DNA of 64,000 nt, from positions 973 through 64,972 of the forward strand of contig JAUVZJ010000005.1 of assembly GCA_030602585.1 (NCBI GenBank). Direction: 5' to 3'. Numbering within the stretch: the stretch's first letter is position 1; the number at the start of each line of letters is the position of its first letter. Both the position numbers and the translations under genes were made by a program. Source of the DNA: Candidatus Methanophagales archaeon. Its GTDB lineage: Archaea; Halobacteriota; Syntropharchaeia; Alkanophagales; Methanospirareceae. The notes beneath the pieces are model-generated. The model made no database searches. It was not told the DNA's origin and worked only from the letters and a program-made list of their open reading frames with translations. Shown here piece after piece: positions 1-64,000 of this stretch.

Positions 1-2
1 AC

Positions 3-89
3 AGAGACCCAACGAAGAAAGTAAGCGAAGAGTACGATGAGTCTGTCTTCGTGAGCACGTTGGTGATGGAGACGAGGGGGGCTGAATGA
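3..89 (+). CDS. 3' end of upstream gene, partial, product unknown
   Basis: The frame is open from the window edge. Stop TGA at 87-89 overlaps the cooC ATG by 4 bp (ATGA coupling). Confidence 0.25.
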   Translation, partial: RDPTKKVSEEYDESVFVSTLVMETRGAE

Positions 90-865
90 AGAAGATAATC
101 GTTACAGGGAAGGGAGGGGTAGGAAAGACGACAATCATCGCAACGCTCTCGAGGTTATTAGCAAGGGAGGGGCATCGGGTTTTAGTGATAGACTGCGACC
201 CAAGCATGAATCTTGCGATGTCACTTGGCGTTTCGCTTTCTGATGTCCTCCCTCTTGCTGAAAATAAAGCGAATATCCATGCGAAGTTGGAGCTGGACCT
301 GGACGATGAACATGCGCATGAAAATGGAAACGAAATCGAAATAGACGAAGTCATCGAGGACTATATTGTCGAAACGAAGGATGGAGTGAAGTTGATTGTA
401 ATGGGAACGATTCCTTATGGTGGTTCCGGCTGCCTGTGTTCATCCATTGCGCTGGTGAAGCTGCTGATAGGATACATTGCATCTGGAGATAACGATTTTG
501 TCATGGTGGATTCTCAAGCAGGAGTTGAAATCTTTGGCAGGGGGCTGGCATCGGAGTTCGACTTTACTCTTGTCATTACAGAACTGATGCCAAAGGCAAT
601 CGAAGTGACAAGGCATGTGATGACGCTATCAAGGGACCTGGGTGTTAAGAAGCAGATTGTAATCGTGAATAAGGTTGAAGATGGCACGGAATGTGAGACA
701 ATCTCACGAGAACTGGGGCTCAATGCAGACCAAATGTATTCTGTGCGATGCGACAAGAAAGTCATTGAGGCGGATAAGAAGGGGCTTCTGATTCTCGATT
801 ACGCACCGCAGGCATCAGTTGTAGAGGATATACAAAGGATAAAAGAAGAGATACTGGAGGGTTAA
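86..865 (+). CDS. cooC: CooC/AcsF-family Ni-insertion ATPase (MinD/ParA fold) for CODH/ACS maturation
   Basis: Deviant Walker A GKGGVGKTT and a CDP motif. A CxC-type motif GCLCSS is positioned like the CooC Ni site. There is a His/acidic insert DDEHAHENG. Confidence 0.7.
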   Translation: MKKIIVTGKGGVGKTTIIATLSRLLAREGHRVLVIDCDPSMNLAMSLGVSLSDVLPLAENKANIHAKLELDLDDEHAHENGNEIEIDEVIEDYIVETKDGVKLIVMGTIPYGGSGCLCSSIALVKLLIGYIASGDNDFVMVDSQAGVEIFGRGLASEFDFTLVITELMPKAIEVTRHVMTLSRDLGVKKQIVIVNKVEDGTECETISRELGLNADQMYSVRCDKKVIEADKKGLLILDYAPQASVVEDIQRIKEEILEG

Positions 866-872
866 ATTTAAA

Positions 873-1073
873 ATGTGCGAATTTGTTGTGTATTTAGAGG
901 AAAATGGGAGTAAAGAAAGAGAAGTGGTGGCAAGGAAGATAATCAAGGCAAAGAAGAGGGATGGAAAGACTGTTCTGATGGATACATCTGGTAATGTGAC
1001 ACCGGTTGAGCATGTAAGTATCGAGGTGGTAGATACGCTTATGCAGGAGTTGATCTTGAGAAAGGAGAGATGA
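873..1073 (+). CDS. cooT: CooT-like small nickel-binding protein
   Basis: 66 aa, begins MC (Cys2 is the CooT Ni ligand). It lies 8 bp downstream of cooC and matches the length of characterised CooT. Confidence 0.45.
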   Translation: MCEFVVYLEENGSKEREVVARKIIKAKKRDGKTVLMDTSGNVTPVEHVSIEVVDTLMQELILRKER

Positions 1074-1094
1074 AGATCGAAAAAGAAGTGAAAA

Positions 1095-1908
1095 ATGGAA
1101 AAAGAAAAGTTTGAATCAGCCAGGGTAAAGGAGAAGATAAAAGAATACTGGGATCGCACAAAGGAGCACGCTTTCTTCAAAGATGATGCGGAAGAAGAGG
1201 CATGGAGGAACTCGCTTCGTGAAGAGTTTGGTGTTGATGGAGAAAAACTAAAAATATTGGACGTTGGTACTGGCAACGGTTCATTAGCTCTCCTTCTCGC
1301 CGAGATGGGACATGATATTGTAGGAATTGACGTCTCAGAGGGAATGCTATCAGTAGCAAGAAAGAAGGCAAAGGAAAGAGGGGTCAACCCTAATCTAAGG
1401 ATTGGTGATGCCGAATCGTTGGATTTTGAAGACGAGTATTTCGATGCAGTTGTCAGTCGGATTGTCCTCTGGACGCTTCCTCATCCTGAGACGGCAATTA
1501 GCGAATGGAGGCGAGTGTTGAAGCCCGGCGGGAAGGTGCGGGAAGGTGTACACATTTGAAATCGATTCGCCTGGTAAAAGGAAAGAAACAGGTAGAAAGA
1601 TCAAGAGGAATCTGGGATTGCTCTTGATCACGATAATTGAGCGGAAGAATGCCTGGAGCAGAATGGCAGATTACGGTGAGGATATAAAGGAAAATCTCCC
1701 ACTGTGCTACGATAAAGCTTCTTCAAGTGCTATCAATAAGGTGGAACTCTTCAGGAAGGGTGAATTCGAAGATGTGACGCTCTTCAAGATGGACGAGGTA
1801 AACGAGATACTCAATAAACAGGAGGAAGTTCCGTTAAGATACAAACTCGTATGGGGTGACTTCGGTGATCGTGTGTGGTACTATATTAGGGGCTGTAAAC
1901 CTGTGTAG
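1095..1908 (+). pseudogene. class I SAM-dependent methyltransferase (Methyltransf_11) with C-terminal extension, frameshifted
   Basis: Motif ILDVGTGNG plus EWRRVLKPGGKV. A 10-bp tandem direct repeat (gggaaggtgc/gggaaggtgt at 1530-1549) shifts the frame. Deleting one copy joins ORFs 1095-1559 and 1546-1908 into a protein colinear with the 1917-2699 paralog. Confidence 0.7.
1530..1549. repeat. 10-bp tandem duplication causing the frameshift in the methyltransferase gene
   Basis: gggaaggtgc followed by gggaaggtgt. Removing one unit restores the KPGGKVYTFEIDSPGK reading. Confidence 0.7.
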
Positions 1909-1916
1909 GTGATAAT

Positions 1917-2699
1917 ATGAACGACATAAAGAATAAGATAAAGGACTACTGGAATGAAAGGTCCTCAACTTTTGACCTTTCCCCAGGTCATGTTATAGGT
2001 AGCAAAGAGGAAAGAGAAGCATGGGTATCTCTTTTTCAAGACAAATTTGGCAAAGGAATACAAAAAATACTCGATATTGGTGCTGGAACTGGCTTTCTTT
2101 CTCTTATTTTGGCTGAGATGGGATATGACGTTGTTGGTGTTGACATTTCAGAAGAGATGTTAGAGAGCGCGAAGAAAAAAGCGGTGGATCGAGGGCTTGA
2201 ACTAAAAGTCGAGTTCAAATTGGGTGATGCTGAAGCTCTGCCCTTTAAAAGTGGGTTTTTTGACGCAATTGTAAATAGAGCTGTCCTATGGACTCTCCCT
2301 GAACCGAAAAAAGCACTCAGTGAATGGAAACGCGTGTTAAACCCTGGTGGAAAGCTCTGTTTCTTCCTTCACGAACCACATAACAATGGAATAACACAAC
2401 GCTTACGACGGCAACTTGGGAATGTTCTAATCCTCTTTATAGAGAGGAGAAATCCATGGCATTCTCTTTATAATAAGAAATTGGGTGTGGAACTTCCTTT
2501 TAGAGGCGGTGTAGAACCTTCAGTAATAACGGAGCTTTTAGAGGATGCCGGGTTTGAACAGGTCTCTGCCAAGCCGATGCACGAAATAAGCAGGTTAAAA
2601 ACCGAAAAAATGCCTTTATGTTACAGAATAGCTCACAACCACAACCATATTCAATACTGTTATACTGCCGTTAAACCAGAACCAGAAGGAGGCGAATAA
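1917..2699 (+). CDS. class I SAM-dependent methyltransferase with conserved C-terminal RNPWH-containing domain
   Basis: ILDIGAGTG SAM motif, VLWTLPEP and EWKRVLNPGGK. The C-terminal IERRNPWHSLY segment is shared with paralogs at 2709, 4697 and 1095. Confidence 0.75.
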   Translation: MNDIKNKIKDYWNERSSTFDLSPGHVIGSKEEREAWVSLFQDKFGKGIQKILDIGAGTGFLSLILAEMGYDVVGVDISEEMLESAKKKAVDRGLELKVEFKLGDAEALPFKSGFFDAIVNRAVLWTLPEPKKALSEWKRVLNPGGKLCFFLHEPHNNGITQRLRRQLGNVLILFIERRNPWHSLYNKKLGVELPFRGGVEPSVITELLEDAGFEQVSAKPMHEISRLKTEKMPLCYRIAHNHNHIQYCYTAVKPEPEGGE

Positions 2700-2708
2700 A
2701 AAAGCGAA

Positions 2709-3149
2709 ATGAAAATAAAATCCGAAGATAGAGAAATAAAAAATATTATCAATCGTCATCTTCTCTGGACACTGCCAAATCCTGAGAAGGCGATGTCCGA
2801 GTGGAAACGTGTTTTGAAACCAGAAGGTAAAGTGCTAATAATTGATGGAAGTTGGGGCGATTACAACAGGTTACGTAGACAGGTCTGGCGTTATCTCGTC
2901 TCTATGCCTTTGATTTTAATCACGGAGCGAAGGAATCCATGGCATGGGCATTATGGCAGGGATATTGAGAAACAATTACCAATGAGGCACAGAAAACGCC
3001 CGCAGGCGGATATTGAACTTCTTGAGAATCTCGGATTCAACGTGGATGTGATGGGAGTATCAATCCCAAGAACCCAGTCGTTTCTCGACTCACTGAAATA
3101 TGGCTATTGGAGTAAGCAGTTTTTGGTAAAGGGAGTTAAGGTTAAATGA
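2709..3149 (+). CDS. stand-alone paralog of the methyltransferase C-terminal domain (no SAM-binding domain)
   Basis: Aligns to residues ~110-251 of the 4697-5452 protein (NRHLLWTLPNPEKAMSEWKRVLKPEGKVLIIDGSW...RRNPWHGHY...KRPQADIELLE). It starts only 10 bp after the preceding gene, so the N-terminal Rossmann part is absent. Confidence 0.55.
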   Translation: MKIKSEDREIKNIINRHLLWTLPNPEKAMSEWKRVLKPEGKVLIIDGSWGDYNRLRRQVWRYLVSMPLILITERRNPWHGHYGRDIEKQLPMRHRKRPQADIELLENLGFNVDVMGVSIPRTQSFLDSLKYGYWSKQFLVKGVKVK

Positions 3150-3164
3150 AGGAGGTAATAAAAA

Positions 3165-4709
3165 ATGTCGACTAGAAAGAAAATTAGCACTGGTATAGCA
3201 ATATGCTTGGTACTGCTGAGCAGTATAATGTTGGGGTGCATAGAACAAGGCACTCAAAACTCAAGACAAACATTAACGATTGGATATGGCAAGGATACAA
3301 ATGTTGCTTCTCCGAAAATGATGGATTTCATGCCAGAGATGATGGTTCTGGAGAGGCTCATAGAATACAAAGATGGTGAAGTACTGCCAAGTCTGGCAAC
3401 TTCGTGGGACATCCAGGATAACAGCAAGACGATAGTTTTTCATTTTAAAAAGGACATTAAATTCTCGGATGGAAGCCCATTTACTGCTGAAGATGTAAAA
3501 TTTACATTCGATAGGCTGAAAGCACTGAAATATTACCATTGGACTGAAGTTGATCGAATAAAAAGTGTAGAAGTGATTGATCCACATACGATAGCTTTTC
3601 ATTACGAGGATGGGAAAGAAGGATACATTGCATTGACTGCTTTTGGGGAATATCATTGCAGTATTATGAGTCCCGTATCGGTTGAACCAAAGGGAGATGT
3701 CAAAGAAAAAATCGTGAATCCCATCGGAACTGGTCCTTGGAAGGTAGACGAGTATGTAAAAGATCAGTACACGATATTTGTGCGGAACGAGATTTATCAT
3801 GGCGAAAAACCAAAATTGGATAAGATTATTGTTAAAGTTATACCAGATGCCGAGACAAGGGTCTTGGCTCTCAGATCGGGCGATGTGGATATGATTGTTG
3901 ACTATTACCATGGTGGATCCAGCTATACTCCTAGAAATTTGTTAGAGCCATTGAAAAGCGAAGGATTCAATGTAATCAAAAATGAGATGCCGATGACCAC
4001 GATAATTAAGTTCAATTACAAAAAAGAGCCGTGGAACGATGTGAGAGTTAGAAAAGCCGTAAACTATGCAATCGAGAAGGATGAGGTTTCGGCACTCTTC
4101 GATAACTGGGTGAATCCGGCAAGACACGGATTGTATAGTGAACAAGGACCCTCCATAAAAGAGGTAAAGGTAGAAGCATATACCAACGATATAAATAAAG
4201 CAAAGACCTTACTTAAGAATGCAGGCTATGAGGAATTGAAAGCAGACCTCGTATTGCAGGGCGAAAATCCCGATGAGGTTAAGCTTTGCGAACTTATACA
4301 GGCACAACTCAAAAAAATTGGCATTCAGGTGAAGCTGAGCGTATTGGAGGGTGGTGCATACAGCGAAAGAAGGAATAAAGGAGATTATGATCTTATGGTA
4401 TATTATATTGGCGGTCCCGAAAGGCGCAGCTACACGAGAACGGACGGCAGGTTTAATCCAAACGCTCCTGAGTTTGGGTACGGGGCATACGATGATCCTG
4501 AGTTGTCAGATGTCCTTGAGAAGGCTGTATCATCTTTCGATGGCAAGGAGCGTCAAGAGGAATTCAAACAGTTTTACCAACTGCTCCACGAGAAGGCAGG
4601 TGTCGTTCCACTCTACTATGATGCAGTGTTTATTGTAGCAGATAAGAAGGTGAAAGGGATCAAATATGTAAGCTCAGAGCCTTGCTTTAGCGGGGTGTGG
4701 ATAGAATGA
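3165..4709 (+). CDS. ABC transporter substrate-binding protein, family 5 (NikA/DppA/OppA-like), lipoprotein
   Basis: Signal peptide with archaeal-type lipobox LLSSIMLGC. Family-5 solute-binding-protein fold motifs (LATSWD, KFSDGSPFTAEDVKFTF). It sits upstream of nikBC-like permeases. Confidence 0.8.
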   Translation: MSTRKKISTGIAICLVLLSSIMLGCIEQGTQNSRQTLTIGYGKDTNVASPKMMDFMPEMMVLERLIEYKDGEVLPSLATSWDIQDNSKTIVFHFKKDIKFSDGSPFTAEDVKFTFDRLKALKYYHWTEVDRIKSVEVIDPHTIAFHYEDGKEGYIALTAFGEYHCSIMSPVSVEPKGDVKEKIVNPIGTGPWKVDEYVKDQYTIFVRNEIYHGEKPKLDKIIVKVIPDAETRVLALRSGDVDMIVDYYHGGSSYTPRNLLEPLKSEGFNVIKNEMPMTTIIKFNYKKEPWNDVRVRKAVNYAIEKDEVSALFDNWVNPARHGLYSEQGPSIKEVKVEAYTNDINKAKTLLKNAGYEELKADLVLQGENPDEVKLCELIQAQLKKIGIQVKLSVLEGGAYSERRNKGDYDLMVYYIGGPERRSYTRTDGRFNPNAPEFGYGAYDDPELSDVLEKAVSSFDGKERQEEFKQFYQLLHEKAGVVPLYYDAVFIVADKKVKGIKYVSSEPCFSGVWIE

Positions 4710-5452
4710 AGGCAAAGGATATTATCAAAGAGGAATGGGATCTGTTAGCTCAGGACTTTGATAACAAGGCAGGACATGGAATACGCACAAAAGAAGAAGA
4801 GGAAGCATGGATAAATCTTTTAACTCGTGCAATCGGGACGAAAAGACTCAAAATATTAGATGTGGGCTGCGGTACCGGTGTGATTGCATTACTTCTTGCA
4901 GAGATGGGTCATGAGGTAACAGGCGTTGATATATCGGAGAGAATGTTGGAACGAGCAAGGGAGAAAGCAAAGAGCATAGAGATTCCAGTGAAGTTCGAGT
5001 TCGGTGATGCAGAAGACCTTCCATTCGATGACGGAAATTTTGATGTTGTAGTTAATAGACATCTCCTTTGGACTATGCTAAACCCTGAGAAAGCAGTAAG
5101 CGAGTGGAAAAGGGTTTTAAAGCCAGAAGGCAGGGTGATAATAATCGATGGTAGCTGGAATGGTCAAGCACTACGCAAACGAGTTTGGCGTTTCCTTGCC
5201 GTGCCTCTGATTTTGATCACAGAGCATCGAATCCCATGGCATGGTCATTACGACAAAGATATGGAGAAGAACTTACCGATGAAGCAGAGAAAACGTCCTC
5301 AGGCAGACATCGAAATTCTTGAGTACTGCGGTTTTGTAGATATTAATATGTCGAAGGTGACAATTCCGATAACCAGAACGTTCATCGAACGGCTGAAGTA
5401 TGGTTACTGGGGAAGTGATGAGTTTTTGCTGAGTGCTACCAAATTGAAATAA
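4697..5452 (+). CDS. class I SAM-dependent methyltransferase with C-terminal His-rich domain, embedded in the nik-like operon
   Basis: ILDVGCGTG, DVVVNRHLLWTM, EWKRVLKPEGRV and a C-terminal HRIPWHGHY. It overlaps the binding-protein stop by 13 bp and ends 3 bp before nikB. Confidence 0.75.
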   Translation: MDRMKAKDIIKEEWDLLAQDFDNKAGHGIRTKEEEEAWINLLTRAIGTKRLKILDVGCGTGVIALLLAEMGHEVTGVDISERMLERAREKAKSIEIPVKFEFGDAEDLPFDDGNFDVVVNRHLLWTMLNPEKAVSEWKRVLKPEGRVIIIDGSWNGQALRKRVWRFLAVPLILITEHRIPWHGHYDKDMEKNLPMKQRKRPQADIEILEYCGFVDINMSKVTIPITRTFIERLKYGYWGSDEFLLSATKLK

Positions 5453-5454
5453 AA

Positions 5455-6402
5455 ATGAAGAAATACATAACAAAAAGATTGCTTTTATTGATCCCGATTA
5501 TGCTTGGGGCTTCTGTACTCTCCTTTTCCATCCTTTATATTGCTCCTGGAGATCCTGCAGAGCTAATGCTTGAGAGGCAGCTGCAGGGTGCTCCAACTAA
5601 AGAACAGATAGATGCGTTCAAAGAGGAGCATGGATTAAACGATCCAATTCCAATCCAGTTTGCAAGATGGCTTTATAAGATATTGCGTGGTGATCTCGGT
5701 ACATCGCTTAGAACCGAAGAGCCAGTACTAAAGGAGTATCTAAATAGATTTCCCGCTTCCCTTGTGCTATTTCTTCTCTCACAGATAATCTCCATCACAA
5801 TAGCGATTCCTTTAGGAATTATATCGGCAGTAAAACACAACTCGAAGGTGGATCATTTTTCCAGGTTTATGGCAATGTTTGGTGCTTCCATGCCAAATTT
5901 TTGGCTGGGCTTGCTTTTAATTCTTTTCTTTGCGGTTTATTTGGATTGGCTTCCAGCCTTTGGTTATGGAGGGATTACGCACATAATCCTTCCAGCAATA
6001 GCCTTGGGGGTATCAGGATGTGCATCGATCATGCGGCTAATGAGGGCAAGTCTGCTCGAGGTTTTACACCTGGATTATATAAGGACTGCGAGAGCAAAGG
6101 GTTTGTGCGAAAAGCTCATTATAGTAAAACATGCTTTAAAAAATGCGTTGATTCCAGTCGTAACAGTTATTGGCTTACATATCAGTCATCTCATTTCAAG
6201 TATGGTGATAGTCGAGGCGATATTTGCATGGCCCGGAGTTGGCAGATTTTTGATTGAATCGATACATGCAAGAGATTTTCCAGTGATTCAAGGCTTTGTT
6301 TTGATTATTGCAATGTTTTTTGTCTTTGCTAATCTGATCGTAGATATTTCGTATACATACTTGGATCCCAGAATACGATATGAGATGGAGAGGATAAAAT
6401 GA
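5455..6402 (+). CDS. nikB: ABC permease NikB/DppB/OppB family
   Basis: 6 TM segments, APGDP N-terminal motif and an EAA-like loop (IRTARAKGL). Confidence 0.85.
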   Translation: MKKYITKRLLLLIPIMLGASVLSFSILYIAPGDPAELMLERQLQGAPTKEQIDAFKEEHGLNDPIPIQFARWLYKILRGDLGTSLRTEEPVLKEYLNRFPASLVLFLLSQIISITIAIPLGIISAVKHNSKVDHFSRFMAMFGASMPNFWLGLLLILFFAVYLDWLPAFGYGGITHIILPAIALGVSGCASIMRLMRASLLEVLHLDYIRTARAKGLCEKLIIVKHALKNALIPVVTVIGLHISHLISSMVIVEAIFAWPGVGRFLIESIHARDFPVIQGFVLIIAMFFVFANLIVDISYTYLDPRIRYEMERIK

Positions 6403-7244
6403 GGCTTAAGATCGTTCAGCAGCTTAAAAAAGATAAAATGGCAGTGATTGGAGTAATAATCATCCTCATTCTTGCCTTCCTTGCGATATTTGCCCCATAC
6501 TTGTCTCTGTATGATCCAATGGAAGTAAACATGGAGAATCGTTTGCTGACCCCAAGTGAAAAACATCCTCTGGGAACTGATCAGTTGGGCAGAGACCTTT
6601 TAAGCAGAATAGTTTATGGGACACGGGTTTCAATAGCTGCAGCGACAATGGCTACCCTTATGATTATGATTTTTGGTGTAACGATAGGGGCAATCGCAGG
6701 ATACTTTGGTGGCGTAGTCGATCAAGCAATAATGCGCGTGGTTGATGTATTATTAGCGTTTCCAAGTTTGATTTTGACAATAGCGATTGCAGGAATCTTG
6801 GGGCCCTCGCTTATGAACCTTATAATTGCTATGACCGCAACTGGGTGGGTAGGTTACTCGAGAATAATTCGTGGTTCTGTTTTGTCTGTAAAAGAAAAAG
6901 AATTCATAGAGGCAGCAAGAGCGATGGGCTGTGGCAATTTGTATATTATTGCTCGTCATATCATACCAAACGTTATTTCTCCAGTGATCGTGATTGCAAC
7001 CATAGATATGGGACACACAATTCTCTCAATCACCGGATTAAGTTTTTTAGGATTGGGAGCACAACCCCCTACTCCAGAATGGGGTGCTATGCTCAATGAT
7101 GGAAAGTCTTTCATGACAACGGCACCACATTTAATGATTTTTCCAGGATTGATGATCATGGTTGTAGTGTTAGCTTTCAACTTCCTGGGTGATGGATTAA
7201 GAGACGCATTGGACCCACGGCTAAGGCAGGTGATGATGAAATAA
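6399..7244 (+). CDS. nikC: ABC permease NikC/DppC/OppC family
   Basis: HPLGTDQLGRD motif and permease TM core. It overlaps nikB by 4 bp. Confidence 0.85.
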   Translation: MRLKIVQQLKKDKMAVIGVIIILILAFLAIFAPYLSLYDPMEVNMENRLLTPSEKHPLGTDQLGRDLLSRIVYGTRVSIAAATMATLMIMIFGVTIGAIAGYFGGVVDQAIMRVVDVLLAFPSLILTIAIAGILGPSLMNLIIAMTATGWVGYSRIIRGSVLSVKEKEFIEAARAMGCGNLYIIARHIIPNVISPVIVIATIDMGHTILSITGLSFLGLGAQPPTPEWGAMLNDGKSFMTTAPHLMIFPGLMIMVVVLAFNFLGDGLRDALDPRLRQVMMK

Positions 7245-7861
7245 AAGATAAAATCAGAGCGTGGTGGGATAACGCACATCAGAACTACGATTGGGTTCAG
7301 GCACATGGTGTTCATTCAGAGCAAGAAAAAGAGATATGGAGAAACGCTTTAACTCAATTACTTAGAATCGAAAAAAAGCTAAAAATACTGGATATAGGCA
7401 CTGGTACTGGTTTTTTGGCATTGTTGCTGGCTGAGATAGGGCATGATGTGACAGGGGCAGATTGGTCAAAGAGTAAACTGGAAAAGGCAAAACAGAAGAT
7501 AAAGAACACCAATATTCCTATAAAGTTTGTGATGGAGGATGCCGAAAAGCTATCCTTCGAGGATAATCTATTTGATGCGGTAGTTAGCAGGCATCTGATT
7601 TGGACATTAGCAAATCCAAAAGCGGCATTTAAAGAATGGGCGAGAGTAACAAAGCCCGGTGGCAAAGTCATAGTAGATGTACCAGAAAAATATTCTCATG
7701 TTGGGAGTCATCACTTTGGAGAGGGAATAGGCAAAGAGTTACCATTTTACAACGGTGCTGATCCAGAGGAGATTGTCAAAATGTTTGAAGATGCAAGACT
7801 GGTGAATGTGTCTGTGCAAAGTTTCAAAAAATTGACTTTGGTGAAAGGGGAAAAATTATGA
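7244..7861 (+). CDS. class I SAM-dependent methyltransferase paralog (start codon uncertain, divergent short C-terminus)
   Basis: Homology (KDKIRAWWDNAHQ...EKEIWRNAL...ILDIGTGTGFLALLLAEIG) starts right at the nikC stop. There is no ATG/GTG between the upstream stop at 7190 and 7415. The ORF track calls TTG 7415-7861. Confidence 0.5.
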   Translation, partial: KDKIRAWWDNAHQNYDWVQAHGVHSEQEKEIWRNALTQLLRIEKKLKILDIGTGTGFLALLLAEIGHDVTGADWSKSKLEKAKQKIKNTNIPIKFVMEDAEKLSFEDNLFDAVVSRHLIWTLANPKAAFKEWARVTKPGGKVIVDVPEKYSHVGSHHFGEGIGKELPFYNGADPEEIVKMFEDARLVNVSVQSFKKLTLVKGEKL

Positions 7862-7903
7862 GTGACAAGTATCACAGAAGAGATTTAACAAGTTGATGGT
7901 ACG

Positions 7904-8830
7904 ATGGAAATGATAATAAACTCTATAATTCGTGCGCTCGAGCTTTGGATATGTGTGCTTCCTTTTACGATCGTTGGTATATTGTTAGCAAGTATTGCCA
8001 TTGAATTCAGAATATTTAATCGATTGTTTCCAGTGCTAAAACCGATATTGCAACGAGCACATTTTAGTCCAGGGTCAGGACTTGCGTTTATAACGGCATT
8101 TGGCTCGCCAATCGCAGCCGTAGCGATGGTCGCTGAACTTTATGCTGAGAAAAAAATAGACCAAAAGGAGGCTTTGTTAGTGACCGTAGCAACTTGGTTT
8201 CCGCAGACAATTTATGAAACCATCGCTTATATCTTCCCTATAATACCATTGCTCGGAATGGTTGGTATTGCATATATATTCTTATTTGTGTTGAATGGAA
8301 TAATAGTAGCAATATTAATGTTTATTATTGGTAGAGCCTTGCTAACCGAGAAGAACTACGAATTTGTTAGGGATAATGAAAAGATAGCCGTTAAAGCAGC
8401 ACTTAAAAGAAGTGTAAAGAGTTCGATAAATCTTTTAAAACGACTTATGATTGTAGGGCTTCCAGTGAGCATTGTAGCAATTGCTCTTATTAATATAGGA
8501 ATATTTGATGCATTGCCTAAATATCTTGGTTGGATGCCGCTACCTCCTGAGGCACTGGCTATAATACCGTTGAAAATTGCAAATCCCATGGCGGCATATA
8601 TCACACTTGCAGATTTAATGAAGACAGGAATTTTGGATTTTAAGTTAGCACTGTTGACTTTACTGATTGCTAGTGCTTTTGTGAGTTTACGATACATTTT
8701 TGCACACAGGCTACCGTATTATTTTGGAATTTTTGGTCCTGTAGTAGGTGTGAAGATAACATCGGTGAGTGCAACATTACGGCTCGGATTGACTGGTTTG
8801 ATGATTTTTGCCTTGATATTGTTTTTATGA
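7904..8830 (+). CDS. polytopic membrane protein (8-9 TM), paralog of 39172-40143, possibly nucleoside-recognition (Gate)-like
   Basis: Hydrophobic profile. It shares architecture and motifs with the ORF between cobN and chlID. The family assignment is tentative. Confidence 0.4.
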   Translation: MEMIINSIIRALELWICVLPFTIVGILLASIAIEFRIFNRLFPVLKPILQRAHFSPGSGLAFITAFGSPIAAVAMVAELYAEKKIDQKEALLVTVATWFPQTIYETIAYIFPIIPLLGMVGIAYIFLFVLNGIIVAILMFIIGRALLTEKNYEFVRDNEKIAVKAALKRSVKSSINLLKRLMIVGLPVSIVAIALINIGIFDALPKYLGWMPLPPEALAIIPLKIANPMAAYITLADLMKTGILDFKLALLTLLIASAFVSLRYIFAHRLPYYFGIFGPVVGVKITSVSATLRLGLTGLMIFALILFL

Positions 8831-8869
8831 AACATCATACCTGAAAATAACGATTGAGGTGAAACTACA

Positions 8870-9191
8870 TTGAAGAAGAGAGCAGAAATCGCAGTAACCG
8901 GAACTGAGCTAAAAGAGCAATACAAGAAGTCCATCGGGAGAACAGTCTTCTTCATCCTCACTCCATCCTTTTTAGTTCTAATCTCTGGCATATCTGCATC
9001 GCTCGGAAGCGCAAACATCCCGATATGGGACACGTATTTTGCATTTCTCCACAAATTCTCCTCCGATCGGATGGTGGCTGTCGGTATTTCCGGGATTGAT
9101 GATCATGATCACGGTGTTAGCCTTCAACTTCCTGGGTGATGGATTAAGAGATGCATTAGACCCACGACTAAGGCAGGTGATGATGAAATGA
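8870..9191 (+). pseudogene. chimeric relic: BtuC/FecCD permease N-terminal stub fused to a copy of the nikC 3' end
   Basis: The N-terminus (AEIAVTGTELKEQYKKSIGRTVFFIL) resembles the BtuC N-terminus at 42396. The last ~100 nt (9089-9191) duplicate nikC 7142-7244 ([30 protein letters not shown] stop). Confidence 0.55.
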
Positions 9192-9381
9192 CCAATCAGT
9201 TGCTAAGCATACATAGCGCCGCTGATCCTATCTTATCTTTTCGCTTTTTCATAGTTGTAAGTAAGAAAAAAATCGAAAATAATATATATATCCTCAACAA
9301 TAAAATCTTAATATGTTTATGTATGAAATAAAATAAAGAGAAAAGCGTGAAAGTGAAAATAAAGAGGGAGGGAATAAAAGA

Positions 9382-12300
9382 ATGTCGAGTAAAAAGAAAA
9401 TTGGTATAGCAATATGTTTGGTATTGTTGAGCAGCATGATGCTGGGGTGTATAGAACGAGAAACTCAGGAATCAGCTACAACCACTCAAGTAGAGCAGGT
9501 ATTGACCCAGGGCTCGTATCGAGACTTTAAAGCTACTGCAGAGGGCAAAAACCTTGTCTTGGAGCCTCTGGTAGGCGTTGATGAATGGGGGAATCCGATT
9601 CCTGGACTTGCCGAGTCGTGGGATGTCTCCCCCGATGGGAAAACTTACACGTTCCATCTGAGAAAAGGCGTTAAGTTTCACGACGGAACGCAGTTCAATG
9701 CTGAAGCTGCAAGATTTTTCATCGAGTGGCAGGGAATGCAGAAGGCGTATGGAAAGTATATGGATCGAACAGAGATCGTAAATGATTATACTGTCCGCGT
9801 TTACCTCGAGAAGTACTATTACGGTTTCTTAGGTGAGTTAGGTCAGCTTATCAGCCCCAATGCGGTGGAGCCGGCAGGGGATGTGAACGGTAAACTGGTT
9901 AACTACATAGGAACAGGTTCTTTCAAGCTTGTGGAATATAAAAAGGATCAGGAAGCCGTCCTCGTAAGGAACGATGACTACTGGGGAAAGAAGCCGAAAC
10001 TTGAGAAGGTCATCTGGAAGGTTGTCCCGGACCCTTACACCCAGGTTTTAGCTCTGAAAGCTGGCGAACTTGACTTGATCGGTGCCGCTGAGCATCATAG
10101 CTGCCTGCCCTATATCGAGATTGCAAAGATGCAGAAAGACCACGATTTTGAGGTTATGTTACATTCCTACGGACGCTATCAGGTCATTGACTTCAATTTT
10201 AAGAAGGAGCCATTCAATGACGTCAGGGTGAGGGAGGCGTTTAACTATGCGATCGACAGGGAACTTATGGTTCATACGCTTTTTGCAGACTTAACCAAGC
10301 CTGCATATTTACTTGGCCCACCCGCGCCCGACTGGGGACCACGTAACATCGAAGGGTATAGATATGACCCCGAGAAGGCGAATCAGCTTCTGGCTGAAGC
10401 AGGCTGGAGAGATACAGACGGTGACGGGATCCTGGACAAAGACGGGAAGCCTTTTACCTGCGAGCTTATAGTTCCGTCCGGCGAGGCGAATGCCGATGTG
10501 GTCGCCGTATTCGTTCAATCCGAGCTTAAAAAAATCGGCGTGCAGATGAAAGTCACCACTATGGAAAGCGGCGCTGCGTGGGACATGCGAAAGAAAGGTG
10601 AAGGGGAATATGATCTGTTCGTGCACCATTGCTGCGGTGCAGCTGCGATGGCATGTCTGGGTATAGGAGGTAAATATCATTCCGCTTATGCCTATGGAAA
10701 AGGAGTTTATCACAACGACGAACTGGATAAACAGATAGAGAAGGCTTTTACTTCCCTCGACAAAACCGAGCGGAGAAAGGCATTCGACCAGATATGGAAG
10801 ATATTGCACGAAGAATCTCCTTCTATACCGCTTTACGACATCACGAAGCCCGTGATATTCAGGAATAACATGCAAGGCTTTAAGTTCGGACCGACCATAT
10901 TCGATATGGATTTAAGTGATGTAGAGGTAGTTGAATATGAGGTGGAGGCTCCCACACCAACAGAGCAGGTGCTAATCCAGGGGGCGTATAAAGACTTTAA
11001 ACAGGCTGTAGAGGGTAGAAACCTTGTATTCGAGACTCTAATGGGCGTAGATGAGCAGGGGAATTCCGTTCCAAAACTTGCCGAATCGTGGGAAATATCT
11101 CCCGATGGGAAAACTTATACATTCCATCTAAGAAAGGGTGTTAAGTTTCATGACAGGACGCCGTTCAACGCATCGGTGGCAAAATTTTCTATTGAATGGT
11201 CTGGAAAAAAGAAGGCATTTGGAAAGTATATTGACTGGATAGAAATAGTGGATGACCATACCCTTCGAGTTTACCTCAAGGAATATTATCGCCCGTTTTT
11301 ACTTGACTTGGCAAGCGAGTTCAGTAGCAAAGTCATCAGCCCCAATGCGGTGGAGCCTGCATGGGATGTGAACGGTAAGCTGGTTAATTATATAGGCACA
11401 GGTCCCTTCAAGCTTGCGGACTATAAAAAGGATCAGGAAGCCGTCCTCGTAAGGAATGATGACTACTGGGGAAAGAAGCCGAAGCTTGAGAAGGTTATCT
11501 GGAAGACCGTCCCGGACCCTTATACTCAGGTTTTAGCGTTGAAAGCCGGCGAACTCGATTTAATCGGAGCTGCTGAGCATCATAGCTCCCTACCCTATAT
11601 CGAGATTGCGGAGTTGCAGAAAGACCCAAATTTAGGGGTCATTTTGCATTCCTACGGACGCTATCAGGTCATCAGATTCAATTGCGAAAAGGAGCCATTC
11701 AATGATGTCAGGGTAAGGAAGGCATGTAACTATGCGATTGACAAGGAACTTATGGTTCATACGCTTTTTGCGGATATTCCGAAGCCGAGTTATCGCATAA
11801 CTGACGCAAGATTCGAGTGGGGTCCTTCTAACATCGACGAGAAGTACTACCGATATGATTTGGATAAGGCGAAAAAGCTTATGACTGAAGCTGGCTGGGC
11901 TGATACTGATGGAGACGGGATTCTGGATAAAGATGGGAAGCATTTTACCTGCGAGCTTATAGTCCCGGCTGGCGAGGCGAATGCCGATGTCGTAGCTCCC
12001 TTTATGCAATCCGAATTAAAGAAACTTGGAATTCAGATGAATATTATCACTCTTGAAAGCGGTGCTGCTGGAAAAAGGCAAAAAGAGGGTAAATATGATT
12101 TGTACGTGCACCATAGCGGGTGTTTACCATCTGTCGCAGGATACATAGAAATAGGCGGAAACTATCACGCAGGTGGATGGCCACATGGTTACCAAAACGA
12201 TACGCTGGACAAACTGATAGAGAAAGCATGGACTACTCCTGATGAAGCTGAGTGGAGAGCGCTCTGCGATCAGATCTGGCAACTATTGCATAAAGAGGCG

Positions 12301-12417
12301 CCCTGTATTCCACTCTACGACATCACGAAGCCGGTGGTATTCAAGAAGAACGTGCACGGCTTTAAGTTCGGACCGACCATGTTCGAGATGGATTTAAGTG
12401 ATGTGGAGATAGTGTAG
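9382..12417 (+). CDS. family-5 ABC substrate-binding lipoprotein made of two tandem complete binding modules (1011 aa)
   Basis: Lipobox LLSSMMLGC. Residues ~30-515 and ~520-1011 are colinear paralogs (AESWDVSPDGKTYTFHLRKGVKFHDGTQFNAEAA vs AESWEISPDGKTYTFHLRKGVKFHDRTPFNASVA; both end FKFGPT.F.MDLSDVE.V). Nucleotide identity between the halves is roughly 85%. Confidence 0.8.
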   Translation: MSSKKKIGIAICLVLLSSMMLGCIERETQESATTTQVEQVLTQGSYRDFKATAEGKNLVLEPLVGVDEWGNPIPGLAESWDVSPDGKTYTFHLRKGVKFHDGTQFNAEAARFFIEWQGMQKAYGKYMDRTEIVNDYTVRVYLEKYYYGFLGELGQLISPNAVEPAGDVNGKLVNYIGTGSFKLVEYKKDQEAVLVRNDDYWGKKPKLEKVIWKVVPDPYTQVLALKAGELDLIGAAEHHSCLPYIEIAKMQKDHDFEVMLHSYGRYQVIDFNFKKEPFNDVRVREAFNYAIDRELMVHTLFADLTKPAYLLGPPAPDWGPRNIEGYRYDPEKANQLLAEAGWRDTDGDGILDKDGKPFTCELIVPSGEANADVVAVFVQSELKKIGVQMKVTTMESGAAWDMRKKGEGEYDLFVHHCCGAAAMACLGIGGKYHSAYAYGKGVYHNDELDKQIEKAFTSLDKTERRKAFDQIWKILHEESPSIPLYDITKPVIFRNNMQGFKFGPTIFDMDLSDVEVVEYEVEAPTPTEQVLIQGAYKDFKQAVEGRNLVFETLMGVDEQGNSVPKLAESWEISPDGKTYTFHLRKGVKFHDRTPFNASVAKFSIEWSGKKKAFGKYIDWIEIVDDHTLRVYLKEYYRPFLLDLASEFSSKVISPNAVEPAWDVNGKLVNYIGTGPFKLADYKKDQEAVLVRNDDYWGKKPKLEKVIWKTVPDPYTQVLALKAGELDLIGAAEHHSSLPYIEIAELQKDPNLGVILHSYGRYQVIRFNCEKEPFNDVRVRKACNYAIDKELMVHTLFADIPKPSYRITDARFEWGPSNIDEKYYRYDLDKAKKLMTEAGWADTDGDGILDKDGKHFTCELIVPAGEANADVVAPFMQSELKKLGIQMNIITLESGAAGKRQKEGKYDLYVHHSGCLPSVAGYIEIGGNYHAGGWPHGYQNDTLDKLIEKAWTTPDEAEWRALCDQIWQLLHKEAPCIPLYDITKPVVFKKNVHGFKFGPTMFEMDLSDVEIV

Positions 12418-12436
12418 ATTCCACGGTGAAGTAGCG

Positions 12437-13387
12437 ATGATAAAGTTCATAGCCAGGAGATTGATGATAGCCGTAGTGGTAATGCTTGGCGTTTCATTAA
12501 TCTCCTTTTCTCTCGTTTTTTTTGCGCCAGGCAATCCTGCTGAGGTCATAATCAGGGCAGAAATTGGAGAAGAACCCACGCTTGAAGAAATCGAATTCTT
12601 TTTTCAAGAACATGGTTTAAAAGCTCCTTTTTTTACACAATGTGCGCAATGGTTGTATATGATTACACATGGCGACCTTGGAACTTCTTTCAGGACTGAA
12701 GAGCCAGTTTTGGTGGAATTTATTGACAGGTTCCCAGCAACCCTTGAACTGGCAGTAGCTGCGATGTTCATAGCGATACTCATATCCATTCCATTGGGAA
12801 TCCTCGCGGCGATGAAGCAAAACTCGGTTTTAGACCATGGCAGCAGGTTTGTAGCGCTGTGGGGTGTATCTATGCCGAATTTCTGGCTGGGCTTACTTTT
12901 AATTCTATTTTTCTCTGTCAGACTCGATTTGTTCCCATGTTTTGGCTATGGAGGCATAGAATATCTGATACTGCCAGCCATTACACTTGGAACCGGTATG
13001 ACCGCATCCCTCATGCGATTGATGCGTGCAAGCATGCTTGAGGTTTTACGCCAGGACTACATTAGAACGGCAAGAGCCAAAGGTTTGATGGAAAGGGTGG
13101 TGATATGGAAGCACGGTTTTAAGAACGCGCTAATTCCAGTAGTAACGGTTATGGGCATGCAAGTTGGTCATTTATTGGCTGGTGCTGTAATAGTCGAGAC
13201 AATATTTGCATGGCCCGGGGTAGGCAAATTTCTGGTTGATGGGATATACGCCAGAGACTATCCCGTAATTCAAGGCTTTATTTTGATTATTGCATTGTTC
13301 TTTGTTTTATCAAATTTGGCTGTGGATATTTTATACACCTATTTAGACCCGAGAATAAGATACGATGTAAAAAAGGGGATGAAATGA
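12437..13387 (+). CDS. nikB: ABC permease NikB/DppB family
   Basis: Paralog of 5455-6402 (FAPGNPAEV, IRTARAKGL). Confidence 0.85.
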   Translation: MIKFIARRLMIAVVVMLGVSLISFSLVFFAPGNPAEVIIRAEIGEEPTLEEIEFFFQEHGLKAPFFTQCAQWLYMITHGDLGTSFRTEEPVLVEFIDRFPATLELAVAAMFIAILISIPLGILAAMKQNSVLDHGSRFVALWGVSMPNFWLGLLLILFFSVRLDLFPCFGYGGIEYLILPAITLGTGMTASLMRLMRASMLEVLRQDYIRTARAKGLMERVVIWKHGFKNALIPVVTVMGMQVGHLLAGAVIVETIFAWPGVGKFLVDGIYARDYPVIQGFILIIALFFVLSNLAVDILYTYLDPRIRYDVKKGMK

Positions 13388-14226
13388 TGTCAATCGTTCA
13401 ACAACTTAAAAAGGATAAAATAGCAATGATTGGAGCGGTAATTATCCTTTTTCTTGCTGGTATTGCAATACTCGCTCCGCATATAACTCCATACGATCCA
13501 ATAGAGTTGGACTTAGAGAACCGCTTATCATCTTCAGATGTGAATCATTTGATGGGTACCGATAACCTTGGTAGAGATGTTTTAAGTAGGGTCATTTACG
13601 GGGCAAGGATTTCGCTGAGTATGGCAACAGTTGTTGTCGTGATTGTTATGCTTTTGGGTATAGCGATGGGAACCATTGCAGGATACCTTGGTGGTATTAT
13701 TGATGGAACAATAATGCGAGTGGTTGATGTTTTATTGGCATTTCCAAATATAATCCTGGCATTAGTTATTGCAGGTATTCTTGGTCCCTCTCTCACCAAT
13801 GTTATGATTGCTCTCAGTGCAATATGGTGGGTAGGTTACGCAAGAATAATTCGTGGTTCTGTTTTGTCTGTGAAGGAAAAAGAGTTTGTTGAGGCTGCGA
13901 GAGCAATGGGCTGCAGCGACACACATATCGCCATTCGCCACATACTGCCAAATGTTCTATCACCAGTAATAGTTCTCGCAACCCTTGATATGGGTCATAT
14001 AATACTTTCAATTGCAGCACTGAGTTTTCTCGGATTGGGTGCGCAACCACCGATACCTGAGTGGGGTACGATGCTCAATGAAGGAAGACCCTTTATGGAG
14101 ACCGCTCCGCATTTAATGATTTTTCCGGGATTGATGATCATGGTCGTAGTGTTAGCTTTCAACTTCCTGGGTGATGGACTGCGGGATGCACTGGATCCGA
14201 GGATGAAGGAGGTGATGATGAAATGA
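13384..14226 (+). CDS. nikC: ABC permease NikC/DppC family
   Basis: Paralog of 6399-7244 (NHLMGTDNLGRD). Overlaps the neighbouring gene by 4 bp. Confidence 0.85.
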   Translation: MMSIVQQLKKDKIAMIGAVIILFLAGIAILAPHITPYDPIELDLENRLSSSDVNHLMGTDNLGRDVLSRVIYGARISLSMATVVVVIVMLLGIAMGTIAGYLGGIIDGTIMRVVDVLLAFPNIILALVIAGILGPSLTNVMIALSAIWWVGYARIIRGSVLSVKEKEFVEAARAMGCSDTHIAIRHILPNVLSPVIVLATLDMGHIILSIAALSFLGLGAQPPIPEWGTMLNEGRPFMETAPHLMIFPGLMIMVVVLAFNFLGDGLRDALDPRMKEVMMK

Positions 14227-15164
14227 CATTGCTAAGTATACAAAATCTAAAAGTCCATTTCCATACCGAAGATGGTGCGGTAAGAGCAGTAAATGATGTA
14301 GATCTGGTGATAGAAGAGGGAGAGACCCTGGGCTTAATCGGGGAAACGGGATGCGGTAAAACTGTATTAGGGCTCTCGATACTGCGTCTGCTCTCTGAGA
14401 ACACAAAGGTAGAGGGTAAAATTTTATACAAGGGAAAAGATTTGCTCAAACTCAATGAGGGTGAGATGAGGAAGATAAGGGGAAAAGAGATAGCGATGAT
14501 ATTTCAAAATCCATTAACCTCGATGAATCCGGTTCTTACAATAGGAACACAAATTTCTGAGCCCTTTGAGTTGCACCAAGGCTTAAAAAAGAAAGATGCA
14601 ATACAAAAAGTGATTGCGATATTAAAGTTGGTGCGAATACCGTCACCATCGGAAAGAATAAATGAATATCCTCATGAGTTCAGTGGTGGAATGAGACAGA
14701 GGGCTATGATTGCGATGGGACTTGCTTGTGAGCCCTCATTAATCCTTGCGGACGAGCCGACCAAGGGTCTGGATGTCACGATACAAGCACAAGTTGTAGA
14801 CCTGATGAAAGAACTAACGACAAACTCCAAAACTTCTATGCTGCTGATAACTCACGATCTTGGTGTTGCAGCCGAGTTATGCGATAACATTGCAGTAATG
14901 TATCCCGGTGAAATCGTCGAATACGCAGATATTAAAGAATTGTTCAAAAACCCTAAACATCCATATACACAGGGTTTTCTTGGTTCTCTTCCAGGCAGAG
15001 GTTTAAAGCCAATGAATGGTATGAGTCCATCTCTAATTGATCTTCCAGAAGGGTGTAAATTCCATCCAAGGTGTCCATTCGCAAGAGAGAGATGCAAGAA
15101 TAAGCGACCAGAAATGGTAGAAATAGGGAAAAAACATTTTGTGAGGTGTTTCTTATATGATTAA
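14223..15164 (+). CDS. nikD: ABC ATPase NikD/DppD/OppD family
   Basis: Walker A GETGCGKT, signature FSGGMRQR, Walker B LILADEP, and a C-terminal oligopeptide-ABC Cys-rich tail. Confidence 0.85.
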   Translation: MTLLSIQNLKVHFHTEDGAVRAVNDVDLVIEEGETLGLIGETGCGKTVLGLSILRLLSENTKVEGKILYKGKDLLKLNEGEMRKIRGKEIAMIFQNPLTSMNPVLTIGTQISEPFELHQGLKKKDAIQKVIAILKLVRIPSPSERINEYPHEFSGGMRQRAMIAMGLACEPSLILADEPTKGLDVTIQAQVVDLMKELTTNSKTSMLLITHDLGVAAELCDNIAVMYPGEIVEYADIKELFKNPKHPYTQGFLGSLPGRGLKPMNGMSPSLIDLPEGCKFHPRCPFARERCKNKRPEMVEIGKKHFVRCFLYD

Positions 15165-16101
15165 AGTTGAAAACTTAAAGAAATATTTTTCAACTGGAAT
15201 GTTCAGCAAAAAATACGTTAGAGCGGTGGATGGCCTTAGTTTTGCGATTGAAAAGGGTGAAACCCTCGGTTTAGTAGGTGAGAGTGGATGTGGAAAAACA
15301 ACAGTTGGCAGATTGATTCTAAGGCTCATCGAGCCCACCGAAGGCAAAATCTTTTTTAAAAACACGAATATTCTCGAACTCAACAAGAAGGATTTAAGAA
15401 AGTTAAGACCCAAAATGCAGATAATATTTCAGGACCCCGATTCATCACTTGACCCAAGAATGAAAATAGGGGAAAGCATTGCAGAGCCTTTAAAACTGTA
15501 CAATATTGTTAGCAAAAATGGAAGAGAAGAAAAAATCTCAGAATTAATAGAGATGGTTGGATTAAATCCGGAACATATAAATCGCTATCCTCATGAACTC
15601 AGCGGTGGACAAAATCAAAGAGCGGTGATTGCAAGGATTCTTGCAATAAACCCTAAGTTCATAGTTGCCGACGAGCCAACATCTTCCTTAGATGTTAATG
15701 TGCAAGCGCAGATGCTCTTTTTACTGAAAAAAGTACGAGAAAAGTTTGGGCTTACCTGTTTATTTATTTCCCATGACCTGGAAGTAATAAAGGTTATGAC
15801 CGATAAAATCGCAGTGATGTATCTTGGAAAGCTGGTCGAAGTCGGAAAAACAAGCGATATATTCAATGGTGCAGTGCACCCGTACACACAGGCATTATTG
15901 TCTGCAATTCCTGTTCTGGACCCAGAGGCGAAAAGGAAAAGAATAGTGTTAGGGGGCGAAATCCCCAATCCAATCAATCCCCCATCTGGCTGTAGCTTCC
16001 ACACCAGGTGCCCTTACCGCGAAAGGATATGTGAGATCGAAGAGCCAATGATGATTGATATTGGAGATGGGCACCAGGTAGCCTGTCACCTAAATCGTTA
16101 A
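15157..16101 (+). CDS. nikE: ABC ATPase NikE/DppF/OppF family
   Basis: Walker A GESGCGKTT, signature LSGGQNQR, Walker B FIVADEP. Confidence 0.85.
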   Translation: MIKVENLKKYFSTGMFSKKYVRAVDGLSFAIEKGETLGLVGESGCGKTTVGRLILRLIEPTEGKIFFKNTNILELNKKDLRKLRPKMQIIFQDPDSSLDPRMKIGESIAEPLKLYNIVSKNGREEKISELIEMVGLNPEHINRYPHELSGGQNQRAVIARILAINPKFIVADEPTSSLDVNVQAQMLFLLKKVREKFGLTCLFISHDLEVIKVMTDKIAVMYLGKLVEVGKTSDIFNGAVHPYTQALLSAIPVLDPEAKRKRIVLGGEIPNPINPPSGCSFHTRCPYRERICEIEEPMMIDIGDGHQVACHLNR

Positions 16102-16126
16102 TACCTTTTCAGCTAATGCTATTATT

Positions 16127-17053
16127 ATGATAGAAGTGGAAAATTTAGTGAAAAAATTTGGAGATGCAACTGCTGTGGATGGGATCAGTTTCAAAGTAAG
16201 AAAAGGAGAGATATTTGGCTTTTTAGGACCCAATGGAGCAGGTAAAACCACAACAATCAATATACTGGTAGGTCTATCGCTTCCAAGTTCTGGAATTGCA
16301 AAAATAGCTGGACTCGACGTGACAAAACATCCAATAGGAATAAGAAAAAGACTTGGCATAGCAGCCCAGGCCGCATACTTCGACCACCATCTGAGCATCA
16401 AAGACAATCTTTTCTACCATGGATTGTTGTATGGTCTGCCCAGAAAAGAGCTCAAAAAAAGAGTGGATACCGCTTTACAGTGGAGCAAACTTGAAAAATA
16501 CAGGAATAAAAAATTTCACCAATTATCTGGTGGAATGCAAAGAAGGCTTGTTGTGGCAAGAGCAATGTTATCAGACCCGGAAATACTCTTATTGGATGAA
16601 CCTACAACCGGTCTTGACCCACAAACCAGAAGGCAGGTCTGGGAATTCATAAAGAATCTGAAAGAGGCAGGGAAAACAGTTCTCCTGACAACCCATTACA
16701 TGGAAGAGGCAGATCTTCTTTGCGACAGGATTGCTATTATTGACCATGGGAGAATTATAGCCAGCGGAACACCGAATGAACTAAAAAAGATGCTGGATAA
16801 AAATATTGTAATTGATATAACTTTAAATCCTGAAGTCGCAGGCGACCACATCAAAAGAGACTTAGACATTATCTCTGGTGTTAATTATGTAAGAATGGAA
16901 AGCAATAGAATAAAGATTGGAGTGGTTGATGATGCAATCGTAGAACAGGTATTAAAAAGCCTTATTATAAGAACTAAAATCAGTGAAATTAATATTATCC
17001 GTCCAACGCTTGATGATGTTTTTCTTCATCTAACTGGTAGGGAGATACGATGA
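16127..17053 (+). CDS. ABC-2 type exporter ATPase (DrrA/CcmA-like)
   Basis: Walker A GPNGAGKTT, signature LSGGMQRR, Walker B LLLDEPTTGLD. Confidence 0.8.
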   Translation: MIEVENLVKKFGDATAVDGISFKVRKGEIFGFLGPNGAGKTTTINILVGLSLPSSGIAKIAGLDVTKHPIGIRKRLGIAAQAAYFDHHLSIKDNLFYHGLLYGLPRKELKKRVDTALQWSKLEKYRNKKFHQLSGGMQRRLVVARAMLSDPEILLLDEPTTGLDPQTRRQVWEFIKNLKEAGKTVLLTTHYMEEADLLCDRIAIIDHGRIIASGTPNELKKMLDKNIVIDITLNPEVAGDHIKRDLDIISGVNYVRMESNRIKIGVVDDAIVEQVLKSLIIRTKISEINIIRPTLDDVFLHLTGREIR

Positions 17054-17054
17054 G

Positions 17055-17819
17055 ATGATTGCAAGAGTGATAAAAGCTATGCTTGCGGTATGGGAACGTG
17101 AAATGCATGAGTACATAAGCAATCTGCATGTAAATGCCATGCGTCTTGCAGTAGAGCCATTGCTATTCATTTTTATCTTTGGAATGGGACTTGGCAAGCG
17201 TGTGGTGATTGGAGACGTAAATTATTTATATTTCCTGGCACCGGGCATACTGTTTATGGTTGCGGTAAACAACAGTTATATGACAATATCAATGAGGCTC
17301 ATGATTGCACGAGACTGGGACAAAACATTGATTACTGCGCTCAGTGCTCCGATAAAACCCTTTGAGATTGTTCTTGGCTATGTGTTTGCAGGTGTAACTC
17401 AAGCACTGGCTGCATGCGCTATCTTTATTGTGTTGATGAATTATTTTTTAGGAATACCCTTTGGTTCCGTTTCCCTGATAGTGTTACTTATCATAGCAAC
17501 AGCCGCATTTTTCTCTTCCCTCGGAGTAGCGATATCCATGGTGCTGGATAATCCACATCATCTAATGGTTGTCACATCGCTTGTTGTCATGCCCATGAGT
17601 TTTTTTTGTGGGATATTTATACCTGTTACTGATCTTCCGAACTGGGTGCAGCCCGTTATAGAGGCAATTCCTCTTACCGTGGCGGTACAAGCAGCCAGAG
17701 CGATAGCATTATCAACGGGCAACCCTTATCTATGGCAAAATCTGGCGTATATTATCGCATTTACAATCGCAGTATTTTTGATAGGGTTGCATCTCTTTAA
17801 GAAAAAAGTAATTACTTGA
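17055..17819 (+). CDS. ABC-2 family permease
   Basis: 6 TM segments with ABC-2 topology. Translationally coupled to the 16127-17053 ATPase. Confidence 0.7.
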   Translation: MIARVIKAMLAVWEREMHEYISNLHVNAMRLAVEPLLFIFIFGMGLGKRVVIGDVNYLYFLAPGILFMVAVNNSYMTISMRLMIARDWDKTLITALSAPIKPFEIVLGYVFAGVTQALAACAIFIVLMNYFLGIPFGSVSLIVLLIIATAAFFSSLGVAISMVLDNPHHLMVVTSLVVMPMSFFCGIFIPVTDLPNWVQPVIEAIPLTVAVQAARAIALSTGNPYLWQNLAYIIAFTIAVFLIGLHLFKKKVIT

Positions 17820-17934
17820 AGACAGTCAGGGAAAGAGCACACCCTAAAATAAAAAGAAGGACATGCTCATCAATATGAATAACAATCCAGAAATTTTCGT
17901 TATTGTTTCACTGTTCACTTTTTATCTTTTATAA

Positions 17935-19648
17935 CCTGAATTTTAGCGATTATAGGCACCATGTATAAATTTGTCGACACCCATCGCGTTCATAAGCAAT
18001 TCTTGCTTTTTGGTGGCTCTTGTGAGTTTACCTCTCACCTTACCTTTATAGGAATATTCAACAAGAGTGAGATTCTTTAGTTCATCCACTGCCAGATCAA
18101 CCGACATATCTATGTTAGCGTTCTTCAACCGGAATTTGACAATTGTTCTTAGCAGGTATGCAAGAAACACGATTGTGAGATACGCATCAATCCGTTCCGG
18201 GCGCTGATAACGAATGGGTCCTAAAGAGAGTACACCTTTCAAGCATCTGAAGGCTTTTTCGATCTCATCCCGCTGGAAATAAATCGTGAAAACATTTTTT
18301 GCACTTATCCTTTGGTCTGTGCAGAACATTAGAAAACGACCGTCGATGAATTCTTCCTGTTGTACAAGATTATCATCCACCCTAAAACCTCGTCTCCCTC
18401 TTTGTTTGACGATCACAGATGAAATGACACCTTTAAGTTCATTAACACGATTCTTATCGGTTGTTTCACTCAACTCTTTGATCATCATGTCTCGATTTGC
18501 TTTTTCCATCGCTTTTTGTGTGGGATTTGAAACAACAACTATCAAACCGGATTGCCCATAAAGGGTTCCTTTCCTACCTTTAACATACACCATCCCTTCG
18601 GAAGACCGTTTCACGGCATTCTCCCATGTAGAAACATCTTCGTCATTCCAGTAAGATAGTTCACTGAACACTTCGCTGCGGGTTTCAGGACAGCAGCCGA
18701 TGATATGGAAACCTTTTTTCCGGGCTATCTTGATGTTTCGCGTGCTCAACATTCCTCTGTCTACAATCATCGGAATACCACGATATCCCCATGATTCGAG
18801 TGCTGCAAGCATATCCTCCATCGTAAGCGTATCGTTCTTAGAACCGGGGATAGCACCGCATCTAACCGGGAAGCCATGCTCTCCTGAAATTACAAATCCA
18901 ACACCAATTGTCCATTTGCCTCGCTGCGATAGAGTATAGCCTTTCTCTGAATAACTACATCCGTTACCAAAGTAAGTTATCTTTGTAACGTCGTAGAACA
19001 GATGCTTTCTGCTTTCGGAATCAAGCTTTTGACATCTTTCTGCCATTGTCCGCTGTATGGCAAGCCCGACGCCGGATTTAATTCCGTTTTTAACGAAACA
19101 GAGTTGGCTAAGACCGTTGTCCAAATCCACTCTGGTTAGTGTCTGTTGTTTATAGCCTTCCCACTCTGCTAAAGGTGTATTATTTACCCAAGCAGCAGCC
19201 TTTTCCAGAGAAAGTCTATTACATACTTGATTCATTACAAGAGCAAGAACGGGGAAACTTTGAGAAGGACAGTGCTTCTCCAATGCCTTCCGTAGATCAA
19301 TATATTGTGCTGCATCATAATACAGTGCAAGCTTTCCTACAGGGACAGCTCGTTCAATCTCTTCCATTTTATGAGCGGGTGGTATGAGCTTCTCGTTCCC
19401 CTCTTCTCCGGTATCCACACCGAGATACTGAATCACTCTCTGCCTTGTGCTTTTTTCTCTTTGTCCCAATAATTCTCGACTAGATATCTATATTTCCTAC
19501 CTTCCTTTATTTTGGTGCGTATGAATGTCATGGTGCCTAATAGGCACTATGTCATATAAATAGTTTGCGTAATTATCGCTTTATTGTCGATAATAACTCG
19601 GATATGTAGAGATTCAAGGCATGGTGCCTATAAAGCCAAAAATTCAGG
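17935..19648 (-). mobile_element. insertion sequence (~1.71 kb) with ~29-bp imperfect terminal inverted repeats, IS4/IS1634-like
   Basis: Left end cctgaattttagcgattataggcaccatg. The right-end reverse complement is cctgaatttttggctttataggcaccatg. There are subterminal CATGGTGCC repeats and a single 508-aa transposase ORF. No matching target-site duplication (flanks ttataa / atcagt). Confidence 0.75.
17943..19469 (-). CDS. DDE transposase (IS4 superfamily, IS1634-like)
   Basis: 508 aa, fills the IS between the IRs. The family call is from overall size and organisation and is not verified by search. Confidence 0.6.
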   Translation of the reverse strand: MGQREKSTRQRVIQYLGVDTGEEGNEKLIPPAHKMEEIERAVPVGKLALYYDAAQYIDLRKALEKHCPSQSFPVLALVMNQVCNRLSLEKAAAWVNNTPLAEWEGYKQQTLTRVDLDNGLSQLCFVKNGIKSGVGLAIQRTMAERCQKLDSESRKHLFYDVTKITYFGNGCSYSEKGYTLSQRGKWTIGVGFVISGEHGFPVRCGAIPGSKNDTLTMEDMLAALESWGYRGIPMIVDRGMLSTRNIKIARKKGFHIIGCCPETRSEVFSELSYWNDEDVSTWENAVKRSSEGMVYVKGRKGTLYGQSGLIVVVSNPTQKAMEKANRDMMIKELSETTDKNRVNELKGVISSVIVKQRGRRGFRVDDNLVQQEEFIDGRFLMFCTDQRISAKNVFTIYFQRDEIEKAFRCLKGVLSLGPIRYQRPERIDAYLTIVFLAYLLRTIVKFRLKNANIDMSVDLAVDELKNLTLVEYSYKGKVRGKLTRATKKQELLMNAMGVDKFIHGAYNR

Positions 19649-19960
19649 ATCAGTAGTGATAAAACCAATAGATTCGCGGACCTTTCCACTATCTTCTGCA
19701 ATGTTATACCCGTTTACATATGCAGTTCCCTCTGTGGGTAAAATCAGCGTGCATAATATTTTTATAAACGTAGTCTTGCCAGCTCCATTTGGTCCGAGAA
19801 TACCAAACAATTCCCCTTTTCCAATCTTTATGTTCACCATCTCTACCGCCGTTATCTCATCTTTTCTAAAGGGATGCATGAGAAAGTCGGTAAATCCTTT
19901 TTGCAGTGCGAACTTCTTCGTTAGGTCATACGTTTCAATAGAATATTCCAATATTTTCAT
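19628..19960 (-). pseudogene. ABC-2 ATPase N-terminal fragment truncated by the IS
   Basis: Walker A GPNGAGKTT is present, and the protein ends ...ITTDPEFLAL with the last 7 codons encoded by the IS terminus. Confidence 0.7.
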
Positions 19961-20120
19961 CCTCCTATCGTTTTAACATTTACAAATTGAATTTTAAATT
20001 AAAATATATAAATATTGATAGATTATCATCAAATGTTATATTATGAGAAAGAATTAACAAGGAGGAAGGGGTGAAAAAAATATTTATGTCCACTATGGCA
20101 AGGAGGGCCAAGATAATAAC

Positions 20121-20245
20121 ATGACATCGAGCACTAACCATATCTGGAATAGGAACAAAGAGAGCGGAAATAAAAGCACAATACAAAAAGTTTATCGGGA
20201 GGAAAATTCTATTTATTATTATCTCTTCTCTCATCTTAATTTTTG
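20121..20245 (+). pseudogene. BtuC-type permease N-terminal stub (frameshifted)
   Basis: About 85% nucleotide identity to the 5' end of the gene at 42396 ([29 protein letters not shown] across a frameshift). It runs directly into the truncated ABC ATPase. Confidence 0.6.
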
Positions 20246-21178
20246 AGACCAACTTCTGGAACTGCTTTAATCAATGGATTTGACATAATCAAAGAACCTG
20301 ACAAGGTAAGGAAATCAATTGGGATTGTTTTTCAAGATCCGAGTTCCGACGACGACCTCACAGCTTATGAAAACATGGAGTTCCACGCCATGATATATGA
20401 TATTCCCGTGGAAAGAGCGAATATATTAGAGCTTTTGAGGCTGGTTGAGCTTGATGACAAGGCAGACAGCTTTGTCAAGACTTTTTCTGGAGGCATGAAA
20501 CGGAGGTTAGAGCTCACACGTGGTTTATTGCATCATCCAAAGGTATTGTTTCTGGATGAGCCTACTTTGGGCTTGGACACGCAGACGAGACGCAAAATCT
20601 GGGACTATATACGTGAAATAGCGAACGAAAAAGAAATGACGATCATTCTCACAACTCACTACATGGAAGAAGCTGATAGCATTTGTGACAGAATAGCAAT
20701 AATAGATGAAGGTAAAATAAAGGCGGTTGGCAGCCCGAAGGAGATGAAAAACAATTTGAACGATTATAAATTTATTATAAAACTCATTAAAAACTATGAT
20801 TATTTAGTGTTCGAGAAGGAACTTGAAAGAAGCATTAAGCGTAGAGAACTTGGGGTTGATATAACGGATGTCAATATAACTCAAAACAATGCTGGGAATG
20901 GAGTTAGCGCTAACGAAGTTGTGTTGGAAATCGACCTGAGAATCAATAACGAAAGTAAAAACTCCGATGCTTTACTGATAGATGCTCTTATTTCAGTCAA
21001 AGATGCCTTAAAAGAGTTCAAAAACTTCGAGATAACCACTATTGATTTACACAAACCAACCTTAGATGATGTTTTTATACACAATACGGGTAAAACACTC
21101 CGAGATGAGAGGGCACCACCGGATCGTAGATTGCGAATGGTTGCGAGCAAAATGACATCCGGAGTGAGAATAAGATAA
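20243..21178 (+). pseudogene. ABC-2 exporter ATPase lacking N-terminus and Walker A
   Basis: Begins at the equivalent of residue ~73 (PTSGTALINGFD...) with only a TTG start. Signature FSGGMKRR and Walker B LFLDEPT are present. Confidence 0.65.
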
Positions 21179-21179
21179 G

Positions 21180-22189
21180 ATGGTAAATATAAAGGCGATC
21201 TATATCATTTGGCTGCGGGGAATAAAGTTGTCTTCGAGATATAAGGTAGGTTTCATTAGTCATTTGGGGCAGCCACTACTTTGGCTGCTTCTCCTGGGTA
21301 CAGGGCTTAGAGGCTCGGTACGCATGGGTAGTATGGGTTTAGCGGAGTCAACGGGATAGATTACATGACTTTTATGTTACCTGGAATAATAGGAATGAGC
21401 CTCCTCTTTTCCTCGATGATGGGCGGAATGAGAATTTTGTGGGACAAGAAATTTGGATTTTTAAAAGAGATGATGGTGGCGCCTATATCTACCTGAATTT
21501 TAGCGATTATAGGCACCATGTACAAATTTATCAATCTCCAACGCTTTCATAAGTAATAATCGCTTCTTAGTAGCTCTTTATTTTGGTGCGTATGAATGAC
21601 ATGGTGCCTAATAGGCACTATATCATATAAATAGTTTGCGTAATTATCGCCTTATTGGTGATAATAACGCAGGTATGCAGAGATTCAAGGCATGGTGCCT
21701 ATAAAGCCAAAAATTCAGGTATCTAGAGTAAGTATAGTATTGGGAAATAACTTCAGCATTGCCACAATCTCAATTCTGCAGGGAATCATTATAATATTAT
21801 TGGCACCATTGATAGGTGTTGATTTAAACTTATTCTACATACCAATTGCTTTGTTATTCATTTTAATGATTGGATTAACTTTTACAAGTGTTGGTATAGT
21901 ACTATCAACGCAAATGGAGGACATGGGCTCGTTTCAAGGCATACAAACATTCTTGACTCTTCCTCTTTTCCTTTTATCAAGCGCATTTTTCCCCGTAACT
22001 AAACTGCCCTATCCAATCCAAATAATAGCTTACTTTAACCCTCTGTTCTACGGAGTTGATGGTTTGCATGGTGCATTAATCGGCGTATCTGCACTGCCGA
22101 TGTGGTTCGACCTTTTGGCAGTAACCGCATTCTGTGCTGGTTTAATATTGTTGAGCGCTTATCTATTCAATAAAAGAGAGGGGATATAA
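21180..22189 (+). pseudogene. ABC-2 permease disrupted by a MITE insertion and frameshifts
   Basis: N-terminal half (MVNIKAIYIIWLRG...LPGIIGMSLLF...LKEMMVAPIS) is in broken frames before 21492. The C-terminal half 21692-22189 reads through from an ATG supplied by the MITE end. Confidence 0.65.
21492..21719. mobile_element. MITE-like internal-deletion derivative of the IS at 17935-19648, with 6-bp target-site duplication TATCTA
   Basis: About 75 bp matching the IS left end plus ~150 bp matching the IS right end (~90% identity). Direct repeats tatcta flank it at 21486-21491 and 21720-21725. Confidence 0.8.
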
Positions 22190-22219
22190 AATGAGCAAGA
22201 TGCACTAAGAATGTCTATC

Positions 22220-22324
22220 GGTGTTGTTTTTCCAGATCCCAGTGTAAACACGGAATTAACAGGTAGAGAAAACTTGGATTTTATTGCCAGAATGTACAAA
22301 AAGCTCGCCCATTCCTAAAACATG
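22220..22324 (+). pseudogene. short ABC ATPase internal fragment
   Basis: MSIGVVFPDPSVNTELTGRENLDFIARMYKK matches the Q-loop region of ABC-2 ATPases (compare SIGIVFQDPSSDDDLTAYENMEFHAMIYD). Confidence 0.5.
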
Positions 22325-22578
22325 CTGCATCCACCTTTCATCCCATCCAGATGGAAACTCAGAAATCCTAATGTGGAATTTTTCCACACTTTATTGGATT
22401 TTTTAACATCTTCTATTTTTTTGTTATCTCTTTTTATTTATTATTTGGATAGTTCGATGTATAGAGTCATATTAAAAGATTTTCGGTTTTATTAAAATCA
22501 TACATATTTATATATTGGAATACAAAAAGCATAAAAAAAGGAATTTTGTAAGAATAAAAGGAAGGTGATTAAAAAGAG

Positions 22579-23952
22579 ATGAAGGAAAAAAGAGAAAAAT
22601 GGAAAGGATTGATGCTACCGTCTTTGTTCGTGCTGTTAGCGACTGCTGCTTTACTTGCGTGGACGGTTACGGCGGTGCAGGGAGCGGAAGTAGAGAGCGT
22701 GACGAGGTATGCTCCGTCTGGTCCCGCTCCGGAGGCGGAGTTTGACGTGACGTTAAGGATTAACGGTGAACTTCCTTTAGTCGTTGGTATTGTTGAGACG
22801 ATTCCGAGTGGGTTTAGCTTTGTGAGCACAACGCATCCGGCGGACAATTACAGTGTCTCAGGGCAGATGATTGCTTTTGCGGTGATAAACGAAAAGGAGA
22901 TAAAATATAAAGTGATAGCGCCTCCTTCTGGTGAAGGCACTTTCACAGGGAAATGGATAGACATGCTAAGCGAGAAAGAAGGGAACATAGCAGATACTAC
23001 AGTCATAGTCGGTGGTGGAGGTGCGGGCACACAAGAAGAAGAAGTTACACCTACACCAACACCAACGCCAGCAGTTCCTACAGTAACGAAAGCAAGCAGG
23101 GTCGTTCCGGTGATGGAAGCGGAAAAAGAAGCAGCGATGGTTTTCGAGGACATGGACGTTTCAATGATTACGCTGAAAGCGGATAAAAATGTGAACGATG
23201 TGAAGGTTGAGGTCGAGCGAATAGAGAGAACTCCGGACATACCTGAGCCTTCGGGCGTAGCATACACTTATCTCGACATGAATGTGGAAAATACGGCAGG
23301 TGCGAAAATAGAAGGCAGAGTTGAGTTCAAAGTAATGAAATCGTGGCTCGTGGATAACAATATTGACGAGGCAACGGTCAAGCTGAACAGATACGATGAA
23401 AACGAAGGATGGATGGCGCTTCCAACTACAAAGGTCGGTGAGGATGATGAGGGCTTTGTTTATTTCGAAGCAGAAACGCCTGGATTTTCTACGTTCGCAG
23501 TAACCGGTGAGGAGAAAGTGGAAACGGCGTACGTGAGGCTCGATACAATTGCAACTGTAGGAGTTGGAGAACCGCTGGTTGTAACCGGAACCACTAACAG
23601 AAAGGAAGGGTTTCCAATCGTTATCTCGGTTAAGGGACCAACGGAGCTTGCACCTCAGACCGTTAAAGTAGAAAAAGGTACGTTCAACGCAATGTTTGAC
23701 ACAACAGGTGCAATAGGAGGAATGTACACGGTAAAGGTAGATGATGGAGATGGACATACGGATGAAACGACGGTGGAAATTGTAACAGCGGTACCAACGT
23801 CAAGTCCAACGCCAGCATTAGCGTCTGAGGTGCCGGGCTTTGAAGTTACCCTACCAGCACTTTATTTGATACTCGTGGTTTTTTTCGTATCGGTAGCGCT
23901 GATAATAGGGTATGTGTTTGGAATGAGAAGGAAAGGAGGTAATGCGGAATGA
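22579..23952 (+). CDS. secreted cell-surface protein with PT-rich linker and PGF-CTERM archaeosortase signal
   Basis: Signal peptide, TPTPTPTPAVPTVT linker, and a C-terminal SPTPALASEVPGFEVTLPALYLILVVFFVSVALIIGYVFGMRRKG. Confidence 0.7.
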   Translation: MKEKREKWKGLMLPSLFVLLATAALLAWTVTAVQGAEVESVTRYAPSGPAPEAEFDVTLRINGELPLVVGIVETIPSGFSFVSTTHPADNYSVSGQMIAFAVINEKEIKYKVIAPPSGEGTFTGKWIDMLSEKEGNIADTTVIVGGGGAGTQEEEVTPTPTPTPAVPTVTKASRVVPVMEAEKEAAMVFEDMDVSMITLKADKNVNDVKVEVERIERTPDIPEPSGVAYTYLDMNVENTAGAKIEGRVEFKVMKSWLVDNNIDEATVKLNRYDENEGWMALPTTKVGEDDEGFVYFEAETPGFSTFAVTGEEKVETAYVRLDTIATVGVGEPLVVTGTTNRKEGFPIVISVKGPTELAPQTVKVEKGTFNAMFDTTGAIGGMYTVKVDDGDGHTDETTVEIVTAVPTSSPTPALASEVPGFEVTLPALYLILVVFFVSVALIIGYVFGMRRKGGNAE

Positions 23953-25148
23953 AAAAGAAGATAGCTTCTTACTCAATGGTAACGACGCTTCTTGCATTAT
24001 GTACACTACTGATGGTGACGCCGGTGAATGCAACAGATTATCCTTTTAATATTACAGACTCAGCTGGGAGAGAAGTAACGATTCAGATGCCAATAGAAAG
24101 AATAATTGTCTTGAACACCGACGCTGCGGAAGCTGTCAAAGTGCTTGGAGTGGTCGACAATATCGTTGGCGTGGTTGAAGACATAAAAACAAAGAAGAGT
24201 TATTACTTCCCGGAATTGGGGGATACAGAATCTGTTGGCACATGGAGGGAGTTTGATTATGGGGAGATTGCAAAGCTTGCAACGAACGAGACCACAGAGA
24301 AAACAGACCATACACTCGTAATTACTTATACGTTTAAATTAGAGCCTGTTGAAAAATTAAAAGATTTTGAAAATATCACGGTGGTGGTATTTGACTTTTA
24401 TAAGCACGAGACATTGCATGAAGAAGTAACAAAACTTGGGATGGTCCTTAATGCAACAGATGCCGCAGAGGGATATAATAACTGGTGTCAGGCAAAGAGG
24501 ACCGCAGTCACAAATTCTGTTGCGGGTCTTGAACCGGTATCAAGAGAGGAGCTTGCTAATGCGGTTCTGCCATATCTTAGGGCAACATACCTTGGGGAGA
24601 CGGTAGAACATTTAGAGCTGGATAGGTTGAGAAGGCTTGCTTGGTTCCATTCTTACGAACTGACGCCATGGGTATTCATAGAAGGAACGGTAACGGGATT
24701 GGGAGACATTGCGAGCAAGGGACCCGGGTCTGCCGACCACATCATGTGCACCATGGCAGGTGGCTATAACGTCGCAAGTGATTTGGACAAAGCGTATCCG
24801 CATGTAGAGTGGGAAGAGGTCTTGAAGTGGAATCCAGATGTGATAATCAAAGGAGTATACACGGATGACTGGGGCTGGAGCAGCATTGACGAGCCTGAAG
24901 GACTGATAGACGAAATTAAGGGCCGACCAAGTGCGGAAAGCATATTTGCAGTGAAGGACGACAGAGTTTACGCATTCTGTAATGAACCACTCTATGGGTT
25001 GGATAGTGTCGTTGGACTCACATATTGGGCTAAATTGATTCATCCCGAGCTAAACTTGGATCCAGAAGAAGTTTACAGGGAGTATCTAACGAAATTCATG
25101 GGTGGTATATCATACGGAGATGCGATATTCGTGTATCCGGAGGTGTGA
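23949..25148 (+). CDS. ABC substrate-binding protein, FecB/BtuF-like (Peripla_BP_2 class III)
   Basis: Signal peptide. ITDSAGREVTIQMPIERIIVLNTDAAEAVKVLGVVDNIVGV is typical of siderophore/corrinoid binding proteins. Confidence 0.75.
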   Translation: MKKKIASYSMVTTLLALCTLLMVTPVNATDYPFNITDSAGREVTIQMPIERIIVLNTDAAEAVKVLGVVDNIVGVVEDIKTKKSYYFPELGDTESVGTWREFDYGEIAKLATNETTEKTDHTLVITYTFKLEPVEKLKDFENITVVVFDFYKHETLHEEVTKLGMVLNATDAAEGYNNWCQAKRTAVTNSVAGLEPVSREELANAVLPYLRATYLGETVEHLELDRLRRLAWFHSYELTPWVFIEGTVTGLGDIASKGPGSADHIMCTMAGGYNVASDLDKAYPHVEWEEVLKWNPDVIIKGVYTDDWGWSSIDEPEGLIDEIKGRPSAESIFAVKDDRVYAFCNEPLYGLDSVVGLTYWAKLIHPELNLDPEEVYREYLTKFMGGISYGDAIFVYPEV

Positions 25149-25151
25149 AAG

Positions 25152-26369
25152 ATGAAGAAAGTGTTAGCTTGTATGTTGGTAGTGATGCTTCTTGCATCGT
25201 GTTTGTCGATGGCGGTTGTGCCTGTGAGTGCGCAAGACAGTGTGCCTTCCACTGATGAAGAAATAGAAGAAGTAGCGAGGGCTGTGCTTTCCAATGAAAT
25301 CATGCTGTATCTTAGAGCAACATATTTTGGTGAAGGAATAAATCATCTTTCATTAGAAGAACTGAGGGAATCGGCGAGTTATTATCCGCAGTATCCACGA
25401 CAGATTACGGATTCTGCTGATAGAACGGTGACGATATACAAGCCGGTGGAAAGAATTATTCTCCAACCCACAGCGTCATATGAACCAGTTTGGGTCATTG
25501 GAGCACAAGATAAAGTCGTGGGTGTGACCACAACTGCACTGAAGGAGGAAGACTATTCATGGCTTCCAGGAATCCAAGATAAGCCACCTGTTGGCGCCTA
25601 CAAAGAGCTTGATTACGAGAAGATAATGGAACTCGAGCCGGATATTGTAATAAGTAGTAAGAGTAAAGCAGAGGAGACGAGTGAAAAATTAGAGCCGGCT
25701 GGTATAACAGTAGTTGCACTGAACTTCGTTGAGATAGAAAAGTTTGATTCCGAGCTTAAAATCCTCGCAAAAATACTTGGAAAAGACGAAAAAGCGGAAG
25801 AGTTCATCTCGTGGAGACAAAACCATTTTGATCTGATAAAAGAGAGAACAGAAGGAATAGAACCAAAGGTGCGAGTTTATGTTGAATATCCTGGTACGCT
25901 CTGGGGAACCGGTGGAGAAGGTTCAAGCGGACACTCTGTGATAACAACTGCGGGTGGTTATAACATCGCTGGTGATGAGGTCGGATATTTTGGCTATGTT
26001 GATCAAGAATGGGTCGCTAAAGAGAATCCAGAGGTAATATTCTTTCCAGCATTTGCTGAGTTTGGACAGACGGCTCTCACTGGATACTTCATGGATAGCC
26101 ATGAAAATGCGGAGCAATTTATAGAGGAGGCATGCAATCGAACAGGTCTAAAGGAGACAGATGCAGTAAGCAATGGCAGTGTCTATGTAATCGATGGCTG
26201 TAGTACGTTAGCAGCATGCAGAAGTATCATTGCAGCTCTCTATTGCGCCAAGTGGTTCTACCCCAAACAATTTGAGGACTTAGAGCCGGAGAAAATTCAC
26301 AGGGAATACTTTGAAGAATGGCTCGACGTGGAATATAAAGGAATATGGGTTTATCCGCTATTAGATTAA
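25152..26369 (+). CDS. ABC substrate-binding protein, FecB/BtuF-like paralog
   Basis: ITDSADRTVTIYKPVERIIL...VIGAQDKVVGVT. Close paralog of 29771-30997. Confidence 0.75.
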   Translation: MKKVLACMLVVMLLASCLSMAVVPVSAQDSVPSTDEEIEEVARAVLSNEIMLYLRATYFGEGINHLSLEELRESASYYPQYPRQITDSADRTVTIYKPVERIILQPTASYEPVWVIGAQDKVVGVTTTALKEEDYSWLPGIQDKPPVGAYKELDYEKIMELEPDIVISSKSKAEETSEKLEPAGITVVALNFVEIEKFDSELKILAKILGKDEKAEEFISWRQNHFDLIKERTEGIEPKVRVYVEYPGTLWGTGGEGSSGHSVITTAGGYNIAGDEVGYFGYVDQEWVAKENPEVIFFPAFAEFGQTALTGYFMDSHENAEQFIEEACNRTGLKETDAVSNGSVYVIDGCSTLAACRSIIAALYCAKWFYPKQFEDLEPEKIHREYFEEWLDVEYKGIWVYPLLD

Positions 26370-26536
26370 AAACATGAAAGCAGTGGAGAACACAGGAACA
26401 ACAAAAAGTAAAAAGTTTATTAGGAGGGAGGTCCTTTTGTTTCTTCCTCGCTTTTTTATTTCAAAAAAGAGGGAATTAGGTTCAAATATGTGCAAGAGGG
26501 CAATATCTCAGGAGTATTTCTCTTCTTTTAAATGAG

Positions 26537-27016
26537 ATGGAACGAGTGGCAAAATATGCTGTGGATATAGGATTTTACTGCAACTTCTTCCCTTATCCGA
26601 AAGGTTTTAGTATAAATGCTGCCTTAACCAGACAAGAATATCACCGTGCCATAGAAAATATCGAATCTCTCATTGAAAAGTATCCAAAAAAGGTGTTTAT
26701 AGACTTCCCCCTTGCTGGAGCAACGAATAGGTCGTTGAGAAACATCTGTCCGGCAGTTTTTATTAGCTCACATATTGATGTAGATGGACATCTTAGACTT
26801 TGTAAGTACTCTTCAAAGAAGATTGGATCACTTGAGGAATCATCTTTGATCGATCTTTGGAACAAACAAAGGAATGAAGTGAAAAAGCTGAACCACCTTA
26901 GCTCAAACTGTGAGTTATATCCTGATTGTGGAGGAGGTTGCTTAGCTAATAAAACTGAATATGGTATAGACTATTATTGCCTGAGGTATGCAAATGAACG
27001 AAATAATCAAGGCTGA
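26537..27016 (+). CDS. SPASM/twitch-domain fragment of a radical-SAM maturase (N-terminal radical-SAM core absent)
   Basis: C-terminal Cys pattern LRLCKYS...DLWN...CELYPDCGGGCLANK is typical of SPASM domains. The in-frame upstream stop at 26528 leaves no CX3CX2C region. Confidence 0.5.
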   Translation: MERVAKYAVDIGFYCNFFPYPKGFSINAALTRQEYHRAIENIESLIEKYPKKVFIDFPLAGATNRSLRNICPAVFISSHIDVDGHLRLCKYSSKKIGSLEESSLIDLWNKQRNEVKKLNHLSSNCELYPDCGGGCLANKTEYGIDYYCLRYANERNNQG

Positions 27017-27929
27017 ACACCTGGAAAAGGTATTTGGAGACCAGAAAGCCGTAGATAATCTCTCCTTTACTGTTCACAGAGGTGAGACTTTAGGGTTGCT
27101 CGGACCCAACGGTGCTGGAAAGACAACGACGATTAAGATGTTGATAGGACTCATCAAGCCAACAAGAGGCGGAGCAATTATCGGTGGATATGATGTCCAG
27201 GAAAACCCAATAGAAGTGAAGGAATTATTTGGCATATCTCCACAGGAGCTCAGCTTCGACCATCATCTCAGCCTGATAGAGGATTTGTATTTCTATGTGA
27301 GGCTCTATGGTTTATCGAGAAAAGAAGCGAAAGAAAGAGTAAAGGAGACATTAAAATGGGCAAGATTAGAAAACCATGCTGAAAAGATAGGCTATCAACT
27401 CTCTGGCGGGATGCAGCGCAGATTGCTTATGGCAAGGGCAATGGTCACAGATCCCCCAATTCTGTTCTTGGACGAGCCAACGACTGGTCTCGACCCCCAA
27501 GCTCGGCATGCTTTATGGGATTACATTTTGGACTTAAAAGAAAGAGGAAAGACGATCATTTTAACCACGCATTATCTTGAGGAGGCGGAAATGCTGTGTG
27601 ACCGGGTGATTATCATTGATTACGGCAAAAAAATCGCAGAAGGCACGCCTGATGAGCTTAAGCATATCCTCAAGGTAGAGAATATAGTTACCATAAAGCC
27701 CAGGAATTCAATCAGCCAGAGAGTCATAGAAGAAATCAAGGAATTTACAGGCGTTGAAGACGCTATCTGGCATGATAGCTCGCTAAAAATATATCTAAAA
27801 GATGAATATGTGTTAGAGTTGATTATAAGTCTAATTTTAACGGATGCGGGAATTTTAGAAATGGACATCAAAAGAGCGAGCTTAGAAGATGTGTTTTTAC
27901 ATTTAACTGGAAAGGAGCTGAGGGAATGA
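26988..27929 (+). CDS. ABC-2 type exporter ATPase
   Basis: Walker A GPNGAGKTT, signature LSGGMQRR, Walker B LFLDEPTTGLD. Confidence 0.8.
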   Translation: MQMNEIIKAEHLEKVFGDQKAVDNLSFTVHRGETLGLLGPNGAGKTTTIKMLIGLIKPTRGGAIIGGYDVQENPIEVKELFGISPQELSFDHHLSLIEDLYFYVRLYGLSRKEAKERVKETLKWARLENHAEKIGYQLSGGMQRRLLMARAMVTDPPILFLDEPTTGLDPQARHALWDYILDLKERGKTIILTTHYLEEAEMLCDRVIIIDYGKKIAEGTPDELKHILKVENIVTIKPRNSISQRVIEEIKEFTGVEDAIWHDSSLKIYLKDEYVLELIISLILTDAGILEMDIKRASLEDVFLHLTGKELRE

Positions 27930-28681
27930 AAATGATAAGAGCTCTCAAGGCGATTACCATTACATTTGAGCGTGAGTTGTATGACTTTTACAAGAACCTC
28001 TTTCACTACTCGCTCAGGAGCTTGCTAACTCCAACATTGTACCTCTTAGTTATTGGTATTGGATTGGGGTCAATGGTTGACATGTCAGATGATGTCTCCT
28101 ACATACAATTCTTAATTCCAGGTATCTTAATGATGACCACAGCACAGGTGACACACCTTCACCTCGGCTTTGAAGTTTTGGCTGCGAGAACCTATGAAAA
28201 GTACCTGGAGCTGCTAACCATGGTCGCACCAATTCGTCCTTATGAAGCTGTCATAGGTTATATACTCACAGGGGTTATGATTGCCATTTTTAACGTGATA
28301 ATTTTTCTTATCCCCATATACATTTTCTTCCACACAATCTTTGTATCGCTTCCTCTTCTATTACTCTTTACCGTCGGCTTGGGCATCTTATTCTCAGCAA
28401 CAGGCTTCTCCGCTGGTATATACTTTGATGATCCACACCATATGAGCATCGTAAATTCACTTGTCATAACGCCCCTCTCTTTTCTATGTGGTGTCTTCTT
28501 CCCTCTCGATCTCTATCCAGAGCAAATTCGGCTTTTAGTAGAACTCGTTCCTCTCACCCAGGCAATTGAAGGTCTGCGTGGTAATGGTATTCTCTTATTC
28601 CAAGTTGGGTATGTGTGGCTAACAGCGATAATAGCTGTTGTTTTAGCCATAGTAATCTTTAAAAGAAAGATGATAATATGA
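27926..28681 (+). CDS. ABC-2 family permease
   Basis: 6 TM segments, coupled to the 26988 ATPase. Its 3' end is duplicated at 31133-31343. Confidence 0.7.
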   Translation: MKMIRALKAITITFERELYDFYKNLFHYSLRSLLTPTLYLLVIGIGLGSMVDMSDDVSYIQFLIPGILMMTTAQVTHLHLGFEVLAARTYEKYLELLTMVAPIRPYEAVIGYILTGVMIAIFNVIIFLIPIYIFFHTIFVSLPLLLLFTVGLGILFSATGFSAGIYFDDPHHMSIVNSLVITPLSFLCGVFFPLDLYPEQIRLLVELVPLTQAIEGLRGNGILLFQVGYVWLTAIIAVVLAIVIFKRKMII

Positions 28682-28794
28682 GGATGTGGGTAATGAAAGA
28701 CATTCTGAAGTTGGGGGTGTTAGATTTAAGAAAAGGATACTGATTTAAAGTTTAATTATAGGAAACACCAAACAATTTTGTGAAGTGAAGACCT

Positions 28795-29049
28795 ATGAAA
28801 TCGATAAGCATACCCGAGGATGTATTAATCTCGATAAAAATACCCGAGAAGGATATGGAACAGGAATTAAAGCGGGAATTAGCCACCGCTCTATACCAAA
28901 GGGGGGTTATTTCACTGGGTAAAGCGAGAAAATTAGCTGGGATGAGCAAATGGGAATTTATAGAGGAATTAGGGAAAAGAAAAATCGAAAGGCATTACAC
29001 AGAAAGAGAATTGGAGGAGGACTTAGCCTTTGCCAAAAGTGGTAAGTAA
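28795..29049 (+). CDS. UPF0175-family antitoxin
   Basis: 84 aa (LISIKIPEKDMEQELKRELATALYQRGVISLGKARKLAGMS). Overlaps the downstream DUF3368-like ORF. Confidence 0.6.
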   Translation: MKSISIPEDVLISIKIPEKDMEQELKRELATALYQRGVISLGKARKLAGMSKWEFIEELGKRKIERHYTERELEEDLAFAKSGK

Positions 29050-29254
29050 TTCATCGCCTCTGATCCAGTTAGCCAAGATTGGGCAGCTAAACCTATTGAA
29101 ACACTTTTTTAATGAGATAGGTGTTTTAATAAGGGCGAAAGACGAGGGAAAGATAGCAAGTTTAGGAGAGATCTTAGAGAAGCTAAAAGAAACTGGATTC
29201 TGGATAAGTGATGATTTATACACCAAGATTCTGAGAGAAGGCGGGGAGTTATGA
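29030..29254 (+). CDS. DUF3368 (PIN-like) toxin remnant, internally deleted
   Basis: The N-terminus VVSNSSPLIQLAKIGQLNLL has Asn in place of the first catalytic Asp and is joined directly to the C-terminal LIRAKDEGKIASLGEILEKLKETGFWISDDLY segment. The middle ~80 aa are missing. Confidence 0.5.
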   Translation: MPKVVSNSSPLIQLAKIGQLNLLKHFFNEIGVLIRAKDEGKIASLGEILEKLKETGFWISDDLYTKILREGGEL

Positions 29255-29259
29255 GTATA

Positions 29260-29575
29260 TTGATGATGGTAATATAGATGATTCTTGCATGATGCTATGT
29301 TCTGTGGAGTGCCCTCCCAGAAAAGGATATGAAAAATAATATTATGTAACACTTGATTTATCACAAAATCGATAAATGAATTTTCTCTATAATATCAAAA
29401 CCGAAAATATTTTTATTAATTATAACAAGAATTTGTTAATATCTTACATGAAGGACAAGATAAAAACGAAAATATGGGCGATGAAAAGCGGTGGGTGAGG
29501 GAAGGGATATGGCTAAATAGTGCCACTTACGTGATGCAATATGTGGCGAAGGTGGAAGAAGAAGGAGAAAAAGGA
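29260..29575 (+). promoter_or_regulatory. conserved ~320-bp upstream leader (copy 1) with palindrome TTTATCA-N6-GATAAA and TATA-like box
   Basis: About 80% identical to 33489-33815. Palindrome at 29357-29376, ttttattaattataa at 29411-29425. Precedes the binding-protein gene 29771. Confidence 0.5.
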
Positions 29576-29588
29576 GGTGATGTGAAAA

Positions 29589-29774
29589 ATGAGTGCGAAG
29601 CAGTTTGATCAAACTTTCTTAAAGTTTGTTGCGAAACGTTTTGAAGAATGTTTGAAGGATTATGAACACGACCCAAAGGAGTGCACGCCAGAGCAGATAA
29701 GAGAGTGCCATGGCGATATTGAAGTTGAACGACACCCTTGCGGAGCGGGAAAAATGGGGGGTAATGTGAAATGA
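29589..29774 (+). CDS. small Cys4/His protein, hypothetical (possible metal-binding)
   Basis: 61 aa, EEC..KEC..RECHGD..HPC. The stop overlaps the binding-protein start (ATGA). Confidence 0.35.
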   Translation: MSAKQFDQTFLKFVAKRFEECLKDYEHDPKECTPEQIRECHGDIEVERHPCGAGKMGGNVK

Positions 29775-30997
29775 AAACGAAAAGGATAACATCTATTGTA
29801 TTGGTAATGGTGCTTCTTGCATCTGCGTTGCCATTGGTGGTTATGCCCGCGGCTGCACAACAAGCAGGAATACCATGTGATGATGGGAATAATGAATTAA
29901 CGAGAGATGAACTTGTGAATGCAATTCTTCCATACATGCTCGGTGAAGGCTCTCACACTTTAGATGAGGTTAGAGATGCTGCGTGGGTATATGCATATTG
30001 GGATGGAAAGCCGGAAGAGATTACGGATTCTGCTGGTAGAGAGGTGACGATATGCAGACCGGTAGAAAGAATAATTCCTATGTCCTCGTGGTCCTATGAA
30101 CCCATTTGGATCCTCGAAGCACAGGATAAAGTGGTGGGTGTGACCTCAACTCTAAAAGAAAGCGCTGGTGCATGGCTTCTAGGAATCCAGGATAAGCCAA
30201 CCGTTGGCACCTACAAAGAGCTTGATTACGAAAAGGTACTCGAAGTTAACCCACAGATTGTAATCACCGGTTCAAACAAGGCAGAAGAAATTGCAGAAAA
30301 ACTAGCGCCTGCTGGTATAACAGTAGTTGCAATGAGCTTCAGAAGTCAAGAAAAATTCGATAACGATCTTAAAATCCTCGCGAAAATACTGGGGAAAGAT
30401 GAAAGAGCAAGAGAATTCATTTCGTGGAGACAGAATTGTATAGACGAGATCAAAGAAAGAACAGAGGAGTTGGAACCAGAAGAGAAGATAAAGGTGTATG
30501 GTGAAAGTAACGCACGATTCTGGCTTACTCCCACGAAAGATTCGGGCTTCCACGGAGTAATAACAACGGCAGGCGGTAACAACATCGCAGGTGACCTCCC
30601 TGGTAAATATGTCGATGTTGAATCGGAGTGGGTTGTTAATGAAAGTCCTGAGGTAATAGTTATTGCAGCAACAATGAGTGATTGGATTCCTGGTCCCGGT
30701 CTCGATTATTTTGCAGATGAATCTGATATCGCCGACACGAAACAATACTTAGAAGAAACTTACAATCGAACAGGTCTAATGGAGACGGACGCAGCAAAAG
30801 AGGGTCGTGTTTATTTGCTCCATGGCTACGTAGCGGAAGGAGCATGCCGTTCCTTCGTCGGAGTTGGCTATTGCGCCAAGTGGTTCTACCCAGAACAATT
30901 TGAGGACTTGGAACCAGAGGAATATCACAGGGAATACTTTGAAGAATGGCTCGACATGGAATACAAAGGAGTCTGGGCTTATCCGCCAGTGAGTTAG
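29771..30997 (+). CDS. ABC substrate-binding protein, FecB/BtuF-like paralog
   Basis: ITDSAGREVTICRPVERIIP...ILEAQDKVVGVT. Nearly colinear with 25152-26369. Confidence 0.75.
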   Translation: MKTKRITSIVLVMVLLASALPLVVMPAAAQQAGIPCDDGNNELTRDELVNAILPYMLGEGSHTLDEVRDAAWVYAYWDGKPEEITDSAGREVTICRPVERIIPMSSWSYEPIWILEAQDKVVGVTSTLKESAGAWLLGIQDKPTVGTYKELDYEKVLEVNPQIVITGSNKAEEIAEKLAPAGITVVAMSFRSQEKFDNDLKILAKILGKDERAREFISWRQNCIDEIKERTEELEPEEKIKVYGESNARFWLTPTKDSGFHGVITTAGGNNIAGDLPGKYVDVESEWVVNESPEVIVIAATMSDWIPGPGLDYFADESDIADTKQYLEETYNRTGLMETDAAKEGRVYLLHGYVAEGACRSFVGVGYCAKWFYPEQFEDLEPEEYHREYFEEWLDMEYKGVWAYPPVS

Positions 30998-31132
30998 ACG
31001 CAGGGAAAGGTCGCAAACCAAAATCGTAAAAGTAGGGAGGAGGGAGAAAGCGTTCCTTCTCCATTCATTTTTTCCCCCGGAAGAATTTGTGGAGTTCTAT
31101 CTTAAGCCTGAACGGAAAATGAAGAGATGTTA

Positions 31133-31343
31133 ATGATACTCTTTTCTATGTGGTGTCTTCTTCCCTCTCAATCTCTATCCAGAGCAAATTCGGCTTTTAG
31201 TAGAACTCGTTCCTCTCACCCAGGCGATTGAAGGTCTGCGAGGGAATGGCATTCTCTTATTCCAAGTCGGGTATGTCTGGATAACAGCGATAATAGCTGT
31301 TGTTTTAGCCATAGTAATCTTTAAAAGAAAGATGGTAATCTGA
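31133..31343 (+). pseudogene. duplicated 3' fragment of the ABC-2 permease gene
   Basis: >90% nucleotide identity to 28467-28681, including the stop and downstream aggatgtg..aatgaaaga. Confidence 0.75.
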
Positions 31344-31632
31344 GGATGTGAATAATGAAAGATTGGAGCGAAGAGTGGAAGAAGAGACGTTCTGAGGCTG
31401 GATGGAAGGGGAATCGCAAAAGAAAAGCTTCTCCTGTTTTACTCGTGATTATGATATATCATATAAATCATTGCTAAAGCAGCTCGTCCATCTGGACATG
31501 GATTCTGAGGAAAGGGTGCGTGATTATTTGAAAAAGAGTAACAGACTCCTTAAAAAGAACGGAGAACTTTGGGTAAGGTGTAAATATAGGGATGCACTGA
31601 TTTGGTATCGGAAAGAATGACGAGAAGTAAAG

Positions 31633-31759
31633 ATGACCCATATTCAGTATATCACTCTCAAAACACTCAGATATATTTTCTCATTCCTTGCTATCATTAC
31701 TCTGATTTTTTTTTCGTCCCACGCGTGATGCCCGGTGACCCGTTCATAAAATAAAGGAA
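31633..31759 (+). pseudogene. NikB/OppB-type permease N-terminal remnant
   Basis: MTHIQYITLKTLRYIFSFLAIITLIFF resembles the permease N-terminus. The PGDP motif follows in another frame. Confidence 0.4.
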
Positions 31760-31770
31760 ATATAAAGCTA

Positions 31771-31863
31771 ATGGTATCAAGCACAGATACAATACCCGGA
31801 ACAGAAACAGAAAACGCGAAAATAAAAGAGACAACACGAAAAACAAGAAAATTTTGTTAGGGT
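31771..31863 (+). pseudogene. BtuC-type permease N-terminal stub
   Basis: MVSSTDTIPGTETENAKIKETTRKTRKF matches [25 protein letters not shown] of 42396. A stop falls before TM1. Confidence 0.45.
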
Positions 31864-31959
31864 AAAGTTTTTTATTTTCCTCTCATTTCTATTCTTTATC
31901 GTACTTGAGGACAAAAGGTAAAATGAGCATTTTGGTACAGGTAAACAAAACAGGAAAAA

Positions 31960-32385
31960 TTATTCCGGTGTAACAACCTCCAAAAAATCAACCCTGTCAA
32001 AGTCCGGGTCAAATGTGGCAATTTTTCTTATTCCATAATGTTTGCAGGTGGCAGCAATAAGGGCATCATTTGGAAGTAAGCCATATTTCTTGATGAGCCC
32101 CTCCGCTCCACTTTTGACAGCCTCACCGACATCAAGCGTCCTGTATCTTCCCAGTAGCTCCACGATATCATTGAGTTCAACGGACTTCACGAGCTCAGGC
32201 TGCTTCTTCAATTCGTAGGACTTCTTTCCTGTTTCCGCCTTAATATAGACGAACAAGACTTCCGAAAAGACAATATCATTGATACACCCTTCGAGACCAG
32301 AATACTCCTCAAGAAGTGTTTTTGCCTTTTCTTTCCCTTCTAAGAAGTCCAGGAAGACACTTGAGTCAATAAATACCCCATTCAT
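31960..32385 (-). CDS. vapC: PIN-domain toxin VapC
   Basis: FIDSSV (Asp7), [11 protein letters not shown] and FDPDF acidic residues. Confidence 0.75.
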
Positions 32386-32554
32386 CTTCGGTTTCCTCTA
32401 AGAGCTTCAACAAATCCTTTCCACGGAAAATCCCGAAAAGCTTCTCCGGAAACTTTTTTATATCGACCTTTATCTTTTCCCCTTCTTTTAAGTCCACCTT
32501 CTCCAAAGGCTTAAACACTCCCTTTTCGTACACAACCTCAATTGTCTTTTGCAT
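32366..32554 (-). CDS. vapB: VapB-type antitoxin (AF2212/DUF104-like)
   Basis: [20 protein letters not shown]... Overlaps vapC. Confidence 0.6.
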
Positions 32555-32569
32555 CTCGCTACACCGCCT

Positions 32570-32881
32570 TTATGTATTAATTGGGATATGAATATAAAAT
32601 ACTTTTATCAGATCATTCTGAATGAGTTCAAAAATCACATTAAATCTGTTTTCAACTTCTTTCTTCCCAATTCCTTTAATCCAAGCCCTTTTTATCTCAA
32701 AAAGATTCTCATTTTTTATACTATCGCCAACAATACCAACAATGGTCTTAAATAACGTTTCTTCGAGGACATTGACGGGTATGAAAGCCTCGTAACTCGA
32801 AATTATCTTTTCAAGGGGTTTTGTCCTCATATACAGGATTGCATCTATAAGGACTGAAGAGTCAATAACGACTGGATTCAA
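32570..32881 (-). CDS. PIN-domain protein, C-terminally truncated VapC paralog
   Basis: [12 protein letters not shown]-terminal PIN motif, but only 103 aa and missing the distal acidic residues. Confidence 0.5.
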
Positions 32882-33080
32882 GATATATCTCCCCCAATTT
32901 CTCTGGTTTTAAACGAACGGGTGTGAAGTTCTTCAGTTTGTCTAATATCTCCCTTGCTTTTTCACTTTTGTCTATCTTTTCTTTTATTTCTATCTTTATT
33001 TCTTCTCCTTCCCTCAATTCCACCTTCTCCAAAGGCTTAAACACTCCCTTTTCGTACACAACCTCAATTGTCTTTTGCAT
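32862..33080 (-). CDS. vapB: VapB-type antitoxin paralog
   Basis: The first 21 aa are identical to the 32366-32554 product. 64 bp (33019-33082) is identical to 32493-32556. Confidence 0.6.
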
Positions 33081-33135
33081 CTGGCAGCTCCTCCTTACTA
33101 CTATTGGTTGTTGGATATAAAAATACTTTTTCTTC

Positions 33136-33489
33136 TTATTTTGCTACCAGCTTTTCAATACTTTGTATTCGATAGTTCAATTGGTCAATATACCCTATCC
33201 TTTTTTCAATCTCGTCTATTCTAACTTCAAGTTTTGCAGACTTCCTAATTTCTTCGATAAGCACCTCTCTCGTTTTTTCATGCGAATTATCGATTTTTGG
33301 GAGTACTTCTCGTCTATCCTCTCTTATATCCGCTCTCAACTCAGAGATACTATTTTCTACACTCGCCAGCCTTTTGTTCATTTGTTTAAGTTCTCCCACA
33401 ACTTCTCTCAATTCGGGCACCAAAAAATCCTGAACCGCTTTTCTAAATCCGCCTACTATCTTTTCCTCGTCCATTTCTCTCATTATCAT
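33136..33489 (-). CDS. coiled-coil hypothetical protein
   Basis: 117 aa, heptad-rich and charged. No recognisable domain. Confidence 0.35.
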
Positions 33490-33815
33490 GATTGATGATA
33501 GTAATATAAATGACTTTGTATGATGCTATGTTCTGGAATGCCCTCCCGGAAAAGGATATGAAAAATAATATTATGTAACACCTAATTTATCACAAAATTG
33601 ATAAATGATTTTTCTCTATAACACCAAAACCGAAAATTTTTTTATTAATTATAATAAAAATCTGTTAATGTCTTACATAGAGTTAAGATAAAGAGGGAAG
33701 ATAGGAGGGATAGGGAATAAAAAAGGAATGGCTAAGAGGAGAGAGATGGGTATATGGCGCTCCTTGCGTGATGCGATATGGGGCGAAGGTGAAAGAAGAA
33801 GGGGGGCGATAAAAA
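33489..33815 (+). promoter_or_regulatory. conserved ~320-bp upstream leader (copy 2)
   Basis: Palindrome tttatcacaaaattgataaa at 33586-33605, TATA-like tttttattaattataa ~33639-33655. Precedes the binding-protein gene 33909. Confidence 0.5.
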
Positions 33816-33908
33816 GATGAGAAAAGGAAAGGGAATAGTAGAAAGCGTGAATACACTTTCTTTTAGAAAAAGAACCTGTGCTAAGAAAACAATAGGAGGT
33901 GGTGAGGA

Positions 33909-35152
33909 ATGAGGATGGTATTATCTATTGTATTGGTGATGGTGCTTCTTGCATCTGCGGTGCCGACGGCGGTTGTGCCGGCGGCTGCAAATCCAGCAGG
34001 AATATCTAGAGAATACAAGGAACTATTCGAAGGAGACAACGAACTGACGAGGGACGAACTTGTAGAGGCAATAGTTTCTCATATGCTCGAAGAAGGAAGT
34101 GCTTTACAAATAGACGAGTTGAGAGATGCTGCTCATGTCTATGTATATTGGGACGGGGAGCCGAAGACGATTACGGAATTTGCTAATCCCCCAAGAACGG
34201 TGACGATATACAAGCCGATAAAGAGGATAGTTCCCCTGACTACCGAAGCTACTGAAGCAATACGCACACTTGGAGCTACCGATAAAGTAGTCGGCGTTAG
34301 TAAATATGTCATAGGGGATGAGTTGTTCTACCCGGAATTTAGTGATTATCCTAACCTTGATAGCCCATGGACAGACCTCGGAGTACTAGCAGAACGATTA
34401 TTAGAGTGCAATTCCGATGTGGTCCTCACGTATACAAAATATCCTACACCACCTGCTCTTGAAGAGAAGCTCGAAGGCACCGGCATCACAGTGATTCGTT
34501 TTGATTTCAGCAAGCCTTCAAATTTTGTTGAAGAGGTAAACAACCTTGGTTACATCCTCGAGAAGGAGGATGAAGCCAACGAATTCATAGATTTTTACAG
34601 TAACTATATGGACGAAATAAGTGATGCGGTAGAAACGGGAGATAAACCAAAAGTTTACCTCGAAGCTGACTTCGGGAGTGGTCATGAGAAGTACTATACC
34701 TGCGGTGAAGGGCATGGGCATCATGAACTGATTGTATTAGCTGGTGGTAATAATATCTTTGCTGATGTTAGCTATGGCGGAGAAATAGGTGTAGAAGATG
34801 TGATGGATCGAGACCCTGAGATTATAATCAAGTATAAATGGCCTGCTGGTGGTTTTGATGGGGATATAGAAGAGTTGAAAGCGATAAGAGAAGAGATATT
34901 GGGGCGAGAAGAGTTGCAGGATGAACCCGCGGTGAAGAATGAGACTGTATATGTATTCACATGGTATAACGTGGAGGTGCAAGGTATTTTCTGGGCATGG
35001 GCTATCTAGCGAGGTGGTTCCATCCGGGATTAGATATTGACCCACAGGGAATTTATCAAAAATATCTAACAGACTTCCAAGGACTGAATATTGATTTGGA
35101 TAATGCTGCACTCGTGTATCCCGAAAAGCCAGTTTGTGACGAACCAGCATGA
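33909..35152 (+). pseudogene. FecB/BtuF-like substrate-binding protein with a frameshift near 34990
   Basis: ORF 33909-35009 ends ...VQGIFWAWAI. The conserved C-terminus GYLARWFHPGLDIDPQGIYQKYLTDF...ALVYPE continues in the +2 frame to the stop at 35150-35152. Confidence 0.65.
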
Positions 35153-35285
35153 AAGCACCGAGACAATACTGGGAACACGAACAAAAGCGGAAATAAAAAG
35201 TAATACGAAAAATAAGAAAAATTTGCAGAGAGGGAGATACATTTTCTATTTTCTCCCTTTTTGTTCTCTATTTATAATAAAATAA
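35136..35285 (+). pseudogene. BtuC-type permease N-terminal stub
   Basis: (V)TNQHESTETILGTRTKAEIK...YIFYFLPFCSLFIIK then a stop after TM1. The same frame as ORF 35091-35285. Confidence 0.5.
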
Positions 35286-35313
35286 GGGCATAAAATAAGA
35301 AGAGGTATGAAAA

Positions 35314-36906
35314 ATGAGGGTAACAGCAATAACATGGGGAAGTGATATGGCATTGCTCGTCAATGCATGCAAGGAGCTTGGAATAGAGTTAGACGCGTGG
35401 TCTACACATGATGTGGAAGAAGAGAAGGAGCGAAGGGAGTGCATAAAATCTTTTGAGCAGGCGGACATCGTCCTCTTACATCCGTCAAATGAGGAATATT
35501 GGGATGAGATAGTTGAGAGACGGAATAAAGATATGCCAACGATCTCTTTTGGGCATGATTCATCCTTCTGGTGGCTTTCAAACGTTCCCTTAGAGGTTGT
35601 TGCAACGGTCAATGCCTACCATGTATACGGAGGGGCAGAGAACATAACGAATATGCTCAGGTACATCGGAAAAGAGGTCTTAGGTCTGGATTATAAATAC
35701 GAGAATCCAAAGGAGACGATGTGGCAGGGAATATATCATCCGGATGCCGAAACTGCTTTCGAGAGCATAGAGGACTATTTCGCATGGCATAAACCTTCGC
35801 ACAAACACAAAGTTGGCATTCTCTTCTTTCGTACATATTGGGCAAACAGAGACCTTGAGATCGTGAATGCACTAATTCGTGAATTGGAAAACGAGTTTGA
35901 TGTAATTCCAGCCTTCTGCTATGGACTGGGTGATAAAGAATTAGGTGCTAAATCGAGCGGTGAAGTCATTGAAGCATTCTTCATTAACAGGATTGATGCA
36001 CTCATAAACCTTCAATCTGTCTTTCATGCTGGAAGCAATGAAGGCTCTGTCAATGCACTGAAAAAACTCGATGTCCCGGTATTCCACCCACTAATGGCAT
36101 ACTACAATACAGAAGAAGAATGGAGAGCGGATACTCAAGGAATAAGCAGCATGGAGGTTGGCTGGAGTGTTGCGATGCCAGAATTAGAGGGCGTAATCGA
36201 ACCGATAATTATCGGAGCATCAAGAAGAGATAGCGATAATGATTTTGAGCGACATACGCAGATAGATGAAAGGGCGAAAAAGATTGTGAATAGGGTGAAG
36301 AGATGGATAGAGCTAAAAGATAAACCTAAATCCAAAAGAAGAGTTGCATTTATCCTCCATAACACTCCCTGTGCAAGCGTTGAGGCAACAGTAGGAAGCG
36401 GTTCACATCTTGATACCCTGGAGAGTGTAGCAAGGATACTGAAACAGATGAAAGATGCAGGATATTCGGTTGATACGCCTAAGGACGGCGAAGAGCTTGT
36501 AGAGACCATCATGGATCGCAAAGCAATTTCTGAGTTCCGATGGACAACTGTGGATGAAATCGTAAGTAAAGGTGGTGCACTTGCGCTGATAAGCAAGGCG
36601 GATTATGAAATGTGGTTTGATACCTTTGACCAAAGAGTGAAGGAAAGGACGTGTGAAGCATGGGGAAATCCGCCTGGCGAAGAAAAGAATGGTGTCCCCG
36701 CAGCAATGGTTTACAATGGTAAAATCGTGGTAACAGGCGTTCGATATGGAAACGCAGTGGTGTGCGTTCAGCCGAAGCGAGGCTGTGCTGGTTCAAGATG
36801 CGATGGGCAGGTCTGCAAGATACTTCACGACCCTGAAGTGCCTCCTCCTCATCAATACCTCGCAAAACCTATCATTACCTGGAAACTACCTTCGGTGCAG
36901 ACGTGA
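35314..36906 (+). CDS. cobN: CobN/ChlH-family chelatase large subunit, N-terminal part (gene split by frameshift)
   Basis: CobN-like throughout, ending ...PPPHQYLAK then out of frame. An A4 run at 36864-36867 is the likely indel site. Confidence 0.7.
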   Translation: MRVTAITWGSDMALLVNACKELGIELDAWSTHDVEEEKERRECIKSFEQADIVLLHPSNEEYWDEIVERRNKDMPTISFGHDSSFWWLSNVPLEVVATVNAYHVYGGAENITNMLRYIGKEVLGLDYKYENPKETMWQGIYHPDAETAFESIEDYFAWHKPSHKHKVGILFFRTYWANRDLEIVNALIRELENEFDVIPAFCYGLGDKELGAKSSGEVIEAFFINRIDALINLQSVFHAGSNEGSVNALKKLDVPVFHPLMAYYNTEEEWRADTQGISSMEVGWSVAMPELEGVIEPIIIGASRRDSDNDFERHTQIDERAKKIVNRVKRWIELKDKPKSKRRVAFILHNTPCASVEATVGSGSHLDTLESVARILKQMKDAGYSVDTPKDGEELVETIMDRKAISEFRWTTVDEIVSKGGALALISKADYEMWFDTFDQRVKERTCEAWGNPPGEEKNGVPAAMVYNGKIVVTGVRYGNAVVCVQPKRGCAGSRCDGQVCKILHDPEVPPPHQYLAKPIITWKLPSVQT

Positions 36907-39074
36907 TTATCCATGTAGGAACGCATGGAAACCTGGAATTTTTGCCTGGTAAATCTGTTGCACTTTCAGAAAGCTGTTACCCCGATATAGCTATCGGAAA
37001 TCTGCCTCATCTATACATATATAATTCTGATAATCCCCCGGAAGGGACAATTGCAAAGAGAAGAAGTTATGCAACGCTCATAGACCACATGCAAACCGTT
37101 ATGACAGAAAGTGGTTTGTATGGTGACTTAAAGGAGCTTGAAGACCTTATCGCAGAATATAACAAGACAAAAACATCGGATAAGGCAAGGGCACATGCCC
37201 TGGAGCACATTATTATTGATTTGATAAGGAAAACGAAACTATCAGAAGAGATAAAGCTTGATAAAAAGTTAGAGAGTGGGCATTCCTTTGAGAAAATAAT
37301 AGACATTGCACATGAGGCTATCACTCGCATATACAACACGCAGATTCCTGATGGTATGCATATCTTCGGTGAAGTTCCAGAAGGTGATAAGAAGGTTGAG
37401 TTCATCAACTCGATACTGAGACATGATTCAGAGCTAAGGAAATTGATTTTCGAGCTTATGGGACTCGATATTCAGCCTTCAGAGGCGGAAAGCGAGTTTT
37501 TAGCCGAGGTGGATAGTATTGCAAAGGAATTTATTTCCGCTTTCTTGGCTGAAGAAGAGCATTTAGAAGCAGCGAAGGGGATATTGGGCGATAGATTGAA
37601 GATAAAAGATGAGAATAAGCTTTCTCTGATGAGAGAAAAGGTAATGGATATTTCTTCAAGGATAGAAGCATCGGATGAGATGGGAAGTTTGTTTCACGGA
37701 TTCGATGCAGGATATATCGAACCAGGACCTTCGGGGCTCATAACAAGGGGTAAGCCAGAGATACTACCAACAGGCAGGAACTTTTATTCCCTCGACCCTT
37801 TCAAGATTCCAACAAAGGCTGCATGGGAGATTGGTAAGCGACTTGCGGATGGCGTGATAAGGAAATATGAAGAGGAGAACGAAAAGCTTCCCGAAAACAT
37901 CGCGATGTACTGGATGGCATCCGATATCATGTGGTCAGATGGAGAGCAGTTCGCACAGATATTGCATCTAATCGGCGTAGAGCCTGTCTGGAAAGATGGA
38001 AGGGTAAAAGGATACCGGATAATTCCTTTGGAAGAGCTCGGTCGCCCCAGAATAGATGTCACGGTAAGAGTGAGTGGGATTACGAGAGATTGCTTTTACA
38101 ATTGCATCGAACTTTTAGACGAGGCGATACATGAGGTTGCAATGCTTGACGAGCCCATGGAAAAGAACTATTTGAGAAAGCATGTATCGGCATTGGGGAA
38201 CGTGCGTGAAAATACAAATGAAAATGGGACTGAATTTGCGCGTATATTCGCAAGTAAGCTTGGAACTTACGGGAATGGTGTAAATTTAGCGGTATATGCA
38301 TCGGCATGGAAAGAGGAGAAGGATTTGTCGGATGTGTTTGTGCATTGGAACGGGTATGCCTACGGGAAAAACAATTTTGGTGTTGAAGCGCATGATAGTT
38401 TTGTATCACAGCTTAAAACCGTTGATTTGACTTTCAATAAGACGGTTACAGATGAATACGACCTGTGCGGCTGTTGTTGCTACTTTGGAACGCACGGTGG
38501 ACTCACAACTGCTGCACGAGAGATCTCTGGACACGATGTTTCAGCATATTATGGCGATACGAGAGACCAGAATAAGATAGAAGTAAGAAGCCTTGCAGAC
38601 GAGATGAGAAGAATTGTTCGTTCCAAGTTACTAAATCCAAAGTGGATAGAAGGGATGAAACGTCATGGATACAAGGGTGCAGGGGACATATCAAAACGAA
38701 TAGGAAGAGTTTACGGTTGGGAAGCGACAACGCAGGAGGTAGACGACTGGATATTTGATGACATTGCAAGGACGTTCGTTTTAGATAAAGAAATGAGAGA
38801 GTTCTTTGAGGAGACTAATCCATGGGCGCTTGAGGAGATTGGAAGGAGGTTGTTGGAAGCTTATGAGCGCGGATTATGGGATGCAGACGAAGAAGTGATT
38901 GAAGGATTGAAGAGCGCATACCTTGAGATGGAAGGGTGGATAGAAGAGAAGATGGGCGATGCGAAAGGAGATTTTCAAGGAGGGGCGATAGATGTGATGA
39001 CGATGGAGGATGTCGAGGCATTGGCGGCTAAGATGAAAGACAAGCAGAAGGAGTGGAAAAAGTCGCTTCTTTAA
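36903..39074 (+). CDS. cobN: CobN/ChlH-family chelatase large subunit, C-terminal part
   Basis: The +2 frame from ~36866 reads KTYHYLETTFGADVIIHVGTHGNLEFLPGK, the CobN signature. It continues for 723 aa. Confidence 0.7.
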   Translation: MIIHVGTHGNLEFLPGKSVALSESCYPDIAIGNLPHLYIYNSDNPPEGTIAKRRSYATLIDHMQTVMTESGLYGDLKELEDLIAEYNKTKTSDKARAHALEHIIIDLIRKTKLSEEIKLDKKLESGHSFEKIIDIAHEAITRIYNTQIPDGMHIFGEVPEGDKKVEFINSILRHDSELRKLIFELMGLDIQPSEAESEFLAEVDSIAKEFISAFLAEEEHLEAAKGILGDRLKIKDENKLSLMREKVMDISSRIEASDEMGSLFHGFDAGYIEPGPSGLITRGKPEILPTGRNFYSLDPFKIPTKAAWEIGKRLADGVIRKYEEENEKLPENIAMYWMASDIMWSDGEQFAQILHLIGVEPVWKDGRVKGYRIIPLEELGRPRIDVTVRVSGITRDCFYNCIELLDEAIHEVAMLDEPMEKNYLRKHVSALGNVRENTNENGTEFARIFASKLGTYGNGVNLAVYASAWKEEKDLSDVFVHWNGYAYGKNNFGVEAHDSFVSQLKTVDLTFNKTVTDEYDLCGCCCYFGTHGGLTTAAREISGHDVSAYYGDTRDQNKIEVRSLADEMRRIVRSKLLNPKWIEGMKRHGYKGAGDISKRIGRVYGWEATTQEVDDWIFDDIARTFVLDKEMREFFEETNPWALEEIGRRLLEAYERGLWDADEEVIEGLKSAYLEMEGWIEEKMGDAKGDFQGGAIDVMTMEDVEALAAKMKDKQKEWKKSLL

Positions 39075-39171
39075 GGAGGTCGGGTGAAGAGGTGAAATTA
39101 GACTCTGCTAATAAAAATCGTAATCCACCCATCCGAGGTGTAAACAGAAAAACATATAAACGCCTTAGAAA

Positions 39172-40143
39172 ATGATTAGCTATATTATACACACTTCCCT
39201 GATATATGCCCTTTACTGGATGGCAAAAATTGTTCCTGTCATTGCCATAGGCATCCTTGCAACGAGTTTTGCAGTTAACCTCGGGCTGATGAAAAAGTTT
39301 GACAGGCTAATCAAACCTCTTTCCAGTAAAGCGAATCTCAGCACGCTATCGGCTCTCTCGGTGGTAACGTGCACGTTTAGCCCTACTGCTGGTTATTCCA
39401 TGCTATCTGATGGACTGAACGAGAAAATTATTCCCGAACGCGAGGTCATCGCAACCACGGTAATCAGTTCTTTTCCAAGCAGCTTCTCTCACCTCTTCAC
39501 GTTTTACATACCTGTGGTGATTCCTATTCTCGGCATCACTACAGGGTCAATTTATGTGTGCCTGATGGGGCTTGTAGCATTCTTGAAAACGTGTTTTGGA
39601 ATATTTCTTGCACGAATATGGCTAAAAGACGCTAATGTTTTTTCATCCAGACCGCAATTATCCACCACGCATGACAATGCTCCAATTGAGGACAAAAAAC
39701 ACGAATTGAATAAAAGCGCCAGAAGCACATACAAAATGCTCAAAAGGATTGTGCCCACGATGTTCATCACCCTGTTTCTGGTATCCGTGGCGATGGAACT
39801 GAACTTGTTCGATTCATTTTCTACAATTTTGGAACCGTTCACAAACATGTTGGAATTAGAAAGCGAAGTCGTTCTAATCAGCGCAACTGAGATTGTGAAC
39901 ACTTATTCCGGGTTAATCCTTGCAGGCAGCCTTATGGGTAAAGGATTGATTTCGACAAAAGGGGTGCTAATCGCTCTATTACTGGGCAATGTGGTATCAT
40001 TCTCTACAAAATTTGTAAAACATTCATTACCCTTGCACGTATCGCTGTTTGGTCCTAAATTGGGAAGCAAGACGGTTGCGGTAAATGCTGCGACAACGCT
40101 TGCCATAGATGTGCTATTCATAATAGCATTACTGGTAATCTAA
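39172..40143 (+). CDS. polytopic membrane protein, paralog of 7904-8830
   Basis: Same length class and hydrophobic pattern, with shared motifs around the first loop. It sits between cobN and chlID. Confidence 0.4.
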   Translation: MISYIIHTSLIYALYWMAKIVPVIAIGILATSFAVNLGLMKKFDRLIKPLSSKANLSTLSALSVVTCTFSPTAGYSMLSDGLNEKIIPEREVIATTVISSFPSSFSHLFTFYIPVVIPILGITTGSIYVCLMGLVAFLKTCFGIFLARIWLKDANVFSSRPQLSTTHDNAPIEDKKHELNKSARSTYKMLKRIVPTMFITLFLVSVAMELNLFDSFSTILEPFTNMLELESEVVLISATEIVNTYSGLILAGSLMGKGLISTKGVLIALLLGNVVSFSTKFVKHSLPLHVSLFGPKLGSKTVAVNAATTLAIDVLFIIALLVI

Positions 40144-40323
40144 AATTATTTTCTTACAAAATTCTTTTATTTTATGCTTTTCGTATCTCAATATATATAA
40201 ATATATATGCTTTTAATAAAACCAAAAATCTTTTAATATGATTATGCACATCAAATTAAATGTTATTATATTATCTCAAATGGTTAAAAACAAAGAAGGA
40301 AAAAAAGGAAAGGGTGAGAAAAA

Positions 40324-42399
40324 ATGACATACCACATTAGAAGGGAGATATTGCCATTTACAGCAATTGTAGGGCAGGAGAAGATGAAGAAGGCGCTTAT
40401 TTTGAACGCTATTAACCCGCGTATAGGCGGAGTGCTTATAAGGGGCGAGAAAGGAACGGCGAAGTCCACTGCCGTTCGAGCTCTTGCAGAACTGTTACCA
40501 GAAATCGAGGTGGTTAACGGCTGTCCGTTCAATTGCAATCCTTATGACGAGGGGGAGATGTGCGACCTATGCTATGCGGAAAAAACGAATGGTGAAAATC
40601 TGGAAGCGGCGAAGCGAAGGATGTGGGTCATAGACCTTCCGTTAGGTGCTACCGAGGACAGGGTCGTGGGTTCAATAGACGTTGAAAAGGCAATAAAACA
40701 GGGAATAAAGGCGCTGGAGCCGGGGATATTGGCTGCTGCAAATAGGGGTATTCTCTATATTGACGAGGTAAACCTTCTTGATGACCACGTTGCAGACGTC
40801 ATTTTAGATTCGGCTGCGATGTCAATAAACGTTGTCGAGCGAGAAGGTGTCTCGGTTTCTCATCCATCCAAGTTCATCTTGGTGGGAACGATGAACCCTG
40901 AGGAAGGCGAGCTCAGACCTCAACTTCTGGATAGATTTGGTCTTCAAGCGAGTGTAGAAAGTATAGACGATGCAGAGAAAAGGGTAGAAATAGTGAAGCT
41001 GGTAGAAGGTTTTGAAAGGGACCCGGGAGAGTTCGAAGAGCGATTCGAGGAAAAACAAAAAGAGTTGAGAGAGAAAATTGTGCAAGCGAAACAAATAGTT
41101 AATGAGGTGGAGATTAGCGATGATTTACTGAATCTAACTGCAGATACCTGCATAAAACTCGGCGTCAGGACACACAGAGCTGAAATCGTTATAACCAGAG
41201 CGGCAAAAACGATTGCTGCATTTGATAGCAGAAAGAAAGTCACTTTTGAGGACATAAAAGAGGCGATGGAATTAGCACTTCCGCACAGAATGCGCAGAAA
41301 GCCTTTTGACCCACCAAGTTTGGATACTGAAAAACTCGATGATATGATGTCGGACACAAAAGAGCAGCATAAAGGTGAGAAACAAGAGAATGAGCAAGAG
41401 CAAAGGAAAGAACACGAACATAAACACACCCCCACAAATCCAGAAAGTGAAGATGCTAACAACAATGATGCTGTGAAAGAAACAGAACCACAGAAGGAGT
41501 TTGTTTTTGACATAGGCGACCCGATTGATACCGGAGTAGTAAGGCAAAAACAAAAGAAAGACAGAACATATCGCAGGAAGATTTCCGGAAGAAGAATACC
41601 CACACTCTCTCTTCGTAATAACGGGAAGTATGTGCGCTGTGGATTCCCGAAGGGAGAAATAAAGGACGTTGCACTTGATGCTACGATACGTGCAGCGGCA
41701 CCTTACCAGAAAGAGAGAATGGTTGATTCAGACTTAGCTGTTGTTATCAAAACTCAAGATATTCGAGAGAAGATTCGTGTAGGAAAGGTGTCAACAGCAA
41801 CGATGTTTGTTGTGGATGCCTCTGGTTCAATGGGTGCGAATCGAAGGATGGAGAGTGCAAAAGGTGCTGTTCTCTCTTTATTACTGGATTCGTATCAACA
41901 AAGAGACAAAGTTGGAATGGTTGCGTTTAGAGGTGATCAGGCAGATGTTTTGCTTCCTCTATGTTCAAGCGTAGATTTAGCATATAAAAGCTTGAAGGAA
42001 CTCCCAACTGGCGGAAGAACACCTCTATCAGCAGGTCTGGAAAGGGGATTTAATCTTCTGATGAATGAAAAGCAGAAGGACGAAGGAGCGATACCCGTGC
42101 TGGTGTTAATATCTGACGGTCGTGCAAATGTTTCATCTTCAAATAAAGATATTAAAGTGGAGTTGTTAGCGCTCGCTGAGCAGGCGCGTGCTAAGGGTAT
42201 ACATGTGATTGTGATTGATACCGAAGTAATTAATAAATCGTTCATACAAATGCAGCTTGGATATTGCAGAGATATAGCGAGCTATTCCGGGGGAAAATAT
42301 TATTCCATCGTTGATTTGACATCACAAGCAGTGCATGATATTGTGATTCAGGAGCGAGAGCGAAGTTTATCGAATGATTTGCAGGCTGTTTTGGGATGA
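40324..42399 (+). CDS. Mg-chelatase-type ChlI/ChlD fusion: AAA+ ATPase plus C-terminal von Willebrand A (MIDAS) domain
   Basis: Walker [10 protein letters not shown], ChlI core, acidic linker, and vWA domain [10 protein letters not shown]...LISDGRAN. Confidence 0.8.
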
Positions 42400-43493
42400 A
42401 AATGACGTCAAGCACTGAGACCATATCAGGAACGAGAACAAAGAGCGCCGAAATAAAAGAGCAATACAAAAAGTTTATCGGAAGGAAAATTCTATTTATC
42501 CTTTTTTCCCTCATCCTAATTTTTATTATCGCAGGCATAGCTGCAACACTTGGCTCTTATCCTATCACAGTCACTGAGGTCTACTCAATAATATGGCAGG
42601 GTCTATTTCAAAATCCGGAAACGACAAAAGAGATTGTCGTCTGGAACTTGAGATTGCCACGCATCATAATGGGTATTTTAGCTGGCATAGGGCTTGCAAT
42701 TGCAGGCACGATGATGCAAGGTATTTTAAGAAACCCACTTGCAAGCCCCTTTACGCTGGGAATCGCATCAGGTGCGGGGTTTGGTGCGGCTCTTGCTATC
42801 CTTTTAGGTGCGGGTATTATCGCTGGTGAGACTGGTAAGTATCTCATCATAGTAAATGCGTTTGCCTTTTCTCTCATTCCCACATTTGTTATCATAGGAT
42901 TGACCCGTTACAAAAGAGCTACGCCTGAGACAATGATTCTCGCTGGTATCGCAATGTTATATATCTTTAGCGCGGCGACGACTTTATTAATGTACTTTGC
43001 CGAATCAGAAGCGGTAAAAGCAGCATATTTCTGGATGGTTGGCAGTCTTGGAAAAGCTTCATGGGATGCCATCCTCCCAGTATCTATCATGCTTGCAGGT
43101 TGTGTTCCCCTGCTTCTGTGGAAGTCATGGGATGTCAACGTAATGGGTGCTGGAGATGAAACTGCAAAAAGCTTGGGCGTAAATGTCGAACGAAGCAGAA
43201 TCCTTATATTGGTTATTGCTTCTTTGATGAGCGCAGGCATTGTTTGCTTCACCGGAACCATTGGATTCATAGGATTGGTTGCCCCACACATGTGCCGCAT
43301 GGTTATCGGTGGTGATAACCGGTTTTTAATTCCTGCTTCCGGTTTTTTTGGTGCCGCCCTTCTACTTGGGGCTGATACCCTCGCAAGAACAATCATAGCA
43401 CCTGTAATCCTCCCGGTAGGAGTCTTGACATCCTTCATGGGAGGTCCTTTATTCCTTTACTTGATAATGAGAAAAAGGAGGGAGTTTTGGTGA
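42396..43493 (+). CDS. btuC: FecCD/BtuC-family ABC permease (intact) with ~30-aa N-terminal extension
   Basis: 10 TM FecCD fold ([24 protein letters not shown]). The N-terminus [25 protein letters not shown] is the sequence recurring as stubs elsewhere. Confidence 0.8.
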
Positions 43494-43494
43494 A

Positions 43495-44295
43495 ATGAAA
43501 CTAAAAGTAAAAGAGGTAGAGTTCAGCTATGCAAGTGTGCCTATACTCAAGGATATATGTATAGAGCTTGCCGCATCGGAGATGTTAGGCGTGGTGGGTC
43601 CAAATGGCGCAGGGAAATCTACGCTGATCAGATGTATAGACAGGATTTTAAAGCCTCAGCGCGGAATCATACTGCTGGATGAGCGTGATATAAAAGATAT
43701 GCGTCTAATGGAACTCGCCAAAAAAATAGGGTATATCCCACAAAGCACTTCTCAGATCTTTCCTGCTACGGTCTTCGATACCGTTCTCATGGGCAGACGT
43801 CCTCATATTGGGTGGCGAAGCAGCGAAAAAGATACTGAAATGGTTTTAGAGATGCTGCAAATGCTGAACATCGAAGAGTTCGCCATGCGGGACATTAACG
43901 AACTCAGTGGTGGTCAACAGCAGAAAGTGTTTATTGCACGCGCACTCACGCAAGAGCCTGATGTCCTTTTGTTAGACGAGCCCACTTCTAACCTTGACAT
44001 AAAACACCAGCTTGAAGTAATGGACATCATAAAAAACATCGTGATAGAAAAGCAAATCTCGGCGATTATGGCTATCCATGACTTGAATTTAGCTTCAAGA
44101 TACGCCGATAGGATACTAATGATGAATAGCGGTAAGATTTTTGCCGCAGGCAACCCTGTTTCTGTCCTTACACCGGCTAATATAAAATGGGTTTATGGTG
44201 TGGAGGCTGAGGTGAACAATAACAACGGAAGACCGTATATCGTGCCTATAAGACCTGTAAGAAAAATGGAGGTAGAAATGGGGTGTGAGGTGTGA
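43495..44295 (+). CDS. btuD: BtuD/FecE-family ABC ATPase
   Basis: Walker A GPNGAGKST, signature LSGGQQQK, Walker B LLLDEPTSNLD. Confidence 0.8.
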   Translation: MKLKVKEVEFSYASVPILKDICIELAASEMLGVVGPNGAGKSTLIRCIDRILKPQRGIILLDERDIKDMRLMELAKKIGYIPQSTSQIFPATVFDTVLMGRRPHIGWRSSEKDTEMVLEMLQMLNIEEFAMRDINELSGGQQQKVFIARALTQEPDVLLLDEPTSNLDIKHQLEVMDIIKNIVIEKQISAIMAIHDLNLASRYADRILMMNSGKIFAAGNPVSVLTPANIKWVYGVEAEVNNNNGRPYIVPIRPVRKMEVEMGCEV

Positions 44296-44298
44296 GGT

Positions 44299-44412
44299 GT
44301 GAGTGGGATAAAGAGGTTTGAGGATTTGAAGGTGTGGCAGAAGAGCCATGAACTTGTGCTCGAAGTTTATAAAGTTACATAGCAATTTCCAAATGAAGAA
44401 AAGTTTGGATAA
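44299..44412 (+). pseudogene. degenerate four-helix-bundle (TIGR02436-like) gene remnant
   Basis: (GTG) SGIKRFEDLKVWQKSHELVLEVYKVT then an in-frame TAG, then QFPNEEKFG and further stops. Flanked by (GGTGTGA)3 and cctcaaacctc repeats. Confidence 0.55.
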
Positions 44413-44550
44413 GTGAAGAAATAGGAAGAATGTTAAATGGACTAATAAAATCACTCTCAAACCGAAAACGTGAGGAGGTGAAGACGTGAGGTGTGAGAAT
44501 CAGAAGGCAGGACTCTGGCTCCTCAAACCTCACCACTCAAACCTAAAAAA

Positions 44551-45429
44551 ATGAGACAAATAGCATTTTATGGCAAAGGAGGCGTTGGAAAATCCACAGT
44601 AAGCTCAAACATCGCGGCGGCATTGGCTGAGCATGGGGTCGCCGTGATGATGATTGGCTGCGATCCAAAGCACGACTGCACGAGGAACTTGCGAGGCGAT
44701 GCTGAGATACCAACTATCCTTGACGTATCACGTGATAAAGGTATAGAGCGGTTGGGTCTTGAAGGGCTGGTAGAAGGAAATAAAATCGAGCTGGATGAAG
44801 TCATCTACAAAGGTTACAGGGGTGTTTACTGTGCAGAGTGTGGAGGCCCAAGACCGGGTGTTGGATGCGCAGGTAGAGGAGTTATTGTTGCGATAGATTT
44901 ACTCAAGAGGCTGAATGCCTTCGAAGAACTAAAGCCGGACGTGGTGATATACGACGTGCCGGGAGATGTAGTATGTGGTGGTTTTGCGATGCCCCTGCGG
45001 AGAGGTTTGGCAGACGAGGTCTATATTGTAACATCAGTGGATTATCTTGCTCTTTACGCTGCAAACAACATTTGCAAAGGTATCAGCGAGTTCGCAACCA
45101 AAGGAGGGTCTCCATTAGGCGGTATTGTCTATAATGTTAGAGGCATGCTTGACGATGAGGCTGTCGTCCACGACTTCGCAGAAAAGGTCAAGTCGCAAGT
45201 TATTGGGCACGTCCCTAACGCACATCAGATCGCAGAAGCTGAGATTGCGGGTAATACAGTGATTGAATATGACCCCGATAGCGATATTGCCGATTTGTTC
45301 CGGGAGTTAGCCCTGGGAATCTACACTAACACGCAGACTTCAGTTCCTGAGCCATTACCACCGGAAGAGATGACGAGAATAGGTCAGGTAATCAGGAAGA
45401 GGACAAAAGAGAAGTGGCAGCAGCGATAA
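44551..45429 (+). CDS. NifH/BchL/CfbC-family Fe-S ATPase (nitrogenase iron protein-like)
   Basis: P-loop [15 protein letters not shown], and both cluster cysteines ([23 protein letters not shown]). There is no adjacent NifD-like partner. Confidence 0.75.
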
Positions 45430-45448
45430 GGATAAAAGTATTTGTATA

Positions 45449-45487
45449 GTCATGATGCATGATGCATGATGCATGATACAAGATACA
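45449..45487. repeat. (CATGATG)4 tandem repeat plus left arm of the inverted repeat CAAGATACAGG flanking the four-helix-bundle gene
   Basis: catgatgcatgatgcatgatgcatgatacaagatacagg. The right arm at 45874-45900 reads cctgtatcttgcatcctgtatcttg (two units). Confidence 0.7.
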
Positions 45488-45492
45488 GGAGA

Positions 45493-45873
45493 ATGAGGGC
45501 ATTTCAGACATATAAGGATTTGGAAATATATCAGTTAAGTCATGATTTGGCAATTGAAATTCATAAGGTAAGCCTTAGCTTGCCAAAATTCGAGTTATAC
45601 GAAGAAGGGAGCCAACTGAGGAGATCTGCTAAGGCTATTCCTGTGAATATCGTTGAGGGATTTGGTCGCCGCCGATACAAAAATGATTTTATCCGATTTC
45701 TTACATTTGCTTTGGCATCATGCGATGAAACAAAAGAGCATCTTAAAATTTTGTATGAGACAGAGGCACTCAATGATAACGATATTTTTGATAGCTTTAT
45801 CTTGAGATATGAAGAATTAGGACGAAAAATCCACAATTTCATTAAAGCTGTGGAATCTGGTCATAAATCATAA
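45493..45873 (+). CDS. four-helix-bundle protein (TIGR02436, 23S rRNA IVS protein-like)
   Basis: [25 protein letters not shown]...IPVNIVEG matches the family consensus. ORF track 45466 starts within the flanking repeat. The stop abuts the right inverted repeat. Confidence 0.65.
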
Positions 45874-45929
45874 TCCTGTATCTTGCATCCTGTATCTTGA
45901 AACTTGACAGCTAAACAAATACAAGTTAC

Positions 45930-46121
45930 TCATTTCTCCCTTTTCGCAGTTATCGGGATAACTCCTTTCTCGAATTCCTCGATAGCCATCTCTATGGGGT
46001 CTATTTCTTCTGTTTCTATGAGCACTGGTGCACCCATGGCTATCTGCAGTGCTCTTGCCCCTATGATACGTGCTTTTTCGTATTTCGTGTATTTATCTCT
46101 TTCTTCTTCCAAGAAGATCAA
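45930..46121 (-). CDS. rpoK: DNA-directed RNA polymerase subunit K/Rpo6
   Basis: [17 protein letters not shown] motif. Position in the L18e-L13-S9-rpoN operon. Confidence 0.75.
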
Positions 46122-46151
46122 CCTTTCCTTGATTTGATTTGAATGAGAAAA

Positions 46152-46226
46152 TGGGGTTGCTGAGATTTGAACTCAGGTCTCGGCGTCCCGAACGCCGAAG
46201 GATAGACCAAGCTACCCTACAACCCC
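46152..46226 (-). tRNA. tRNA-Pro (anticodon CGG), no encoded CCA
   Basis: Manual fold of the reverse complement GGGGTTGTAGGGTAGCTTGGTCTATCCTTCGGCGTTCGGGACGCCGAGACCTGAGTTCAAATCTCAGCAACCCCA gives a 7-bp acceptor, D arm, anticodon loop TTCGGGA, T arm CTGAG/TTCAAAT/CTCAG. Confidence 0.8.
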
Positions 46227-46240
46227 CTTTATCTCCACTC

Positions 46241-46426
46241 TTATCCATACGGCGCTATCTCGTCTATCAGCTCTGCGTGCGTTAGAAGTATTCTTCGACA
46301 GCAATATCTGTTTATTCCCAGGCCGTCCAGCACCTTCCCCGGTTCCTCGTGCTTTATCCTTTCCCTATACTCCTCCCAGACATCGGATATTACTTTTCCG
46401 CATGTATAACACCTGACGGGAATCAT
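46241..46426 (-). CDS. rpoN: DNA-directed RNA polymerase subunit N/Rpo10
   Basis: [13 protein letters not shown]...YCCRRIL zinc motif. Confidence 0.85.
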
Positions 46427-46444
46427 TGGACTTCACCTACTGAT

Positions 46445-46876
46445 TCACCGATAAGACTTTTGCCTCTTCGCCCTTGCACCTTTTGCACCAAACTTCTTTG
46501 GCTCCTTCTTCCTCATGTCACTAACCAACAAGCTTCTATCATATCTCAGATAAGACTGCTTTAGTTCTTCATCCCCTGTCCAATCCACTAATCCACGAGC
46601 AATAGCAGTTCGTGCTGCTTCTGCCTGCCCCATGAAACCGCCACCGCGCACGTTTACCTCCGCATCAATGCTATCAATATCAACGTCCGGAAGCTGAGAA
46701 GCGATAACCAAAGGTTCCGCTATCTTTGCTCTTACCACTTCTGGCTCTATTATTTCCAGCGGTTTCTTGTTTATCCTCACAAGACCCTTACCCTCTTTTA
46801 TCGTTACTCGTGCAATTGCCGTCTTCCTCTTACCCACCTGATTCACTATTTTCTTTACCTTTGTTTTGGTACCCAT
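46445..46876 (-). CDS. rps9: 30S ribosomal protein S9 (uS9)
   Basis: Conserved C-terminal GARAKRQKSYR and GKRKTAIARV. Confidence 0.85.
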   Translation of the reverse strand: MGTKTKVKKIVNQVGKRKTAIARVTIKEGKGLVRINKKPLEIIEPEVVRAKIAEPLVIASQLPDVDIDSIDAEVNVRGGGFMGQAEAARTAIARGLVDWTGDEELKQSYLRYDRSLLVSDMRKKEPKKFGAKGARAKRQKSYR

Positions 46877-47298
46877 CCTAACTTTTCACTCACCTCCCCC
46901 AACGTTACATACTTGCGAGACAATCTTTCTGCCTTTGCATATTCCACTTTTTTCCTCTCACTCTTTTCATATTCTTCCGGTATGCCAAGATAAACCTTCA
47001 AACGAGAAAGAGCATCTCTTCCCCTTGCCTGCTTATAGGGAAGCATCCCCCTTATTGTCCTCTTCACAATTCTATCGGGCATTTTAGGGAAGAAGGGTCC
47101 TTGCTCTTTCGACCCCCTGTCCTTCTTTTCTTTGTAATCCGTAAATATTCTTTCTTTAGCACCGCTTATTATCACTCGTTCAGCATTAACGATTGCGATT
47201 TCCTTATCTTTCTCTTTTAGCAACTTCTTCGCCACTTCGCTCGCCAATCTTCCCAGAATGAGACCTTCCCCATCTATTATTTCCATTTCATCACCCAT
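46855..47298 (-). CDS. rpl13: 50S ribosomal protein L13 (uL13)
   Basis: IIDGEGLILGRLAS...VIISG N-terminus typical of archaeal L13. Confidence 0.85.
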   Translation of the reverse strand: MGDEMEIIDGEGLILGRLASEVAKKLLKEKDKEIAIVNAERVIISGAKERIFTDYKEKKDRGSKEQGPFFPKMPDRIVKRTIRGMLPYKQARGRDALSRLKVYLGIPEEYEKSERKKVEYAKAERLSRKYVTLGEVSEKLGWVPKQR

Positions 47299-47366
47299 CG
47301 CCTTTCTTTTTTCTTTAATAAACCTTTCTTTTCTCTTCTTTTTGATAAACTTTTTTTGTTTTTTGG

Positions 47367-47393
47367 ATCAAACCTTTTTCTAAAAGGTTTGAT
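47367..47393. other. perfect 12-bp stem / 3-nt loop hairpin between rpl18e and rpl13
   Basis: atcaaacctttt tct aaaaggtttgat. No oligo-U follows on the transcribed strand, so it is probably a processing or stability element and not a terminator. Confidence 0.5.
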
Positions 47394-47395
47394 TA

Positions 47396-47755
47396 TTAAA
47401 CGATAATCTTCACACCTGACCCTTTCGGGTTATTCTCCATCAGTTCCTCGATGCTCACGCACTTCCCGTGCTCGCTGATTTTCTCATACGCCTTTTTACT
47501 GAACCCCAACGCAGCAACGGTGACTGGCTTATCAATCGCTCCCGCGCTCAGTACCTTCCCCGGCACCAATATCATGTCATCCGCATCGGAATATCTATTT
47601 ATCTTGCTCAGGTTTACCTCTGCATAATTCCTTCGTGGCTTCTCCAATCGCTTCGCTATATCCTTCCATATAGGTGCGCGGCTCTCTCTTGCAATCCTCT
47701 TTAAATCTTCTATTAGCTTGTCAATCTTCGGATCCGCCTTCCTTTTTCTTCTCAT
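47396..47755 (-). CDS. rpl18e: 50S ribosomal protein L18e (eL18)
   Basis: 119 aa basic protein at the conserved operon position preceding L13. Confidence 0.7.
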
Positions 47756-47834
47756 CTTTTCGCTTTCGCCTTTGCCTTCACCCTTCGCCTTTGAACATTT
47801 GAAGATACCTTTTTATAAAGGTTGTGAATGGAAT

Positions 47835-48716
47835 TCAATTTTTATCCACCATTTCATTCAAAAAAACCTTATATCCTCCCAATTTACCACCATAATTTCC
47901 CGCTGATATTTTCAGCAGTCCTTCAACGTCTCTCACGCTATCTATCGCCGCTTTCATCGCTTCTCTCACCGAATCAAGAGAAACACCATTTATAACGACT
48001 TCAGGAATGAAATTTACACCTTCCGGGACTTTCGACACGCTTATTTTCTGCTTTAACGTGGGGCAATAAGGGTGATTAGTCGTGGGACCTATCTCCGGAT
48101 ATTTCGTTTCCGGTTTAGAACCTGCAGCGCAAATATCAAAAGGGGTTATCGCACCTTCTACCCTGTTTATTGCGCTGATTGCCTTTTCACCCGCTTCTAA
48201 TGCCGCTTCCAGACTTTCGCAAAAGAACCATAAGTTCCCACCCATCACTCCCTTATTATAGCCTAAATAGTGTTCCACGAGGAATTCACCCATCATTATC
48301 GGTACCACTATTACTTCTCTTCCAAACCTTTGCTCAATTGTCTCGTATCCATCGCCGCAATGCCCTATTCCATTCATGGTATCAATTTTTCCATCGGGAA
48401 GCGCATTGAAGACCGATGTCGTAGGCACTACCAGTATCCCCTGCCGTATCCGTTTCGATATTTCGTATTCAAGCTTCTTTGCCGCGCCTTTATCATAATT
48501 CACCCATATTTGAACCAGCGCTCCTTTCCTGTCGTCAGGCGTTTCATGTGCATTCAACCATTTCTCTATCCCCCCCTCTGATTCACCAAAGACCGTGGAG
48601 GGCAATGCAGTGGCGCCGTAAGCCGCTCGCTTCAATCTCTTCTCATCTCTCGCTGTTATGCATAATCTCGCAAATAACCCATCGAATGCCTCACAGTAGG
48701 TGTCTTCTATTTCCAT
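47835..48716 (-). CDS. ftr: formylmethanofuran--tetrahydromethanopterin N-formyltransferase
   Basis: MEIEDTYCEAFDGLFARL...ITARD N-terminus and full-length colinearity with Ftr (293 aa). Confidence 0.85.
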   Translation of the reverse strand: MEIEDTYCEAFDGLFARLCITARDEKRLKRAAYGATALPSTVFGESEGGIEKWLNAHETPDDRKGALVQIWVNYDKGAAKKLEYEISKRIRQGILVVPTTSVFNALPDGKIDTMNGIGHCGDGYETIEQRFGREVIVVPIMMGEFLVEHYLGYNKGVMGGNLWFFCESLEAALEAGEKAISAINRVEGAITPFDICAAGSKPETKYPEIGPTTNHPYCPTLKQKISVSKVPEGVNFIPEVVINGVSLDSVREAMKAAIDSVRDVEGLLKISAGNYGGKLGGYKVFLNEMVDKN

Positions 48717-48899
48717 TTTTCAAAATTCAATAACCTCCCGCTTACGAAGCACGGTCAGGTCTATCGAGTATGCTTTTTTGCCTTCTATCTCGATGTCCTT
48801 AAAAGTTCGTGCCATCTCTTTCCTCACTTTATTGAATCTATAAAGATACAATAAATATATTCTGGACATCCTTTTATAATATATGGTATATCATTCATA

Positions 48900-49790
48900 A
48901 TGATGCACATGACAAAAACGATAAAAGAACATTTAGAAGGAATTGACAGCGATTTAGGTTCTTTAATTCTTAAAATAAGCGGCATCGCAAACACGATAAG
49001 TAACGAACTTCCATACAGAAGAGGTAAGGCAGATACAAAAAACGTATTTGGTGAGCTTCAACTGGTTGCAGATAAATGGGCAGATCAGTTTATAATTGAT
49101 GAATTGAGAAAATCGCGTCTGGTTAAAACAGTAGTATCAGAAGAACAGCCCGATCTGGTAAAACTTAGTGATACGGGGACGTTTAATATCACTCTGGACC
49201 CGTTAGATGGCTCGTCAAATATTGAGAGCAACAACCTGGTAGGGACGATAGTGGGAATATACAAAGAAGATTTGCCGGCACCGGGAAAGCATCAGGTAGC
49301 TGCAATGTATATCTTATATGGTCCAGTAACAACTTTAGTTTATACCGCACAGAACGGCGTCCACGAATTTTTACAGACAAAGAAGGGGTTTGTTTTACGA
49401 GGAGAAAATATGAAGTTCCCTGAGCCGGGTAAGTTATATGGCATAGGCGGGCTGCGAAAAGACTGGCTGCCTTCATTTAGAAAATATATAGAAGAGTTGG
49501 AAACAGCGGGCTACAAATTACGATATGGCGGGTCTTTTGTTGGTGACTTCAATCAAATACTGCACTATGGCGGAATTTTTGCATATCCTGCACTAACGAC
49601 TAAACCAACCGGGAAGTTAAGACTGCTGGTCGAGAGCAATACTATGTCTTTTATAGCGAAACAAGCAGGAGGCGCTTCAACTAATGGTAAGTCTTCAATA
49701 CTGGAGATTGTGCCGGAAAGTATAACTCAACGAGTTCCGACATGTATAGGAAACAAAGGCCTGATTGAGAAGTTGGAGAAGATACTGTAA
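48900..49790 (+). CDS. fbp: fructose-1,6-bisphosphatase class I
   Basis: DPLDGSSNIE metal-binding signature and GKLRLLVE motif. Confidence 0.7.
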   Translation: MMHMTKTIKEHLEGIDSDLGSLILKISGIANTISNELPYRRGKADTKNVFGELQLVADKWADQFIIDELRKSRLVKTVVSEEQPDLVKLSDTGTFNITLDPLDGSSNIESNNLVGTIVGIYKEDLPAPGKHQVAAMYILYGPVTTLVYTAQNGVHEFLQTKKGFVLRGENMKFPEPGKLYGIGGLRKDWLPSFRKYIEELETAGYKLRYGGSFVGDFNQILHYGGIFAYPALTTKPTGKLRLLVESNTMSFIAKQAGGASTNGKSSILEIVPESITQRVPTCIGNKGLIEKLEKIL

Positions 49791-49821
49791 AGGAAAAAAT
49801 TATATTGGAAGGGTGAAAAAG

Positions 49822-50979
49822 ATGGAAGAAAGAGATGAATTTGGACCAATACCCGGGAATAAGATGTTCGAGGCTTTGTACAATACCGAAGGGATTATAA
49901 TGGCTGCAAATACCAGAATCGTTCCCGGCATTGCAAAAGGGATATTTAGAGCGGCAAAAAGTTTGAGAGCAGCAGTTATCTTCGAGCTTGCGAAATCAGA
50001 GAGCGATTTGAGCGGTGGATATACGGGTTTGACACCACAGGATTTTTCAAATGCCGTTCACGACATTGCTAAGGAAGTTGGTTTTGCGGAATGGGCGCTA
50101 CATGCAGACCACACAACAGTAAAGAAGGGGGCGGACGACGAAGTAAGAGAAGTAAAGAGCTTAATAGAGGCTCAAATTGCGGCTGGATATACTTCCTTTG
50201 CAATAGACGCTTCTTTTCTCTTTGATCTGAGCGAAACAACCGTTTTAGGTCAACTTCAGCGGAATATTGACGTGACCACGGAGCTTGCTAACTTCATTGA
50301 GGAAAAGATGGCAGGAAGAGAATTTGGATTAGAAGTAGAAGTTGGAGAGATAGGGAAGAAGGATAAAGATGGATTAGTTCTTACAACGGTGGAGGAGGCA
50401 ACTACATTCATTAAAGAGTTGCACAAGAGGGACATATTTCCACAAGTTCTTGCTATTGCCAACGGGTCAACGCATGGAAACATATATGATGATTATGGGA
50501 ATCTCATTGAGCAGGTTTCAATAAATATAGAACGAACGGTGGAGATAGCTAAGGCGATTGAAGCTTTTAACGTGAGGATTGCACAGCACGGCATCACCGG
50601 CACTCCGCTTAAATTCATAAACACGAAGTTTCCTAAAGGTTTGATTCTAAAAGGTAACGTTGGCACGTTCTGGCAAAATCTCGCATGGGAAGTATTTGAA
50701 ATATTTGAACCTGCGTTATATGAAGATATAGTGAATTGGACTTTGAACAGGTACAGGGATGAAGCGGCAAAGAAGGGTATAACTAAAAATAACGAAATTT
50801 TTGGTAAGTACAGTAAGTTTGCAATAAAGGAATTTAAGAATAGAATATACGGCGTTTCTGAAGAGACGGAACAAGAGTTTGAGGCGAAGGCGTATGCAGA
50901 AGCTATGATGTTCTTCAAAGCTTTTGGTGCCGTAGGCACTGCTGATAAAGTCGGCGAATACTTAACTAAATCAAGATAG
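49822..50979 (+). CDS. class II fructose/tagatose-bisphosphate aldolase family protein
   Basis: ALHADHTT, FAIDASF and IANGSTHGNIYDD resemble the class II aldolase LHLDHG/MIDGS/HG motifs. Likely start ATG 49822 with an upstream GGTGA. Confidence 0.5.
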   Translation: MEERDEFGPIPGNKMFEALYNTEGIIMAANTRIVPGIAKGIFRAAKSLRAAVIFELAKSESDLSGGYTGLTPQDFSNAVHDIAKEVGFAEWALHADHTTVKKGADDEVREVKSLIEAQIAAGYTSFAIDASFLFDLSETTVLGQLQRNIDVTTELANFIEEKMAGREFGLEVEVGEIGKKDKDGLVLTTVEEATTFIKELHKRDIFPQVLAIANGSTHGNIYDDYGNLIEQVSINIERTVEIAKAIEAFNVRIAQHGITGTPLKFINTKFPKGLILKGNVGTFWQNLAWEVFEIFEPALYEDIVNWTLNRYRDEAAKKGITKNNEIFGKYSKFAIKEFKNRIYGVSEETEQEFEAKAYAEAMMFFKAFGAVGTADKVGEYLTKSR

Positions 50980-51066
50980 CTAGCCAATTGGAAGTACTAC
51001 GAGGAGTAACGTCCGTATCAGGGGAATTAAGCGTTATCAATATCTATCATAAATAATTACGCATTC

Positions 51067-51480
51067 TCACATTTCAGAAGATAATATACCCTGTGCTTCT
51101 TCATTCCTGCGTTTATATTCCTGCTTTATCATCTCCCCACGCTTGAAATACTCCTCTGCTTTCTCCGCATCGCCCATATTTTTGTAAACATTGCCAAGAT
51201 TGTAGCAAGCCGATATACCTTCGTCTAATAGATAATCGCTGAGATTCAATGCTGCGTTGAAGAACCCAATCGCCATTTCATACTGCTCTAAACTTGCATA
51301 AGCAACTCCACAATTGTTACAAGTCTTAGCCAGCGTAGGACGAATTGGATTTTTCTTTACTATCTCCTTGTAAACTTCTATTGCTTCTTCATATTTCTCT
51401 TCCGCAAGATATTCCCCTCCGGTTATAAGCAAATCCTCAGCAGTTTCTTCTTCTAGCTCCCCCGCTTCTCTCTCTTCCAT
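51067..51480 (-). CDS. TPR-repeat protein
   Basis: Three or four 34-aa A/Y/G-patterned repeats (AYASLEQYEMAIGFFNAALNL...). Confidence 0.55.
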   Translation of the reverse strand: MEEREAGELEEETAEDLLITGGEYLAEEKYEEAIEVYKEIVKKNPIRPTLAKTCNNCGVAYASLEQYEMAIGFFNAALNLSDYLLDEGISACYNLGNVYKNMGDAEKAEEYFKRGEMIKQEYKRRNEEAQGILSSEM

Positions 51481-51538
51481 AGCAATATATCATTTTACTT
51501 CATTCTATTAAAATATATAACTTCTTGCGCAGAGGCGT

Positions 51539-52891
51539 GTGAAAATGGACCTTGAGGGTTTTGCAAAGAGGAAGTTAAGGGCGGGAGAAAAAGAAGAGGA
51601 AATCATTCTTGAAATGCAGCGTCGCATAGCAGAGATAAAGCGCAATCGTATAAGAGAGGAAGAGGCAGATGCGATTTCGAGGGCGATTCTGGAGGAAGCG
51701 AAGAGAACGATTGATTTAAAAGACGAATCGGGTATTTTCACTGAAATAAAATCGGATGTAAGAATGGGCGAGTTGGGTGTCGGGTCGAGAGGGTCCGGTG
51801 ATTTTTACGTTCATGAGAAAATAGGGAAGCTAATAGGTCCAACAAAGGCGGTGGTTGACTCCTCAAGCTTGAGTGATTCGGGCGTGGTGCGTTTTCTTGA
51901 CGGAGGCAAAGAAAAGTTTATCGTGGTAACTGTGGATGGAATGCACTCGAGGCTGAGCGATTTCCCCTTTCTTGCTGGTTTTCATGTGGCAAGAGCGGCT
52001 CTTCGTGACGTGTACGTAATGGGCGCTACACCTGTTGCGCTATTCTCGGACATTCACGTGGCGGATGACGGCGACGTTGCGAAGATATTCGACCACGTTG
52101 CGGGGATTTCAACAGTATCAGATGCGGCTGGCGTTCCTCTCGTCACGGGTTCCACGTTGAGAATAGGCGGTGACGTGGTAATAGGCGAAAGGATGACTGG
52201 ATGCGTTGGCGCCGTTGGTCTGGCTGATACGGTCGTAACAAGAGAAGGTGCAGAAGAAGGGGATGTAATATTGATGACCGAAGGAGCAGGTGGAGGCACC
52301 ATATCCACCGCCGCTTTGTATTATGGCGAACCTGAAGTCGTGAAAGAAACGTTGAACATAAAATTCCTACGGGCTTCCAATGCGCTTATCGAAGAAGGTA
52401 TGGTAAAAAAGATTCATCTCATGACCGATGTTACGAATGGCGGCATCAGGGGCGATGCAAACGAGATTTCAAATGTTGCATCCGTAAAACTCCTTTTCTA
52501 CGAAGATAGGATAAGCGGTTTGGTGAAAGAGAAGGTGTTTGGGATGCTGGAAAGGCACGGGATAGACTATTTAGGCGTCTCGCTGGATGCTCTTCTGGTT
52601 ATTTGTCCGGAAACCGTTGCAGAAGATGTGCAGGCGGTTGTAAGGAGCGCAGGAGTGAAAATTGAACAGATTGGCAGGGTTGAAAAAGGCAGAGGTGCTG
52701 AAATTGTTGTAAATGGCGAAAGGAAAGAATTCGTTCCCAAATTCAGGGAGGCTGCATATACCCCAATAAAGAAGGTTGTAGGTGAATCCGGGGGCGATTT
52801 TGAGGGGATGAAGCGGAAAGTGGATGAGGCGGTTAAAGCTGCACTCAGGAAGAAGGACAGGGTGAAGCGGATATTGGAATATGTAAAATAA
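51539..52891 (+). CDS. PurM-like (AIR synthase-related) superfamily protein
   Basis: Two-domain PurM/HypE/ThiL-like pattern (VVTVDGMHS, DVYVMGATP, DVILMTEGAGGGT) with an N-terminal charged extension. Confidence 0.5.
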   Translation: MKMDLEGFAKRKLRAGEKEEEIILEMQRRIAEIKRNRIREEEADAISRAILEEAKRTIDLKDESGIFTEIKSDVRMGELGVGSRGSGDFYVHEKIGKLIGPTKAVVDSSSLSDSGVVRFLDGGKEKFIVVTVDGMHSRLSDFPFLAGFHVARAALRDVYVMGATPVALFSDIHVADDGDVAKIFDHVAGISTVSDAAGVPLVTGSTLRIGGDVVIGERMTGCVGAVGLADTVVTREGAEEGDVILMTEGAGGGTISTAALYYGEPEVVKETLNIKFLRASNALIEEGMVKKIHLMTDVTNGGIRGDANEISNVASVKLLFYEDRISGLVKEKVFGMLERHGIDYLGVSLDALLVICPETVAEDVQAVVRSAGVKIEQIGRVEKGRGAEIVVNGERKEFVPKFREAAYTPIKKVVGESGGDFEGMKRKVDEAVKAALRKKDRVKRILEYVK

Positions 52892-52979
52892 TTTTCCAAA
52901 TATCGAAATCTTACTATCAGCAATCGGAACTTTTTTATGTGCTCAGAAACATAAATTTATAGGAAGGAGGAGCGATATA

Positions 52980-53429
52980 ATGATGAGAAATATTCACGTT
53001 TTGAGCGTTATTCTCATGGTATCATTTTTAGCGTGTTTGCCTGTTCCCGGACTGGCTGAGCCTAATTCACCTGACAATGAAAATAGCATAAATAACTTCT
53101 TTGAATCCATACAGCAAGCAAACGGAACCACGGCGAGCGGTAATACGAGTTTTGACAGTGCGAGAGAAATGCTCGAAAATATGACCGCGCAATCGGAAGA
53201 AATGCTTAATCAATCTCAAAAAGAGTATTTGGAAGCTAAAAATGAATCCGGTCTGAATTCAAGTGTTCTTAATGACTTTGAGGCAACGTTATCCGTGATT
53301 GAGCAATTAATTAACTTTTTGACTGATTTAATAGATAGCGCTGCTACTATAATAGACTATGTTTCTGCCTTTACTAAAAAATTATCTATGTGGATGATAG
53401 CGGTATCAAATCAAACAGTATTGAAATGA
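52980..53429 (+). CDS. secreted hypothetical protein
   Basis: N-terminal signal peptide. Low-complexity N/S-rich. Confidence 0.35.
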   Translation: MMRNIHVLSVILMVSFLACLPVPGLAEPNSPDNENSINNFFESIQQANGTTASGNTSFDSAREMLENMTAQSEEMLNQSQKEYLEAKNESGLNSSVLNDFEATLSVIEQLINFLTDLIDSAATIIDYVSAFTKKLSMWMIAVSNQTVLK

Positions 53430-53902
53430 AAAATAAAGAGAAGACTGAGGATGCGCTCGCATCACTTAAAAAAGAAGTCGGATATTTGAAAAAGAGAATT
53501 AATTCTGTCTCTGAATCGGAGCTTTCAAGAGATATAGAAACACAAAAATTAAGAATACAGGGTATCGAAAGGACAAATATTGGTATTTCATGGCTATTTC
53601 ACGAATCAAAGAAAAGCGGCGTGATGTCTATTTCTTTACCCTTTCTTCTGGCGATTATCGCTTTCCGTTTTGCTCACTCTATCCTGGGTGGCATTCTTCA
53701 TGGACAGGGTGAGGTACTTCAAATGTTAGGGGGCGTGGGTTTTGACCTTACTCCGATGTTAAATATGATTCCGCTCCTTGTTTTTATTTTAGCGTATGTG
53801 AGTGGCTTTAAGATAACGTATCTTATCACCGGTATTATTGTAAAGCATGGCATATTGAAAAGAGAAAAAAACAAACTAAGAATGTTGGAATCGCGTGTTT
53901 AG
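53390..53902 (+). CDS. membrane hypothetical protein
   Basis: Charged N-terminus followed by 3-4 TM segments. Confidence 0.35.
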   Translation: MDDSGIKSNSIEMKNKEKTEDALASLKKEVGYLKKRINSVSESELSRDIETQKLRIQGIERTNIGISWLFHESKKSGVMSISLPFLLAIIAFRFAHSILGGILHGQGEVLQMLGGVGFDLTPMLNMIPLLVFILAYVSGFKITYLITGIIVKHGILKREKNKLRMLESRV

Positions 53903-55458
53903 CCCCACTCCTTTCTCGTTCCCTCATCCTGCATGCCCGGCACCTCTACTGGTGGTTTACCTGGTGACTCACCACCTTCAACTTCTTTCCGCTCTTTCCG
54001 ACCTGGTATGCGTTTGCCAAACTTACTATACAAAAAGAGAGATGCAACAACGATTACAATTACAATCGCTACGTAGCCAAGCAGACCAAATATGCCTCTG
54101 CCCTCTGCTCCGGGTTCACCCGTGGCAGTTGCGTTCGTGTCGTTCACAGACGAAGGCGAAGGTGTGGAGGTAGATGTTAAAGTTGGAGAAGAACTTGGCG
54201 TGGGAGTTGAAGTTGGACTTGGTGTTGGAGAAGGAGAAGTCGTTACATTTGTTACACCCTGCTCAGCTATTATCTTAACATACCCCCTCGAAGGTAACCA
54301 TCGCTCGCTCGCCTCCTCCAGACTTAATACGAGATATATTTTACCCGCGCTATCAACCTCGATTTCACGTGTGTTGCCCAGAAAATTTCCTGCTTTACCG
54401 ACAATAACAATCGTGTCTCCTCCACGGAGAGATAAATTAAAAAGATTGTCCACAGGCATCATCTCGCCATGCACAAAATCGTAATGCCACGAACTATAAA
54501 CTCTCGCAACACCCCTTTTCTCTTCTGTGGTATTCACCGGTTCCAACGGTTTTAAAAATATCAAATAATAATTTTGATAACTATACCTTATCTTGTCCAC
54601 CTTTGCCTTCAATGTGATGTTTTCAGCACCATACGCTCCACTTATGAATTCCTCGTAGGTCAGTGAACGATTGCTGGGTGCAATGGGAGCGAATCCAAAT
54701 CCTAATAGCTCCTCTCCATCGCTTATTCCATCACCATCCGTATCCCATTTCGTTGCGTCTGTTACAACTCCGTATATTCCGAATACTTCTTCGGAGTCCA
54801 ATAACCCATCTCCATCCGTATCCCGTTTCGTTGCGTTTGTGCTATATTCGTGAACTTCATCACCATCGCTGAGCCCATCGTAATCTGAATCTACAAGATT
54901 GGGATTGGTGCCCGCAGAAATCTCGGCGCCATCATTTAGCCCATCACCATCCACATCTGAATTCGTGGGGTCGAGTTCGTATGGATACGTCCTGCTTAGA
55001 TTGGTTATATTCACCATTACAGTTAATCTATCGGTTTCATTCGGGTATATCTCATCCATCTGTGTTTCATCACTCGTATTAATATACATGCAGGTTTCTG
55101 TCAAATCGTTTAATCCATCTCCATCCGTGTCTGATACGAGGGGGTCGGTAAAAAAGCCGAATAAAGCCCAGGATTCCGCATAATTCGATATTCCATCGTT
55201 ATCCGTGTCCTCATCCCAGGGGTCAGAACTATTCTTGTATTCCTGATAATTTGTCCGCCCATTGTGATTATAGTCAAGACTTGCATCACGTGCATCATTT
55301 GGATTTAGCCCATGTGTATCTTCCCAACCGTCGGGTATGCCATCGGCATCCGTATCCTCTTTTAGCGGATCCAGTCCCGATACTGATGCAGATGCCAGAA
55401 CCAATACTATTCCAAAGAACACAAAAAGCTGCGTAAATACTTGATTTGATTTCCACAT
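53899..55458 (-). CDS. secreted Ca-binding thrombospondin type-3-like repeat protein with PT/S-rich linker and C-terminal TM anchor
   Basis: Signal peptide, at least 7 DxDxDGxxDxxE repeats, TTSPSPTPSPTSTPTPSSSPT linker, and a C-terminal hydrophobic helix plus basic tail. Confidence 0.6.
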   Translation of the reverse strand: MWKSNQVFTQLFVFFGIVLVLASASVSGLDPLKEDTDADGIPDGWEDTHGLNPNDARDASLDYNHNGRTNYQEYKNSSDPWDEDTDNDGISNYAESWALFGFFTDPLVSDTDGDGLNDLTETCMYINTSDETQMDEIYPNETDRLTVMVNITNLSRTYPYELDPTNSDVDGDGLNDGAEISAGTNPNLVDSDYDGLSDGDEVHEYSTNATKRDTDGDGLLDSEEVFGIYGVVTDATKWDTDGDGISDGEELLGFGFAPIAPSNRSLTYEEFISGAYGAENITLKAKVDKIRYSYQNYYLIFLKPLEPVNTTEEKRGVARVYSSWHYDFVHGEMMPVDNLFNLSLRGGDTIVIVGKAGNFLGNTREIEVDSAGKIYLVLSLEEASERWLPSRGYVKIIAEQGVTNVTTSPSPTPSPTSTPTPSSSPTLTSTSTPSPSSVNDTNATATGEPGAEGRGIFGLLGYVAIVIVIVVASLFLYSKFGKRIPGRKERKEVEGGESPGKPPVEVPGMQDEGTRKEWG

Positions 55459-55537
55459 ATTAATATAAAATTCTCAAATAAGCTATAAATAGTCATTCAT
55501 CGCTGAAAAATAATTTGTTAATAGTTTAAAAATAATT

Positions 55538-55849
55538 TTATATTATATACATCTCTATCTCATCCGTTAGTTCATTTTTAGTTTCTTTTCCAGTTTCTAT
55601 CCCCTTTCCCTCAACCTTTGTTGCCACGGTTTCGAGGAAGTTTTTCTCAATGAGGCTTACTGCCGCGACACTCAGTTTTTCATCTTTTTTCACCAACACC
55701 CCTTTTGGATTGTAAACACTTATTGTTCCGCCCTCCGGGTTCGTCACCACCTTATATATTTTCCCGCTCGGCATTAGCCATGCCCATATTTTCTCTTTCT
55801 CTTCTTCCATTTTTATTGCATTAATTAGACCACGAATACGCATTGGCAT
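55538..55849 (-). CDS. hypothetical protein
   Basis: 103-aa ORF with no recognisable motif. Confidence 0.3.
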   Translation of the reverse strand: MPMRIRGLINAIKMEEEKEKIWAWLMPSGKIYKVVTNPEGGTISVYNPKGVLVKKDEKLSVAAVSLIEKNFLETVATKVEGKGIETGKETKNELTDEIEMYII

Positions 55850-56202
55850 ACCTTATTGGCATAAATAACCGCATATAACATCATTAATGTAATTACGGAA
55901 CTCAATCCACTTATACCTATTATTCTTTTTCCTCGCTCTGATTTATTAGAATGGTACAGGGCGAGATAAAAGGCGAGCAGGAAAATCGGTGCGAATATCT
56001 TCAAAGGCATGGAATAAGGGTGATAATAAAAGAGGTTTAGTTCGTATAGGTTCTCACTGGTTGCCAGAACTATTTTTGTGGTGATAAGGTCAAGTAAGTT
56101 AAGAATGAAGTAGAGGATGGAAAATGCGAACATTCTACTTGGGTAGTAACCCCGACTCCAACTCCAGCTCCAATCACAACTATCTATTTTATTATACATC
56201 AA
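55825..56202 (-). CDS. hypothetical membrane protein
   Basis: Three predicted TM segments. Confidence 0.3.
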   Translation of the reverse strand: MMYNKIDSCDWSWSWSRGYYPSRMFAFSILYFILNLLDLITTKIVLATSENLYELNLFYYHPYSMPLKIFAPIFLLAFYLALYHSNKSERGKRIIGISGLSSVITLMMLYAVIYANKVCQCVFVV

Positions 56203-56428
56203 TTATAAATGAGTTATAAAGGCAACATATAAGTTTAACGGTCTTTTAAAGAAAAATAACCGATATTCGCTTTCCATTCATTCATAAAAGCGTTGTAAGT
56301 AGTTCTTTAGTGTAGTAAAGAATAATGATATAAAAACTTCTGATATTAGAAACTAAATTCACATCATTTGCAATTTTACTATTGTAATCTCGTATTGAAA
56401 TCTGCGTTAATCAGTGTCTTTAAAAAAT

Positions 56429-56665
56429 TTATTCGTATCTTTTGCCCACCGCATAGCCAAGTGCAATACCGCCCGCAGCTATAAGTGCCGCAAACAATAT
56501 AACATTCCAGAATACAACCGTTGATTCGCTAATGTATCCGACTATCGCTAGCCGAAAGATGAGTTCTCGCACCATTCTTGCCGTGATGTAGATGCCACCG
56601 AAGCCAACGAGTAATGATAAGATACCCGCTATTACAAGTGCAATAGAGAAAGCGTCTTTTACCAT
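56429..56665 (-). CDS. small membrane protein
   Basis: Two TM segments, 78 aa. Confidence 0.3.
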   Translation of the reverse strand: MVKDAFSIALVIAGILSLLVGFGGIYITARMVRELIFRLAIVGYISESTVVFWNVILFAALIAAGGIALGYAVGKRYE

Positions 56666-56738
56666 TTTTTATCTCCCTTTTTTTAACATGCAGATAGAAT
56701 ATATGATAACCAACCCTATATAAAGGTATCGGATAGTC

Positions 56739-57608
56739 TCACTTATTTACCCTGAACCCCTCCGTCAATTTTAAAAATTTAAGTAACATTTCTCGTGAAA
56801 ACGTTGGTCCACGCAATAAACCCTCCGCTCCTTCCTCAAGCTTAAATATCAAGGACTGCCGCTTCTTTGAATATCCCATCTCTATTATCCCCTTCTCTTC
56901 CAACTCTCCCAGAGGAGTCTGTATAGACTCTGGACTGACCTCGATGCCAAATTTACGGTATATTTCTTCTTTTATATCCCTCACACTCATCGGCTTATCC
57001 ATAATGAGTCCCAAAATGATTAAATCTATGTTCTCCCTGAGCAATGAAATGATATCAACATGCTTTCCTTCCAGTCCACGTTCCAATTTCTTTGTAGCGC
57101 TCTGAAGTTTCTTATTCCTCTCCTCTAACTCTTTTAGCTTCTTTTCGCTTTCTTTTTCTTTTGCCCGCTCCTCTACCACCTCCCGAATATATTGCCCCAG
57201 CGTATCAAATAGAGCAGCCGGGTTACCTTCCTTCCTGATATATCTGTTCGCCCCTTTATTTAACGCCTCCATTGCCACCTTCTCTTCTCCTTTGCCGGTG
57301 AAGATAATAAAAGGAATGTTATTCCCTTTCTTCCTCAGCTCTTCCAGAAATTCCAGTCCATTCATTCCCGGCATCTTGTAATCAGAAACAACGATGTCAA
57401 AAGTTTCACGTTCCAGTTTTTCCAACCCAAGCTCCGCGGATAATACCGGCGTAATTTCAAAATTACTATGCCCTCTCCGTTTCAGAAACAATCTTGTTAT
57501 CTCAAGAGCCCCCTTCTCATCTTCCACATGCAAAACCCTTATCGGTCCAGGCATCGAGTTTGAATCCTCGTGCTGAACATCATTTATCATTGCTCCTTTT
57601 ATAACCAC
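56739..57608 (-). CDS. response regulator: CheY-like receiver plus coiled-coil plus C-terminal winged-helix-like domain
   Basis: The receiver has D..DYKMPGMNG..FTGKGEEK residues. The C-terminus (ILGLIMDKPMSVRDIKEEIYRKFG...LEEKGII) resembles a PadR/HalX-type wHTH. Confidence 0.65.
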   Translation of the reverse strand: MVIKGAMINDVQHEDSNSMPGPIRVLHVEDEKGALEITRLFLKRRGHSNFEITPVLSAELGLEKLERETFDIVVSDYKMPGMNGLEFLEELRKKGNNIPFIIFTGKGEEKVAMEALNKGANRYIRKEGNPAALFDTLGQYIREVVEERAKEKESEKKLKELEERNKKLQSATKKLERGLEGKHVDIISLLRENIDLIILGLIMDKPMSVRDIKEEIYRKFGIEVSPESIQTPLGELEEKGIIEMGYSKKRQSLIFKLEEGAEGLLRGPTFSREMLLKFLKLTEGFRVNK

Positions 57609-57635
57609 AGATTTTCACAAGAGAACAATTGAAGA

Positions 57636-57690
57636 TGCAAGATACAAGATGCAAGTCAAACCTGTATCCTGTATCCAGCATCTTCTTCTT
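57636..57690. repeat. imperfect hairpin built from CAAGATACA(A/G)G units, the same unit that flanks the four-helix-bundle gene
   Basis: gaagatgcaagatacaagatgcaag tcaaa cctgtatcctgtatccagcatcttc. Confidence 0.6.
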
Positions 57691-57795
57691 CTGCTAATCT
57701 TGCGTAATCACGTGGTTTTTTTCCTCTGCTATACTAATTATATTTGTAAAATATCTATAAAAAACTTACACTTACTTCAATTCTTTTTGCAGCTA

Positions 57796-58254
57796 TTAGC
57801 AATTTTTTTGATTCCCTTTTTCTACCGCCGCATCACGCAAAGTTATTCCAATATCTAATAATTCCTCTGCACTCACGTCTCCCATCTCGTCCATCGCTGT
57901 CCTCAGTGCCACATCCATCTCGTCCTCCTCGTCCTCCTCCTCTCTCAAGCTGTATATCAAATCGTCCTTGTCCTCTCCTTTCTCGTCCTTTTCGTAATCT
58001 TCCCATTCCTCTCCCTCTTCTTCGGGTTCCTCTTCTACTACCTCCTCCACTCCTTTTTGTAACCACCACTGCTCTACTTTTTCTTTTTCCTTGTCGGAAT
58101 CATCGAATATTTCTGTTTCTTCTTCTACTGCTTCTTCTGTATCCGTGCCCTTCTCCTCTTCCGGAGCCGATGGCTGTGGCGGTGGCGGGGGTGAAATATC
58201 CTTATCCTGTTCCTCACCCTCACTCTCCGACCCATTCTCTTTTAAAGAATCCAT
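57796..58254 (-). CDS. highly acidic (Glu-rich) hypothetical protein
   Basis: 152 aa, more than 35% E/D. Confidence 0.35.
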   Translation of the reverse strand: MDSLKENGSESEGEEQDKDISPPPPPQPSAPEEEKGTDTEEAVEEETEIFDDSDKEKEKVEQWWLQKGVEEVVEEEPEEEGEEWEDYEKDEKGEDKDDLIYSLREEEDEEDEMDVALRTAMDEMGDVSAEELLDIGITLRDAAVEKGNQKNC

Positions 58255-58285
58255 TTTGCTTTGCGTTCCTCCTTATCTTTCTTTC

Positions 58286-59734
58286 TCAGCCGCTAAGTTG
58301 CATTGAAAAAATGCTATCAGCCATTATTGGGATTACGACCAGAATGATAGCGGAGACGAAGAATAAGATAGAAGCGTAGAAGCATAGCGAGTATTTGCTA
58401 CTACCGGCTGCGAACATCACCGCAAACGTATTGGAAATCGTTAGTACGAGGAGAATGAAAGTCACGTAATCCGCGATGAAATCGAGATCAGTAACCCCGC
58501 CGATATTAAAGTACCCCATGCTTGTCGGCATACTCCCCCCCGCTCCTCCGACCTCTGCTGAATGCTCCTCCATCATCAGTGCTACTGAATTATTGAACGA
58601 AAACATTATCCGGTATATGAACATGAGAACACCGCCCATCGCCGCATGCAGGGGTATTACAAGATTCATGAACCCGGCGGATACAAGCTTTCTTTTCTCT
58701 CTTAATATGGCTATTCCCAGTGAAGATTTAGCAACTATTTCGCCTATCCTTGTCGGATTACCTCCAAGGTTTATCGCATCCAGGAACACGTTTGTAAATT
58801 TGTTTATTGATTCGGACCCGGTTTCTCCTACGAAATACTGCCAGCATATCTTCGGTTTTATTCCGTTAGTTAATCGTTTATGTAGCCTAATCACGGTATT
58901 TTCTAACGAACCAACGGATTTCTTATCCAGGTGGTCCATTGTCATCGCAAGCGTAGTCCCCGCAATTCCCGCAGTAGAACCAAGGCTCTTTAAAAATGAT
59001 GAGATGTCCATATCCTTTTCCTCTATCCTTTTTCCGTCTATCATTCCAATCACGCCTATCGGTGCGAACAAAGCTCCGACAACGGTAAATATAATCCAGT
59101 GTTCCACACCTATTACCAGTAAAATAAGAGAGGTAATACCAATCGTGGGTAAAATAACCATGCTCACCTTTTTCGCCAGTTTCTGCTCTTCCGATTTTAT
59201 TTCCAGTGAATGCGTCATTTTCTCGTATGGTGCTGCACGGAATATCACATAAACACCGAAAAAAGAAACGAAGCAAAATAAAAGACCGGCTAACATTGAC
59301 GTAGTGAATGTATCGCCCATGTTGAATAGCATGGAGCTTATAAGAAATACAGCAATGACCAGTACTACCGATACGAGCAGCGCAGCATATCCATCCGTCC
59401 ACTTCTTCAGTGTTTCTACATCACTCGTATATTTATTTGTGTACACTTCCACCATTCTTTCTGCTTCGCCGCGCAAGAATTTCTCTTCCTCCTCTCCCGT
59501 GCTTAATGAATTCGAGAACCTGATAAGGAAGTCTTTAAGAGCAGGATGATGAGCCTCCATTGCAACTATTTTGCATGCAGTCGAAGAATCATATCCGTAA
59601 TTCTTCGCTAACAAATGTATTTTTCCCAGCGATTCTGCCGCGGTTCCGTCTTGCTGACCTCCGAGCTCGAATAATTTCAATCTAGTCTGAGGTTGCAACG
59701 GATGACATATAGGTAAGCATGTTAAGAAGGTCAA
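58286..59734 (-). CDS. flaJ: FlaJ/TadC-family polytopic membrane protein (type IV filament platform)
   Basis: Two T2SSF-like repeats with about 9 TM segments. Directly downstream of flaI. Confidence 0.65.
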   Translation of the reverse strand: MTFLTCLPICHPLQPQTRLKLFELGGQQDGTAAESLGKIHLLAKNYGYDSSTACKIVAMEAHHPALKDFLIRFSNSLSTGEEEEKFLRGEAERMVEVYTNKYTSDVETLKKWTDGYAALLVSVVLVIAVFLISSMLFNMGDTFTTSMLAGLLFCFVSFFGVYVIFRAAPYEKMTHSLEIKSEEQKLAKKVSMVILPTIGITSLILLVIGVEHWIIFTVVGALFAPIGVIGMIDGKRIEEKDMDISSFLKSLGSTAGIAGTTLAMTMDHLDKKSVGSLENTVIRLHKRLTNGIKPKICWQYFVGETGSESINKFTNVFLDAINLGGNPTRIGEIVAKSSLGIAILREKRKLVSAGFMNLVIPLHAAMGGVLMFIYRIMFSFNNSVALMMEEHSAEVGGAGGSMPTSMGYFNIGGVTDLDFIADYVTFILLVLTISNTFAVMFAAGSSKYSLCFYASILFFVSAIILVVIPIMADSIFSMQLSG

Positions 59735-59876
59735 GCATTATTGCCTGGTCCTCTTTTATTTTACGCCCAATATCAAAATCAATATTTTTCTTCTTCTCCT
59801 TCTTCTTTATCTTCATTTCCTCTCTATTTTTCCCCCTTTACTTTCATAAAATAAAATAAAATCTGCATTTTTTATT

Positions 59877-61664
59877 TTACGACACACCCTCGCTTTCCAT
59901 CTTGGATAATACGGCGAAGAGATCGTAGAAGCCCCTAACCCCGGAATCGTGTATTTTCTTCAATATCCTCGCCCTCTTCTCCAGTATCTTATACATCTTT
60001 CGCACGTCACTCGACGGAATTCCTTTTTTCGGTGCTATTCTATGCTCCAGCATATACGAATTCATGTTTCCGACGAATTCGAAGGTGTCATTTGTGGGAT
60101 TCCACCTGAAAGTTTCGATAAAAGAGAAAGTTTCAGTAGAGGCGTCATATCCTACTATTTCACTTACACTCGTTACTCTTCTTAGCATTCTACCCTCTGG
60201 ACCTCGCACTGCATTTTGCATGATAACGAAATTTAAGTTGTCAATATACGTCTTAGGGACGTTTATGGGGTCACCGGTAATCCTTTGAATGAGCTTCTCG
60301 ACTGTTGCGGCATGGAAAGTGGACATGGCAGGATGTCCGGTCTGCATCCCTTGAAATACAATAAGTCCTTCCTCTCCCCTTATCTCACCCACGATTATCT
60401 CGTTTGGACGCTGTCTCAAAGAAGCTTTTAAGAGGTCGAACATTTCTACTCCCGCTCCTTCTCCTTCTTTCTTACCCTTATTGGGTCTCGTAATTTCTCT
60501 TATCCAGTTATGATGTGGGACCTGGAGTTCAGGAGTCTCCTCGATGGAAACTATCTTCGACATTGGTGGAATGAAAGTGGTAATAGCGTTCATAGTCGTT
60601 GTTTTTCCCGATGCGGTCTCACCAACGATGAAAACATTCATTCCTTCATAAATAGCAATCCAGAAATACGCCGCCATTATGTAATCGAAAGTGCCAAATT
60701 CTATAAGTTCAAAGATGCTATAAGGAGTTTCGCTGAATTTCCTTATAGTAACGTTGGAGCCTTTCTTCGATATGTCTTTCCCATATACGATGTTTATCCT
60801 TGAGCCATCGGGTAATACGGAATCCAGGATAGGAACACGGTAAGTTAGTGGCTTTCCTATCTTCTCAGAAAGTTTCATGACGAAGTCGTCTAAATCCTCT
60901 TCATTTGCAAACGTTACCGGTGCTTTCAACGATTCAAATATCTTATGCTCTATGAATATGTTCCCTAATCCAGAGCAGGATACATCCTCGATGTTTGGGT
61001 CGCGAAGAAAAGGCTGCAAAACGCCTAATTCCACTCTATCCCTTATCATAAGGTATTTTATTGCTTTAAGCTCAAAAGGAGTTACAGAGATTTTTTCATC
61101 ATCATTTCCATTCCAGAATTTAGGTATAAACTTCAGTAATTTACCATTACCATTACCATTACCATTCCACTTTCCATTTCCACTCACGGCATTTGTCTCT
61201 GTTTTTACTTCGCACACCTCATCTATGCACTCCAGAAGAATCGCCTTTTTCTCTTCATTATCTTTCGGCTGATCGTAATTAGCCACCAATCCCGCTAATT
61301 TTCTCTCTACCACGTCTATCAATCTATCATAGTTATTGAACATGTTAGGCTCAATAGGAATGTAAAAGTCCCTCGCATCCTCTTTATCAGGGCATATATG
61401 CACGGCTACGTCTTTATTTACGGGATAGATTAAATTCGGACGCTTTATAGTTTTCATCTTCGTTGTAAGTTTCGGATAGAATTTTGGAGTTCCAATAGTA
61501 TCCAGAGGAAGCATGTGCAAATACTGGAGAACGTGTTTGCTTTCCTTAACGTGTTCCTTACCCTCTTGTGACAGTATCTGGTATAACCCACACTGCGACA
61601 GGTCACACGAGTCTTCATTATTTTCGACTTTATTATGCTCAAAAGGTAGGTCTGTACTTGGCAT
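59877..61664 (-). CDS. flaI: FlaI/GspE/VirB11-family secretion ATPase
   Basis: Walker A VGETASGKTT, Asp box, Walker B and His box. Carries an (NG)n insert GNGKWNGNGNGNGK. Confidence 0.8.
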   Translation of the reverse strand: MPSTDLPFEHNKVENNEDSCDLSQCGLYQILSQEGKEHVKESKHVLQYLHMLPLDTIGTPKFYPKLTTKMKTIKRPNLIYPVNKDVAVHICPDKEDARDFYIPIEPNMFNNYDRLIDVVERKLAGLVANYDQPKDNEEKKAILLECIDEVCEVKTETNAVSGNGKWNGNGNGNGKLLKFIPKFWNGNDDEKISVTPFELKAIKYLMIRDRVELGVLQPFLRDPNIEDVSCSGLGNIFIEHKIFESLKAPVTFANEEDLDDFVMKLSEKIGKPLTYRVPILDSVLPDGSRINIVYGKDISKKGSNVTIRKFSETPYSIFELIEFGTFDYIMAAYFWIAIYEGMNVFIVGETASGKTTTMNAITTFIPPMSKIVSIEETPELQVPHHNWIREITRPNKGKKEGEGAGVEMFDLLKASLRQRPNEIIVGEIRGEEGLIVFQGMQTGHPAMSTFHAATVEKLIQRITGDPINVPKTYIDNLNFVIMQNAVRGPEGRMLRRVTSVSEIVGYDASTETFSFIETFRWNPTNDTFEFVGNMNSYMLEHRIAPKKGIPSSDVRKMYKILEKRARILKKIHDSGVRGFYDLFAVLSKMESEGVS

Positions 61665-61695
61665 ATTTCATTCAGTTACTCCCTTTTGCTTATGC

Positions 61696-62445
61696 TTATG
61701 CTTTTGCTTTGGTAACAGGAATTATTCGCAAGCCAAATGAAGGCTCGACTTCAAATGCGATTATGTTTCCCGTTGTCCTCTGCGCGCCTCTTATCTTTGC
61801 AACCTCCATTGTTCTTATCAGTCTATCTCCCACCTCTTCTTTCTTTAAGCTGAGATGTGCGTCACATATAGACCTCACGCGGGTCAGCACTTCCTCACCG
61901 AAAGCAAACGTGTGAGCAGTTATCAAGAGTGTCTTGCCGGAATCGCATACTCTCACACAACCAGAGAAGAAACGGAGAATATCTTTATCCGGGGCGTCAG
62001 CGACGAAAACAGTAAGCGAATCTATGAGTATTACGTCCGCATCCTTCGTCTTTATGTCATTAAGGATGTAATCGAGAATAGAAATCTCTTCAGTCCATTC
62101 TACGCCTTCCAAATGGACGGGATAAATCTTAAGGTTTCCAAACACGAAATAATCTGATATGTCCAGGGATAAACTGTCCATTTGTCTCAACAAGCTTTTT
62201 ATGGTGTTTTCCGTGGTATAGGTAGCAAAGCGAAAGCCCTGCTGCAGTCCTCCCCACAGTAATTGTTGCGTTAAAACACTTTTCCCGGTATCGTTTGCAC
62301 CTTCGATAAGAGTAAGAGAGCCGGCGGGTATTCCACCTCCCATCTTCTTGTCCATCTCTGTGTTCCCGCTGGTAAGTACGTCTTTACTGCCATAAACAGA
62401 AGTAATTCTTATTTCTTGATCGTCCGCATCCTTTTCTTCGCTCAT
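61696..62445 (-). CDS. flaH: FlaH-like KaiC/RecA-fold ATPase
   Basis: 249 aa with P-loop GANDTGKSVL and a KaiC-like single domain. Position upstream of flaI-flaJ. Confidence 0.6.
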   Translation of the reverse strand: MSEEKDADDQEIRITSVYGSKDVLTSGNTEMDKKMGGGIPAGSLTLIEGANDTGKSVLTQQLLWGGLQQGFRFATYTTENTIKSLLRQMDSLSLDISDYFVFGNLKIYPVHLEGVEWTEEISILDYILNDIKTKDADVILIDSLTVFVADAPDKDILRFFSGCVRVCDSGKTLLITAHTFAFGEEVLTRVRSICDAHLSLKKEEVGDRLIRTMEVAKIRGAQRTTGNIIAFEVEPSFGLRIIPVTKAKA

Positions 62446-62631
62446 CCTATTTCATCTCTTATTATACTGATATACGATAATAGTAGACAAAAAGGTTTTG
62501 CTGAGCTACTTTTTTTTAACAAACGTTTGTAGTTTTATTAACGAACGAATGATAAAAAAATAGTATTTGATTGGCTCTTTTTTATAACTACAAGATTACA
62601 CAACACTTTTTCTTTTTTAATAAAGATAAAT

Positions 62632-63255
62632 ATGATTAAAAACTATTTTATTGAGTTCATGCTCATGGAAAAAGGAGAGGAAAAGGAGACAGGGGAAGCG
62701 ACGGGGGATAAAGTATGCAGAATGATAGAGGAAGGCTACCTGATGAGTGAGATATGCGAAGAGTTGAAGATAAGCTCAGCGAGTTATTGGGAACTAAAGA
62801 AGGAATGGGAGGAGAGAAAAAGGAGTGAGAGTACAGAGAGGAGGGAATTTCACAGGTTGAGAGTTAGAGTTCATGAAAAATGTAAACGGTTGTTGATGCG
62901 GCTCACAAAGGAAGTGGCAGGATGTTGTGAAAAGGGTGCGGTTGAAGAAATAGAGAGAATACTGGAAGGGCTGCCATTAGTGAGTGATAAAGAGGCGTTA
63001 CAAAAGGATATGGAGGTGTTAAGGGAGAAAGAGAAGGAGATAGAGGATGCCGAGCATAAAACGGGAGTAGAAAGGAGAAGAGGACAAATTAGACAATTCC
63101 TTGAGGGGTTAGTGAAAGCAGAAGAGAGAAGATTAAAGGCTTTGGACGAATATGCAGCAAAACAGGGGTTGAGTCCTGAGGAGAAGAGGAAAATAGAGAA
63201 GCGAATAAGAGAGCAATATGGCGATAAAATGAAAAAAGAAGAAGAATCAGAATGA
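62632..63255 (+). CDS. charged coiled-coil hypothetical protein (possible HTH near N-terminus)
   Basis: EEGYLMSEICEELKISSASYWELKK is a putative helix-turn-helix. The rest is K/E-rich. Confidence 0.3.
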   Translation: MIKNYFIEFMLMEKGEEKETGEATGDKVCRMIEEGYLMSEICEELKISSASYWELKKEWEERKRSESTERREFHRLRVRVHEKCKRLLMRLTKEVAGCCEKGAVEEIERILEGLPLVSDKEALQKDMEVLREKEKEIEDAEHKTGVERRRGQIRQFLEGLVKAEERRLKALDEYAAKQGLSPEEKRKIEKRIREQYGDKMKKEEESE

Positions 63256-63263
63256 ATCTTTAT

Positions 63264-63908
63264 TTAAAAATTACTCAAACCTTCACGCTCTGCCTTTTCT
63301 TTTATTCTTCTTACCTTTTCTTTCACTCTCCTCAGCTCCTTCTCATATACCTTTAACTTCTTCATATCCAAAGCATGAACTATCTTATCGCTTATCCTCT
63401 CTGCATGCATTTTCGCAGAATAATACCATGGTTTTCCCATATCATCAATAAGCACTTCTACAAAATCCTCACATTCCTCAAAAAGCATATCCAATCGCTG
63501 ATTAAACCGTAGATTTTTCATATCTCTTTTTCTTTCTGTTATCTCGTTTTGTATATTCTCTGTATCATGTAGCCAATCAAGAAAAACACTGTATGAGTAC
63601 TCACTATCCCCTTCTACCTTTTCTTTTATTCCTTGTGCCTCTGCTTTCACACGCTTCAAATCCGTCTCACATATTTCCAGCTTCTCTATATCCAGGGCAT
63701 GAGTTATTCTCTCGCTTATCCTCACTGCATCGTTTATTGCCGAATCCCAGGGTTTCCCCGTATCGTCAATAAGTTCCTCTATAAAATCAGTACATTCCTC
63801 GTAAAGCATATCTCTCTTCTGGTGAAATGGCAGGCTTTCCTTATCTCCTTCCACTCTCTCCTCATGCTCCTTTTCCGACACGGTAGATTCACTTTTTGCC
63901 TTTGCCAT
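63264..63908 (-). CDS. hypothetical protein with internal tandem duplication (~100 aa x2)
   Basis: DMLYEECTDFIEELIDDTGKPWDSAINDAVRISERITHALDIEKLEI... repeats as DMLFEECEDFVEVLIDDMGKPWYYSAKMHAERISDKIVHALDMKKLKV... Confidence 0.35.
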   Translation of the reverse strand: MAKAKSESTVSEKEHEERVEGDKESLPFHQKRDMLYEECTDFIEELIDDTGKPWDSAINDAVRISERITHALDIEKLEICETDLKRVKAEAQGIKEKVEGDSEYSYSVFLDWLHDTENIQNEITERKRDMKNLRFNQRLDMLFEECEDFVEVLIDDMGKPWYYSAKMHAERISDKIVHALDMKKLKVYEKELRRVKEKVRRIKEKAEREGLSNF

Positions 63909-64000
63909 AACCCTTTCTTTTGAACGGCTTCACCGTTCCATTGCTTTCAGCAATGCTGAAAAGAAAGCTTCATCAAAGAAAAAGTATCTGCTCAATGAAC

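Follow-up and report, generated by a model that had tools for sequence, protein, structure and literature searches.

The 64-kb stretch of DNA analysed here, called the window, comes from a methane-oxidising archaeon of the ANME-1 group (Methanophagales). It contains one intact gene cassette, one gutted cassette and one gene-less hairpin (Table 1). The intact cassette is 449 nt long and is inserted between a NifH-like gene and rpoK. A four-helix-bundle (FHB) gene, FHB1, is the sole gene between its two arms and is co-directional with the NifH-like gene upstream. Within about 5 kb lie genes for a Mg-chelatase-like protein, an ABC permease, an ABC ATPase and the NifH-like protein, followed by rpoK, tRNA-Pro, rpoN, S9, L13, L18e and Ftr.

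Table 1 Features of the two cassettes, the gene between them and the gene-less hairpin (positions in the window)
Feature	Position	Strand	Composition	Basis
Left arm of intact cassette	45451–45489	+	about 5.6 tandem heptamers: CATGATG ×3, CATGATA, CAAGATA, CAGG; type CAWGATR	TRF, period-7 scan
FHB1, intact four-helix-bundle gene	45493–45873	+	126 aa	PF05635 2e-28, TIGR02436 5.5e-30
Right arm of intact cassette	45874–45899	+	TCCTGTA TCTTGCA TCCTGTA TCTTG, reverse complement of left-arm heptamers	
Left arm of decayed cassette	44282–44303	+	(GGTGTGA) ×3.1	TRF
FHB2 pseudogene	44311–44484	+	second, divergent four-helix-bundle type	tblastn, intact counterpart L091
Right end of decayed cassette	44470–44544	+	direct array copy, spacer, inverted array	
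NifH-like (CfbC-type) reductase gene	44551–45429	+		PF00142 4.9e-98; NF009701 453 bits, above cut-off
Gene-less hairpin	57631–57685	-	FHB1 heptamer type	TRF, RNA fold, ORFs

The first-pass annotation had described an intact TIGR02436-like gene tightly bracketed by (CATGATG)4 and CAAGATACAGG on the left and by two copies of CCTGTATCTTG right after the stop codon. This description is confirmed. Both protein models score above their cut-offs (PF05635, 99.1 bits vs 33.8; TIGR02436, 103.8 bits vs 24), and arrays are present on both flanks. TRF reports (CATGATG) ×3.9 at 45451-45477 with period 7 and 100% matches, CAAGATACAGG follows at 45479, and the two form one degenerate array. A Shine-Dalgarno-like GGAG motif (45488-45491) overlaps the last unit of this arm. 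The right array begins 1 nt past the stop codon of FHB1, with CCTGTATCTTG at 45875 and 45889. The segments 45458-45496 and 45868-45906 constitute the top inverted repeat within 40-50 kb (39 nt, 77% complementary). At up to one mismatch, CAAGATACAGG occurs 6 times in the window where 0.93 matches are expected, a number reached in 0 of 100 shuffles, and the hairpin at 57.6 kb is among the three extra matches. The 64 kb contain just three strong period-7 arrays (44275, 45446 and 57628), and block shuffles contain none. An Rfam scan of 43.5-47 kb with permissive E-values returned tRNA-Pro and two sub-threshold snoRNA-like matches; the arrays are covered by no known RNA family.

FHB1 belongs to the S23p family, which was discovered within the intervening sequences (IVS) of rRNA. 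The AlphaFold monomer model of FHB1 (pLDDT 91.4) is a four-helix up-down bundle with helices at residues 11-27, 32-58, 63-89 and 96-121. It superimposes on 2GSC (XCC0516) with TM 0.85-0.95 and an rmsd of ~1.1-1.2 Å, and on 2RLD (BT_0352) with TM 0.71-0.85. By sequence alone, 2GSC is matched at E = 7.7e-7. The family motif GxxRxxxSxxxNxxE (PMC3936711) corresponds to Q41..R44..A48..N52..E55 in the window protein; R, N and E are kept, and G and S are replaced. In alignment A1, Q41, E55 and R60 are invariant and R43 nearly so. The dN/dS ratio among ANME-1 copies of FHB1 is ~0.1, and the protein is maintained by purifying selection. Its pI is 6.5; it is not basic. A database look-up returned no record of the exact 126-aa product because gene callers place the start of the ORF upstream (134-135 aa).

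Upstream of the NifH-like gene, a degenerate copy with in-frame stops had been placed at 44299-44412, between (GGTGTGA)3 and a cctcaaacctc / gaggtttgagg inverted pair. The remnant, its in-frame stops and the (GGTGTGA)3 run are present, but the assigned extent is too short, as the decayed cassette spans ~44282-44544. The upstream ABC-transporter ATPase gene (ORF 43495-44295) ends within the left arm, its stop codon being the TGA of the second GGTGTGA unit (44293-44295). The N-terminal remnant of FHB2 covers 44311-44406 (tblastn E = 0.004, in-frame stops) and the C-terminal remnant covers 44415-44462, with the frame open to ~44484 and the middle deleted. At the right end, a direct array copy (44470-44497, GTGAGGA GGTGAAGAC GTGAGGT GTGAG) is followed by an inverted array (44521-44544, CCTCAAA CCTCACC ACTCAAA CCT), which ends 6 nt ahead of the NifH-like start codon. 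The FHB2-type layout thus differs from that of FHB1 by the direct array copy after the stop codon. The local hairpin at this end is not significant alone (z ~ -1.9). The 11-mer pair did not stand up as a bracket: it has 4 matches vs 1.2 expected, 3 of 100 shuffles reach the observed 4, and it is not significant alone. Its left member lies inside the FHB2 remnant (codons R-F-E-D). The informative partners at the decayed copy are the heptamer arrays, not the 11-mer pair.

An intact 124-aa counterpart of FHB2 is found at L091:1812-2186, at the same junction before a NifH-like gene, and the right-end layout of the decayed cassette is repeated at L091:2187-2275. In the syntenic distant relative L097, the stop and start codons abut at that junction, i.e., the site is empty. 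L091, the window and L097 are the filled, decayed and empty states of one junction. The claim that the NifH-like gene lies between two such elements is thereby upheld. The gene itself is host cargo and part of neither element. Its orthologues, at 79-89% identity, occur in four other neighbourhoods, which lack these cassettes and are not comparable as empty sites. The CfbC model scores 339 on the gene, below its cut-off of 402. A composite transposon carrying the NifH-like gene was considered, for which coincident breakpoints are the sole evidence, and was not adopted.

Copies of FHB1 that are 88-94% identical occupy unrelated intergenic sites in other ANME-1 genomes. All ten places fetched by protein identity carry inverted heptamer arrays, CARGATR upstream and YATCYTG downstream. 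They represent three different insertion sites: between a radical-SAM gene and methyltransferase-mcrBGA, between TatD and radical-SAM genes, and between cheX-like and cheB genes. The copies at these three sites are 88-93% identical. Same-site insertions are kept across several ANME-1 species (L001, L012, L014, L182). The arrays of the window, L011 and L181 differ in copy number by 7/14-nt steps; the ORFs of the strains compared are 0-3 nt apart. Rearrangement breakpoints between the window and L011 are located at the left array. Inspection of the outer cassette borders by eye showed no target-site duplication in the window, L001, L004, L005 or L016. The comparison with empty sites, proposed in the first-pass annotation, was successful for FHB2 in the syntenic L097. 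For the intact FHB1 cassette, orthologues of rpoK, the NifH-like gene and the methyltransferase gene yielded no clean empty site; the rpoK look-up returned the same arrangement only (L181), and of the two methyltransferase sites, L182 is filled and L183 is not syntenic. A viral origin was also considered and set aside: no close relative of FHB1 was found in IMG/VR, and the profile scan yielded one distant FHB copy on a viral contig, with its own inverted heptamer arms.

The gene-less hairpin reads GAAGATG CTGGATA CAGGATA CAGG, a loop, and TTGCATC TTGTATC TTGCATC TTC on the minus strand. The polarity is that of the cassette, the gene is missing, and two minus-strand genes flank it. Its RNA fold has an energy of -32.1 kcal/mol on the minus strand (z = -6.1) vs -26.6 kcal/mol on the plus strand. 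In the fetched loci, 34 solo arrays lie away from any FHB gene. They match the heptamer type of the FHB arrays of their own locus in 48% of cases, vs 10% for the arrays of other loci.

The association between gene and repeats extends far beyond ANME-1. About 100 relatives in bacteria and archaea were examined, and most are packaged by inverted heptamer runs. A sample of 80 loci from many phyla was used for the counts (78 for the period, 76 with full flanks for the two arms). Upstream, period 7 beats every other period in 70 of 78 loci (4 of 72 controls); downstream, it does so in 63 of 78 (7 of 70 controls). The first-pass annotation had named other copies without repeats, and hairpins unrelated to the genes, as the outcome that would speak against it. 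The opposite was found: at least one flank shows a period-7 array in 71 of 76 loci and both flanks do in 39 of 76, and the density of strong arrays is 23-fold higher beside the gene (2.6 per kb vs 0.11 per kb elsewhere in the same loci). The downstream array starts at a median of 3 nt past the stop codon, and cassettes have a median length of 497 nt. An arm matches the partner from its own locus (mean score 31) better than cross-partners (18; p = 3e-14). Together with the generality of the arrays and a closing stem, this matching supports the earlier proposal that the genes ride on small hairpin-ended cassettes.

Most arrays have a heptamer core in common, C-n-n-G-W-T-R (5.7 bits vs a null of 2.69 +/- 0.16). 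Its polarity is fixed in 40 of 49 upstream arrays and 43 of 48 downstream arrays. Divergent paralogues within one locus bear their own heptamers, again inverted, and heptamer similarity follows protein similarity (Mantel r = 0.22, reached in 0 of 2000 permutations). The same heptamer type is found in archaea and bacteria, and the phyletic distribution is patchy. Where the host gene pair is co-directional, the FHB gene is in sense in 65 cases and in antisense in 0 (p = 5e-20). The gaps between FHB genes and their neighbours are ~40 nt. Co-orientation with each neighbour amounts to 84-90% vs a baseline of 79% for ordinary gene pairs in the same loci, a modest excess. These results point to a selfish element of this kind that is widespread and barely described. 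No paper stating the general rule linking FHB genes and heptamers was found; subscription journals were mostly outside the search, so an earlier description is possible.

In the minimum-energy RNA fold of the intact cassette, the left and right arms pair to form a closing stem (z = -3.55), which is predicted to sequester the Shine-Dalgarno motif of FHB1. Across loci, the arms are ~77-80% complementary, with transversions and transitions equally frequent among the mismatches, so the conserved feature is not a perfect stem. G:U pairs outnumber A:C pairs (124 vs 97), a weak excess that is present in cross-partner controls too. The sense duplex is more stable than the antisense duplex in 55 of 78 loci, which could be compositional. 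RNAduplex energies are noisy, and controls already reach about -31 to -36 kcal/mol.

Each element is probably an IVS-type selfish gene cassette which lives in operons rather than in rRNA. This reading is preferred because the cassette matches the 23S rRNA IVS of Coxiella, which is processed by RNase III, in its size, sense orientation, closing stem and upstream heptamers. The Coxiella IVS is 428-444 nt long and has a 28-bp terminal stem and an ORF in sense to the rRNA (PMC4990558). Two to three GACAGAT heptamers, variable among strains, precede the ORF, and cleavage by RNase III takes place at the first of them (PMC4990558). The intact cassette shares with the 23S rRNA IVS of Coxiella burnetii and Leptospira the protein family, the size (449 vs 428-444 nt), the sense ORF, inverted termini forming a closing stem, upstream tandem heptamers of variable copy number, and the tendency of the ORF to decay. 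Unlike an IVS, it does not lie in helix 9, 25 or 45 of the 23S rRNA but between archaeal protein-coding genes, and its heptamers form both arms. Only the G-A-T-R part of the core is common to GACAGAT and the arrays described here.

The proposed explanation takes up the observed anatomy and its generality, the arm-to-arm match, orientation, purifying selection, polymorphic array length, occupancy of unrelated sites and one empty site. The cassette is read as a promoter-less S23p/Avd-like four-helix-bundle ORF of ~125 codons that carries its own ribosome-binding site and lies between two inverted arrays of ~4-5 copies each of a 7-nt unit. Lying in sense orientation in the spacer between host genes, it would be expressed by read-through transcription from the host unit. 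In the transcript, the arrays could pair in several registers, giving a long closing stem that loops out the ORF. By analogy with the 23S rRNA IVS of Coxiella and Leptospira, in which RNase III cuts in the stem, this stem may be processed in vivo. Slippage would alter array length in 7/14-nt steps. The protein most likely recognises the heptamer arrays of its own cassette, since Avd, the only characterised relative, binds structured RNA. Cassettes would spread to new intergenic sites and between lineages, and then decay. That they move is judged from their distribution; as to the mode, the best guess is that recombination or gene conversion takes place where arrays of the same type are already present. 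Several observations count against the IVS-type reading: no recombinase, transposase or reverse transcriptase accompanies the cassettes, and no target-site duplication was seen by eye in five ANME-1 loci. The solo arrays, the FHB2 layout, the modest co-orientation with neighbours, the non-basic protein, the imperfect arms, the weak G:U excess shared with controls and the lack of a clean empty site for the intact FHB1 cassette also count against it.

Some of these observations would fit a mobile element acting at the DNA level, a less probable explanation. The arrays would then be terminal inverted repeats composed of multiple protein-binding sites, as at the ends of Tn7 and Mu, or single-stranded DNA hairpins formed at replication. 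A multimer of the four-helix-bundle protein would bind them and draw the ends together, host replication or repair enzymes would cut and join, and gene-less inverted arrays would be non-autonomous, MITE-like derivatives. Base-pairing alone does not require a core conserved across phyla with fixed polarity, and heptamers are cassette-specific within one genome. The many transversions between the arms, the unclear G:U signature, the solo arrays of own-locus type and the breakpoints at the left array are also compatible with such an element, as are the ~70 inverted heptamer pairs per Xanthomonas genome (PMC4692102). Yet target-site duplications were not seen by eye in five ANME-1 loci, and no catalytic site is known or evident in the protein. 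The 65:0 sense bias would be unexpected of a DNA transposon unless antisense insertions were strongly counter-selected, and the documented precedent, the rRNA IVS, works at the RNA level. It is rather unlikely that the gene encodes a non-mobile, host-beneficial small regulator or RNA-binding protein, recruited repeatedly into operons and tuned by the flanking repeats in a phase-variation-like manner or by operator-like autoregulation. Strong purifying selection, repeat numbers varying between near-identical strains (also in Coxiella), the Shine-Dalgarno motif sequestered in the predicted stem and the same-site insertions kept in several ANME-1 species would all suit a regulator. Near-identical copies, however, adjoin functionally unrelated genes (mcr, che, TatD, cfbC-like, rpoK), and one locus can hold several divergent copies. 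Pseudogenes and gene-less remnants, the patchy distribution with one heptamer type in archaea and bacteria, the copy on a viral contig and the copies inside rRNA also disagree with a host function.

Coincidence, i.e., generic intergenic hairpins such as terminators, REP-like elements or G-quadruplex repeats with the genes between them by chance, is largely refuted and highly improbable. Solo arrays do occur in the window and the fetched loci, and abundant heptamer arrays not linked to genes are reported in Xanthomonas, Nostoc and Beggiatoaceae. Chance would not account for the density of arrays beside the gene, the preference for period 7 over controls in both flanks, downstream arrays directly after the stop codon, arms matching their own partner, polarity fixed relative to the gene, or different heptamers borne by paralogues of one genome. 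An accessory protein (Avd) of a diversity-generating retroelement, the least probable of the alternatives, was rejected. The fold of FHB1 does resemble that of Avd (4DWL and 8UBE, TM 0.73-0.83), and PF05635 is the commonest family beside the reverse transcriptases of these retroelements (PMC10053308). Avd is a pentamer similar to S23 proteins, for which binding stem-loops have been described (10.1101/2023.10.23.563531), and structured-RNA binding by Avd is the only activity to have been characterised by experiment in the wider family. In the window, no reverse transcriptase lies within 5 kb, every neighbouring gene having been identified as something else. Nor is there a template/variable repeat pair; between 40 and 50 kb, the longest direct repeats measure 21-29 nt with 64-86% identity. 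Sequence identity to Avd is 12-16%, and the protein lacks the basic character reported for Avd.

With the IVS-type cassette as the preferred reading, other known small elements can be compared. Like MITEs and REP/BIME, the cassettes are small intergenic inverted-repeat elements, and gene-less copies share their ends with gene-carrying ones, as in autonomous/non-autonomous pairs. Unlike them, they have no transposase or RAYT and no target-site duplication was seen; their ends are tandem 7-nt arrays, not unique terminal repeats. Integron gene cassettes are likewise compact, promoter-less, co-directional single-ORF units with an imperfect inverted-repeat boundary. They carry one attC at the 3' end and depend on an integrase and a common attI platform. 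The cassettes described here differ by having two arms, no integrase and dispersed sites.

Heptameric repeats have been reported from several bacteria, including (GGGANTN)n in Xanthomonas and GGGGAYT in Nostoc (PMC4692102), TAACTGA in Beggiatoaceae and cyanobacteria (PMC4679880) and the STRR of Calothrix. Like the arrays described here, they are intergenic tandem 7-nt units, mostly of ~4 copies, of strain-variable length, mostly between co-oriented genes and frequently in convergent inverted pairs. The complement of GGGAATC (CCCGATT after rotation) fits a C-n-n-G-A-T core. In contrast to the arrays here, most of those arrays are gene-less, and they were treated as G-quadruplex or translational signals (PMC4692102; PMC4679880); searching the text of both papers for 'S23' and 'helix bundle' turned up nothing on the protein family. 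As a tentative extension, the FHB gene with its two inverted arrays might represent, in autonomous form, a very widespread class of bacterial and archaeal selfish elements. The protein would be a sequence-specific factor recognising the arrays, and gene-less arrays and hairpins would be non-autonomous offspring. The 23S rRNA IVS would then be one special insertion context of this class, and its footprint would largely account for the surplus of heptameric simple-sequence repeats that has long been noted, but not explained, in bacterial genomes.

Such an element would link the role of the rRNA IVS ORF (S23p), the FHB genes wedged in operons and the 7-nt repeat excess in prokaryotes. Genes annotated as 23S_rRNA_IVP have been seen wedged within cas operons (PMC3936711). 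Thousands of 'four helix bundle protein' genes wedged in operons (cas, che, mcr) have so far been read as functional partners. The rule of a ~125-codon ORF, always in sense, between inverted arrays of ~4-5 heptamers with a C-n-n-G-W-T-R core would turn an uncharacterised family into a testable protein-nucleic-acid recognition system and give Avd an evolutionary context. In ANME-1, the arrays mark rearrangement-prone spots beside key methane-metabolism genes. They also account for certain annotation artefacts, among them C-terminal extensions and fusions to adjacent genes.

The intact four-helix-bundle ORF (FHB1) is, judging from its sequence, a clear member of the PF05635/TIGR02436 family. Its protein matches the crystal structure of XCC0516 (2GSC) at E = 8e-7. 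The predicted model is a four-helix bundle (pLDDT 91), which superposes on 2GSC with TM 0.85-0.95, on 2RLD and, more weakly, on Avd, the accessory protein of diversity-generating retroelements (DGR). The first-pass annotation had described this gene as bracketed by short repeats, and this was confirmed. Two heptamer arrays in inverted arrangement enclose the gene, and the arrangement is far beyond chance. The arm pair is the top inverted repeat within 10 kb, only three strong period-7 arrays occur in the 64 kb and none in shuffles, and an 11-mer searched at ≤1 mismatch occurs six times in the 64-kb window against 0.93 expected. The left array leads into a GGAG motif ahead of the ATG. The two arrays form the closing stem when the whole cassette is folded as RNA (z = -3.55), and the GGAG motif is sequestered in this predicted stem. 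The arms are complementary at only ~77-80%.

Features of the two cassettes, their neighbours and other repeats in the window
Feature	Position	Strand	Details
ABC-transporter ATPase gene	43495-44295		TGA stop (44293-44295) supplied by a GGTGTGA unit
Left array, decayed cassette	44282-44303		(GGTGTGA)3
N-terminal remnant of decayed copy	44311-44406
C-terminal remnant of decayed copy	44415-44462
Direct array copy, decayed cassette	44470-44497
Inverted array, decayed cassette	44521-44544		CCTCAAA CCTCACC ACTCAAA CCT; ends 6 nt short of NifH-like start codon
NifH-like gene	44551-45429		Passes NF009701, not the CfbC model
Left arm, FHB1	45451-45489		One degenerate heptamer array: CATGATG x3, CATGATA, CAAGATA, CAGG
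FHB1 ORF	45493-45873		PF05635 2e-28; TIGR02436 5.5e-30
Right arm, FHB1	45874-45899		Inverse array TCCTGTA TCTTGCA TCCTGTA TCTTG, 1 base past stop codon
tRNA-Pro (CGG)	46152-46226	minus	Between rpoK and rpoN, ~250 nt from right arm
Response-regulator gene	56739-57608	minus
Gene-less hairpin	57631-57685	minus	CARGATR / YATCYTG heptamers as in FHB1 cassette
Acidic-protein gene	57796-58254	minus
Weak period-7 tract	47758-47792		TTTCGCC-like, 5.4 copies, 74% matches; between Ftr and L18e genes
Period-6 repeat	23047-23070		ACACCA x4
Period-6 repeat	61141-61182		TTACCA x7
Period-6 repeat	61683-61710		CTTTTG x4.7

The window instance is one among many. A single scan of species-representative genomes yielded 80 loci from ANME-1, Thermoplasmata, Planctomycetota, Omnitrophota, Chitinophagaceae, Desulfobacterales, Verrucomicrobiota and others. 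Among periods 4-12, period 7 was the unique best upstream of the gene in 70/78 loci and downstream in 63/78, compared with 4/72 and 7/70 in control segments 600 nt away. The flanks of these other family copies do carry arrays, at a density of 2.6 strong arrays per kb adjoining the gene versus 0.11 per kb in the remainder of the same loci. The reading of the family genes as riding on hairpin-ended cassettes is supported: of the 76 loci with full flanks, 71 carry an array on one or both sides. A typical array has 4-5 units, the downstream array starts at a median of 3 nt past the stop codon, and cassettes are about 440-640 nt long (median 497).

Moreover, the two arrays of a cassette match each other specifically. 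Compared with the reverse-complemented downstream array, the upstream array scored on average 31 within its own locus and 18 across loci (p = 3e-14), and the consensus pairs covary per locus (CCGGATR/CCRGATG, TGGGATG/TGGGATA, CAGGCYG/CARGCTA, CCAGTTA/CCGGTTA). The units nevertheless share a core, C-n-n-G-W-T-R, of 5.7 bits, against 2.69 +/- 0.16 in the column-permuted null. Polarity is fixed, with upstream arrays forward in 40/49 cases and downstream arrays reverse in 43/48. Ten more family members, divergent and without exception on the same strand, were picked up in these loci by a home-made HMM, each with its own unrelated heptamer inverted on both sides (ATTAGTG, GGTTATT, CAATTAA, ACGTTCT, GACAGAA and others). 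One distant family copy on a viral contig likewise has its own heptamer, inverted on either side. The type of heptamer is thus a property of the cassette and not of the host. Cassettes with more similar heptamers also tend to encode more similar proteins (Mantel r = 0.22, 0/2000 permutations).

The protein family, its occurrence in intervening sequences (IVS) of 23S rRNA, its similarity to Avd and its location inside cas operons have already been published. Heptameric repeats have been published as well, including ~70 convergent inverted pairs per Xanthomonas genome; they were read as G-quadruplex or translational signals, and this gene family was not mentioned. No paper was found, in a literature covered incompletely, that describes the family as generally enclosed by inverted heptamer arrays whose core is shared and whose polarity is fixed, so that novelty is unproven. 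The rule is surprising and testable.

Close relatives of FHB1 (88-93% identical proteins) occupy other sites in ANME-1, namely the gap between a radical-SAM gene and a methyltransferase that precedes mcrBGA, the junction of TatD with a radical-SAM gene, and the interior of a che operon. In all of them, CARGATR heptamers precede the gene and YATCYTG heptamers follow it. Their pairwise dN/dS of ~0.1 indicates that the protein is under purifying selection. The arrays change much faster than the ORF. For instance, the window and L011, the species representative, differ at 3/381 ORF positions, while the left array shows a 4-nt indel plus substitutions and the right array differs by one 7-nt unit. 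In locus L181, the ORF is identical and the array is longer by one 14-nt unit.

The region comes from an ANME-1 (Methanophagales) archaeon. Its closest proteins carry the names Methanophagales or ANME-1, and the flanking genes (rpoK, rpoN, S9, L13, tRNA-Pro, Ftr) are archaeal. The NifH-like gene probably encodes an F430-pathway reductase. In the window, it lies downstream of a Mg-chelatase-like gene and an ABC transporter; its relatives (L171-L180) stand beside CfbB-like, CbiX, GlutR and siroheme-synthase genes, or between NDK and Lon. The ANME-1 relatives place this gene in four other neighbourhoods, all without cassettes.

Upstream of it lies the decayed cassette, of the divergent FHB2 type. 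The degenerate copy had been noticed earlier; its remnants and arrays are real, its borders are corrected here (see table), and the 11-mer inverted pair named for it is insignificant by itself. An intact counterpart occupies the same junction in locus L091. In the more distant but syntenic L097 (ABC permease, ABC ATPase, NifH-like), the ATPase stop codon abuts the NifH-like ATG, and this junction is an empty site. In L011, whose FHB1 is 100% identical, the place of the decayed cassette is taken by two genes for ABC-2 type transporters (L011:160-1960 vs window 44296-44550), and homology to the window ends exactly at the left heptamer array. Since the ATPase stop codon falls within an array unit, the cassette has rewritten the C-terminus of a host protein relative to L011. 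The neighbourhood of the NifH-like gene is very rearrangement-prone. L091 also has, 3' of its NifH-like gene (L091:3165-3255), an element that lacks a gene and is built of FHB2-type heptamers (gtttagtgtgag ... aaacctcaccactcaaacatcaaacct); it stops right before the ATG of the next gene, as upstream of the NifH-like gene.

Where both host neighbours run in the same direction, 65 family genes are in sense orientation and none is antisense (p = 5e-20). The gene lies between divergent genes in 13 cases, between convergent genes in 7, and is never antisense to both neighbours; gaps are ~40 nt. Co-orientation per neighbour (84-90%) is only modestly above the 79% baseline of ordinary pairs in the same loci, so that the informative figure is 65:0.

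In its anatomy, the cassette agrees point for point with those 23S rRNA IVS that carry an ORF. The IVS of Coxiella is 428-444 nt long, has its ORF sense to the rRNA, is closed by a 28-bp terminal stem, carries 2-3 GACAGAT heptamers in strain-variable number ahead of the ORF, and is cleaved by RNase III at the first repeat (PMC4990558). The window elements lie outside rRNA, and they differ from DGR in having neither a reverse transcriptase nor a TR/VR (template/variable repeat) pair. By analogy, and with the arrays as the predicted closing stem, the element is most likely an IVS-type selfish cassette of operon spacers rather than rRNA. Host read-through would transcribe the cassette, and the paired arms would loop it out of the transcript. 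The encoded protein may recognise the arrays: as core and polarity go beyond the needs of pairing and heptamers are cassette-specific, it is the most economical candidate for a putative array-recognising factor. Avd, the only characterised relative, forms pentamers and binds structured RNA.

A serious rival is an element acting at the DNA level, in which the arrays would serve as terminal repeats with multiple sites and those lacking a gene would be MITE-like derivatives. In favour of this explanation, 48% of solo arrays are of the same heptamer type as the cassette arrays at their locus, versus 10% for those of other loci. A G:U versus A:C comparison of the arms did not discriminate between pairing at the RNA and at the DNA level, and no enzyme for cassette movement was evident.

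The gene-less hairpin of the window, flanked by minus-strand genes, has cassette polarity on the minus strand. Its RNA fold (-32.1 kcal/mol, z = -6.1) is 5.5 kcal/mol more stable on that strand than on the plus strand. The weak period-7 tract is pyrimidine-rich and has no nearby inverted partner, and the period-6 repeats appear unrelated to the heptamer arrays. Five consecutive solo arrays (TATCCTG / CATCATG types), each terminated by caagga, cluster at L019:739-987, ~2 kb upstream of a family gene.

Some database gene calls (P0060, P0093, P0109 and P0206 are among those affected by arrays or cassettes) read through a heptamer array and acquire 7-residue-periodic C-terminal tails, e.g., TRIKDLARTRIKGQGSRIKD. 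One call of 374 aa fuses a PF05635 fragment to a NifH-like protein. Both the tails and the fusion are apparently annotation artefacts that stem from the cassettes. In L032, L053 and L073, an in-frame stop divides the family gene into two ORFs; such split genes represent additional pseudogenes or else sequencing errors.
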